Shown here piece by piece: positions 1 through 64,000 of a stretch of 64,000 nucleotides of DNA (position 1 is the first letter of the stretch; each line of letters opens with the position of its first letter). Under the pieces are notes generated by a model that did not search any database, was not told where the DNA came from, and saw nothing but the letters and a program-made list of their open reading frames with translations. Source of the DNA: Takakia lepidozioides (Eukaryota; Plantae; Bryophyta); the NCBI GenBank assembly GCA_030704615.1, contig CM060731.1, positions 61,690,001-61,754,000 of the forward strand, written 5' to 3'. A program made the translations under genes and the position numbers.

Positions 1-783
1 CTGGTGCTTTCTTGACCCATTGTGGATGGAACTCTATCCAGGAGGGTCTTAGGGCTGGCATCCCCTTCCTTACTTGGCCAGTGCAGGCAGACCAAATGCT
101 AAACGCCAGGTAAGGATCCTATTGAGAACCCTTTACAGTTTTATTTAATGAGCTTTTGACAAGTCTTTTGAAGGTAGACTTAGCAGGCCACTGTGATGGT
201 TGTCCACCCAGGACGAGCAGGAAGAAAATGGATATAAGTGTGGGTGTTGGAAAGCTGGCAGAGTCACAAGGTACACAGATAGAAGCAATTTCAGCAGGTG
301 TTCCGGGTACGGGCCTGTAGTAATCTGCCTAGTTGGAAGTCATCCCTGTTGCAGCATTAGTCTAGCTAATAGCTCTTCCCAACCCACGCAAGTGGAAGGG
401 GGGAGGGTATTGGCGAGTCTGCATTGTTAGTCGTTGTATTGTGCATTGCTTTTGTGATTGGACACTATTAAGTGGTCAGAGGTGAAAGCTTGGTCAAGAG
501 TCTCCTAGTTACACACCCACCATGCCTGTGTTGCAGAGTACTACAGGATCTGAAGGTGGCTGTAGAGATGCGAAAGAGACCAGATGGACTGGTGGATAAG
601 ATGGAGGTTGAGAGGAATGTGAGGCTTTTGATGCAGGAGGAAGAAGGTAAGGCTGTGCGACAGAGGATGATGGAACTGAAGATCTCTGTAGGAAACGCTT
701 TGGCAGATGGGGGGTCCTCACTGAGGAATCTGGAAGTATATGTTCAACATCTTAGGACACTGAAGCCGCTACAAATTCACTAA
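1..783 (+). CDS. UDP-glycosyltransferase (GT1/UGT), 3' part; exons <1-109 and 537-783
   Basis: Frame from nt 3 reads [36 protein letters not shown], the C-terminal half of the PSPG box. GT donor at 110, AG acceptor at 535-536. The last exon ends with the typical UGT tail ...[17 protein letters not shown], stop at 781-783. Confidence 0.93.
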
Positions 784-1456
784 AGCTTTGATCGCAAGCA
801 TTCTGGAGAAAATGCTGTTGGATGCAGAGCATACTTTTCAGACATTTTGTTCACACCTCTCCAGAAAAGAAAGCACCATGTTCCCCGGCACTGATTTGGT
901 AGAATGCTTTGCTGTCTGAACTTTGTACCCTTTGACGGTATCCAAGTGAAGAAATGAGGAATAAAATCTGTTTCCATCAAGATGAAAGATGGATTTTTAA
1001 TCTTAAGTCTGCCAATTTTACCTTGTGTTGGGCATGCAAGTAGTCAAGGCCTACACCATGGATTTTGCCATTGCTACAAATGTAGAGCATACTAGCACTC
1101 TTCAGGCTTCATATTTCAGGAGTAGCAGGGAAATGACAATGTTCATCAACTGCTCCAAATCCAGTGTAGTAACTTGACAATTGTACAATTGAAGTTGATG
1201 TACGTCAATTTCAGATACAAAACCTCCCTTCATGTGCACCCACACCTTTATCTTGTGAGACAACATAAGTACAGTTGTCACGCATCAGAATAATTCACAC
1301 TCCCTAATTGGTTCAAACAATGAAATTCATGAAAGTTCGAACAGATGGGAGTAAGCAAGAACTAGGCCAAAAGGTTAACTACAACTGTGTATCAATTCAA
1401 TCTGTAAAGGTAGGATAAGTGCAGTACAAAAATGAACAGATGTGGATAAATATCCA

Positions 1457-4400
1457 TCACCGTTGAATAAAACCTTCACTATACTCCTCATTTTCCCCAC
1501 TTAAGTCAATGTCTCGTATCAATGACCCCTGCGAAGATGGTCGTCTAGTAGTAAGCTTGGTTGTTTCAAGGGCATCCTCCCCTGTACTACTTCGTCGACT
1601 GTCTTGCTCAGTATTTCGTCGGTTGTCTTGCCCACTCAGCCATCGGCTGTCGTGCTGACTGCGCTCCTGGACTTGTGCACTAGGCATGCGGGGGTTGAAC
1701 TCAACGCTGTCTTTCCGCTGCCCACGAGGTTGAGGGGGCAACCCCATGTCAATGGTCCGATAGTGAGCTCCAGGCACATCAAGTGGTGACATGTCATAAG
1801 GTTGTGCAGACTGTGCATCAAAGAGCAGCGGACCACCCATGACATCACCAGAACCCCCAACTTTCAGCCCCTTCTTCCCTAGCTCAGCTGTGGGGCTTGA
1901 ACCCTCAGATGATGAAACACCTGGAGAGTTGGCCGAATCGTCCAGCTTGTTGGAGAAATATGGATTCTTTGCCTTCCGCAGTGTCTCCATCTCTTGCCCA
2001 GTGGGGACAAATGTGCGTGCCCGATATCGCTTGGGGGCCTCCTGGCTGCCATCACTGTAGAGCACATACTCGTGGTACGTGGGTGCAAACTGCAGACAAC
2101 GTGACAGTCTTTCTCAATAGCCATTGACTATTTTGCAGAGTTATGATGAGCACACTGATCTTTAAGACTCCACGTGAGCAAGCTGCAAATGAGTATAGGG
2201 CAGATTGCCTAAGCATACACAGGAAAGATAATGATTAATTCAAGCTAGTAAGAGAGCTTAGAATTTATGGACCAGAGATCACAAATGGTTGAGTCCTAAG
2301 CTCTGAACCCCCTGACATCACACATGGTTAGATCTATGAAAATCCTAAGCTCTGAAACTGCAAAAATAAAGAAATGTAGACATCTTCAGACAAGGTCCCA
2401 CGCTGTGTCGCCGCAGTCTCATCCCATTTAGAAGGCATGTACATACCCAGGACGATTTCATCTGCAGAGAGCAACTTCATGAGGCTCATACCAAAGCAGA
2501 ACCATTGTAAACACTCTGCATAGCAAAAGCTACATCCATGCCTGAAATATTGTACCTGATGCATGGTGTCATAGACGACATCAGTGATGTTGAGAGCATG
2601 GAAGATGCTATTGACCAGCCCCCCCTGAACTCCAACATTGGCCTCTGCATAATCCTTGTAAGGGAAAGCAAACAGATGCGCCACAGCTGCTGCAAGCATC
2701 TCGACACAAATCAAAATGTTTTGCACATCTGCAGCTTCATCTGAACTCTTTATAACACCAGCCTCTGATAAGAGAAAGACCCCTAATCCCTGCAAGCACA
2801 CAAAACCAAGTGGCAAAAGAAATAGGTTCAATTTCTTGGGATCGAAAACACTGTTTGATGCAAATTAGCTAGAGAAACGACAGCTGGTTAACAAAAGAAA
2901 GTTGCTGACAATGTGATCTAATCTTCTCTCGCAGTAGCTGGGCCCTGTTAGTTGAAGAACTACTTTGGTGGCTACCATGGAAGTAGTCAAATGATCAAAT
3001 CACCTGCATACCGCTAGAAGCCATCAAAGCATAGCTGACAAAGCTAAGAATGATGACCCATTCAAAGAGTCCACTAGTTCCAGGTACATCAAACAAGGCT
3101 TGGTAGTTGAACATGCAAGTGATTCTCCATTCAAAATAGCTCCCTAAGCTTGAGAGGCAATTGATGGCTATACCAGGCTTCCTTTCTATACCTAACGGCC
3201 TGTCCACGTTAAGGTCACCCATAACAGGTTTTTTGGTCAAAATTCAAGCTTAGTTTTTGTTACCCGGTGGGATGAACCTTCAAGGATATAGCATTTGAAG
3301 GGAGTAATCAATCAGCTCAATCCTGTTTCATCTTCTTCCACACACAACCATCAAAAGCCACTGGTATAGTAATCAATCACAAGTCCTATAGGGTGGAAGC
3401 CATACTTGCCAGTAGGTCAAAAATACGACAGACTTGATGAGCACAAACTTGGGTAAGGGCCTAAAAGGACGCAACAGGTCCTTGCAGGCCACGTAGAATA
3501 GCACCAGCGCACCAAGGGCCCCCGTATAGGACAGTGTATAAATCAGTGTTATGTACAAATACCCGCCACTGGCTGAGAAGCTCCCATCTTCATACAAGTG
3601 GTAGTAAAACAAGACAAAGGCTGCCAACACCAAAATTGGCTTTAAAATCACAAATTGCAGGACCCCTTGCTTACACCGCCGAATAAACCGCCTGCAAAGA
3701 TCATTCTCATCATTTAGTGCTTACACGTTTTTATCAATTATCATTTCCCTCAAGCCAAGAAGATGCCCTGAACGCAAAAACCACCTCCAGAGCCCCTGCC
3801 TCCAGGGAATCAACTCTACTTGTTAGATGCATCTTTTCTACAGAAGGAACAAGACAGGGAAAGGTGAGAAAGACAAACCCATCAAGGGGGATGGCGTCAC
3901 AGCAACAAGTCATGAGGTGCCATGAAGGCTTCAACAAGCGGCCATGAAGACTGGTCACCACCGCGCCCGGGCCACCAACCCACGCAAGACACAACGACAG
4001 GAAATTGTAGATCACCCACGCTTCATAGCTGCACACGTAGATCCCCACATTTTCCCAGCATTTCAAGCCGTTTCACTTCCTATCATGAGAGCAAATAGCC
4101 TAAGTCAAACCCTAAGCAGCAGACATAAGCTCTTGTGAGGGCACCTGAGGTACCAACCATACAGATTGCTAGGAGTGTCCTCACTGAGGTCACCAATGCA
4201 AGCTGAGGCTGGTCTACAGACTTTATTCAGAGGTCTACTACAAAGAGTTGACTGTTGAAACTGTATCCTAAGCTGTGCTGCTACTCTCAGCTAAGCTTGC
4301 AGTTCGATTTACCTTCTGATTGCAATATACAGGATCAATTTGTTCACGTATGCAGGATCATACGAATGTCTAACCGGTAACCTCCAGACAGCTGACCCTG

Positions 4401-5472
4401 GCTCTTAAGACTTGGAAGTTACAATGTTACAATGAGCAGCCCGAGTAGAGTTCATTAATGCAACCATCAATTGCAACAGTTAAGTCAATAGATTTCTTCA
4501 AGACCAGCCACCCATCAGCCAATCATATACAAGTAGAATCCTTGGGAGGTGGATCTGGCTTAATTTTGGCTTACAAGGGATAATCAGATGTGAGACCCTT
4601 AGTGGTCTTTTTGAACCAGTCATATGGCTGTCAGAGCAAGCATACAAGGACTCCATGTCATTGTAATCCATTAAACTTCATTTTTTATTGCCTTTTCAGA
4701 TAGCTGATATTGAAGACTGCTGCAACAGTTCGGAGGCACTTACATGCCACAGATGGAATTGAAGATGATTGCTTTCTGTGGCATGACCAATGCCAAAAAG
4801 GACATCAATGCATACACCTGCACCCACACATCTTGTCCATTAGGCCCACAAGTCACCAGATCACGCTACCAATAACATGGCTGCTAAATCGAGTAACTTC
4901 CAATCTCATGTAGAACCAGCGCTAACCCAGGGCTTGGTATCAGGATGCCCTTAAAGAGAATACTTTAAGAGCATCCTCTGGGCACCCCAAGGTCTTTCTT
5001 GGCAGGAATATGTGACCTGACGCTCGTTTGCCTAAATTCGTTCCTAGTGTCCACCGGGCAAATTATCTCTCCAACCCAATTTCAGACCCATCGACACTGA
5101 TCATGTTTGATTTATTAAAATGGAGTTCAATGAGATCTTCCTCTCTAACTAGCTAATTTGGTCAGCTACCATGAGTAAGACTTGAAAATCAGAACCGCCC
5201 CAGACCTGTCAGTATTAAAGTCACTCCATACGAAAACGAGGGTACAATCTCTTGGAGAGACCATAATGATGCGTAAGAGAGTAGATAAGAAAGTACATGC
5301 TGGAAACAAAAAGGAAATTACTTACAGGAATCATAAAGATGATGCGAACAGTATAGCGCTGGTAAGTGGGCTCCGTGTAATTGCAAAGATGATGGTAAAT
5401 GTGCCATAGGGCCAATCCGCAGGCCCCGCAGGTACAAACCAATGCAAGTCCAATGGCATATATGCCTGCCAT
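1457..5472 (-). CDS. LAZ1-like / TMEM184 (organic solute transporter Ost-alpha, DUF300) membrane protein; exons 5472-5326, 4817-4744, 4028-3879, 3691-3406, 2789-2556, 2089-1457
   Basis: The spliced frame with GT-AG introns gives the family motifs HIYHHLCNYTEPTYQRYTVRIIFMIPVYALMSF, YEAWVIYNFLSLCLAWVGGPG, GRFIRRCKQGVLQFVILKP, LPKFVLIKSVVFLTYWQG, QNILICVEM..AHLFAFPYKDY and DTMHQFAPTYHEYVLY. Confidence 0.93.
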
Positions 5473-6385
5473 AACCCCACCCCTGCTGGGATAACCCTAA
5501 TACCTACAGCTGCAGTAGCCCTGTAGACAATGGATCCACGGCCTCCATGATTCCTATCAATCAAACATAAAACTCATCTTCCATTTCTCTCTTCCCCTGC
5601 TCTCTCTTGCCCCTGTCACTTTTCCTCCGCACTCTACTCACCCAACATTCCAAAACAGTCTAAGCCCCTATAGCGTGTGAATCTTCCAAACATATACATA
5701 TCTGCTCTTCATCTCCGCAACATTCTGCTGAATTGGGTGGGAAGCAGACAGATCGCGAATGCGGCATCGATCCAGCCGGCAAAGCCGGCCAAAGCGGGAA
5801 GAATGCCAGCTTCCCTTCGCACGTGTGATTCGGCTCCAATATATCCAGATCCCCAAAAGCCTGACTTATTTGATTTTTCTCAATTTGTTTCCTCCTAATA
5901 ATCCCAAATGAAGTTTACAGGGGCGGCTCAGGCTGCCAGCACCAACCCCCCTTTCAAAAGAATAAAGTAAAAAAGCGAATAATGTAAGATGTAATAATGT
6001 AAGAACTATTTTCTTTCCGGTCTGCCCTTCGGACTCCCGGTCAGCCCCGCCACCACTAAACCCTGCCTCGAAGATCCTCTGGTGGTGTCTGCGCAGGAAT
6101 GCGGAGACAGGGAAGAGAGAGAGAGAGATCGTCGGTTGTATTGAAGGGCGGGTGTTCTTTTTTTCGATATTTTCTACGAGGGTTTTGCAGGATATTTTGT
6201 GACACCACTGAAGGAATTGATCTGTTCATTGTGGAGCCGGGATTGTCGATGTCCTGAATGTAGGTTTTGCAAGTTTGGCAACAGGGTTGTTGCGGGAAGT
6301 GGTGAAGGCGAGATCAGCTTTGTCAACTTGGGCACTGATCTCTTCCTGGGATTCAACGGCTGGTTGGGTTGTACTTGGGAGAAAG
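5473..6385. promoter_or_regulatory. Shared divergent promoter / 5' UTR region between the LAZ1-like gene and PAC2
   Basis: The two start codons (5472 on -, 6386 on +) are only ~0.9 kb apart and head-to-head. CT/GA-rich tracts lie at 5581-5640 and 6111-6128. Confidence 0.5.
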
Positions 6386-9046
6386 ATGATGTTCGTAAGG
6401 CCAGGCGGTGATGGGCGTCTGCATTCTCCTTCTACTTTGATCCTGGTAATTGATTACTCCTTCTCCTTTGTGTACAATTCTGGTATTTAAAGTTGTCGTG
6501 TATCTGGGGTATCCCACTGATAACTTACTTTTGGGAGGCATTACCGCTGTAATCAATGCAACCAGAGCACCGGTGAAATAAGTTGATATGCATGGGAATG
6601 CGTCAATTTTGAGCAAGTGTTAGAAGTGGGAATGTATCGGGGTTAGTCTCGCATCAGAATTGAGAGACTTGCAGTTGTTTTAATCCTCAACTTGGCCAAT
6701 CCCATTTTGTCGTCATCTTGTTTCTATCGGCGAGAATAAAACATTCAGAATGTCAGATGATAGCAAGACACTACCCAAGTACTCTGTGGCTTTGTTGTTT
6801 CTGCAGCCGGCTCTGTCCATAGGAAATGCAGGTCAGCTGGCAGTAGACCTTCTCATTTCCTCTCTTGCATTGTCAAAAGCTGGATATCTGGATGAACCAC
6901 ATGTGTTACCATGCGTTGGAAATGATCCTTTTGGCCCCACAGCAGAAGGGAAGTTGACGGTTTCCCTTGAAGGTTAGTACCGTCATGGCTGCCATTGAAC
7001 TTCTCTGTTGCCTCGTATCTGCTGTTGTGGAAGGCAAATGAGTGGGTTAATCTCACGCAGTATAAGAATTATTTTATACCAACAAGTACGGTAGATCAGA
7101 CAACTTGGGTCCAGGGCAGCCTCACTGTGTATATTCATGTTGATCTAGTTGTAGACCCTATACTTGATTGTCTGGTTTTTCCTTTGTTGATGTGGATAAG
7201 TGCCAAATCCTCAATGTCAAAGTTAGGTTTCTAATATGAAGAGGTTTCGGGAACTGGACAAGGACTCTCAGTGCTTCTATACACTAAACATCCGCTCTGG
7301 GTTGTCAGTGTATGAAGATGCGGAGCAAGGTCTTAGCATTGTGCAGCAGCGAGCCCCTGTTGTCAAGGTTGTTACTCCCTCAGTTGTGCCTCTTCATCTC
7401 ATCATACTTTCCATCTTGTGTATCTCTTTGGAAATTTGCGTAGCGATGCTCATGGCTGTATGTGGCATGCCAATGCGACTGTCAACTCATGCAACCTATA
7501 GAAAGTTAAAACAGTAGATTCTGGGAATGGTTCAGTCTCTTGGGGTTTGGTCAGGCCTTCAAGGGCGTCGGTTTGTCTTAAACGTGGACAGGGGACAATG
7601 ATGAAGTATGCCAGCAATGTGGCTGACTGGGCAGTTGCTGAGGGGGTGAAAGAAGTCATTATTCTCTCTGGCTTAGATGCTGGCAAACGCAAACAGATGG
7701 ATCTGTATTTCCTCCACCCTCTCCCTCATTTTCTCTCTCTCCATCTACAATGTACTTCTGTTTTTCCCATTTAAGTCTTACCTACGTGTTGCCCCTTCAT
7801 AGAGGATGCTGCCATTACGCTGTAGGGATATATGGTCCCTTTGGGGCCTCCTTGTTAGTCGCCACATGTAAGTGTCTCAACACTGAGAAGGAAAGGAACT
7901 CATTGATGACTGGTCAAACTATTGTTTTTGGCTCTTAGGTGAGAAGTACTAGATAGCACTCAGTGCACACTCAGCCCCATCTAATGAAAGAGATGTAGAT
8001 TGTACCGGTCTAGTACTGCCTTAGCATGTAATGTGGGAGCACCATTTTTCAAATAGACAATTGAATTGCTCAATTTTGGATATGAAGTAAGGGTTGGTAT
8101 GTAATCTATATGTGTGCTTGACCACAGCCCACCGATTCAATACATATCAACAGCTAATACGGACGGCTCTGATGTGCGCTGTGAGCGACTGGGATGGAGA
8201 CGTTTGGAAGGGTACTCATCAATAGATGCCGTATTGACCTCAGAAGAAGCTACTACAGACGAGATGTACTACCTACAACTACCGTTCTCCTCACTTTTCT
8301 CCTGTTGCAAGGTAGGGTTTGCCACTATGCATTCGAGGGTTTATTTTATTGGGGTTAAGAATAGCTGTCTTTTCCTTGGATTGCCATGGTTGTAGGCTTG
8401 TAAGGCAGGAACCTAGAATCTAGTCACCAGTCCTAGCCAAATTAGGTCATCAGCAATTTACTGGGGTGATTAAGTAACATGCCTTTGTAGATTACACTCT
8501 GGTTAAAAATCCCCACCTAGGACTTCCGTCAGTTGCTTGTGGGTGATCACCCACAGCTTTTCAATTATCGACTCCCTGTATGAAGGCCCTAATAAGAGCA
8601 GGACCCCCACAATATGGCTAACTTGGAAGTTGTAGATTGTTGCAGGCTCGAGGATTGAAGGTTGTGTGTGTGCTCTGCTTTTGTGCTGAGGGGGACAATG
8701 TGCCTGATGCCTTTGTCATGGCCGACGGGTTACAACGCCTTCTGCATCCTGCAAACAGTGAATCCCATGGTCATCTCTTGCAACTGAATTTTGAGTGGAT
8801 GCCTTTTTCATCGCAATCTCAAATGCTAGTCACATGAGTTTGTGGCTGGGTTTCAACTATTTCTAATGTCAAATTAGTAGCAGTTTGGACATGACCTACC
8901 CCAATACTGCAAAACACTTCTCACTCAAGTTGCACATTGCTGATAGAAAATGGGTTGGTGGTGCAGGGGCTGGCAATGAGTGGAAGATCCCCTTGTCTTG
9001 GACAACAGTCTATGGCCCGCCACCTGACGATAGCATGTTTTGCTGA
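6386..9046 (+). CDS. PAC2: Proteasome assembly chaperone 2 (PAC2/PSMG2); exons 6386-6445, 6807-6972, 7309-7367, 7592-7704, 8128-8311, 8646-8769, 8967-9046
   Basis: The spliced product reads STLIL|PALSIGNAGQLAVDLLI...GYLDEPHVLPCVGND...LE|VYED...QQRAPVVK|G...EVIILSGLDA...LCFCAEGDNVPDAF...WKIPLSWTTVYGPPPDDSMFC*. All introns are GT-AG and phase-compatible. Confidence 0.92.
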
Positions 9047-11567
9047 GCAAGCTCAATCCTTGCATAGAAAGCATTAGTCTTTCAGGAGATACAGTATATA
9101 TATGTGATTTTGAGAAAAGATCAAAGTCTTCATGCACATAAACCGGTACTGTACTTCAATGGCTTGAAGCCACTGTAAATTTGTAGGTCTCACTGCACAC
9201 AAAATGATTTCCATTGTTAGGATCAGGTGAAGCACTTCGACACCAGAGCTCTGATGGCCATCAGATGCATCAAATCTATCCACAGTGCATGCACCTATTA
9301 AATGTGAGCTATGCAGTGCTTGATAGCCATAAAGTTTTCATAGGGCTATGGTGAAGGTAAGGTTCTCAGATTAGAGTTCACCTGTGCGACTGGGCTGTAA
9401 TTTGCATTTACATCTCCCTCCATCACACACTTTACCACTTGGATATGGAGCTGCAGTCTTGACCATGTCCAAAACATTCGAATTGAACGAGTCCTCCATT
9501 TACTGGAATCTCTGAAGAAGCAGTCCTCTTGCCCATGTACTGTGCATGTTTAGAAAATTCTTACAGTGCAGTCTTAGATGGATTATCCATCCCTATCTCT
9601 GAAAAATGTATTGTACATCGAACTTGAAAAGTCCAAGGTCCGAGAGGTACGTCTCTGCAACATTCTGATGCGAGGTCGCTCTCTCTTCATGCTTTCATGC
9701 TTTGATGTCTGAGTATGTGCTGCTTGGTTCGATTACGCCTAGGCATCCCTCAGAGCAGCAGCACAAAGGTTTCGGAAAAAGAATTGAAGGAGCAGCAGCT
9801 GCAGAAAGGGTTTGGCAAAAGGAATGAAGAAGAGGCAGCCACTGCTGCGCATACAGTAATAGCATGGCACCCACATGGTCTCAAAGCATGTCCGCAAGCC
9901 ATGTTACGCTCGTAGCAACTAGCAACCCTGGGTGCCAGTCTACGCTCCTATGTATTCACATCGCGGTGCATTGAGATTTGTTTCGAACAGTTTGAAGACA
10001 ATTGAGCTGCAATTGAGAGCAATGATAGAGGAGGAGGAGATTTATGGGCGGGACAATGAGCAAGTAGGCCATTCGAAGAGAGAAAAAATGAGTGCCCATG
10101 GTCAGCAATGCTCGCAGTCGGCAAGGCAGTGCCCAGCACTGGAAACATTCCTGACGCCGGATTAGGGGTGCGGAGGAGCTTTGGAACCAATATTTTGCAA
10201 ATCCCAATCGAGACTGGGACAATCCAGGCAATAAGGTGAATATCTCTTCTCTTCCCGAAGAAAGGACAATAGTCGACGCAATGTCTCGCAAAGTTATTAT
10301 AGCTCTCTCTCTCCATCTCACACTGCAACCATATTCCGATGTGTGTCACTTCTGTCGCAAGCTAGAAGCCTGGTGGAGCAGTGCTAAATCAAACTCATGC
10401 TTTCTGGATGCCAGCGCATCGATCTACAGTCAACTCACCGTGACTGCAGTGACAGTCACATTTAGCTCAATTTGTGCAAGCAACAGCGCTAGAGGAGCAG
10501 TGCTGGAATTGGAGCTCATTCTTTCTTGAGGGAGATTATCCCGAGGGAGCGAAGTCGCCATGTCTAAGGCACTTTCTCCCTTTTTTCCACTTCTGTGATG
10601 TGCAACTGAACAGTTTCGTCATGTCTAAGGCTGACGTAGCACTGCTGTGATGAACATAGTGCTGTCTACCATGAGGTCAATGCCACCCTTACATCAGCAC
10701 CCGCTTCCTTGCAGACTGTTTTGTTCGGTTGGCTGAGCAGTGTGACACTTTTTGCCTACTTCACAAAACCCTCTGGGTTTGAAACCCCATGAACGACTCT
10801 GCGAGGTTTATATTTTGTGGGGATGGTCCTGCAAGCATTGTCTCTCTTCGCCCATCTCCCATTGTCAATTACAGTTTGTGGCGAGGGGTAAGGATGTATT
10901 CATTTTGTGGTGAAGGCAGGGAAAGCTGAAGGAGGCAAGGGTGGAGTGTTCGTGCAGATCCAGCCTCGAGGACCAAATTTAAGCACAAGAGTATGGATGA
11001 AGCACTGTGGATTGAACTCTGCAACAGGCCTGCTTGGGTAGTTGGTCAATTGGACAAGCTGGAAGCAGCTAGGCAAAACCCAGGTCTGCAGTGAGCTCTG
11101 TTGCAGGAGAATTATGAGGGCATTTCCAGTATGACAGTCTCTTCTACTTCACCGATGCAGACCTCGTGGACTTCTGATCTTTCGTTTTAGTTGCATGGAT
11201 TAACGTGCTGAGTACTCTCATCAATTTTCAAGCAGGGAGGCAGCAAGCCACCCTTTGCATATCCCAAGGAGCAGAGTCCTTTTACTTTTGAATGATACTT
11301 CTCTCTTCAGACAGAAATGGAGCAGAACAATTGGGTGATGCACGGCATCTCAGCTAGTCTGAATTCATACGTTCGTTGCAAGCAAGTACCTTCATGTTGT
11401 GGTGTGGAAGGGTTACTACGAAACAACACTATCTATTCTGCCTGGCAATTCGTAAGAAGGAGGCCGTCTTCGTGAAGAGATCTGTCTTCGAAGCATGCAG
11501 GAGCTTTAAGATAATTCTATGAGTTTTAGTGTCAAGGTTTGCAACTAAAAGTTTGAAGTCATGCAGG

Positions 11568-13889
11568 ATGGCAGGATTGAATCAAGTACAGCTGTTTGAA
11601 TACAGCATCTCCGCTGTTACCAATGCTTTTGGAAGAGCACCAAGAGAAGAAATCAACAAAAAAAATTCTGGCATTTGTGAGGATGTAAGGACACTATGTA
11701 GGGCAGGACAACTGAAAGAGGCACTGCATGTTTTGAAGCACGGAGGCAGTTCTGCAGACTCCGGTACCTATGTCTGTTTTTTGCAGGAGTGCATCCAGAG
11801 GAGAGGCCTGGCAATGGGAAAGCAGGTGCATGCCCAGATTGTCGAAAGTGGATTTAAGTCAAACATCTTTTTACTCAACACCCTTGTCAACATGTATGCC
11901 AAGTGTGGGAGCGTGGCAGGTGCACGCCTCGTGTTTGACAAAATGCCTGAACGAAATATGGTTACATGGAATATAATGATGGCAGGATATGCCAAGCAGG
12001 GGTGTGGTAGGGAGGCCTTCGAAATCTATGAGCAAATGATACGGGAAGGGATGGCACCCAGCCATGTCACATTCGTTTGCATTCTCAAGGCGTGTGCCAG
12101 CCTAGGATCCCTGGAAAAGGGCAAAAAAGTCCACGTTGACATCATCAAATTTGGAATTTCTCCAGATATTATCCTGGAGACTGCGCTTGTTGACATGTAT
12201 GCGAAATGCGGGAGCATGAAGGATGTACGTGAAGTGTTCAACAATATGGCTAAGAAAGATGTAGTTTCATGGAGTGCGATGATTGCAGGATATGCTCAGC
12301 ATGGGTGTGGTAGGGAGGCTTTGGAGATGTATGAGCAAATGATACTGGAAGGGGTGATGCCCAATAATGTCACGTTCATTTCTGTTCTCAAGGCATGTGC
12401 TGGCCTAGGCGCCCTGGAGAGAGGCAAAGAGGTCCATGCTGAAATCATTCAAGCTGTAATTGTACCAGATATAATTCTGGAAACTGCCCTTGCTGACATG
12501 TATGCCAAATGTGGGAATATGAACGATGCACGGCGAGTGTTTGACAATATGGCTGAACGAAATGTGGTCTCGTGGAATGCAATTATAGCAGGATATGCCC
12601 AGCAAGGGTGTTGTACAGAGGCTGTCCAACTGTTTGAACAAATGAAACAGGAAGGCATGAAGCCGAATGTGGTCTCATGGAGTGCGATGATTGCAGGATA
12701 TGCTCAGCATGGGTGTGGTAGGGAGGCTTTGGAGATATATGAGCAAATGATACAGGAAGGGGTGATGCCCACCCAGGTAACGTTGGTTTCCATTCTCAAT
12801 GCATGTGCCAGCCTGGCAGCCCTGGAAAAGGGCCAAGAGGTCCATGCTGACATCATCAAAGCCAGAATCAAGCCAAATATCATTTTGGAGAATAGCCTTG
12901 TTGACATGTATGCCAAATGTGGGAGCACAAATGATGCACGCCGCGTGTTCGACAATATGGCTAAGCGAGATGTGGTCTCATGGAGTGCCATGATTGCAGG
13001 ATATGCTCAACATGGGTGTGGGAGGGAGGCCCTGACACTATTTGAGAAAATGCTACAGGAAGGCTTAAAGCCGAACGGCATCACCTTGATATGTGTTCTC
13101 TCTGCTTGTAGCCATGTGGGCCTAGTTGATGAAGGCTGTCATTATTTTGATTTGATGAGTCTAGATCATGGCCTTGCTCCAACAGTGGAGCATTTTGGCT
13201 GCATGGTGGACCTTCTTGGCCGTGCTGGGCTATTAGATGAAGCAGAGGACTTCATGAATGCAATGCCAATTAGGCCAGGTGCTTCTGTTTGGGGGGCCTT
13301 GCTGGGTGCCTGCAGAATTCATGGCAATGTGGAGGTAGCAGAACGTGTGGCAATGTGTCTTCTTAAGTGGGATCCACAGGATGCAGGAACTTATGTACTT
13401 CTATCAAACATCTATGCTGCGGCTGGCAGGTGGGAAGATACAGCAAAGGTGAGGACAATGATGGATGACAGAGGTGTCAGGAAGGAGCCAGGGCGCAGCT
13501 GCATTGAGGTGGACAACCAGGTGCATACATTTTTTGTAGCAGATAAAGTGCATCCGAAAATCAAGGAAATCCATGCCGAGCTGAAGAGATTGACTGGGCA
13601 GATGAAAGAGGCCGGGTATCTGCCCGACACACAGTTTGTACTACATGATGTTGAGGAGGAGAGAAAGGAAGCTTCTCTTTGTTACCACAGTGAGAAGCTG
13701 GCCATGGCTTTTGGGCTGATCAGCACGTCCCCCGGGAAACCTCTCCGTGTCATCAAGAACCTTCGGGTGTGCGGCGACTGCCACACCACATCCAAGTTCA
13801 TCTCACAGATTGTTGGAAGGGAAATTGTTGTGCGGGATGCCAGCCGCTTTCACCACTTCCAAGATGGAGTTTGTTCTTGTGGGGAGTAA
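11568..13889 (+). CDS. PLS-class pentatricopeptide repeat protein with E1/E2 and DYW cytidine deaminase domain (organellar C-to-U RNA editing factor); terminal DYW tripeptide truncated
   Basis: Intronless ORF, first ATG at 11568. P-L-S triplets (LVDMYAKCG / VVSWSAMIAGYAQHG / TFVCILKACA), E domains (WGALLGACRIHG, YVLLSNIY), PG box KEPGRSCIE, HSEKLA and CGDCH zinc ligands, and RFHHFQDGVCSCGE followed by TAA TGG TAA. Confidence 0.95.
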   Translation: MAGLNQVQLFEYSISAVTNAFGRAPREEINKKNSGICEDVRTLCRAGQLKEALHVLKHGGSSADSGTYVCFLQECIQRRGLAMGKQVHAQIVESGFKSNIFLLNTLVNMYAKCGSVAGARLVFDKMPERNMVTWNIMMAGYAKQGCGREAFEIYEQMIREGMAPSHVTFVCILKACASLGSLEKGKKVHVDIIKFGISPDIILETALVDMYAKCGSMKDVREVFNNMAKKDVVSWSAMIAGYAQHGCGREALEMYEQMILEGVMPNNVTFISVLKACAGLGALERGKEVHAEIIQAVIVPDIILETALADMYAKCGNMNDARRVFDNMAERNVVSWNAIIAGYAQQGCCTEAVQLFEQMKQEGMKPNVVSWSAMIAGYAQHGCGREALEIYEQMIQEGVMPTQVTLVSILNACASLAALEKGQEVHADIIKARIKPNIILENSLVDMYAKCGSTNDARRVFDNMAKRDVVSWSAMIAGYAQHGCGREALTLFEKMLQEGLKPNGITLICVLSACSHVGLVDEGCHYFDLMSLDHGLAPTVEHFGCMVDLLGRAGLLDEAEDFMNAMPIRPGASVWGALLGACRIHGNVEVAERVAMCLLKWDPQDAGTYVLLSNIYAAAGRWEDTAKVRTMMDDRGVRKEPGRSCIEVDNQVHTFFVADKVHPKIKEIHAELKRLTGQMKEAGYLPDTQFVLHDVEEERKEASLCYHSEKLAMAFGLISTSPGKPLRVIKNLRVCGDCHTTSKFISQIVGREIVVRDASRFHHFQDGVCSCGE

Positions 13890-14729
13890 TGGTAAATTAC
13901 TGTTTGGATTTCAGGTTTGTTTCGGTGAGAGAAAGTTGAAAGAAAATGGTGTCTTTCAGTGTACAGTGGTCAAAAGTCAAAACTGCATCAACAACAGCTG
14001 TAGTCTCGAAAACCATATTGCAGAGTGGTCCATAGATTTTGTAATTAGTAAGTATGAAGGAAATCCTTAAGTTTGAAACTTCGTACCAAACTTCTACTGA
14101 AACGTTGGCACTGTCCAGTATGCCCTGACATCAATGTCTCTTAGCAACAATAGCTAGTCAATATGCAGTATTCTTGTTCTCATTCAAAAGAATAGTATAC
14201 TTCTTAATTTAACAATCCTCTAATTGAGGCTCCATGCAGTAAGAATTAAGAAGAGGTTTTTCCTTTGCATAATGAGAGATGTACGTCCTCTAACTACTGG
14301 AAACTGACTCCTGAACCATTCACCCTCGCATATGCTTGTCCAGTAAAGCCTGCACTTCCTATTGGCACTACTGATCCACTATTTGATCAAATGCCCAGCC
14401 AGTCAAAACAGCTACCTCCTCCTCACTGCTGAAATTATTTTGAATCTCCAAAATTTTGCAGAATTCTATACCTATGTCTGCCAGTATTTGGCCAGGTCAT
14501 CAGAGGGGTGAGCGCAAGTGAGCAATGTTGGCCTGAGTGCAACCTTGACACGGAATTAGGAGCCATATGATCCAGGTATTTCAAAATTAAGGATGCAAAT
14601 TGCAAGCGTTATAGGTAATTGGGATATGTCCATTGCTTAGTAAGATAGTCTGGTATGCGCCCGGTTGTTGATTTCTGGCCGGGTATTGGGGTGGGTACCA
14701 GGCGAGTGTTGGTCGGGTAGTACACCCAG

Positions 14730-15674
14730 TTAACCCCTAAACACCAACAGCTTTTTCACAAAAATCTGCAAAATCTGAACCTCATGCCACCTTTTTATGT
14801 ATTACAAATAATTTCCTCAGATCTACAAAATGTCACCATTTCATCATGTTGTTAGCTACATCCCATCCCTTCACCTAAATTTTCATGACATTTGGCCGTA
14901 GGGATTGGAATCTTATAATTGCTTTGTGAGCATGAAATGTTCCTATAACCTCTGCAAAGTGGGAAAACGTGGTATCAAATTTCCAAAGCTTCTCTTTGGT
15001 GGGCCGATTGAGTTTAAATTCCATAGGAATATGCCTCATGATGTTGGCCACCTTCTCCTAATTTTTCAGAGTTTTTGGACAAGATTTGGTTATACCTCCT
15101 TTGTAGTGATCTGCCAGAGGGGGCTCCACATACTGCATTTTCTGTATTTTCCACCTTTTGGTTTTGGTGAAAACCTGGGTGTGTTTTCTGGAAAACGGAA
15201 TGATCCTAATGTTGTCAATCAAGTTGGCCTGAATTTCTGATTGAATCCATCATTGCAAAAACCCCTTAAGAGGTGGGTTTCCTCGTGAGACCTATAATTC
15301 TGCACTACCCCGTATTTCTCAGGGTGTGTGCCATGGGCCATACATGGAAAGTTGGGGTACACCGTGTCACAGCTAGCCCCTTGAGCAGCGGTTAGCCGCA
15401 GCCTGCATTCATTGCAGACCGGGCAGCGGGTGGGCCCCCACAACCCCAGTGTCGTGCGGCAGCGGGCAGCCGCATATCAACGACGATCTGCCCGCAGTTC
15501 GTCATTTGGCCGCACAAATCGCCATAATCTTCTGACATTTTCACCAATGCGCCTCGGGCAGGTGCCATTGGAAAGCCCTTATTGAGGGCTACAGTTCAGC
15601 TGTTTACCAGTGATAATGGGATAGGAAATTTGAAAAACAGGGTGCGAGGGGTTGATGCGGCCTATAAGGGTTAA
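14730..15674. mobile_element. Non-autonomous element flanked by TTAA with CCC...GGG termini (piggyBac-like ends), apparently nested in a hAT-like MITE remnant (~14660-15778)
   Basis: TTAA|CCCCTAAAC at 14730 and CCTATAAGGG|TTAA ending at 15674. The flanks carry the inverted pair AGTGTTGGTCGGGTA (14705-14719) / TACCCACCCAACACT (15762-15776). No transposase ORF. Confidence 0.45.
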
Positions 15675-18600
15675 CAAATATTCTGAACAAAAATCATACC
15701 CGCATTATCCATAAAGTCCGGGTATCTCAAAAAAGTTTCGCTCTGGGTATTCATACATTGATACCCACCCAACACTAGTTTGTTACCAAGAATAGAGGAT
15801 GTTAGCGGATCTATAGGTCAAACATCTTTTTAAAAAACATTTTGCAGAGTCAAAATGTTTCTTGAATTATGTTTCCAAGTAATAATTTCTCACATTTTTT
15901 GAGAGAGAACAATCAATATATGAATCGAGACGTTTGTTGGCTCCTCCCTACAGAGGAGACTAGCTACCCATTAGTGTCAAAAAAATGTCAACTCCCTGTT
16001 ACACCTTCCCCAGATAACACCTTCCCCAAATGAACCCCTCCTTAGATTACATCCGGGTCATGCACTCCTTCGGTAAAATTGTGGTGCAAAAATGGGTGCC
16101 ATGAAGTTTTCAGCATTTGAAAATACATGCAGGATGATTGTGGGATAGAGGAAATATTGTTTATGAGCGTTCACCCCTAGTCTAGTAGGCCAGCTAAGTG
16201 TGTTCATTTGATGTATGGTCTCTTGTTTCCAGTAATGGTCTGTCCAGGAAGGAGGGATGGTGAGAAGACAAAACGAAAGAGCAGGTCAGTGAAATATCTA
16301 GATAGGGTTCGTCATCTATCATGTCGTGTTCATCAGTACGTTAGCGAGAGTGGAAATATCCTAGCCGTGCTGAAACTTTGCATCTTAGGGCAGCAGACCT
16401 ACCATGGTCCGTTTGAGATAGCTTGCAAAACCTCCTGATTAGGTGGTGGAAAATTTAGGGGCCTTCTTACATGTCTCGGGCATGTCGAATGTCCAATCAC
16501 AAGTGTAGTCGTTGGCTGGGCTACTGCAATATTTACAGACAACAATTCATAGTCACAAGCGAGCATTTTTTCTAACTTCCAGCCCTGTGCCTTGCATTGG
16601 TGCATCTGGGTTCTGACCCGCTTGATGCATTGTGGGGTTCCGCATGGGATAGCTATGCCCAACAAAGACACACAGTAATTTCATTTTGTTCTCAACTATG
16701 GTCACACGTTGGGGCAAAGTTCATTTTTGTGAAAGCTTGTGGAGTTTCTTGTGCCAAGTCTGCAAACTCTTGACTAAGGGTGGTGTATTGGTGATTGGTC
16801 GTGCAGGTGTGGCTTCTATTTACATCCTTGCAACATCAATTACAGGTTGGTTGATAGGCTGAAATATCATCGTTCTATTGCGTATACCATGAAGTTAGAC
16901 CCGACATGGGACGGTAGCCCTACAACACTGTCAATGGCATGGGTGAAAGGGAAGAGTTAGTAAAGGGCAGCAATAACATAACTTGGAGGCTGAGGTGTTG
17001 TGTTGTTGTCTCCTATAGCTATCATTTGAAGAAAAGGAGAAGGAGCTATTTGAGATGGTTAATATACGTGGTTGTGACTGCATTTGGTTTTTTTTGGCCG
17101 TTGGTTGAGATAAAGGATGGCAGAATAGAGATGTGGATGGACATTGACAATGAATACTACCTCACAAAGGTAGTGTCTGTTCCTTCACTGGGCGTGGGGT
17201 CTATGGCCAAAAACAAGGCTACGGAAAACAAAGTCTTATGAGTACATTCTCTTTATCTCCTAAGTTTGGACGGATTCAGTGACAGACTGTTATGGTAAAA
17301 TTTTGGAAGCCATAATCAAATTCTATTGAAATTACTGGAGCATGCCTTTTGGGATGGATGGTGGATCTCCGTTGCTCTTCTACTATCTCTCCCCTCTCAG
17401 AACTATGGCAGTAATGGCTGAGCTGTATCGCCTGGTGGGATAAACGGCCTACCATTACGGTAGGCAGTTTTGAAGGGTACCTTAGACTTGCATTTGCAAG
17501 TTTTCTAAATAATTTGCCCTTCATGTTGAAGGGCTGTAATTTTGACAGCCCTTCATTTTTTTTTGGCGGCCATTCGGCGAGCATGCATGCAACATAAAAA
17601 TGATTTTGTTGTACACTACACATGAAAAATATAAAAAATATCAGTCAGTGACACCCAAATTGGAAGACTACAATGCGGGGCCAAGGATGACGCACCTTGT
17701 GCAATGCGTTATACTAAGCCTGAGTTTGTCCTAGAACAAGCAATTGATTGATGGGTAGAAGGTTACAAACATGCTTTGGGAGTCTCATCCTTATCTTGAG
17801 TCCAGCTTCAAGATAGGCTTGATCTTGAAGTGAAGGCCAATTTTTATTTTTATTTTTTTTAGATGAAGGCCAATCCTGCAATTAAAAATAAAAAGTTAGT
17901 ACAACATTAGTGTCCAATAGAGGAAAAAGAGAGAGAAAAAACAAATCCACGCATTTGCTCACCTAAAATCCGAGATCTGTGACATCAAATATTGCTATCC
18001 ACTACAATCTCCACAATGGAAGGAGCCTACAAGCGGAGCAAACGAAAACAACCTGCAGTGACCAATCCACAGCCCAATTATAGCACCCCCATGTCTGTAG
18101 CTATTCAATATTCTTCAACATAGGAAGGGTGCTTCAGGGTTCAACAAGCTCCCATTCAAGTAAATCATCAACAAATGATACATAATACTTGTGAATTAGG
18201 AGATGTGCTCATTCCCCATCACAATCTCCAGCTCTTGTCGGCCTATTCTATCAGGGCAATGGATAGGTTTAAGCACTTGTACCTTCATTCTTAAGCACTT
18301 GTACCTTGAGGTTTGAACCCTTGACTCTTGAGGCTTGAACCCTTCATTATTAAACTTAGACTTTCATTTACAAGTTTCTTTTTTTCTTAGCCCTTCATGA
18401 TGAAAGGTTCAGATTTTATCTGGCCTTTCTTTTGAAGGGCCCTGATTTATTTGCCCTTCATATAGAGCATTTTTGCAAGTTGGGCGTTGCAGTCTTCAAA
18501 AATAGACACTGCTACCATACCACAGCCTTGGGAGCAGTAGTACATCCGCAAGGACTATGCCCTCAAGGGTACACCATACCCAATCCTTTTCCCATGAAGC

Positions 18601-19484
18601 TCTTATAATCAATGCAATCCAGGGGACAGATAGCAACAGTGACTTCGATGAGGGTACATGAAATGTGTGATAAGCTTTGTGTGATAACAAGATGTGCATG
18701 GCAGACATTTACATGTGAGGTAGCCCAGTAATTGAGATCCATGAAATTAGCAAGGCTTTATTTCTGACTCTCACAGCTTTTAAACACCATGTGGTGTTGT
18801 ATTTGACTTCAGCATGCAAACAAGGACATCGATGTATAGTTGAAAGGGGAGGCAGATTACTATGGGGATATAATAATTCTGCTCTTCATTGACTGTTATG
18901 ATCTCGTGGTAATCAAGACAGTTGCGATCTGCGAGTTCGGCCGGGTATGCCCCAAGTTTCCTCCTTTTTGCTTGTTGTGTGTTGACTACATAGTTCATAG
19001 TCTATTTCTTTACATGTCATTTCTTCAGTGGCAGTGTGCACCGCATCTCAACTTTTATAGTGTGTGCAAGTGTCACTTTTGATTCAGCTGAGTGCTCATT
19101 ATGGGGTTGTGTCTCTATTGGAGGTTTCCTTCTCTAGTTGATCTTGATAAGTCAGTGTGCTCAAATTCAGTACATTTACTAGAGGGTGTATAAGGTTTTC
19201 TTACTCTGGGATAAATAAAAAAGATATGTTGTCTGCAATGCAGCACATCATAGTCTTCGGGCAGTCTTTCAGTCTGAGATGACAGGGTTTTGATTTGCTG
19301 GCAGTGGTGAGGTAGGAGATGTGACCTCAGAACTAGACATTTATTGTTCAAGGTTTGTAGATTTCCTGGCTTTAGAACGGTTAAAATGAGGGGCAAACAT
19401 TCTGTTTACGGCAATCTAATTCATTTCTTTCAAATTACCAGTCTACTTTGTAAAAAAAATGGACATGTCTTCTTCATACATCAG

Positions 19485-19732
19485 ATGCGTTCCTTTTCTG
19501 GTGGGGTACTTAGTGTATTGATTGCAACTCCACATCTTGGGGCGGTTGGATGCATATAGCCTGGCACAAAGTACAATAATTTGTACACACTGGCGAGCTG
19601 AGATCACAGCTGATGCACTATGGCAACCCATGTGTGAGCAGTTTTGGTTGAAACGAGCACATCCCTTTGTGTCTCATCCAGCAAGACTCCTCTACCATCA
19701 GATGTTATCTTGTGTATGCAATAAGCTTGACC
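19485..19732 (+). pseudogene. F-box domain gene remnant interrupted by the CACTA insertion; the exon resumes at 40110-40121
   Basis: LQLHILGRLDAYSLAQSTIICTHWRAEITADALWQPMCEQFW is an F-box motif, with an in-frame TGA just upstream. Removing the element and one ACC gives ...NKLDRLIK followed by a GT donor at 40122. Confidence 0.6.
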
Positions 19733-20729
19733 CACTACAGGAAAAGGGGGGGGGGTTAGTGACGCCGCGGAAACGGCGCAGCCACGCTGCGGCGTCACTA
19801 AACGCCGCTTTTGAGGCAGGGGCGCAGGTGCCCTTTTGCCACGCCCGGGCGTGGCACGACTGTCCCCGGGGCGTCACTAATCGGACTCGCATAAATGCGA
19901 CGGATGGGGGTTGCAAGCCGCTACCCCCCTCCAGTGACGCCCCGCCGTCACTTTTTGGCCATCTAGGGCTCTGGGGGGGGCCTCCTTGTAGCCACGCCCG
20001 GCCGTCGCTACCACCCCACGACGGCGTTGGTTAGGGCGACGGCTCAGTGTGGCAACCAATTTTTTTTTTTTCCATGCCCGGACTAAAAAAACACCACGTG
20101 GCGGAGGGGGGTTTAGGCTCGACCACCCAGTGGCGTCGCTGCCAGACACGCCACGGCGTCGCATGGGGAAACCCCATCGCCTCAGTGCAGTTGCCCAGTG
20201 CGACTCCGGGGCGTGGTTACTTGCGACCCTCGGGGTGGCTGGGTGCCTTTTTTTACAATAAACAAACTAGTGGGGGAGGCCTGTGTTGGGCTTAGGGACG
20301 CCGAGGCGTCGCAACTAGCCACCCCCGAACGTCGCACAGAAGAAAAACTCATCGCACGGGGGGGTCCGGCTTTGCCACTGCGTTGCTGCTAGCCACGCCC
20401 GGCCGTGGCTAGTTGCGACCCCCATCCGTGGCAAGCCTAAAAAAACCCGTCGCAAGGGCGCTGGCCCAAGTGACGCCCTAGGGTGGCAATGCGGGTGGGT
20501 GGGGGGGGGGGGGGGGGGGGGGCTTCCATTGCTCTGATTTAACAGGTACTCAATTTTGTTTATTGCATTGGTTCAAGCAAGCATGAATCGAGGGTGAGGC
20601 CGTGCGACACACGAATAAGATGGAAGATGGAAATATATGTACAAATGGAAATATATTTACAAGCAACGAGCTGAATTCTTTGCTCACACGGGTTCAATAG
20701 ACTGACCCTGGGACCTACACGGACTAGGA

Positions 20730-23700
20730 CTACTCATCCTCATCCTCATCCTCATCCTCATCGTCAGAGGAGGAGTCATAGCTATCCGATGAGCCTGACT
20801 CCGCGCCCTTCACCTGAGCACATAAACCAGGCGGCGTTCCCCTAACTCCCACAGAGCTCTCATCCAATCCCTGGCCATGAAACCCCCCCCCCCCCCCCTC
20901 AGCCATACTAGTGCCAGTGCACTCATCCCCTCCGTCTTGGCCATGTTGGTCATGAGGGATTGCCAACCATGCTCCTTGGCGTAGTCATACTCTACCGGAG
21001 ATGGCAACCTCTCAAACGTGGTTTCCTACACATGCCAAAAATTAAAGTCAGTTTCTCACGATGATGGAGCCAGAAAGAAGACATAACAAAATACATATGG
21101 AAGTATGACTTACAAATCGGAGGATAAAACCCCTCGATCCGCCGGGGCCCCACTTGTGTGTGGATTCGTGCTTCTCAAGGCGGATTGTTGTTGCTTCGCA
21201 TGCCCTCTGAAACTTATCCTTGTTTGCCTCATCATTCTCTCCCACAATGAGCGCATCCCATGATACCTATGCCAACCCCCCGCCCCCCCCCCCCCCCCCC
21301 CAATTAGTGAATTACACACATACGTTGCATCGAATCCACCTCATTAATGCACATGCAACAAATGGAAGGTGAAATGATTCAAGGATTTGCCAACCTGTGA
21401 AATTCCAAAAGGTGGTTTGGGTGTGACCCCCTTTTCCATTGCCCTCCGAATCCTTTGTCTGGCACGGTACCTCTTGTTCTTCAAGTTCTACCCCACCATC
21501 TCTATCACCCTTGTCTCACTCCAATTGCCCGGAAACCGGCGGTCTAACTCACGGGCATACTTGCGCTTTTGGCCATAGTGCTGATCACCCCACTCGATGT
21601 GCCAAGGGAACCACGCCGCTGCGAGATCGAAGGTTGCCCCCTTCATGGCCGCCCAAAACGCACCGCACGGGTCACCATGCTTATTGACCTCCACCGGTGG
21701 CACAACGATCTTTGCCAAGGCCACCTCCTTTATCCCCCGGGATTTCTTCTTCTTCCCCACCCTCTCCCTTCTTTGCACACTCCTTCCCCACCTCCTTTGT
21801 TACCCCACTGCCCTCCCCCGCACGCACACCCACCCCGGCGTCTCCATGGGACTTCTTCCTCTTCTTCTTTTCCTTCCCCTTCCCCGCTACTTCCTCTCTC
21901 CCTCTCTCCCTCTCCCTCTATAACTCTTTGGATTTCATCTGGCCTTAACCTTTTGAGGTTATTTAGTTTTTCATCCCAACCTTTTTCATCCAAATCTGGA
22001 TGATTTTATTATAGGGTGATGAAACTTAATGTACAGAAAGCTGGATTTACCATCTATTTCTTTCATCTAAAACTGGATGATCTACTTAAATAATGGTTAC
22101 CTATGATAAAATCCAAGAGAATAATAAAACTACCATCATAAATGATGGCAGTTATTAAACCTAAGCCTATACCATAACCCTAAAAGATACATTTCTATGG
22201 GATGTCATCCATTGACAAAATGCCTCTCTTGGTAAAATGTGATTTTTCATCCACCCTGGATGAAAAATCGGGAATTTGTGCCCTAAGCAGGCCGACACAC
22301 TTCACAGTACTGAACTCGTGCTTCAGTGAACCTTGATGATGCGCCGTATAAACCTGCTCCCCTGGTGCTACATGGTACTCGTAATGGCTGGCTCTTGGGA
22401 TGCGCACTGGTGGTTAAACAGATTCTTCTCTGGCAGACGACAAAGCGGTGATCGCTTTGATCAGAAACTCATGGTTCTTTATTTTGCAGCGACGCTTTTA
22501 CTCCTTGTTGGGAAGTACTCTATCCCTATTTATCTACAGATTACATGTTGCTCTCTCTTTGTGTATGAGCCATTCTCTATCTGTGAACGCTTCTACTCTG
22601 ATTGCGTTCTGTTGGAAACGATCTGTTGGACGCCATGGCGCAGGGCATACCACAAACACTCAAGGTTTTTTGAGTTTACCCTTGCTTGAATTGTGATCTG
22701 TACTTGCTTTAGAATTCAACACTGACATGGATAGCAACTGTGAAGACCTGCCATTTACCTGCTGCATCCTCACTAACACACATCGCTATGTGGTGGTTTT
22801 TGGGACGGGCACTTGTCTTGATTTCTTGAAGCTTGCAGCTCCTGTTCTTGCAAATGTGGATTCCGCTGCTGCCTATGCTGCTGATGCCATCTGATGTTTC
22901 AATCTGCCACCGTGCCGCTTCAGACCTGCTCCAAGATGGCTCCAATGAGGATCTGCTTCTCTCCTTACCCCTGTTTCTGGTTTTTTACAACCACATTTGC
23001 ATGTGTAGGAGTTAAGCTATGAAGGGTACAAGGATACAAAATAGCAGTTATTACTCTGACTGCCTTGATACTTGGCTCTGAAATGAAACTTCTTGGTATG
23101 ACTCTGATGGATCAAAAGGATAGGCTTTGACAGATAACACACATTCTTCAAGGCCCTCATATCATTTTGGTTTCATGGCTTGATAACAAACAGGGGTTTC
23201 TGAGTTGCTCTTTCACCTTGGCAGAACTATGGTATGAGGCCTTAAAATACCATTCCAGGCCTATACCTGCTTAAGGGGGCTCTACCCTGTTGTTTCTTCT
23301 TCATTTTTAAGAATCTTGCTTATATCTTGGTTCTAAAACATCATCTTCAAACCAAACCTGCAATCTGGTTTTTGAAATGAGTTTGAAATGAATTTTTGAG
23401 ATGATGATGCATACTAGGGTGCTTTCATGACATGAATGACCTGGAATCCCACCCTCCCGCCCTATTTTTTCAGATACCATGAAATGTAATGGGGTATTCA
23501 AATGAGATTGTAAAAATGAAAGGGAATGTTAGATGGTGCCTTGTAAAGGGCTGTTTTGTCTTTCAATGACAATGACCTTAGCGGTCTTGTCCATGTCTTG
23601 ACATGACATGTATCTTCTCTCTCTCTCCTCGGCAGCCCCTTCATTGATGGTAAAAGGGACCTCGGGAGGTCAAGGCCTCTTCTTCTTACCTTTGGTGTTC

Positions 23701-23794
23701 GGGTCCTTCATCAACACCATGTGCTCTGCCTCATTGGCAACCCCACGGGAGTGCACCCAACCGGCCAAGAATGTCTCTGCCTCCTGAAGACAAA

Positions 23795-23837
<43 letters not shown>

Positions 23838-24600
23838 ATTAAAAAAAAGAAACAAACAAGAAAAAAATACATGCATGCAAAGGAAATGACAAAACATGGA
23901 ATAGGCAAGGTGTGACGGTTGTACCTTTGCAAGCTTGGCCGACTCGGCCCCGGTGTCACCCGATGCCGGAAGTCCCCGCGCTATCCCTCCCGGAGCGCCG
24001 CTGGAAGTAGATTCCAGATGTCGACCATAGCCGGCGGCGGCACCCCGTAGTCCAGGCCCTTCTTTGTTGACCGCTCTCCTCCCTCATGATCAACATTGGG
24101 CTAGGAACCGCCAGTTCCCGAGGCCCTTCAACCTGACCTTGGGCCTTGGCAAGTGCGGCCTTCGCTGCGGAGGAAGGGATCTGTATAGAGGTGACATTCA
24201 AAAGTTGCCCGAACCGGGCCCCCAAACGGGTCATGCGCTTGCCAAGGTACATCTCACCCATCTTGGTGGCCTGGGGTGTGCTCAACTAAGCATCCGACCC
24301 AGCAACAACCTCCCGAATAGGAGAGGTGGCTGAGCCGGCCCCTGGCGAATCCAAGACGGGGACAAGGGGGGGGGGCTGGCCTCAGGGGGCAGAGGAGCCC
24401 TCCGGCTGTGGCTGTCGACGGGGCTGGTTAACCGTGAGACGCCAGCCCGCGTCACACGTGCCGGCAGAGCAAACGGGTTCTCCGCCCCTTTCTTTGGGGC
24501 AGGGGACTTCTTCCCTTTCCCCATAAGCCTGGCACCTGTCATGCAAACCCAAAAGTTGGCCTCACTAGGAAACAATCTCTACATTCCAGATCTTTAAAAA
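20730..24600 (-). pseudogene. CACTA TnpA-like (Ptta/En/Spm ORF2) relic, in pieces at ~24600-23630 and ~21920-20730, split by an insertion
   Basis: Minus-strand fragments VPPVEVNKHGDPCGAFW...WFPWHIEWGDQ...RRFPGNW and LEKHESTHKWGPGGSRGF (an H-x-x-G-x-x-G motif as seen in CACTA ORF2), ending in an acidic tail. Contains stops, frameshifts and poly-G introns. Confidence 0.55.
21921..23622 (+). mobile_element. Unclassified repeat, copy A (TCATCC/GGATGA palindrome family)
   Basis: The left end is rich in TCATCC/GGATGA, with a 13-bp-stem hairpin at 22241-22269. The right end GGTCTTGTCCATGTCTTGACATGACATG..TATCTTC is shared with 36265-36302 and, inverted, with 25055-25081. It interrupts the TnpA relic inside a CT tract. 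Boundaries approximate. Confidence 0.6.
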
Positions 24601-25049
24601 AAAACAAAGCATGTGGGGGGCTGAGAGCAGCAAGTGCTGCTGCTCTCAGCTCCGCCCCACCAGAGAGGGTGCAAGAAAAATAAATAAAAATGTGGGGGGG
24701 GGGGGGGGGACTAAGCAGCAACACATGCTCAGTCACTCCCCCCCCCCCCCCCACCATTTTTGTTTTTGTTTGCTCCTCTCTCTCTCTCTCTCTCTCTCTC
24801 TTGTCACTCCCCACAAAAAAAGCAAAAATCAGAGAGGAGAGAGAGGGGGCAAAAGAGAGGGAGAGAGATGGAGAGAGAGGGAGAGGGATAGAGGGAGAGA
24901 GAGGGAAAGAGAGAGGGAGAGAGGTGCAAGGGAAATAAATAAATAAATAAATAAATGGTGGGGGGAGTGACTGAGCATCTTCCCTCTCTGTCCCTCTCTG
25001 TCCCTATCTTTTGTGATGCTTAAAAAACAAAACAAACAAGAGAGGGAAG

Positions 25050-26972
25050 ATACTATGTCTTGTCGGGACATGGACAAGACCAAACAAAGTCTTTATCAAA
25101 TTAACAACAAATCAGCCTCATAACAAGGCATTATCAATCATCCTTCATTCAAAACCAGTCTTAAAAAGGCATACATCTGATTTCAAAGTAAATGAAATGA
25201 ATGGGTAGGGGGGGTTGGATTACATAAAGAACCCCCCTATATAAATCAGTTTTATATTCAGGAAAACAGGGACCCAAACAAGTGTTACATGTGTGGGTAT
25301 GTTTCATATGGAATATTTACAACTGTGCATAGCAAGAATAAGTGTTCAGCTTGCCAAAATTGCCACCCTTGATTACATTGAAAGCCTGGAAAGAAGTTCC
25401 AACTTTTTTTTGTTTAACACCTTCACCATATTAGAGCTGCAGACATTTTCTAAGCAAATTACACACTAGGGTATAACCAAATACCTTGTTTTTTGCCCCG
25501 CGACCTAGTTTAGGTCTGGGGCCAGTGTGTAAATGCATTAACAAGGTGTTGAACAGCAAGCAATTATTCAGATTGCTACAATTACCACCAATGTCTACAT
25601 TGCACCCTGGAAAAAGAATTCCAGTCTGTTTTGGTAACACAAACACCATATCAAAACTGCAGATACTTTTCTAATCAGTTTACCATCATAGAGTAGTATC
25701 ACAGGGTCTGAATTGTTCATTCCAACATGCTAGTAAGCTGCCATGACATATTTATCCTAAGGCAACATGAACACAGGGCCTGAATCAACTTCTTAACAAC
25801 CAGCAAGTGCTTACCACCATGGACATTGTCCATTAAAAAAGCCAAGCATCCAGGGGCTTGTAACCAAAAACATTATCTAGTCAAAGAAGAGCCACCCTAC
25901 GATTTTGCATAGCACCAGATGTCCTAAAACAGCCTGCTCGTAACAGAATCCAGGCTTTCCAAGGTTTACAATAAATGACACTATTTGGTCAAAAAACAGA
26001 GCTTCCCCACTTTGCTACTGGGTACTAGATATCTTAAAACAGCCAGCTCGTCATATAATTGCTCCAGTGTCACAACAGAAGGCCACAAGGAACAAGAGAA
26101 AAATATCTTAATGAATCGTTGTCCACCATAGAAGGTTAAGAACAAAGGCCAGAAAGATCAATGCAAAGAGGCAGAAAGAGGTCTTCTCCCCCAAAGATAC
26201 AGAGGTAGCGGCGTCGCATCAGTAGCTCGATTTCATTCAACTTCAAGCTCAAAGAATCATATTAAGTGAGAACCCTCACCTGGTCCCATCACAAGCCCCC
26301 ACAAAAACCAACATGTTAGTAAGGATTGTGGAACCCCAGGTGAATCACAGGTCTCACGCTTATTATCGTTGTACAACATGCATTCCAAAGCAGGAGCAGA
26401 AAGAAATCAGAGCATAACCAAGCCATCACCTTGATGGTTTGCGGAAGAGAAGCCTGCGAAATGGCTCCCAAGACCAACAAACAACAAAACACAAAAAGAG
26501 TGGATTGCCCAAGCATTTTAACAGGTTCATTCACTTCCCTGAGGTCTTAAGATGCGCCGTTGTATCTTAATGATCAATGAAGGGCACAACAAACGATCAC
26601 AACCTGGGTAGATTGCCCGCCAACATAAGAGACAACCGCCACAGGGAAATTGAAGGCACTGCCGCCATTGCGCACCCCAAGAGAGGAAGAAAGTACTAGA
26701 ATCTTGCCAAAAACCTGCAGACCTTAATTACGCAGCACCAAATAATCAAAGGCCCTGAATCGGGCTCAATGCACACTCCGCCACCATCCCTCAGTTCCAG
26801 CAAACCTTAAGCACGATCATCGTGCAGAAAATTAGGGCAGGGAGGAGATGAAGCTATTTCCCCGCGATTTCATCCGCACTTGATGAAATCCACCAACAAA
26901 CGGTTGAAAAAATCCCGATTTTTCATCCCTGTGTCATCCGCCAGGGATGACATCTAGATAGGGATGAAAATC
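25050..26972 (-). mobile_element. Unclassified repeat, copy B (inverted)
   Basis: 26270-26350 is the near-exact reverse complement of 33850-33930. Nested TCATCC/GGATGA palindromes at 26865-26972. Terminal motif in reverse at 25050-25081. Boundaries approximate. Confidence 0.6.
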
Positions 26973-26974
26973 AT

Positions 26975-27115
26975 TTGGCATTCATTACAGAGACGGCTCC
27001 CATTCTGGCTCCCGCGCCGGATACGGCGTCTACCATGCCGCTACTAACAAAGAAACCGCAACTCTGCGCGGGGCGTGGGGGCGCGGCTGGCATCGCAACC
27101 CCCCCCCCCGTAGTG
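26975..27115 (+). mobile_element. Internal second CACTA right terminus
   Basis: GCGCGGGGCGTGGGGGCGCGG...AACCCCCCCCCCCCGTAGTG (ends 27115) closely matches the outer right end at 40053-40106. It is followed by CAC rather than ACC. Confidence 0.75.
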
Positions 27116-29700
27116 CACACGGAGTCTTGCCAATATGTGGCACACAAGCCAGAATCAAACGTTGTTTTGCGCTTCATGTCAAGAGCACGCATGCGGAAAT
27201 GACAACCGTGATCCCAAACCGCCGTGTATGAGGTCGCGAATTGAGAAGGGCCCCTTGCAAGGTCTTGCACCATATCTGAAACCACCTCACCTTGAGAAAC
27301 GACGTCATAACTGAAGTCTTGAGCCACTGTTGGAATGAACTTAGAGGCTGCAATTCCACGGGCAAATCTTGTGAATGAACATTCCAGCGGCCCGCTCCTC
27401 GTCGACGACGTCTAGTAACCGGCCTTGGATGGTTCCGCCTCCATGCAAGCGTCTCCTCCTCTCATTGTTGAACAAGGTTATTGTATCTTGCCTCCCACTC
27501 ATGTATGGATGAGGTGTTCTTCAGTATGAAGTCATGCGCTTGCTCAATAACCAAGGTCGGCAATTTTACCCTCTTCGATTTTTTGGGCAAAACAATGTCT
27601 TTGGTTCGTGCATCCTCCTCTTCCTTCCACATCCGAGGGGCTTCCTCATCCACCCTTGCCATGTACTCCATGCAATAGAACATAGCTTCTGCAATGTATA
27701 CCCTCCGCCATGCTACCCTCCGGGTGCGTCATTTGTCTTACAAATGCTTTCAAAGTCTTCATGTAATGCTCAAGGAAGTACATCCACCGAGAATGATCGG
27801 GGCCGGCAATCGAAGCCTCTTCCATTAAGTGCACTACCAAGTGCACTTGGATGTCAAAGAAAGAAGGTTCAACATCCAACATACCTCCGCCGACTCCTTC
27901 TTCATGTGTGGAAAATCCGCTTCCTCCAACTCTTTGGAGCAAATCCACCGGAACAAGCCTCCCAATCATTAGATTGTCTCGCTGACCTTAGGAGTCAATG
28001 TCATATTTACTGCAATGGGCAAGATGTCTTGCAAAATATTGTGGTAGTCATGAGACTTCAAACCATGGACCCCGTCTTCATTGAACTTTATACGGAGGGA
28101 TGACCCATAACCAGTTGGTGTTTGGACAGCACCTATGGTGGCTATCACATTCTTGTATTCCTCCTTTCCATTGCCAAGGTGCGCGCCTATACTTCCACCG
28201 TACAACACCCTTTGGGTCCACACCATTTTGTTTGGCCCATAGATGGTGCATGCAACCCTGCTCCTCAAGCTCTTTTTTCTAACACCGAGAGAATCTCCTT
28301 TTGCAGCCACTCCTTTCTTTGTTGGCGTGCCATGAAAAACCCGAAAAAGGGACGAGCAGACATTCTTATCAATATGCATGGGATCTAGAAGATGGCGAAT
28401 CTTCAGGTCCTACATATATCCCCACCCACAAATACTTACACAAATTTTTTGACGTGAAAGTGACAATGCAACGCATACCAAATGTGCAATATCACATACA
28501 TGCATAGGGATATTGACTGTGTTTTTGTGGAATACATACCGCCCAATATGGCAACTCGTAGAAGATTGAAAGTCGCTTCATACCGGGCACGTCCACTTCA
28601 CCGACCGTGCCCGCATGGGCCTCCTTCCATCGGTCTTCCCAAAACTACCCAGATGGTGTCACAGGGGGGGGGGGGGGGACGTACCTCCTCTTTGCCATCA
28701 AACAAGTGTTTCTCTCTTCTTCTCCATCGATGGCTCATAAGAAGTAACTTGCGGTAGTTGGGATACACCATCTTGCGAAGATGACGGGAGCTATGTGCAT
28801 CAAAATCATCGTCACAATGCAAGCACGCATGGTACCCTTCGGTGCTTAGCCCTGAGCAAATAGTTAGCCCAATACACATCCCGCCACATTAGCCAAGACA
28901 AGAAGTTCTCATGTGCATGGCCCATAGTGTCATTTACCCCACTACGGTGCACAAGACTGTCGCCTTGACAAGTAAATGTACGCGGGTTCTTCATGGGGAA
29001 CATAATATACCTGGATAATTACGCATTGTCCAAAGCAATATGCCTCTCATCTGAAAAGATTGTCCGGCCATAGGGTCAAGTGAAACATCCAATGCCGGGA
29101 CCCCCCTCCATAGCTCCTTAAGTTCATCAACTAGAGGTCGCAAGTACGTGTCCATGTTTGCCACTTGTTTTTTCCCTATGAGACATTCACATCATTGTTT
29201 CAATACTCCACCAATATACAAATTATACTACATAATGAATTACACGTCTTACTCCATGATTATGTCACTCATCAATCTTGCATCCGAATTGCGCCAGAGA
29301 TCATAAGATTAATATAAAGTCCAAGGGAATAATAAGCATGAAATGGAAACACTCACCTGGTACAATGGCAGCCAACATGATATGACCCTTTTTTATTGAA
29401 AAATACGGAGGGATGTTGTAATTCACCAAGGTCACCGGCCAAGTGGAATGACTACATGACTGGACAAAGTATGGGTTGACCCCATCCGAGGAGAAGCCGA
29501 GGCGGACATGTCCTGGGTCCTCCAAGAGGAAAGGCCACATCTTTTCAGTATGCCTCCATGCTTGTGAATCTTGTGGCCCGCACACCTTTCCCGAGGGGCT
29601 CCGATGCGAGGCATGTCATCTCATCAGTGTTGCCAACTCCGGGCTTTGGTAGTGTGCCTTCAATCGCGGGATGAACGGAAAGTAATGCATTTTCTAGGAT
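27116..29700 (-). pseudogene. CACTA TnpD transposase relic (Transposase_21 + DUF4218 region), frameshifted
   Basis: Motifs DSQAWRH...VRLGFSSDGVNPY...HSTWPV.LVNYNIPP, MDTYLRPLVDELKELW, MHIDKNVCSSL, GLKSHDYHNILQDILPIAV and RWMYFLEHYMKTLK...PEGSMAEG, spread over several frames. It breaks off at 27116. Confidence 0.9.
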
Positions 29701-30790
29701 GAAATACCCCACGTCCCCCACATATAATCATCCCATTATGACACATAATACATATGTCTTTCCCTTTATACAGCCTCTCCCTCATTTGGGTGTGAATGGT
29801 CAAAACTGAACGTCGCTAGTATTACTACAACTTAATATAAGCAAAATGCAAACAACAACCTTCAATGTATGCATGCATCAAATAGGTCATTCAATAATTA
29901 CATGTATGTGCGCAACGTCACACATGCAAAGTTTCAAACCCAAACAAAATCATTTGCCCCCCCAAGGACGCGTTCACCCTATCAACCAATTTTTGTCATT
30001 GCACCCATCAAACGATGTGGTTCAAGCTTCACTTTTTCCCACATGTGCTTAAATATGTGTGCAACACATGTGCAAAGATCCAGCAAAAAAAAAAACATTT
30101 GCCTCCCCAATGACGCACTCACCCTTGAACCAATTTTGAATTAAATCGAATTTAAAAAAAATTAAAATAAATATTTGCATTTAGAAAATATATGATTGCG
30201 GTTTTGAGGGGCGTAATGATTTTATTTTTGACTCTATTTTGTTCTGTGACATCGGGGTTTGCACCACTACATCCATGCAAAAGCTTGGACAAAAAAAAAA
30301 AGGAAAAAAAAAAGTGTGTTTCTAGGGTCACTTTTGCAGAATTCTTTTATGAAGAGTGCATGAAGTTGAAGATAATTCAACTGTGGAGTACAAATGAGAA
30401 AACAAAATATGGTTCTGGGTCCAAATGACTCTTGTTTACTCCCAAATTTTGCACACACATTGCATATGCTATCATTAAGCATATGGTTTGAAAATGGAAA
30501 AAAAATAAAATCATGTGCAGGCGAAACGCAATTTTCCGTCTCTACGACACGTAGGTGCGTTCAACACTAGAATGACCCATTGAATGAACTTGGTTCAAGC
30601 TCATATTTGGTCCTTATGTGCATAAGTATGTTCAGATTACATATGTAAAGTTGCAACCCACACGAGCAACAAGAAAAATATTTACATCAATCGATTAATC
30701 AGATGTATACAAAGTACATCATGAGAATATCTACAATGCCGCTCTACGCGATCCCTGTCTCAAATGAACCCTATTTTTATCATACACATC

Positions 30791-31703
30791 TCACTCATGT
30801 TGTAACCGGAGGTCCCAATCATCTCGGGAGAACTCGTATGAGGCAAATAGCTCGCTGCCAACCCTAATAGTCCTATTAACACATGTCATAACAAGCATTT
30901 GCATCCCCTCACAATATACCGACGTATGACCACAAAAGCTCTCATGCCCATCGCTTCGCTCGTCCCATACTACATTGGTTCTCCTAGGGTGACCAAAATA
31001 ACTGTTGATGAGCATAGCAACATTGCCGAAGATATCGGGGTCACCATCACAAAATCTGATCTCAATGGGAGACAACCCCCGTCTACGTACATCATGTCCG
31101 TTGACACACAAAATGTAGAGTAGGATGTATGGGGCTTCGAGGCGTAATGTACGGAACTCCCCGGAGGTGTAATATGGACCGTAGTAAGGAAACAAGTCCC
31201 ATGCTGTTTCTCCGAGGATGAACCACAATATCATTGACCATGAATAAACCCCGACCCATAGCAGGGTCAATAACGGCTCTCACAACATACCGTCTACCCC
31301 AATAATCAAACTCCACATTCTCTCGGATGGGGGTAGGAGGGTCGAGATGATTCCCCCAGCAACGAGGCTGGACGGTCCTCAGTAACATAGTCCTATGCGC
31401 TTCCCACCGGAGGCGAGGATTCAGCTCAGGCTGCCCAAGCCGAAGGGGAGAAATCTAGGGCGAAGCCGACCCCTCATAGGGGTCCGGGGGGGGGGGGGGC
31501 ACATGCACGTGGAGGTGGAGGTGGTACTGCTGGCAGAGGAGATGAAAGTGGAGGTGGTTGAGGATGTAATGCAGGAGGCACAGCTGGGGGTACAACGTCC
31601 GGATCAGACAAAGAAACAGACGGGAGGGGGGGGGGGGGGGGGGACAATAGGCTTGCAAGCTGCTACTGCATGTACGGCGGGGAGAATCATCAGATGAGGA
31701 CAT
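30791..31703 (-). pseudogene. SET-domain (lysine methyltransferase-like) gene carried inside the CACTA element; one in-frame TAG (31455-31457) and a frameshift (~31210)
   Basis: AMGRGLF (SET motif I, GxG), FPYYG (YxG), GNVAMLINS (RFINHS-type motif) and RTIRVGSELFASYEF (I..GEELxxDY-type motif) appear in the correct order. The N-terminus is Pro/His/Ser-rich and low-complexity. Confidence 0.72.
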
Positions 31704-32959
31704 TGGATCAGGGGACCGCCTAAGGAAACCGGAGGGGGGGTGGGCCAAAAATCCCAAAAAGACCAGTCCCACATTGCCCAAGGGCCTAAGCCTTTGCCTC
31801 AGCCTCAGGAATTTCAAAATTGATAAACAAAGGCTGAGCATCCCTCTGGTGAGAGAACCCAAGACAATCACGTTCTGTCTTCGGGTTGCCCATATCATGG
31901 AAAAATTTACTGAGACCCAACGTTTTGTGCTTATCATATTGAACCACTTTTTGGATGTGTGAATCATAATTACACCGTTTATCCTTTGATCCCCAAGACC
32001 CACAACCAAAACCTAGCACCATAAAGAAAAACAAACACCCTAGCCCAAAACCATAAAAAACAAAAAAAAAAACCCTAAAAACCCTAAAAACCCCAAAAGG
32101 CCCTAAACCCTAAACCTACAAAGTAACCCCCTGTTGCCCAGCTAACAAGGGGGAGGTTGGGGTTGCCACCCCCTACAATCGCTCATTGCGACGCCGTGGC
32201 GTCGCATCATGCAACACGTTTTTTGGCTGTTGCCACGCAGGGGGGTTGCAAGATGCGATGGCCAGCCGTGACAACCCCCATTTTCAAATTCTAAAATAGG
32301 GCGCGGCGCCGGCGGGCCATGGCCGGGCGTGGCTCGTCGGCGCCGCGCCATTTTGTTTTTCCTAAGTGCTTGAAGTACTTGCTCTCTCCCCCCCCCCCAC
32401 CCCGTTTTCATTTGCTCTTTGGGAGAGAGAGAGGTGGGACTGTGGGGCTTATAGTGGAGAAAGCTTACCTGCAGAGGTAGCTCCGGGTGGTCGCAATGCG
32501 GAGACGAACTCGCCCCAAGCTGTTGCTGCCGCTCCAACGCCGCGCCGCGCAGGTATGTTTTGCCTCCTTCCTCTCTTTCTCTTTTTCTCTCTTGCTAACC
32601 TCTCTCTCTCCTGTGTGGCAGAAACGCCATGGAGAGGCATCCGCAAAGGAAGCGGAAGGAGAGAGAGGGGCGTGGGGGAGCGGGGGAGAGAGCGCTGCAG
32701 CGGCGGGGAGACGCGCCGTTTGTAGCAGCCACGGCGCCGAAGCAGCAGAGGTAGGTTTTCTTTTCTCCCGCTCCATTTCTAGTTAGTTATTTATTGTGGT
32801 GAGTGAAAAAAAAAGAGGGAGAGAGAGGGAAAGAGGGGAAAGATAGGGAGAGGGACAAAGGGAGAGAAAAGAGAGTGAGGGAGAGAGAGGGAGAGACAAA
32901 GAAAAAAAAAGAAAAGAAAAAGATGGGGGGGGGGGAGTGACTGAGTAGCTGCTGCTGAG

Positions 32960-35900
32960 AATGAGGAATTACCTCTGTAGGGGTTGACATTGGCATCCTA
33001 TATATATATTTTTCCATCCATACCGGATGAAAAATACCAGAATATTAATTCGTTCATTCCTCTTTTATGGCTTTTTTTCCGTACTGGATAAGGCATTTTT
33101 CGGGGAGGTTGAATGACCTGTTAGGATGTGAAACCGATGCTTTGGATGTTATTCCATCCTACTGACAAACTTTCTCCAACAGATGAACTTATTGATTTTT
33201 TCATCAGAACCGGATGAAAGATGCAACTTATGATGGCCCTGGATTGATGATTAATTACCCTTAATTATGGTTAATTAAGGAGTTAAACCCTAACCCCTAC
33301 CCTATAACCTATTGTTTAAACCTAGCTAACAGATGACATCCGTCGGGTTTCGAAAAATGTGGTGTTGATTACTCATCCTGCACGGATGAAAAATGGGGCA
33401 TGAGCCCTAGGATGTCTCTCCCGCCGTCAGAAGCACTGCTCGTGCTTCTGAGCTCGCGGGATGAGAATTATAGCATCTGCATTTTGTTGCTACCCTGCTT
33501 GCTGCATCGTACCCATACTGGACGATCTCCTGGGGATGCGCAATGGCGGCGTGTTGTCTCTTCTCACAGGCGGGAGACAATGTTGTGAATGCATCGTCTC
33601 TTTCCCTCCTCTTGCTTTTAATTTTTGCAGTGGCGCTTGTGTTGGGAAGTATCTCTCTCTCTCTTCTTAAACCTAGCAAGAGTGCCTGTATGCTTCACTT
33701 CTCCCTAGCTTTGCTGGAGGTGGCTTGCTATTGGCGATGGCGCACAATTATCTTCCCCAATCGCTCAAGGTGCTTTTGGTGATTAGGGTTCCTTTTGCTT
33801 TATGTCTTTCTCTCTTGTTTTTTAGGTTCTTGATGACAAGTGTAAGGGTCTGTGATTCACCTGGGGTTCCACAATCCTCACTAACCTGTTGGTTTTTGTG
33901 GGGGCTTGTGATGGGACCAGGTGAGGATCCCTACTTGCTTTGAATTCTCTCGAGCTTGCAGATAAGGATGTGGGCAAAGGGAACCTATTGTGTATGGCGT
34001 CCTAACTCGGCTGCTGCCTGCAGCCTCGATTTCGGCCCGCTTGCTCCTGGTTTGGCATGCTGATGCTTACTTTTGACTTATGTTTTGCTGCCTTTGATGG
34101 AGCACTTCGGCCTGGCAGACTTGTCTCTTGAAGCCCAACATCTGGACCTTACCTTGTCTTGAATCTTTAACAACATTGCCTGTGGATTTTTAAATTGGGT
34201 ACTGTTTTGGCCTTAAAAGAAGAGTTTATGGTTTATGGGTAAAGACATCAATGGCTGTTAGGTTCTGAGGAAGATGAGGCCTTGTTTTTAAAGATGGCAG
34301 CCTGATAAGGCAATGACAGGCCTCTTTCAGGCGTGGATTTGGTGTGGAATGGAGCATAGTGAGGTTTTAGTTGCAAAACCTGGCGTAAGCCTCCTGGAAA
34401 ACAGTTTTGGTAAGCTCTACTGGACCTCTGCCAGAGTTTATTTGCCTTATTTTGCCATCAGACCAGCCACCCGCAATGTATGGTCTTTTTTGGCCAAGTG
34501 GGCTTGGTCTCGGGCACTCAAAATGTATGTGTGTCCATATCTTGAAGCTGTAACATGGCATGCCTTTCTTCATGCCAGAATGCCTTACATGATGCATGTC
34601 TTGGGGCAATTATATATGGTGAAGAATGAAGTTGCAGTCTGTCTTGTCTTGTCCAAGTGGATCACTTGGTTGCATGTTTGGAATCTGATAAACTTCAGGC
34701 TGGTCCATCAGGATGCTTGTATATACATGTCTTGAATATGTAGTATGCCAGGCTGTTCTTACCTACCCAAGAGGCCTTGCATGATGCATGTCTTGGGGGA
34801 CTTACAAATGGCAAAGAGTGAAGTGGCAATATATTTTGTCATGCCCAAGAAGTTTACTTGGTTGCATGCCTGAAATCTGATTAATTGCAGGCTGATCCTT
34901 CAAGGTGCTTGTATGAACATATCCTAAATCTGTAGTAGGACAGACTGTTCTTACCTACCCAAGGAGCCTTGCATGATGCATGTCTTGGGGTACTTACTTT
35001 ATAACCGCTGGAACAAAAACGAGTGAGGAAACAGAATATGGCAAAGAATAAAGCTGCAATATGTTTTGTCATGCCCAAGAAGATTACTTGGTTGCATGTT
35101 TGAAATCTGGTAAACTACAGGATGGTCCTTCAATGTATGTACATACCCTGAATCTATAGTAGGGGAGGCTGTACTTACCTACCCATGGAGCCTTGCATGG
35201 TGCATATCTTGGGTCACTTCAAGGTACCCGTGTATACATATCTTGGATCTGTAATGTGGCAAGTTGTTCTTACATGCCCATGGTATCTTGCGTGATGCAT
35301 ATGAGGTGGCTGCTGCCTGCAGCCCCAATTTCAACCCGGCTGCTCTAGTTTGGCATGCTACAGCCTATGTTTTGGCTTTTGCCGTTCTACCATCATTGGG
35401 CAGCTCGACCTGTCTGGCTTGTTTCCTGAGGCCTGCATACAAACCATACCCTATCTTTTGATCTTTGACAGCAGAACCTGTGGATTATTGAGCTAGGTTG
35501 TAAGTTCTTTGGGCCATAGAGGATCTGGTTTTATGAGGGCTGCTTCGGCAGGTTTGGGTCTCTATGGACATGGTGGCATTGAATGTTATGGCGGCAGCCT
35601 GATAAGGCACCGACATGCTCATTTTCGAGCCTGTTTCTGGTATGTAATGGATTATAATGAGGTGTTCTTTGCAAGCTTTAGCATGGACCTCTTGAAGGAT
35701 AAGGATGGTAAGCTGTAATGGAATCCTACCTATAGTTTTGGCCTTGTCATGACATCAGGCCTATGACCTGCAATCTGAGTTTCAAGATGCTTGTGTGTAC
35801 ATGTCTTGAATTTGTAATATGACAGGCTGATCTCACATTTCCTTGACGCCTTGTATGATTACATGTCTTGGGGTGATTACAAATGGTATGGAATCTGTTT

Positions 35901-36320
35901 TATCATGCCCAAGTGGATTGCATGGAGGCATGTCCTGATTCTGAAATATTGCAGGTTGGTCCTTATGCTTTGCTTGATGCATGACCCTATGCTGATAAGG
36001 TAAGGTGCTGCAATCAGTGATTCTGACCTTGTCATGATATCAGGCTCGTGACCTGCAATTTAATGATTCATTGGCCAAGATTGCCCCGGATCTCGGGTGT
36101 TCAAAATGCTTGTATCCCCTACATGAACAAACCCCGCCCTCTCACCCTGTTTTATCATGACTGATTGGGTGATGTCAATTCATGGGAAGCTATGACAAGA
36201 ATGGAAATGTTAGATGGTGCCATGTTTTGGGCTGTTTATGTCTTTAATTGACAATGACCCTAGTGGGTCTTGTCCATGTCTTGACATGACATGAATATCT
36301 TCCCTCTCTCTCCCTCCCTC
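32960..36320 (+). mobile_element. Unclassified repeat, copy C (longest copy), with an internal ~200-bp tandem array
   Basis: TCATCC/GGATGA motifs at 33010-33392, homology to copies A and B (33530-33560, 33850-33930, 36200-36302), and internal repeats at ~34570-35960. Boundaries approximate. Confidence 0.6.
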
Positions 36321-36364
36321 CATGGATCTGGCTGGTTCTTTTAAAACCCGATGGTAATTTAAAC

Positions 36365-36366
<2 letters not shown>

Positions 36367-36398
<32 letters not shown>

Positions 36399-37900
36399 CT
36401 CCGGCCGAGGCCGGCGTAACTAAGAGCCACTTTGCCTTGCGGCTACTGCCCCTTTTCAGGGGTGGGCCCTATGTAAAAATAACCGGTGTCCAGGGGACAC
36501 CAAGTAACCAGTATGGGGGGTGGTATCCGGTAGAGACAGTACTGCGTGGTACCCAAGGGGGGCCCCAGGGGGGCACCCCATGGGTTCCCGCCGGGTATCC
36601 ATATATATGTATCTAGGAGGCAAGAACAGGGTTTGATTCGAGTTGTCGTTTGTTGGTGATGATAGCAGTGAGAGAACGGAGGGCTGTGAGGTGGATGGCC
36701 TTGAAGCATTTATGAATGGAAATGATGGGGAGATTAAAGTTATTTTGAAGTTCAGAGATGTTGGCATTGTGGATGCCCCCTCTGGTGCTGACAGTGATGA
36801 CAGTGAGGGGGCCTATGGCCCATCCCCTCCGGCGGATAGCAAGAATGAGTGGTGCATATTTTTGACGTTCTTCGAGGATGAATGAGCTGGGGAAGCGGTC
36901 ATTGCAGAATGTGAATTCTAAGAAGTGTATGGTAATGACGGGGGACGGGGCAGAGGGTGGTGGGGCATTGATGGGGAGCCCTTGGACTACGAGGATATCC
37001 AGACAGAGACGGGAAGGGCATGTACATGATGTGTGGGGGCGACATATACATGGAAGTAGCCATGTAGGTACCGTGTGGTCTGGAGGCCGTCCTTGGTAGG
37101 TGCCCGCATTGATGAGTGAGAACCATTTAGTTGCATTACGGCGTTGTAGGAGTTTGTGGATGTGCCATACAACGTGGTTGTGTCGTGCAATACGAAGCCA
37201 GTGAATTACTGGGTGGGGGCATTCGCTAAGAAGGTGGAGCCAGGTATCACGTGTGGCGTGGATGTGGGAGCACAAAGGGCAATTTGGTGAGGGGTATATG
37301 GCTGGCCAGAAGGTATGTTTGCGTTGGTGGCCCATGTACTGGGCGTATCGGAATTTAAGGGTCTGTTGGATTTGAGCGTCTGATACAGCTTTGGTGTGCC
37401 CAAATGGTTGGAGAGCTTGTGGTAGAGTACATCGGAGAGGGTCCATTTTTGGATATGCAGTTTGGTGTGGCTGAGAGAGGTAGAGGCTTGTTTATTGGCT
37501 TATTTAGTCAGGGTAGTAAGAAGATTTCGGAGTGGCCTGGGCTCTAGGGGGTCAGGGACTGGGTGTATTAGCCAAAAGGGGTGGGTATGAGCGATGTGTA
37601 TGGGGTCATCCGAGGGTTCAACTGTAGGTTGGGAGGCACCAACCTCCTCGTTGCCATGGATACCTGTGTGTGAACGAACTTTGAGAAAATGAAGGGGTTT
37701 ATTGATGAAGATGGCTAGGTTGATAATGGTGGTGATAAGGTTTCGGTCGGGGTGGTGGAGGTGGGAGGAGGGACAAGCCAAGTGGTTGCGGAGGATGAAG
37801 AGAGAATTTAGGCTATCCGTGAAGATGTAGTATGGGGGTGGGAACGAGGCCAGTTGTGACAAAGCTTAAAAAATGGCCATAAGTTCGGCGCGGAGTATGG
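36367..37900 (-). mobile_element. 5'-truncated non-LTR retrotransposon with RNase H, CCHC zinc finger and restriction-like endonuclease (Dualen/RandI-like); (TC)n 3' tail
   Basis: TILRAELMAI...YIFTDSLNSL...FLKVRSHTGIHGNE (RNase H), CPLC...HLLSEC (CCHC), RHNHVV, RLCLDILV...FLEFTFCND...KYAPL (RLE). Stop at 36613, a GC-rich 3' UTR, then (AG)n at 36367-36394 on the + strand. Confidence 0.8.
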
Positions 37901-38799
37901 TCGCGGCGCCTGGGAGAGAGAAGGAGAGAGGGGGTGCCCACCATCCAAGGTGGCATGAAGGGGGAAAGATAGCCCTCGCTGCGACGGGTTTTTTTTCTTG
38001 CGACGCACCGGCGTTGGAAACCCAAAATAAATAAATAAATAATAAATAAATAATTTGGACGTTACGACGCTTCGGCATCACAAAAGCGTCACTAAGGGCG
38101 CCCCAGCGCCTTTGCAACGTCAGGGCGTCCCAACAGCATCAACACAGTGGGAGTTTGTTTGTTTTTTTTTTTTTTTTTTGGGCTTTGCGGCTCTCAACTT
38201 TACAAAAGCGTCGCTGGGGGAGCCCCGCGCTGGGATGCCCAACGTTGCGACGCCAGGGGGTCGCAACGGCGTCGCCACAGGGGGTCGCAATGGTGTTGTG
38301 GTCAGCTTTGGTCATCACAAGGACGTCGCTTGGGGCACCTGGCGGTGTGGGGTGCAACAACGGCGATGACGCTGGGGCTGGGGCTGGGGTTGGGCACTAA
38401 GGCTGTGGAGGTTGTAACTCCCCGACATCACAAGAGAGACCCCTTTAGAAGGAACTTGAAGGAAATTTTTATATGTATATATTTATTTAGATTACTTTTG
38501 TGATACATAGATATAGCGTAGGTGTGTTGGTTAGTTTGTAGTGTCTTAGAAATGTTATAACGTGGAGGTCTTAGGTTCAAGTATGCATTGCATGATATAT
38601 GTAGAACAATGAACACATTGCCATTAGACAGAACCGGAGTCAATGGTCAACAAGTTTTTGAAATTCAAATTTCAAATTCAAAATTTTCCGCCTAAATTTA
38701 AATATACCCCCTTAAATTGTGACGTCCGGGCGTCGCACTTTGGCAGAGTAGTTTTTATTTTTATTTTATTTTTTATTTTACGACTTCAGTATACAAGGT

Positions 38800-39391
38800 A
38801 CTTCAGTATACAAGGTACCGACCTCTTCTCTTTAAGGGAAAGTGGTTCCAGCCACATCTTGTGGGGCCCTCCTCAACACTAGTGCGAGATGATTGTGGTT
38901 TCATGCGCGTCAATGCAAATAGGCTCAACCCTACTCATTGTCCCTCCGATGAGCCTTTTGCATTTCCTTTAGACATGGAGCAAGTTTTCTTCTCCGATGA
39001 CAAAACAAGAGGGGGAAATTGGAAGGTAGTTGTGCATGTTCAACCAAGAGGAAGACGTATCTATCGTGGTCTTAGATCTTCACGGGGTGAGGCAATTACG
39101 GTGGAGGGACGGATTGGTCATAATGATGCTAATGATGGAGGTTGGGTAGAGGGGGTAGAAGAGGATGATGACGCCCCGGAGAATGCATCCCGGACCCTAT
39201 ATGATGAAGCTCTAGAAGATACGGATGTTGGACAAGGAGATGAAGACACGACCATTGACAACGAGGTGGAGGATGATTCGGAGGTGCCTTTTGAGGGCCG
39301 GGCCATTTATGATGATGACCCCAATGACCAAGAAGACTTGCAGCTTGATGAGGATGAAGAAGCTCCGGATGATGATGTTCAAGTTTATTAG
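38800..39391 (+). pseudogene. C-terminal piece of a CACTA transposase (DUF4216 region plus acidic tail), opposite in orientation to the main relic
   Basis: LLFKGKWF then VRDDCGFMRVN...DEPFAFPLDMEQVFFSDDKTRGGNWKVVVHVQPR. A 17-bp tandem duplication (38783-38816) sits at its 5' junction. Confidence 0.8.
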
Positions 39392-41829
39392 ACACGTAAT
39401 CAAAGCTACATAATAATTCTCGCAACGAACTATACCCATCATTTCGATTGATTGTACATGTACATGCATATTGTAGCTTATTTCTATGATTCATCAATGG
39501 TCTTGCAATCATCTCTCTCTCTCTCTCTCTCTCTTGATGATGATGATGATGCAAACAAATCTATTAACAACCAAGAGAGGGAGAGAGAGGGAGAGAGAGG
39601 GAGAGAGAGAGAGAGAGAGAGATGGGGGGCAAAGAAAGAAAAACAGAGAGGAGAGGGCCCCCCCTAGAGTCCCATCCCCCGTCCCCACCCCCTCTCCTGC
39701 CCCTTAACTCAAAGAAAAAGACCGCCCCCCCCTTGCCCCCCCCGCCGTGGCAAGCCAAAAAAAACCCGTCGCAATACCCCCTTGCCATGCCCGGCCGTCG
39801 TAGAGGCCTTTTCCCCCTTCAAGCCACCTTGCCACGCCCGAGCATGGCAAGTGGGGCCGCCCCCCTTTGCGACGGCCAGGCGTGGCAAGAAAGGGCTACC
39901 TCTTGCCCTTTAGGCCACCTTGCCACGTCCCGGAGTCGCAGAATGATCCCGGCGCTGGGGGGCAACACCTGGGTGTTGGGTTGCCACGCGGCGGCGTCAC
40001 AAGCAATGCCGGGGCGCTGCCGTGCCACGCTCGGCGTCGCACGCTCAGCGCCGCGCGGGGCGTGGGGGCGCGGTTGCCGTCACTAACCCCCCTTTTTGCA
40101 GTAGTGACCGACTCATAAAAGGTAATTACCTTTGTCACCATGAGTTATCCTCCATCCACAAACTTACAAGTTTTGATTATGCATGTCTGTCTCTTGCCCC
40201 TGGTGGTGCATTGCCACTCACAACCATGTTTCACGTCTGTGTTAGCCAGAGTGCTTGTTCTGTGCCTCATGTGATCAGTAGTGCATCTACAACTGCACAT
40301 TAAATGTCTCTCAAGGGAATGGTCTCTCTCTCAGTAGCCTGGTCCATTTTCTTATCTAACATAGAAGTTGGTAGGACGGAATAGACCAATGGGTCTGGAC
40401 AGTGAATCCAATGATGACTGTCATGCAAGCCGCCCTATAAAGCCAATCAAAAGTTAGGAGCACAATCAGTGCTACATTTCACACACATATCTCCCATTAT
40501 GACCAGACTAGAATCAGCTGAGGAGACAACACTGCCAACTATTAATAACTATGTGCCCACAAGTGATCATAACTATCTTTGAGGTCACGCCAGGTGCCTA
40601 CACCACAGTCAAAGGAGCATCCATCTTCCTAAGCATTTTGAAGGTCAATAGAATATATCATCTCTATTACTGGGTGCTCAACCTATTTTCCATTGCTAGC
40701 CATTCAGAAAGTGCAAATGTTTACTTTCAGCAGTCATGCACAGTGTGAATTTACAGAATGACTCATGTTCATGTGATTTGCCCTATCAGGAATTGTACTT
40801 TGAAACACAGGTTTCATCCAAGAGAAGTGTGAGGTTTCTTGGTGACTGGGATATGCTCTGAGTTAGAACACAAAAACCAAGGAAGGAGCTGGTCCTCAAC
40901 TAAAGCAGCCACACATGAAGTACAAATGCGCCGTTCTCATAGCTGCCATGGCTTGTACTGTCACAATATCTATATGAATATGCTTCCGGAAGGAGGATTT
41001 TGAAACTATGCCAAGGCAGATATATAGGTTGCCATCTTATGGTCTAAGTGTACTCCATCATTTGATTTGCATTTTATATTATCTATTTTTCTTTCTTTAT
41101 GTATGCAGGTTCTCGCCATAGAGCTTAAGAATAACGCCAACAAGCTAGCTAAGTGGACTGCCCAAGCTTCTTTCTGGGGCAGAATAGGTAACTCCCCTCT
41201 TTGTACATTTTCTTTGTCTCGATAGGTGGAGAGACAGGTATGGATTAAGGGGCTGAGTTTACAGTACACATGATGAGCTAAGACAAATACTGTGACTGTT
41301 TTCCACATTAGCACATGACCGGTCAAAAGGGTGACAAGTCCAAATTGCCCACAAAATTCTTAAATATTATAGCTTTTGCGAGTTTGTGACACTGCCAGCA
41401 AGTGCTTGTGGTGGCTCACAACTGGTGACTACACTGATGTGAGTTGGTTTCATCTTGCACCAATGTATCTGCTTATTTTTGTGAATTGCGTGAATTGTCA
41501 CCTGCATTCATGTCTTACTTTCAAGCAGGAAGAGGTCCACCATAGATCCTACCTAGTTGGGTAAAGCAGATAGAGATCAAGGAGTGATGAAACCCTTTCC
41601 CTTGTGGTTGTAACATTAATGGTGATGCTTTTGCTTCAATTTGCTGGAACGTTTGTGATAAAAGCAGTGCTTATTCATGTTTAGCATGTATATAGGTGGT
41701 AAACAAACAAGGAGTGATGTTTGTCAGCAGTGCTAGAAATAATGGACCATCATTGACCACTGTGGGTGCACCAGAGGACACAACCTCCAGCATCTTAGGT
41801 ATAGGGGTTTATGTGTCCCCTGCAATGGC

Positions 41830-42890
41830 AACAGCCGCTCACTGGTAGTTTTAGTTTATTCAGATCTCAGATCCCTTCAGGTCCCTTAAGATCCATCAGT
41901 TTATATACAAATGAAAAATTATTATTTTTAAAACAATTGAGTTGCAAATTAATAACTATTCTTTCAAACAAAATAATTCAATTTCAATATATTAAGTCTT
42001 TATCGTATTGATATTTTTAATATTTAGAAATTAGAAATAATACAATCATATTATATATTATAAACTCATTTTGTTGTTGATTTGTTGTTATCTTCTTGAA
42101 ATTGTTGTATATCATTGAAAACATATTTTAATTAATCAATATATTTATTTTATATAAAAATTCTCATATTGATCAATCTCCAATTCTTCTTTAATTTGTT
42201 ATGTCTATATGTAAATGAATGTAGGTGTTTATTTTAATTTAGATATTTAATTATTAAAGGATTTTTTCAGTATAGTAATATCCATATGTTTTCAACTTTC
42301 AACACCTCTAGTTTTTTTCAGATCTTAGATCCCTTTAGGTCCTTTAGATCCATCAATTTATATACCATTTCACATCTACTAACATTAATACTATAAAATC
42401 AAATATTTTAATATTTTATATATTCTTAAGGATTTTATTATTATTTATCATATATGTCTTATATAATATCATTTATAATTTACAATTCTAACTCATGATG
42501 ATCTATATTCATCGACATAAACAAACTTGTACGAAAAAATTTCAAACAGTACGTTGTTTTCATTATCCACCTCCCATGCATTCAACTGTGATTTTAGAAC
42601 TTTTTCAACAATACTTAGATGACAATGATACAAGATGATATGCAAAGATAACAAACGATATATTTTGACACACTAAATAAATTGGATGTTAATACAAATA
42701 TTTCATTCAACAAATTTATTGGATTATTTAATCTAGAAATGGACACATATATAAATATTTTACGAAGTCGACTGAAAAAACGAACAATATTACGGAAGCA
42801 TATTGGACGGACCATAAACCTGTATTTATTGCTTTTAAGTTACCTAATTACATTCCTTGCTACCAACATATAACATCATCATAATACTCT
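41830..42890. repeat. Very AT-rich non-coding element remnant with an internal ~47-bp duplication
   Basis: CAGATCTCAGATCCCTTCAGGTCCCTTAAGATCCATCAGTTTATATAC (41861-41908) recurs with few changes at 42319-42365. AT content rises sharply relative to the flanks. Confidence 0.4.
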
Positions 42891-42891
42891 A

Positions 42892-45800
42892 CGAGGGTAG
42901 CCTGTGCCGTTGGCCCAAGTGTCCAGTGTCATCTAAGTCCAAGTGCAATCCCCTTATATTCATCCAAGTGTGTCCCCTATGTCGAGGCTCAAATGCGACC
43001 TCTAGGATAGCCTAGTGTGCGGTTGGCCCAAGTGTCGAGTGTCATCTAAGCCCAAGTGCAAAATCTCATATGTATCCAAGTGCGTCCCATATGTTGAGGC
43101 CCAAGTGTGACCTCTAGGGTAGCCTGTGTCGTTGGCCCATGTATGAAGAATTGAAATCTAAGACCAAGAGCAATTTCCTATATATCCCAGTGCGTCTCCT
43201 ATGTCGAGGCCCATCTAAGCCCAAGTGCAATCGTCTATGTATCCAAGTGCATCTTCCATGTACAGGCCCAAGTATCCACTGTCATCTAAGCCCAAGTGCA
43301 ATCTCCTATGTATCCAAGTATGTCTCCCATGTTAAGGCGCTATTAATTTTTTTCCATGAATTTATTGAGTAGTAAAATATCCAATGTCATCTAAGTCCAA
43401 ATGCATTTTCTTTCCACAGAGCCTACGACCAGATTTGAACCGGAGACTTTCCATTGATATCTCTCCTGTCGAGGTTCCAACTATTGTCCAGGAACGCCCA
43501 TTTTGCTATTTTTTTGCGAATTTCCAGCGACCAAAAGTACTTGAAATTCTAAATCTCCCACATGCAAGGGCCAATCATTGCTTCAGGAAAGCCCACTTTG
43601 CTATTTTTGTGAAATTTCCAGCAACCCAAAGCACTTGAAATTCCACATCTCCCACACCGTTGGTCCAAAGATCATGAGACCAAGTTGGTGCACCCCTCCT
43701 GATCGAGGGCTTTCCAACGGCACCAAGCACCCGCGCGGGGGGCCTCGCGGTTTGGGAGATCTCAACGACTCTACAAACAAAACAAACAAAACAAAACAAA
43801 CGTCTCGCTTCATGTATTGGTTAGGTAGTCACCATAAGGAGGAGCCATTACGCGACGAGCCGTTTGTTTTGTTTTGTTTTGTTTTGTAGCGTCGTTGAGA
43901 TCTCCCAAACCGCAGGGCCCTTGTGCGGGTGCTTGGTGGCGTTGGAAAGCCCTCGGGGAGGAGGGGTGCACCGGCTTGGTCTCATGATTTTTGGTCCAGC
44001 GGTGTGGGAGATCTGGAATTTCAAGTGCTTTGGGTCGTTGAAAATTCGAGAAAAATAGCAAAGTAGGCTTTCGTGGAGCAATGATCGGCCCTTTATGTGG
44101 GAGGTTTGGAATTTCAAATACTTTTGGTCGCTGGAAATTCGCAAAAAATAGCAAAGTGGATATATCAATATATGAAGCCTCGACAGGGGAGATTGCAAAA
44201 ATAGCAAAGTGGGCAATGACATAGAGATCTCCCAAACTATAGGTCTTTGGATACATTGGGGATTGCGGTGGACACTGGAGGTCACACTTGGGCCTCTACA
44301 TGGGAGATGCACTTGGATACATGAATAGAAGATTGCACTTGGGCTTAGATGGGCCTCAACATAGGAGACGCACTTGTCTTACATTTCAATTCGTCACACA
44401 TGGGCTGACGACATAGGCTACACTAGAGGTCGCACTTGGGCCTCGACGTAGGAGACGCACTGGGATACATAGAAGATCTTACACTTGAGCTAAGATGGCA
44501 CTGGACACTTGGGCCAATGACACATGCTACTCTAGAGGTTGCATCAGGGCCTCGACATAGGAGACGCACTTAGATACATAGGGGATTGCACTTGGACTTA
44601 GATGATGACACTGGACACTTGGGCCAACGGCACTGGCTACCCTAAAGGTCGCATTTGGGCCTCGACATAGGAGACGCACTTGGACTTAGATGATGACACT
44701 GGACACTTGGGCCAATGGCACAGGCTACCCAAGTCAATATATGAAGCAAGACGTTTGTTGTGTTTTGTTTTGTTTTGTTTTGTAGCGTTGTTGAGATCTC
44801 CCAAACCGCGGCCCCAGCGCGGGTGCTTGGTGCCGTTGGAAAGTCCTCGATGAGGAGGGGTGCACCGGCTTGGTCTCATGATTTTGGAACAAGCGGTGAG
44901 GGAGATGTGGAATTCCAAGTACTTCTGGTCGCTGGAAATTCACAAAAAATAACAAAAATGGCAAAGTGGGCATTCCTGGGACAATGGTTGGAGCCTCGAT
45001 GGGAGAGATATCAAGGCTCAGTGGAAAAAAACTTACTTAGATGACATTGGACACTTGGGCCAATGGCAAAGGCTACCCTAGAGGTTGCATTTGGGCCTCG
45101 ACATAGGAAACGCACTTTGATACATAGGGGATTGCACTTGGAGATAGATGACACTGGACACTTGGGCCAACGGCACAAGCTATACTAGAGGTCGCACTTG
45201 GTCTCGACATAGGAGACGCATTGGGATACATAGGGGATTGCACTTGGGCTTAGATGACACTGGGCACTTGGGCCAACGACACAAGCTACCCTAGTAGTGA
45301 TAATGTAAGAGCTTAATGCACATGTTTGATTTAACAGAGCGGTACGCTGGTCTCGGGCATGTCACATCCCCTCTCATGACATGCAATCGGGTGACAGGTA
45401 TAAAATCTCCTAGGAAGAAGTTACACCATACACAAGGTTAGGGTGACACAGTCCGAGGTGACACTACCACCCATCAAGAATCGAGCCCGCACCTCATAGC
45501 TACTACCATCGCCATCACCTTATTAGTAGGCTACTTGTCGTTGAAAAAAGACCACCTGCATTTTGAAATAAAGAGTTTGCAAGAACAAGAGGTTGGGCAA
45601 GATTTGACAAGCCCAGGGAGCAAAAGTATGTACCAGAAAATTGCATGAGTGCATTAAATGCTTACATAATTCTTGTTGTTTCCCCACCGAAGGGGGCTGG
45701 TATCATGAGGACCTGCGGTGTGGAGGATATGGAATTTTGAGTACTTTGGGTTGCTGGAAATTCAGGAAAAATAGCAAAGTGGGCTTTCCTCGAGCAATGA

Positions 45801-46414
45801 TTGGTCGCCCCTTCACTTGGGAGATTTGGAATTTCAAGTACTTTTGGTTGCTGGAAATTCGCGAAAAATAACAACGTGGATATATCAATTTTTTTTTAAA
45901 TGATATATTGCAAAAAGTGTGCTTTGTTGGAACAATGACATGGAGATCTCCCAAACTGTAGGGCCTATGCATAGGGGATCACACTTGGACTTAGATGACA
46001 TTGGACACTGGAGGGTCGCACTTGGGCCTCTACATGGGAGACGCACTAGGATACATAGGAGATTGCACTTGGGCTTAGATTTCAAAACTTCACACATGTG
46101 GCAATGGCAGATGCTACCCTAGGCCTAGATCTCCCAAACAGGAAGTCTCTTGATACATAGGGGATTGCACATGGACTTAGATAACATTGGACACCGGAGG
46201 TTGCACTTGGGCCTCTCTCTACATGGGAGAAGCACTTGGATGCATAGGAGATTGCACTTGGGCTTAGATTTCAATTCTTCACACATGGGCCAATGACAAA
46301 GGCTCCCCTAGGTCTAGATATTCTAGATTTCCCAAACATGAGGGTCTGTGGATACATAGGGGATTGGACTGGGACTTAGATGACAGTGGACACTTGGGCC
46401 AATGACTATCCTAG
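42892..46414. mobile_element. Cluster of four related non-autonomous Helitron-like elements: 42892-43820 (-), ~43853-44733 (+), 44734-45294 (+), ~45715-46414 (+)
   Basis: 5' ends TCAATATATGAAGC (44734; also 44165; inverted variant at ~43807-43820). 3' ends ...CTACCCTAG|T (45294), ...CTATCCTAG|T (46414) and an inverted CTCG|T at 42892. No TIR/TSD. ~115-bp internal tandem units. Confidence 0.6.
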
Positions 46415-47736
46415 TATTAGTGACCACATCTCATTTTCTATTAGATTAACAATTATATTGAAAAACGAGAAGGCTGTTCGAAGTTTGAAGTCCCCACTTA
46501 TAATTGTTAAATAAACTGATTTTACCATATTATTTTCAGCCTCTGCTTATTTACTTGTCAAGAAAAACATAACCCCTAAAGGACGAGCTAACTTTTGGGA
46601 GTTTTCCCAAAAAGTGGGCCATACCCTCCATTGCTAAGCTGTAACTTCCTACCCCCTTAGATCCAGCTGGATGAACAGTTCCATTCCATCCCTACCTACT
46701 ACATGAAGGTCCTCAGAAAATTGTAGCACTTTTGACTGTTCCATTTAGTAGATTATAACAAAAGAAAATTGGCCAAGTTGAAACCATGAACAGAAAAAGA
46801 GAGGAAAATTTGCTTTGACCATGCAAGTTTGGTGATTTTACATTTTTCCATGAAGAAATGGCCTCCAGAATCGGGATAAGGGGCAACCAACAGGTCATCT
46901 CCCATATTCTCAAACCAAAATGCCAAAAATATAGGGAGGCTGCTTTGTATGTGAAATCTGGGGAGTAACTTATCTTGTTTTGACTTCTTTTCCATGAGGT
47001 GACATTTGTTTTCCAATTCCTCAGGTTTATAAGTGCGCAGTAACATTTCATGGTGCCTTGTCAAAAACTTTTGGCATTATGATAAATTTTCGGCCCTAGA
47101 TGTTATCTTGAACATTGCCCATTTGACTGCCACGTAGGCAGGTCAATGGTGCTCTAACACTGAATTTCAAGAAACCCTGGCACTTTGCAAAATTCTAGGA
47201 AGTTGAGCTCTTATGATTTTTTGGCGCCACATGTGCTCTCTGACATCTACAATTCATCTTCAAGGTTCGCTTCCATCCACTAACATCCATGGGAATTGGA
47301 GCGTGGCAAGTAATCCCCGGTCCCGTCGTCCTTTAGGAGTTAAATCAGACACAACAATCTCCCAGATTTAATGTCAACCATTTCACAACCAATTCATAAT
47401 CACAAAAGGGTAGGGCTCGCATTTTCACCATCTTTTGTGTTATCGGTCATAGACCTCACATTTTAAGAAGATTGATCTTCCTCAGAGCAGTTGATTGACC
47501 AGTGCACACGCATGATGTTCACGTTATAACTTGTACAATGGCAACATGTGCACTAATCAGTTACTTCGGAAGAAAATGCTGTTTGAACACAGAGTCCTTA
47601 CATACTGTTGAGAGTTGAGAAGAATCTTCTAGTCCTGAGGAGTTATCCTATAGGCTACCAGTATAACTAACATCCCTATATCTAACATATCCAACATCCC
47701 TATGCCATGGCCAAGGGAGAAACCAAAGCTCAAGAG

Positions 47737-50700
47737 TTACCCACTTAAGGGTGGTGAAGGGAGCTTCCCACAGTCATATAGTGTGTGACTTAGAATATCA
47801 GAAGCTTGAATGAGCTTCGGCACAGCAAATTTGTCACGGAAATAAATGAAGGGAGCTACATTCCATCCAAAGAAGGCGCCAGAAAAGTATGCTTTCAGAG
47901 TCAGCGCCAAAGTCCGATACCACCGTTCCTTTTGGTAGGCGTACAAGGCTTCAGCCAGAATTTTGAGCTGGGTGGGAGCTTCTGCCTCGACACTGAGGGC
48001 TTGAGAGAGGTTTTTAACAAGAATGACGGCGTCTTCCAGACAAAGGCCAACACCCTGCCCAAGGTTGGGTGTTATTGGGTGAAATGCGTCACCAGCCACC
48101 GTCACCCCATCCCTTGCAGCCGGGGGAGTTATAAGAGGAAGAGACCAGCGATCACCTAACGTGCTCCGATTGAAGGCATCCAAGGGGGTGTTGTGAATAC
48201 AGTCTAGGAGGTCCTTGGGCCAGCCTACTGTCCACTTCAAAGCCTCCTCCTTCACATGTTGTGGGTCTGTAACTTTAGGATCTGCCCGCCATTGCCCATT
48301 TGCAGTGCAAACAAGTCTCAGTTTTTGCTGCAACAAGTTATATCCACTTCATGGCAACTGGATATCCACCTACATGTCAGTTTCACCTCCGTTTTCCTCA
48401 TTATTGTTGACCTCACACAGATGTGGCACTCTCTCAAGTGACTACTGGCAGTGCTGACGACGATTAGTACCATGATGTGGCAGTGAGGAACGAACTAGCA
48501 ACAATGTGATTCATGGATTGGAAGTCATACACTAATGGAGAACTACCTAAGAGATAGAAAGTGCTTGGAAACATTTTATCCGCAGCAAAAACCCTTTGGT
48601 TAAACCCGGCTGTAGATAATCTGAAGTTTTAGCAGCAATACTATCTTCTTGAAAGTTAAGTCCAGGAGCAATGGAGGAATGTACAAGGAAGAGGGCTGGA
48701 ATGAAGAAGAGATCTATGTCCATAGAGAAGGAGAAAGGACAAGATGTTGGGCTCAGAGATACCTTTAGGTGAGGTGTTGAATGCTACAAACCAAGATATT
48801 CTTGTGGGGGAAATGGGCAAAATGCCTGCTCGCACACCGTGCCCAAGAATCTGTTGAAACTTAGGTGCGTATCCGTGCCCGTCTTTATAAAATGCCATTC
48901 CTCGCACCCCTACCTGCCCAGCAGGTTTGGGCTCCCGGAGCCCTAGCCATGAGCGAACCACAGAGCGAACTCCATCACAACCTACCAGAACCTGCATAAC
49001 ATATCATCCAAAGGTCAGCAAAGCAGCTACATCATAAATTTAGACACGATCATGGCCAATTGCCACTTCAGCAGAGGACTTATTAAAGAGTGAAGCTCAT
49101 GCCACTGGATTGTGAACTCTCTCCCTTCTCTTTGCTAGACACAGTCAGTAGCAGGCCAGTGGGCACCTTAGTAGCAATAGTGGTGCCGTCCTGTAGCTCC
49201 AGTTTAGTCAGGCCCTGCAACTCCGTTGGTTTGTGAATTCCTGTCACACGTGCATTGAATTGAATCGAGCCATGCGGTAGTGCCTCAGCAAGTGTCTCCA
49301 ACAACACCTTGCGCACCACCCCTCGCATCTCATGTGGCCTGGTTTCACATCAGCCCATTTCAGGTTATCTAGGTAACTTACAAACAGTTGAGGGATTAAG
49401 AAGTCGTCATGAAACCGGAAACACAGCATTGAGGACAGTATTTCATGAGACCAGGCTGCCATAATATATTTGTGAGGAAGTGTGACCCTCCGGAAAACTT
49501 GGCATGCCTCACAAAATGCAGGAATTACTGGACACTGGGTGCACTGTCTGTCTACAGTAGAGCCCGCAGTTCTACTTCAACACAAGCAGAAAAGCTTGCA
49601 TACTCACCCTCCTGGCTCACCAATGAATGTATAATCGTTCAACACTGTCCCGTCCTCGGTCTGGAAATCACCTCTGCACCCAAGTTCAAGCACATTATCT
49701 CCTCAATGCCCATGACACTCGAACAATTTTTGTCATTGACTATATATATATATGAATGCCACTTGCATAACCACTTCATACTGGAAAGCTAAGAAAGGTA
49801 CTGAAGGTTCAAAGAGAAAAGTACCCAGTAACAAGTGTGAATTGAGATCGAAGCTGCTCTCCCACTCCCAGAGCATCAAGGGCACGCCACCCGTTTGCAA
49901 ATATACCAAGAGAGGCGCCTTCCGACGGCAATGAGCTTGCCTGCTCCAGCACCAGCGCCTTCACTCCAACCCTGTTTCAACTCGCGCCTTTAAAACTTTG
50001 AACGGGAACGAGAGTACTAGCATTGAGAAAAGTTCTAGAAATTTTGTCCCAAATTGATGATTTGTGGCTCCATAAGATGATCTTCAACATTGAAACACCC
50101 CTCCATGCCGCATTGTTGCCTGTGCTAAAATTACTGATCAATCTCACGAATTATTTGATTGATGTTTGCTTGCTCTGACCATTACCGTCTCTTCAGTTGT
50201 GGACTCGGATGTATTGATCATACTTGCCGTAGTCTTGTGAGCATCGACCTCACCTGTTTAGACAGGGAAAGTCCAATGGAGAGAGGATGTCCTACTATGT
50301 GATTTCCTTGTTACAAACGAGAAAAGATTCGCGAGCCTATCATTCCCTTAGCTTCCCACAGCTAGTTTTACAGACTGGGTAGCGTAGCTGGAGTGTGGCC
50401 CAAAATGGTACCCGAACGTAAGCTTGACCAAAACCAGCATTATCCGAACACGCAACTTGGACAGAAGGAGATCGTCAAACCTGTGCAAGCCGAGGGCTGT
50501 GGCAAGGCCGGCGATCCCAGCGCCCACTATCACAACAGTCTCTGTTTGTCCGACTCTTTGACCTCCACCACTTTCTCTTCCCACTTGAACAGGAGGCGCA
50601 CCTACCGCACTCACTGCTCGCGCCATTCCTCCCCTCCTTCGATATTCACAGGAAAGTTTCGTGCGACTGGTCAATCTACTATGGTATAAGCCTGCATTAT

Positions 50701-50836
50701 CCATTTTAACATTTGACCGGAGCGAGGGCGCATGAGAGAGAAAGCCATGGCTCAGGTTATGAGCAGAGGTGAGACGTGAAACAGCACTTGGCGGAGCTCT
50801 TTGACACCAGGATGGGCACATGGACGTCTTCATCAT
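47737..50836 (-). CDS. FAD-dependent monooxygenase (plant MO1/MO2/CTF2-like, FAD_binding_3), probably with an N-terminal transit peptide; exons 50836-50481, 49971-49825, 49673-49608, 49338-49167, 48991-48763, 48281-47737
   Basis: VVIVGAGIAGLATALGLHR|VGVKALVLEQ (GxGxxG), NGWRALDALGVG, HEMRGVVRKVLLETLA, VLVGCDGVRSVV (DG motif) and VAGDAFHPITPNLGQG (GD motif). GT-AG introns keep the frame. Confidence 0.92.
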
Positions 50837-52530
50837 CACACAAGAGTTTGGCGAACTGGGTGGGCGAGAAATGAATGCCAGACAGCTCTGGTGATCGCCC
50901 GAGCTCAAAACAAACTGAAATGAAGCACAAACAGGCCAGCCTCCCCCACACTCACAAAGCAACAACAATGTTGAAGGTCCGGAGCAGAGAGACGTAGCTG
51001 CTGGGACAGCGCTCTCACCGCCTGTACCTACACTAGCATGCAGCACTTAAACCTGCCATTGCAGGTATGTACTCCTGCATCGGCACTCTAAGCTACTTAG
51101 GGGGCGGTGATTAAGGTCATGTCGACATTTTTCCGTAACGCATGAAGTAACTAATAGCTCGATTCCATTTCCACTGTTCTTGCTCTTGGTTCCGTAGTAT
51201 AAAGTAAACCCAAAACGGCTGAGGAAACGCCATAAGCCAACGAGAATGTAAAAGTCGTTTACAGGGTGGTATCCCTTCTGTAAGCCTTCACGGTCCCCAC
51301 ATGCTTGTCCCCTGTTTTAAAATCTATAGAACTTCAAAACAAAGTCGAAATCTCCCTCGAAAGGCTCGCCTATCTAGCAGGCTCTTTTTACATGTCTTGG
51401 CAGGGACAGTGTGTAAATAGGTCACTCCCACACGCCCCGCAGGACCAGCACAGGACGATGCCACTGGGAGTGCAGTTAAGACTTAAAAGTAAAAGCTGGT
51501 TAACACTTGAGAACCTGGAATTAATGCTCGTATTGTTTTTTAAAAATTGCTCGTATAAAAAATCAACAATTCATTCAAATATGGTTGTTCACGAGCTTCC
51601 CACAATGACGACTTGATGAGACTCTACGTAGCGAATTCATGATGCGTGAAATCACTGACATGGATCTTTGCAGGCAAAATTACAGCCCACGCGTTTGTGG
51701 AGTTGGTGTTGCAACTTGCGGGGCCACGCAATGCACTTGCATTCCTAACGAGCCCTCAGTAGTTGTGGTGCACACATGTACCACGAGGTGCACCCATTTT
51801 TGGAAGGTGTCAGAGCAGGTGTGCTTTTGCAATCACTCCGACGGCCGACTCGCTGGCCCTACATACGTCAACTTGGAAATCTAAGTAAAGATGTGGATGC
51901 TGATTTTGTTCCACCGTCAAGTATCTCAGACATGGGTGGTACTTGGGTAATGCTGAGCCGGGCTGGTATGTGCATTGTGCACTTTGGAATATTTAGCTCT
52001 CTTTGCGATCATTTGTATCACCAAGACCCGTATTATCTGGATCATCCAGAGCCAAAGAGGCACTAACTTACTGTGCTTGGATTGGTCGTGCAGGTCAACA
52101 GACTACATCACGTCGGCGTAGAACTTCCCAGTGCAATTAGGATGATGCACAAGATGCATAGGAAGCGGCATCAAAATGTAGGCGAAAGCAAGTGGTGCCC
52201 CTACAAAGAAGTTGATCCCCGGATGGAGCGAATAAGTTTTTAGTAATTTTTCCAGCCTTCTGCGTGGAAGAGTTAGACACACCTATGTACTTGGAATCCG
52301 ATGCACATTTTGCCTCTTGACCTCCATATACAGAGGAGCCAACAGGAGGGCCAGAGTGACTGCAATAAGTAATGTCCCAACCCAAAAATATCTGAGCATG
52401 GACGTCGTTGGCCTTCCTGATTCCACTGCTCCCACCTGCACCACACTTGTTCCCAAGTAATTGCCAGGCTGATTGCAATGAGGGCCATCCTTTGGAAGAT
52501 TCCAAATGCACTTGCTATCGAATCGAAAGC

Positions 52531-52967
52531 CTCGGAATTTTGTGTGGCCTCTGCAGAGGGGACAGGGACCTGACAGCGGCCCCGCTAAATTAAAAGGATC
52601 CCTATTCCCCTGTTTCTCTTATATATCCAAAAAAACGTCGGATTTGCTGTCATGGCAGAGGTTGTGGGCTGGCGGTAGGTCGATGGCGATGAGGCTATGC
52701 AGGTCTCTTCCAATCCTTGAACGAAGCTCCAGCAGTTGGCGCTTGTTGTATTTACCCCCACTACTCTCATGCAGATAGTTCAGCCTGGTTTTGCAGCTAC
52801 CTTCATGTCCTAAAATCCTCAAACTACCTGCATGGAGGTAGTTGTAAAATTCACATGCCAAAAACATTCTAAGTCCTTTGACGAAGGTAGTTTGCTCCTA
52901 TATTAATGAGACGGCATGACGGTCGTCTGACCAGCCTCATAACGACAAGGCCACACAAAATTCTGAG
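52531..52967. mobile_element. MITE, copy 1
   Basis: TIRs CTCGGAATTTTGTGTGGCCT / AGGCCACACAAAATTCTGAG. The interior is homologous, in inverted orientation, to 57137-57604. Confidence 0.7.
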
Positions 52968-53389
52968 CGGATTCGAAAGCACTTGACAAAGTTCCATAGC
53001 CCCCACACATCCCAGCTTTTAGTCTTGAGAAGTCTATGGGAACACTCTGGCCTCTTGGTCCCCACTCCCCACTCCTAGGCCTTGGGTATGTGAGAAAATT
53101 CCTAGCAATTCCACCTACTAGGCCCGGGCCCAGGCTGCTTTTTGTACCTGTCATATCAGGTTTGACAGGCAAAAAAGCTTTTCATTGTTTGATATTAGCG
53201 TCTTCAATGCCCGCGCATGTGGCTGCGGCACGCTCGCATGTGGCACAGGGGTCGCCGAGGGCGGGAGGCCCCTACCCGGACCCAGCCAGTGTGCTGCTCG
53301 GTCTGCCAAGAGAGTCTGTTGGGCCCACAAAACACATTCTAGCGGTCGGAAGCTAGTTTAGCATTGAGCAGATATAGGGTGTCATAGTG

Positions 53390-54620
53390 CCTCGTCATCG
53401 TCAACACATCATCGTCGCTACATTTCGTCGTTGGAGTGTTTGCTGGAAGAACTTCAGGCCGTCAGTAACAGAGACGAGGAGAAGCTGTGGACTGAATACT
53501 TTTCTGACCCCAATCAATGGTGGGACAATCGATGCAAAAAGGTCAATGGCTGTTAGATTACAGAGAGTAGCAGATGCAATTGAGCATAGGAACTAGTGGG
53601 ATATGTTGAGTTGGGTGTTTCCTAGAACAAATATAGGCTGTTATTGTCAGCTGCTAGCAAAGAGTCTGCCCGGCAAGAGAGTCTGTTGGGGCCCACAAAA
53701 CACATTCTAGCGGTCGAAAGCTAGTTTAGCGTAGAGCAGATATAGGGTGTCATAGTGCCTCGTCATTGTCGCCACGTCATCGTCGTTAAATTTTTTGGAA
53801 TTTGCCCAGACTACCCGCCCGAAAAAACGCCAATAGAACTCCTCGCGCCAAGTTTTCCGGAACTGCCCGGACTGCCCGGTTCTTGATCTTCTTGAATTGC
53901 AGGAGGGGTTTCACACGCCGATCGCAGATGGAGACATTTGCATATTATAAGTACAGCGCATGAGCTCTCACAGATGGTGGGACAACCGCAATCGCAAGGT
54001 GTGGCTTTTAATTTGTCAATCCTGCAAATGGGGGCTCTTAGTACCATGATTCGGTATTCTTCCTAATGTTTACAAAGTTCTTGGGAAAGTCAGCTTGGTC
54101 TTAACAGGCCGTGTTTCAATCTCTACCTGCTCAGCTATACCGTGGTGGTTCTCACAGACCAATTCGACATTATCTGACTACAGACACAAGCAACACACAT
54201 AAGAGGTCATTTTGGGTTGATGGTCGGCCCAGTCCTCCATGGGTCATGACACAAGGTCAAGGACAATGTGGTGAGGGCGCCTTCTTCGACCTATTTCAGC
54301 TTGTTTTGCCCTCTCATCGGACTCAGTCTTGAGATGCATACTGAATTCTGTAAGTGAGCTCGTTGGGTGGATCTGTGGTGGTTTGGAGTGACCTTAACAA
54401 GTTACTGCCGATATGGCAGCAGGGAAATATCCAAAAACAGATAACGAGGAGAAGTTTCGGAATGAATACTCAAGTCAACATAAGAACTAGTGTAATAAGT
54501 AGGGTTGGGGTGTTTGCTAGAAGAACTTTAGGCCGTCAGTAACAGAGACGAGGAAAAGCTGTGGAATGAATACTTTTCTGACCCCAATCAATGGTGGGAC
54601 AATCGATGCAAAAAGATCAA
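53390..54620 (+). pseudogene. OSB-type (organellar ssDNA-binding) PDF-motif gene relic with partial duplications
   Basis: EKLWTEYFSDPNQWWDNRCKK (~53480-53541) precedes a possible GT donor. A candidate next exon from 54158 reads TNSTLSDYRHK/fs/..SFWVDGRPSPPWV. A duplicate WNEYFSDPNQWWDNRCKK lies at ~54560-54616. Together these match the PDF motif WxxFFxxPxxWWDNRxxKxNxxxPDFKHKxxxxALWxxxxPxWV. Confidence 0.6.
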
Positions 54621-55459
54621 TAGCTGTTGGATTACAGAGAGTAGCATATGCAATTGAGCATAGGAACTAGTGGGATATGTTGAGTTGGGTGTTTCCTAGA
54701 ACAAATATAGGATGTCATTGTCAGTTGCGTTGTCACATTGTTAGTATCATGTCAAAGTCACTCCAAACTATCAAAGATTCACTCAACCAGTTAACTTGCA
54801 GAATTCAACATGGAACCTTAGGGCTGGTTCTGATAAGAAGGAAAAACAAGGTGAAATGTGTTGAAGAAGGGACAACCAGTATGTAGCCCAGTGGTAATGG
54901 GCACATACCTTGTTGGATGTGGTTGTGGGTTCAAACCACCGTCTAGTGTGTCATGAAGGTGTCCACCTTCCTGCTGGAAGGCAATAGCCCTTCAGGGTCA
55001 AGTGACACCATAAGTTACGTTCCCTTCGGAAGGCGTCATTCTTTTGTTGAAGAAGGTGCCTTGAGTAGCAGTGCCTGATTTTATCAATTCCGCCGCCGCT
55101 GCTGTAGCTTCCAGTTGACCATCTATCCATGCAGGTTGCTAGTAGCTATTGATCCATAGGGAATCATAGGTAATCTGGAGCTTCAAGTCCTGCCCTCTTC
55201 GATGAAGCTGGACCCACCCTGTATCCCTGCTCCTTCAGCTATCCATGCCTCTGCACAAATCATGCATTTCAGATCAGCTTGCAAACAACACAGTGTCCCC
55301 ACATACACAACATGGTCACATCAATCCTTGAAGTTGATCTGTCCACTACAAAAAGATAGAACTTTGTAATTAGAACAAGTTTAGCTGGAGGCATGCGCAA
55401 CCCAATGTGTGACCTTTGTGAACCCACATTTCAACCCAACGTGTGACACCACATTTCAT

Positions 55460-56260
55460 TCAACCATGTTGTTGAACACTCCCTTTGCATCGGCCTCCAT
55501 GCATCCACACTTGGCATACAAGTCCACGAGGGCATAGTTCAGAACAACATCTAGTAAATTCCAGCTTGGATGATGTCACCACGAACTTCTTTGCCCTTTT
55601 GCAGGGCTATTGGGCATATCATGGGATTACATCCTCCTTGCACACACGTTTGGCATACAAGTGCATAAGGGCATAGTTCATATCGACATCTAGTACAATT
55701 CCAGCTTGGATGATCATGAACTTCTTTGCCATTTTGCAGGGTTGCCAGGCTTGCACACGCATTGCAAACGTAACAAACACAATGTGGTTGCGCTGCACCA
55801 TTTGCTCATAAGTCTCCAAAGGGCCTCCATCCCGCGCCGTTGTTGTGCATATCCTGGGATCATAATCCTCCATGCACCCCCATTTGGCATACAAGTCCAC
55901 AAGGGCATAGTTCAGAACGACATGTATCAATTCAATTCCAGCTTGGATGATGTCACCACGAACCCTGTCTTCACTCATTGGTGTATCCTTGTAGTTGTAC
56001 CCAAACTTGGCATACATGTCCACTACGGCAACGTTCAGAATCACATCAGATACAATATCAGCTTTGACGATATCACCGTGGACCTCTGTACCCTTTTCTA
56101 GGCCGGTTGCCAGGCTTGCATTTGATATACATATCCACCAAGGCAGTGTTTAGAGACATCTAGTGGTATAATTCCAGCTTTGACGATGTCACCATGGACC
56201 TTTGCGTCATTTCCATGGCTACCAGGCTTGCATTTGACATACATGTACACCAGGGGAATG
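55460..56260 (-). pseudogene. PLS-PPR pseudogene fragment
   Basis: Decayed repeats VAVVDMYAKFG, VRGDIIQAGIE, YALVDLYAKWGCMED and YALMHLYAKR, with frameshifts and stops. Confidence 0.8.
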
Positions 56261-56720
56261 TTCCTGCTGTCAAGTGTGAGTGGATTTGAGGGCGTCTCAT
56301 CAGGTGTGGAAGTGTCTGCATACTAGGCAGAAAAAAGGTTCAACTCCCCCTCACTTCTTGGGCATAGATAGATAGATACAATGAAATACGGAGATGTGAC
56401 ATGAGTGCTACGGCAACACTCTGCCATTCTTCTTTCGAAAAACAATGAAATATGGGATGTATGTATGTAACACCATTAAGATGGCCCACCATTCTTTGTT
56501 AAAATTGAACGTAGTTCTCATAATTCGTCGCTAGTAGTGCGGAGCAACGCGAAGCCCTAGTAAATATGCACATAAAGCATTAGTTATTTCAGAGGTTTGC
56601 AGAAAGTGACGAGTAGTGTGGTGGTTAAGAACATCGAATAATAAGCATGAGGTTTGGTACTCAAATCCTGCCAGGTTGTACTGTGATAATAATGTGTGTT
56701 ATTTAATATATATTTTGTCA

Positions 56721-56835
56721 AAGGGTCTGCCAGTCCGCTCGAAGGTTGGAGTCGGTCTGCTCGACCGCTCGTCGATCTGCCCAGCGGTTGGAGTCGGTCT
56801 GCTGAAGGGTCTGCCCAGTCCGCTAGAAGGTCCGC
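56721..56835. repeat. Short interleaved direct repeats
   Basis: GGTTGGAGTCGGTCTGCT twice and AAGGGTCTGCC(C)AGTCCGCT.GAAGGT twice. Confidence 0.5.
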
Positions 56836-57136
56836 CGCTGTAGATGAACAAGGACTTGAAAAAATTTCAAAATCTGGCCGACCTGGTGAATGGGCGGTGG
56901 GCTTATGAGCTCACCCATGGCCGTACTGGCGGGGCCCATAGGTGCATTGAAGACGTTAATATTAAAAAAATGAGAGGCCACCTCTAAAAAAAAAAAAAAA
57001 AAAAAAAAAACTGTCACAATGAAAGGCAGAATGTTTTTTTTATATTTATTAGCAATTTTTCTTTTTCTTTTTTTTTAACTAGCATTTGTTGTCGAGGAGG
57101 TGCCAGATTCAAACAACTGCGTCTGATTCAACCTGG

Positions 57137-57604
57137 CTCTAAGTTTTGTGTGGCCTCGTCGTAATGAGGCTGGTCAGGTGATGGGGCCCACCATCTCATT
57201 AATATAGGAACAAACTACCTTCATGCCTTGAGGACTTAGAATTTTTTTTGGCTTATGAAATTTACAACTACCTCCATGCAAGTAATTTTAAGATTTTTTA
57301 CATGAAGGTAGTTGCAAAACCAAGCCGAACTACCTGCGTAAGAATAGTTACAAACTACCTCCATGGAGGTAGTTTTAGTCAGCATCAACCACCGCAACTG
57401 CGTTCAGGGAATGGAACCCCAAACGTGCATCGCTATATCACCATCGACCTACTACCAGACCACAACCCCCAGCTTGCCAACAATTTTCATATACAAGAGA
57501 AACAGAGTATTAGGGACGGTTTAAATGTAGTGGGGGCCCGCTGTCAGTCCTTGTCCCCCTGCACCGTGCGGCCTCATTACGACGAGGCCACACAAAATTC
57601 AGAG
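57137..57604. mobile_element. MITE, copy 2 (33-bp TIRs)
   Basis: CTCTAAGTTTTGTGTGGCCTCGTCGTAATGAGG / CCTCATTACGACGAGGCCACACAAAATTCAGAG. Confidence 0.75.
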
Positions 57605-57714
57605 GTATTCAACCCGGCCATCCTGCATGACTCAAAATCTTTACTTACAAACTTACAATCAATTGGCATATTGTATCTCTTAGCTCATTGATAAGTCAAG
57701 ACAATATCTCTTAA

Positions 57715-60446
57715 GGCCCCGGCCGCACTGCCCGATTTAGCCATGGCTAAGTGGAGTTTAGCCACGGCTATGTTTATTTAGCTATTGCACTAGGTAATTT
57801 AGCCGTGGCTAAATCTTAGCCACAACTAAGCCAGACTAAACTACGCTGCCTAATTGTCCCTATTTTTAACCCTTACCCCCCCCCCCCCCCCCCCCCCCAT
57901 GTATTAAAGTTAGCCCGCGTGGGCAGAAGGACGAAATTTTCACCTCCCCATGAAGCAGACGGCTTTAAAAGTTTGTGTATTGAAATCAAAAGTGAGAGAT
58001 ACAAATCGTTCTTGGGTTTTTGACAAAAATTACGGGTTTTTGTGTGGAGGCTGATCACTCGTGTGTAGAAGAAGGAAAGCCGTATGTGTTGTTTCTGAGG
58101 TGATTTCCTAAAATGCATGAACAGCCCCGCTGGGCTTTTGAGCTGCAATATGGAAGAACAATAGTACAGTATGGTGGAAGAGACACACACAGAGAGACAT
58201 ACAAACTTGGATAGGTATCAATCAAACAAGTGGACTGTGTGTCAGACTGAGAAAAGGTCCTTAAAAGATAGGTAAAAATTTTTGAATGAGAAATTGTCTT
58301 ATTCCAGTTTGTACAGACTCTAGGAATCTCCAAGGATCTGCATGGAGAAGCCTCTTATTTACTGGACATCCCAGAGAAGAACTAAAAAGAACCTAAATAG
58401 ACCGTGGAGAAATAGATTCCATACCCCTATATAGGCCAACAGCCTTGGCAGGGTTGTCATTTCTCCCACTCCCTCTGCATACCCCTGTGCATCAATAAGA
58501 ACCAATTTTGCCACCTGCAATTGGATTGTGAACCACACAGTTCAATGTGCTCACATGCATTAATAGTAACAAATTCTCCGAGCCTGGAGAACAAGGCATA
58601 ATGATAGATTCACCATGATATTTTTTGTCTTCCCAAGCTGTCGGATCTATATTAGAACCACCAAAACTCGAAGCCGGCAACCACAATACATGGTAGACCA
58701 GTGAAATCCTAATAGAGGTGCCATGGAGCTTATAAAGCTGGAAAAAAGAACACCAAGGCACTACATCTAATACATGCCCCAGTTGAATCACATGCTCATA
58801 TTTGTCTCCTCACCCCTTTGCCTGTACTGAAGGAAATGTCAACATACTACCGGATATGGTGTCCTCACTATTGAAAAAAAAACATTTGGAGCACAAACCC
58901 TGCCATCTCCATAACATAGTGGATTCACTTTTTGGACAAGTATATACTAGACCTGTGATATTGCCAGCATGTGCTTAATGACTTGACAGGTTTTTAAGTA
59001 GTAGTCTGGCGGTCATGTTGGTAAATCATTTCCAGGATTGCTTGGGGACAATATTTGTGGCATGACAGCTGCCAAAATCACACCCAAGCACCTCGTTTCT
59101 TGGATTAGGTCTAAACTGGAAGAAAATAAAGTAACAATGCACCATCCTAACATCAAGGATGACAAATATAGAATGCCCCAAACCTGAGAGTCACAACCAT
59201 GATGTAGGCATCAACAGGAGGAAATATGCAAGTGCCCACCCCATGGGAAACAATCAGTCTGTCCCCAACCACAGAACATAGAACAAGATGAGATTGATTG
59301 AAGCTTCAACTCCAGCATACCTCAAAAATCCCATGAAACTGGTGGGTGGTGTAGTACATTGTACAGAAAGAGAGCATGGCTAGGTTGGATTGCACGGACT
59401 GAATCCATGTATCTCTGTGATAACCCTACAATTGTTAGCAGCAATGTCTTTGTCAGAATCCATGTTAATAAGTTTGGCCAATAAAAGATCAAAGAATGGT
59501 ATGTAGCTGCACCCTCACTTTCAGTACACGATGTGATGTTGTCATGCAGAGGCAAAAACTAGCTACCCTCCCTTTCCATACCTACTCTATTACATTTAGT
59601 CAGGAAAATGATCTAAATTACAATGAAGGCCAATCAAACACATGCAAATGCTAACAAGCTTGGACAAATATAGAACATATCACAAATTTGACCCCTTTCT
59701 CCCATCAAACAAAATCTTCCGCTAAAACAATAACATCATCAAACACTTGCATACTTATAAAAAGACGGGAAAACAATTACCATGACTAGAAAATTGTGAA
59801 AGGAAATAAGTTTGACGTGATTTTGGAAACAGAATTGGAAATGTAACAAGTACAAAATCTTCAACACAATTGACATTGAAATCGACTACACATCACTTTT
59901 CCTTCACCAACGTTCTGCTCAAGTAATAACTACACGACTGTGGAGGCGCACCTGATCCAGCCGTGCAGACAGCTCCTCACATCACAATAAGAACAATCAT
60001 ACGGGTAGAAAATGGGGGGTGGGCACAGCTTTGGGGGCTGCCACAGGTGCACAACTTGCTGCCATACCGTTTGCTCTGACGCTCAAGACATAAAAAACTG
60101 GAGGAGGCAGCTTATCCCCATGCAACAAGCTCAGACTCCTAGCATGCGCCTCACACACCACCACCCTTTGAGCTCTCATGCAACTCCTGCTTCCTTCAAT
60201 TTCGTCAGTCTATCTTCAACTATCTCCCATACGCTCAATCTTCAGTTATGGCATGAATGCATACTGTCAGTGGGGAGCGCGGCCGGGCATCAAGGATAGG
60301 TTAACGGGCAGCGAGGACGCTAACAATTCTTAACCTTGGCTTACTTTAGCCATTATGTGCAGCCGCCCTCTAAGCATGGCTAACTAGCTAATGTTTAGCC
60401 AGCCACGACTACTGGTGGCTAGCTGGCCACCAGTGCGGCTGGGGCC
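57715..60446. mobile_element. PIF/Harbinger-type element, non-autonomous or decayed
   Basis: TIR GGCCCCGGCCGCACTG / CAGTGCGGCTGGGGCC (15/16 match), TAA TSD at 57712-57714 and 60447-60449, and TAGCCA/TGGCTA subterminal repeats at both ends. Confidence 0.8.
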
Positions 60447-61099
60447 TAAAGAAGATAGGCTTGGGGGTACGTATGAAAAGGCTAAAAATGCTAGAGTCTT
60501 ATAGTTAGAGAATACGTGGTACGAATGCTACAATGTTTAGGGTCCTAGGATATTTCGCTGATTATATGTACGATCCGTATATGGAGAAATACGTAAAATG
60601 GTCAACGTCGGAGTACTTGGTGGACCCCCGGCATGGTTGCCAGCGGCAGGTCCCAGTACATTTTTTAATTTCGATCCGAGAACTCCCCATCCAACACACA
60701 AAATACTTGTTTGCATTTTATGCAATTTGAAAAATGATAGGAGCAACCTTTCTGAGGGTATATAGTGGACCCTTTATAAATGGTACCTCCATATATGTTA
60801 TATCTTTTTTATTGTTATATTTGTTCTTGGGGGGTGCACTCTAAATGTCCGTATCACGTGCGTTCGCCGCCTGATAAAAAAAACCCCCTATATACGGGTC
60901 CTTGGATCATATATACCCCCTCTATACATATATTTTGAAGATTATAAAACCCCCTTCTGTAGATATATAGAAATTTGTAATTTTTAAAAAGTACCCCCTG
61001 TTATATGTATATTTTCTTTTTGAATCATTTAAAAGTCTCAAAGCCTTATTTTTAACAGGAGGCAAGTTCTTCTCACTGAGGACCTTGGAGTGACAGGTA

Positions 61100-61900
61100 A
61101 GTGTAGGGATTGTGCACTATTGGATGAATGTCGTTGGGCATTGTGGCAAGTATGGCCATGGAGAGGCCCAGTGTTATGATTTTCACCCTGAGTTGCGACG
61201 AGGCCAGTTCCAAGGGAACAATGGTGGCCAAGGGCGAGGTGGAGCACCTCAGAGATGACGAGGTGGTCAGGCACAAGGTGTAGACGAGGTGGTCAGGCAC
61301 AATATGGCCAAGGACGTGGAGGTCACGGTGTTGACCAAGGCATGGCCAACCGGCTTCAGCAGCTAGAGCAAAAGTTTGTTGCCATGGCCACAACTCAAGT
61401 GGTTCTAGCTCCAAGACCAGAGGGTCCACCTCTTGTTCCTCCTCAGCAGCGTCATCCTAACGGAGGAGACATGACAGACATGGGAGGCATGGGATTTATG
61501 TGCATTTTGAAAATAACATTGTGGACTCTTGTGGAATCAGCTGCAACATGGACGAGGGTCTAACTTTTCATCCCCAATCATCCATAGGGATGAACCTTAT
61601 AGATATGTGCATGTCTACTTCATCCGCGTCATGTGAAAAGTGTAGGCAATCATGATTTTGACCGTTAACGACCGATGGAAGCGTGGGACGATCAAGAATG
61701 TTCTGTATGTCCCACAGTTAAAGATTTTTTTTTTTCCATAGGCCAAGCTACTGACAAGAATCTTCCAACTACTTATAACAAGAGTACTTGCAAACTGACT
61801 GATGCAGTAGGAAACATTGTGATGGAAGGAAGAAGGGACAGAAAGCTTTACAAGCTTGATATTGAGGTCATAGATCCAAATGATACTCAAGCAAAATAAT
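61100..61900 (+). mobile_element. Ty1/copia gag-pol relic (zinc knuckle, protease-like, post-protease region)
   Basis: HCGKYGHGEAQCYDFHPEL (CCHC knuckle), LVESAAT (degenerate DSGAT) and IKNVLYVPQLK..FFSIGQATDKN...MEGRRDRKLYKL. Frameshifted; no LTRs seen. Confidence 0.7.
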
Positions 61901-62499
61901 ATGCCCCACTTTTTAAATGTATTCCATAATTGCATGTAAGAACTGGTTTGATCATTTGATCACCAACTTCACGTATTGAGTTGAATTTTCCCAATTAATA
62001 CATGTCCTCCACAATCTGATTATATGGCAGCTAAATGAATGTCTCCCCCAAGAATCAGATTGAAATTCCAAAAATTGAGATAGATTGCTATATATGTGAA
62101 TCTTGGGGTTAGATAGTTAGATTTTGGCTTCCTTCCCAAATACACCCATGAGATAATATTGCTTTCTGATTCCTCTGATAAATACCAGTGTTGGACTGGT
62201 ATCATAAAAAAAATCATACTAGATTGGTCATGGAATCACAAAGGCCCGTATATCCCAAGACTGGCATGGTCCTGGTATTGGGGCAAAGGGGCCGGGCAGG
62301 TTATAGGAGGGGTATCAATAACCAAATTTTGTGGTTGTATAGCAGTAGGGTATCAACACTAACTTTTTTTCCATCTTATATGGGGGGAATATGAATATTG
62401 CTCGGGTAGGTATATATACCCAATATATTCAAGAGAATACCCAATAATCTGAAAAAAAAAAAAAAAACAAAAACAAAAAAAACCTTCACACTGGATCAC

Positions 62500-62585
62500 A
62501 ATTACTACTGAAATTACTATTACTATCAATACTACTATCACTATCATCACTATCACTATTACTATCATTATTACTATCACTATTA
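62500..62585. repeat. Degenerate (ACT/ATC/ATT)n trinucleotide microsatellite
   Basis: ATTACTACTGAAATTACTATTACTATCAATACTACTATCACTATCATCACTATCACTATT... Confidence 0.7.
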
Positions 62586-62714
62586 AGGTCCCTACACACC
62601 TAGTGTTGAGATATTGCTAGATATCGTTGCTAACACCAATTCAGGATGCCATGTAGGTATTTTGACATATCATAGAATATTTAACATCATCGATGGTAGT
62701 CAAAATTAGCACGT

Positions 62715-63269
62715 CATGTTTGGGCTTCACCCCTTCCCCCATCATTTCATCATAGGTCTCCAAAAGCCACCATCCCACGTCCCTGTTGTGCATACCCTAC
62801 AAGCATCGCGTGCCACGACACAACATCTTGTTCAGCCATAGTGTTGAAAACTCCCTTCGCATATGGTACAATTGCAGCTTTCGCAATGCAACCATGGACC
62901 TCTTTGCCCTTTTCCAGGGCTGCCAGGCTTACACACGCATTGCAAATGCACACAAACGTGATGTGGTTGGCCTTCACCCCTGCCCACGTCATTTGATCAT
63001 AGGTCTCCAAAGCCACTATCTGACGTCCCTGCAAGCATCGTGTGCCACGACACCACATCTTGTTCAGCCATAGCGTTGAAAACTCCCTTCGCATCCTCAA
63101 TGCACCCACATTTGGCATACATGTCCACCAGGGTATAGTGTTCAGAATGACATTTGGTACAATTCCAGCTTTGATGATGTCACCATGGACCTCTTTCCCC
63201 TTTTCCAGAACTCCCAGGCTTGCACACGCATTGCAAACACAAACAAATGTGATGTGGTTGGGCTTCATC
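62715..63269 (-). pseudogene. PLS-PPR pseudogene fragment, cut at its 5' side by a CACTA end
   Basis: [39 protein letters not shown]...[24 protein letters not shown], with frameshifts and a deletion. Confidence 0.85.
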
Positions 63270-64000
63270 CACTAGAAGCATTCGTGTCATTTACCACTGG
63301 GGTAACGACTCATTTTGAGTCGTAAAAGTCAAAAAACCAGGATCGACTGGAAGTTACAAACGACTAGTTACAACAGACGTGGAAGTTGGGTCGGACATCC
63401 AATGATTGGAGTGGTAAAACACGCAGATGCGCGAACAACTGCTCAACGATTATTGCGATTAATGTTGAAGAACCACGTGGCGTAACCAGGCGGGCCGCCC
63501 GTATGTCTGACCTTTTGGGCTGACTTTGACTTTTCCCTCCGAAATGAGTGGACTGACTCACCGGAGCGCGGTGACACATGGACGCGGACGTGGACGACGA
63601 TGTGGACACCGACGTGGCGGTGCCACGGCGAGCAGCACTGCTGCCACATGGCCACGGGCCGGGGGCGCCACGTGGTAGTTGACCACATAACTTGCAGTGC
63701 TACATGCCCATTGGCAACTACGACTGCGGAAGTCGGCGCAACCACTGCTTTACTACTTTAAATGAAGTGCTCGAAATTACTTGAACAATCACTGATAGTG
63801 GTTCATGCTTTGAAGTTTTGGTGTTTGTAATGAGCCGACTAGTACATACGCATGTAATGCCATACAAGAGAAGTAATCATGTCATTAGAAATGCGAAAAC
63901 AATGAAAGACATGCCATGAACAAAACAAAATGAAAATGAAATGAAATGAAACAAATGGTACTTTATTACATCTGCGGAAAGCTCAAAGAGCTTATGATAC
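63270..64000. mobile_element. Left end of a second CACTA element (runs out of the window)
   Basis: CACTAGAAG begins exactly where PPR homology stops, followed by ACGACT/AGTCG subterminal repeats. The other TIR and the TSD (predicted ATC) lie outside the window. Confidence 0.6.

Follow-up and report, generated by a model that had tools for sequence, protein, structure and literature searches.

Whether a plant transposon can keep a SET-domain (lysine methyltransferase-like) gene as a working part of its own machinery is the question raised by a stretch of 64,000 nucleotides from Takakia lepidozioides, hereafter the window (assembly GCA_030704615.1, contig CM060731.1, positions 61,690,001 to 61,754,000 of the forward strand). 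An initial annotation, made from the letters of the window alone, had read a compact, intronless SET gene there, upstream of the transposase TnpD, and had proposed it to be a resident third gene of a CACTA family. The peptides it quoted were found at their minus-strand positions, the order of its four SET motifs and the absence of post-SET cysteines were confirmed, and a Transposase_21 remnant (PF02992, E 4e-17 by Pfam profile search) does follow the SET frame on the same strand. Comparison with sister copies elsewhere in the genome revealed that the SET-like frame is not a product of chance and that the copy in the window is broken and dead.

In the window, the SET domain with its C-terminal helix (family residues MLLRTVQ...GAL-stop) occupies 30731..31388 on the minus strand, as delimited by sister-copy alignment, and this stretch is 93.3% identical to the family majority sequence. 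Its GxG codons lie at about 31256-31248 and the codon of the catalytic-position tyrosine at 30838-30836, both on the minus strand. The same alignment revealed a premature TGA at 30793-30791 (TGG>TGA), the family stop being at 30733-30731, and the substitutions G126M and S131Y were found around motif III. A frameshift had been placed near 31210; the reading frame does break within the SET domain, and the exact event is a 2-nt deletion at 31200/31199. Farther upstream, sister-copy alignment identified 31389..31744 (minus) as what is left of the SET exon's Pro-rich linker, frameshifted by a 1-nt deletion (31451/31450) and by slips in C-runs. Several details of the earlier reading dissolve in this linker: the proposed protein start MSSSDDSPRR (31703) sits within it, its ATG being a GTG in sister copy L040; the "Pro/His-rich tract" is the linker read off-frame; and the TAG ascribed to a CAG->TAG deamination (31457-31455) consists of letters that open copies also have, off-frame (CCT AGG), and is exposed here because of the 1-nt deletion and the C-run slips.

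Beyond the linker, at 31745..31788 (minus; sister-copy alignment), a deletion has left a junction whose filler of about 44 bp is unmatched, and what is missing at 31788/31744 is about 0.8-0.9 kb comprising exon 1 (the ATG and a CxCxxC..H knuckle), intron 1 and a conserved 55-aa PRLD...GY block. The CACTA-type GC-rich repeats noted behind the gene belong to a 5' non-coding region upstream of the lost exon 1 (31788..32744, minus), which matches complete elements (70% identity to L044) and is likely to represent the promoter and subterminal region. On the other side of the SET domain, comparison with complete copies located a second deletion junction (29817..29836, minus), where the loss of about 850 bp has removed the acceptor of TnpD exon 2 together with the acidic stretch and the PLYxG...PRKV exon. 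The middle part of TnpD follows at 27116..29817 (minus); it is decayed, 87% identical to the complete element L037, and holds the Transposase_21 match at 29307-29519. The frameshifts, the premature stop and the two losses of about 0.85 kb bear out the earlier description of this copy as mutated. In the Pfam search, sequences P0001 and P0002 matched no family.

Relatives of this broken copy are abundant in the genome. The C-terminal frame of the SET domain gave at least 151 genome matches at E<=0.001, a lower bound with 150 of 457 candidates scored. Twenty loci of 10 kb have about 9.4 kb in common, with a sharp end at ...CCATTTGCTGTAGTG, and the 15-mer of the 3' terminal inverted repeat (TIR) occurs 191 times in the genome versus 0 for the control. 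Two elements are complete, with both TIRs and a target-site duplication (TSD): L037, of 11,184 bp (TSD GTG), and L044, of 10,455 bp (TSD TGC). The CACTA TIRs CACTACAGGAAAA... and ...TTTG(C/T)TGTAGTG are present in L037, in L044 and in the window, which are the 3 of the 21 family-A loci examined in which both ends were identified, and subterminal GCGACG..CGTCGC units in both orientations are common to both ends in all four copies compared (4/4). Further families, B, C and D plus a single E copy, came to light when the genome was searched with the Pfam SET profile and with a divergent copy; the SET stretches of A-D are 50-64% identical. Family B accounts for at least 61 among the 150 matches listed, at >=67% identity; its 3' ends (...GTAGTAGTG) were found in three of five loci, and a search of 10 extended loci recovered no 5' TIR for family B, C or D. 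The initial annotation had asked, as a tBLASTn check, whether SET copies consistently lie beside TnpD within CACTA TIRs; of 54 10-kb loci centred on a SET match, 44 have TnpD downstream of SET in the same orientation, a count that scores L113, fetched off-centre, as a miss although TnpD follows its SET. A knuckle precedes SET in 36 of these 54 loci. The SET exon is thus resident in CACTA elements, in many copies and several families, and bounded by TIRs and TSDs. As a separate observation, the 5' 3 kb of family A are unstable and contain a repeated fragment with a CPLC...HFLIHC motif (L037 element 817-1320, and the 5' regions of many copies), which is also inserted in L148 and which, we presume, resembles the end of a LINE.

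Profile and structure searches, set beforehand as the refuting test of the SET assignment, recovered the fold. AlphaFold2 on a 62-sequence alignment gave a model with pLDDT 84.3 and pTM 0.78 (pLDDT 33 from a single sequence), and the window family is accordingly predicted to encode a SET fold. The model matched SET8 with Z 12.6, rmsd 2.2 and 122 aligned residues, in a tie with yeast COMPASS Set1 and SET7/9 (Z 12.2-12.6, rmsd 2.2-3.2 and 122-134 aligned for the three; Foldseek E 4e-6), and the matches to EZH2, SUVH6, ATXR5 and SET8 all lie at most 2 Z units below the top. The fold therefore ties writers of active and of repressive marks and favours neither direction of effect. An Atlas language-model search returned SET clusters at 0.96. 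Among the 62 aligned family members, 38 match PF00856 at E<=0.01; the open copy P0003 alone scored 15.7 bits, under the Pfam cut-off of 22.4, and the relatives P0004 and P0107 pass it. The best solved match of the family profile was Legionella LegAS4 (E 3e-6); phmmer against the PDB found nothing, nor did a word-based search with P0003 among 66 candidates.

The active-site positions, whose roles we take from SET8 and SET7/9, are largely preserved. Counted over the aligned members covering each position, motif I (GxG) has G45 in 53/57 and G47 in 54/57; motif II (YxG) has tyrosine or phenylalanine at 69 in 58/59, phenylalanine being the residue in 20/59, and G71 in 56/59; and motif IV has E180 in 48/51, Y185 in 45/51 and an aromatic residue at 187 in 34/51. 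Motif III, for which NHS is the consensus of SET domains, has N129 in 53/62 and reads NSS, with serine in place of histidine, in 59/62. Overall, GxG, YxG, the motif-III asparagine and the motif-IV glutamate and tyrosine are kept in 85-95% of covering rows. The Phe/Tyr-switch position, two before the tyrosine, is occupied by a small residue (Ala in 19, Val in 13 and Cys in 6 of the 51 rows), and a small residue there is the rule for di- or tri-methylation. In fold (Z 11-12.6, rmsd 2.2-3.2), in motifs I, II and IV and in having neither a pre-SET nor a post-SET zinc module, the family resembles minimal SET proteins (human SET8, SET7/9, yeast Set1, Legionella LegAS4/RomA and giant-virus SETs), from which it differs in its identity of only 13-25%, in NSS for NHS, in a DG.P insert and in a W-G-R-x-[WY] strand before motif I. 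No close donor was found in the host: tblastn gave no match at E<1e-3 to 29 host SET loci, and the family profile reached a best domain E of only 0.004 against 34 host SET loci, the classes compared being, as we take them, E(z), ASH1, TRX, SUVH, ATXR5/6 and SMYD. Searching viral_contigs for relatives gave 103 pattern matches with 0 confirmed, and viral fold matches are only 13-25% identical.

Cross-family comparison revealed that the SET domain is one part of a spliced unit. A conserved upstream exon comprises an ATG, a Pro/Arg-rich stretch, the knuckle ECWCxxCW...HxxxHY and then ADAA[KR]|GT; the GT donor past the knuckle is present in all 27 loci listed, and a phase-0 CAG|CC acceptor 112-179 nt downstream of it in 16 of the 27. 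The earlier statement that there is no evident intron is thereby overturned, since an intron of 112-179 nt precedes the SET exon in the gene. Two runs, X1 and X2, which we presume to be RNA, bear on the splicing. An X2 contig skips exactly the predicted 140-nt GT-AG intron (L044 6779 to 6638), so that exon 1 joins SET in this single contig, which has a depth of 10, 60 letters on its shorter side and the flag "between: not known". One X1 contig skips a 280-nt TnpD intron, and another reads through intron 1 unspliced. The one long SET contig, from X2, stems from a decayed copy, as it carries G122D and E180T. The exon 1-to-TnpD joint was not seen in X1 or X2, where L044 4257-4466, the 5' part of TnpD exon 2, has no contig cover.

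Past the SET stop, TnpD opens with an acidic stretch behind a phase-0 acceptor, in open frame, in 11 of 17 loci (A 5/5, B 4/4, D 2/4, C 0/4); an in-frame TnpD acceptor was not found in the four family-C loci and two of the four family-D loci. The TnpD of SET-bearing elements has no knuckle of its own, and in SET-less CACTA families of the same genome a PF13963-type knuckle stands directly ahead of TnpD in 17 of 20 loci. With a profile of the SET-lineage knuckle, knuckle ORFs of SET-less families made up 14 of the top 15 among 2,960; homology of the knuckle to the TnpD N-terminus received an hhalign probability of 12% (E 0.002), exon 1 was not matched in a Pfam PF13963 scan, and the Atlas search with the knuckle exon as query returned nothing above 0.85. 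These comparisons suggest that the knuckle exon is likely to be common to SET and TnpD; TnpD likely uses exon 1 because it lacks a knuckle of its own and offers a phase-compatible acceptor. Most simply, SET can be read as an alternative terminal exon located in intron 1 of TnpD. The proposal of a compact, intronless third gene is hence retained as far as residence in a CACTA family is concerned and replaced as regards the gene itself, a spliced exon that follows the knuckle exon and precedes the remainder of TnpD. SET looks like a second product rather than a third, because no TnpA was detected in the elements. At the start of the SET exon, a PRLD...GY block of 52-55 aa (L044 6638-6480, minus; L148 2982-3137, plus) is 45-54% identical across A, B and D and has no Pfam match; it may be a further binding module.

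TnpA appears to be missing from the SET-bearing elements. SET-less families have weak PF03004 matches, under the cut-off, upstream of TnpD and in divergent orientation. Queries made of TnpA-like ORFs matched 11 of 20 SET-less loci versus one among 74 SET-side stretches, that one being a compound locus, and gave no match in the window, bearing in mind that the queries were ORFs of SET-less families and that a very divergent TnpA could escape them. Ten extended loci of families B, C and D gave one TnpA-like match, 7 kb upstream and outside the shared element, and no TnpA-like ORF was found in the two complete elements. SET and TnpA are apparently an either-or, which suggests two interchangeable answers to host silencing. 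Among the SET-less loci, L169-L188 comprise several CACTA families with long uninterrupted TnpD frames (<=636 codons), near-identical copies and a divergent TnpA-like gene, and some of these families look young.

Majority sequences of families A-D, built from 42, 15, 7 and 6 copies, were used for the dN/dS comparison that had been suggested for this gene. In all six family pairs, the SET stretch has a dN/dS of 0.19-0.25; dS between families is 1.35-2.51, near saturation, and the uncorrected pN/pS intervals all lie below 0.66. For TnpD exon 2, dN/dS is 0.06-0.13 in five unsaturated family pairs. Single copies, by comparison, have private pN/pS values of 0.55-1.16, near-neutral. The SET exon is thus under purifying selection between families, and the combination of near-neutral private changes with constraint between families implies that the SET gene is kept in transposing lineages and decays in the copies left behind. 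The earlier view that this is not a fresh host capture agrees with the at least 151 copies, the lack of a near host donor and a dN/dS far from neutral between families. C>T changes are raised at CG and CHG (0.04-0.08 per site vs 0.015-0.021 at CHH), an indication that the host methylated these copies. We also observed that TnpD exon 2 of families A and B is close (90% identical, dS 0.72; L044, L104, L105) and that no other pair of families has SET stretches as far apart as theirs (50%, dS 2.24); an exchange of SET exons between A and B is possible.

The family extends beyond this genome. Sixty-eight relatives were found among 1.84 billion proteins. Named relatives belong to Riccia sorocarpa, which has many such gene models, and to Calypogeia fissa, Psilotum nudum and Ginkgo biloba. 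The Riccia proteins open with the CxCxxC..H knuckle, and in R1sor_014433 and R1sor_002439, two gene models of that species, SET-family sequence runs into TnpD, an order also seen in the Takakia elements. A full knuckle is present in 11 of 122 relatives, most others being unspliced ORF calls. A TnpD tree of 114 columns, unrooted, narrowly sampled and carrying a long-branch warning, separated 13 SET-bearing rows of this genome and 2 Riccia rows from 21 SET-less rows at a split of 100/99, and none of the 20 SET-less 10-kb loci had a SET match. A SET tree built in quick mode, from which one of 51 rows (D_L141) dropped out, grouped the nine rows of this genome in a single clade (SH-aLRT 99), with the Riccia rows falling into at least two other clades. 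Three metagenome loci with relatives are only 1.1-2.2 kb long, too short for neighbour genes, and gave no TnpD match. Dozens of liverwort gene models named "SET domain-containing" are likely to be transposon products. A further Riccia model (P0127, R1sor_012700) fuses a host-type Pre-SET/SET piece to the family knuckle and linker, which likely reflects either a host SET gene hit by an insertion or a merging of annotations.

Of the layout and the selection, taken alone, we are quite confident. Our preferred explanation goes further and proposes a CACTA element with two products and a shared exon. One promoter would drive the zinc-knuckle-type exon, which would be spliced alternatively to SET or to TnpD. 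The knuckle-SET product would be a lysine methyltransferase, with catalysis suggested by the conserved residues, and the knuckle would tether it to the element's own ends, where it would presumably write a permissive histone mark and keep the element active; the small Phe/Tyr-switch residue points to di- or tri-methylation. The SET product would in this way stand in for the missing TnpA activator. We give this explanation about even chances. An activating role is preferred mainly because SET stands where the TnpA activator is missing, and the explanation is weakened by the serine that replaces the histidine of NHS (59/62) and by the phenylalanine in place of the motif-II tyrosine (20/59). A bolder version, which we put forward tentatively and consider rather doubtful, holds that an old land-plant CACTA lineage swapped TnpA for a histone methyltransferase encoded by an alternative exon within the transposase gene, that the shared zinc knuckle addresses both products to the ends of the element, and that the NSS site writes a mark which host enzymes do not, a private switch ranging from liverworts to ferns and Ginkgo.

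Among the alternatives, the one that survives best keeps the layout and an active enzyme and changes the substrate, so that the enzyme would methylate the transposase encoded by the element itself or a silencing protein of the host. We regard this as unlikely on the whole. SET7/9 and SET8 stand level as best fold matches, and both structures were determined with non-histone or single-site peptides; a common knuckle could pair the two products; and the family has no pre-SET/post-SET module and no close host class (best domain E 0.004, 34 host SET loci). The best solved profile match is, however, a bacterial SET protein with a histone H3 peptide, Legionella LegAS4/RomA, for which the available text reports activity on H3K14, and families A, C and D have a basic C-terminal helix, a feature that would suit nucleosome DNA. 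That the SET product writes a repressive mark of the H3K9, H3K27 or H4K20 type, limiting the element or hiding new insertions, seems improbable, as SET takes the place of an activator, TnpA, and the families reached high copy numbers. Consistent with such a mark, the structures of EZH2, SUVH6, ATXR5 and SET8 come within 2 Z units of the top fold match, the copies bear methylation footprints, and H3K27me3 is reported on DNA transposons in a liverwort in the accessible part of that account (10.1101/2022.10.24.513474).

A catalytically dead or weak SET could also act as a reader or decoy, binding a histone tail or SAM and either shielding the element or guiding the transposase. The near-universal NSS for NHS, the frequent phenylalanine for the motif-II tyrosine and a SET dN/dS 2-4 times that of TnpD would all accord with lost catalysis, yet GxG, the YxG glycine, the asparagine, the glutamate and the terminal tyrosine are kept across proteins that are 26-40% identical, and a solved bacterial SET with phenylalanine at the histidine position is described as active in the portion of its report available; we judge loss of catalysis to be improbable. 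SETMAR is a SET-transposase fusion, and the two Riccia models that join SET-family sequence to TnpD could suggest a single fusion as the main product here. This is highly unlikely: both models look like annotations of broken copies (the SET is partial in R1sor_002439), the majority sequence of each family closes the SET frame with its own stop region, an X2 contig passes the SET stop unspliced, and a search, itself weak, found no long fused relative among 7,981 candidates. Neutral hitch-hiking of a captured host gene fragment, for which one might cite the near-neutral decay of single copies and the other inserted fragments at the 5' ends of the elements, is scarcely credible given a dN/dS of 0.19-0.25 between families, the lack of a near host donor, splice sites conserved in four families and the same order in a liverwort.

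Among transposon proteins, only VANC and TnpA have to our knowledge been shown to act on the chromatin of their own element, and both are binding factors. In the accounts available, VANC of the Arabidopsis VANDAL elements is, like the product proposed here, an element-encoded protein proposed to counter silencing with sequence specificity; its activity was shown experimentally and it is not a SET enzyme, whereas anti-silencing is an inference for the present family. With En/Spm of maize and Spm3 of Arabidopsis, so far as their accounts describe them, the Takakia elements share CACTA termini, a 3-bp TSD, subterminal repeats, a Transposase_21 TnpD and a predicted second product of one unit, and in Spm3 this product, TnpA, is described as an alternatively spliced anti-silencing product (10.64898/2026.08.24.746577). 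The second product differs, being a DNA-binding regulator in En/Spm (TnpA) and here a SET fold, a predicted enzyme, encoded between the first and second TnpD exons.

SET cargo on transposons is already known. HarbingerS and MuDR families of Phytophthora are reported to carry SET genes (PMC12730594), and so are Helitrons (10.1101/2025.02.11.637652); these are likewise transposon-borne SET genes, in other superfamilies and hosts, described as accessory genes, with exon sharing unmentioned in the accessible text. A further parallel is PAG2 of the red-algal Plavaka elements, of the EnSpm/CACTA superfamily, described as a SET-domain accessory protein and proposed to be a transcription modulator (10.1101/2025.02.11.637652). 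Compared by description, both are EnSpm-superfamily DNA transposons with a long-kept SET accessory protein; PAG2 is a separate gene that combines SET with an N6-adenine DNA methylase and belongs to a cassette of three genes in elements of 17-19 kb. Unlike Plavaka, the elements described here have a plant TnpD transposase, a SET that is a nested exon, and no methylase, an N6-adenine methylase domain not being found in the open 397-462-aa SET frames or their Pfam scans. Transposon SET cargo has thus been reported several times, with no assay described in the available parts of those accounts. Our literature search, with Repbase Reports, most subscription journals and preprint supplements outside its scope, found no report of SET in land-plant TnpD-type CACTA elements; a nested exon with a likely shared knuckle and an apparent replacement of TnpA was not found in print. 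With four families in a single genome, copies that are open, a splice structure that has been defined, and relatives in liverworts amenable to transformation, the land-plant case makes it possible to test directly whether a transposon writes histone marks of its own.

The setting of the broken copy within the window is itself composite. Outer TIRs at 19733 and 40106 carry one duplication, ACC, and delimit a composite CACTA insertion of 20.4 kb. On the left, the duplication (19730-19732, plus), which matches the right-hand ACC, is followed by the 5' TIR CACTACAGGAAAAGG (19733-19747, plus), the same 5' end as in L037 and L044. On the right, comparison with complete elements identified 3' subterminal repeats, the 3' TIR ending ...GCAGTAGTG (40106) and the duplication ACC (40107-40109), together spanning 39782..40109 (plus). 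The SET-bearing segment, from about 33089 to 27116, is inverted relative to these outer TIRs and to a 3' part of TnpD at 38800..39497 (plus; DUF4216, PF13952, E 2.4e-6, under the cut-off), which picks up at 38800 where the minus strand stops at 27116. Adjoining the TnpD break is an inner CACTA-type 3' end (GC-rich subterminal region, C-run and GTAGTG; 27060..27115, plus), recognized by comparison with complete elements; its flank, CAC, gives no match to the ACC duplication. The inverted segment looks like the outcome of alternative transposition. Of the two breakpoints, 27115/27116 and 38799/38800, one has the inner CACTA 3' end and the other a 17-bp duplication. A 94-nt inverted repeat at 26257/33850 was considered as the element TIR and rejected. 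The 20.4-kb insertion splits an F-box-like coding exon (19522-19732 and 40110-40122, plus; PF12937, E 7e-6), whose frame appears to resume past the right-hand ACC and to continue until a GT donor. Elsewhere in the window, 42894-46319 is a separate repeat element, an array of direct and inverted units of 57-190 bp, and a PPR gene at 11523-13886 (plus) is open over 788 codons and has E, E+ and DYW domains, of the organellar RNA-editing factor type.
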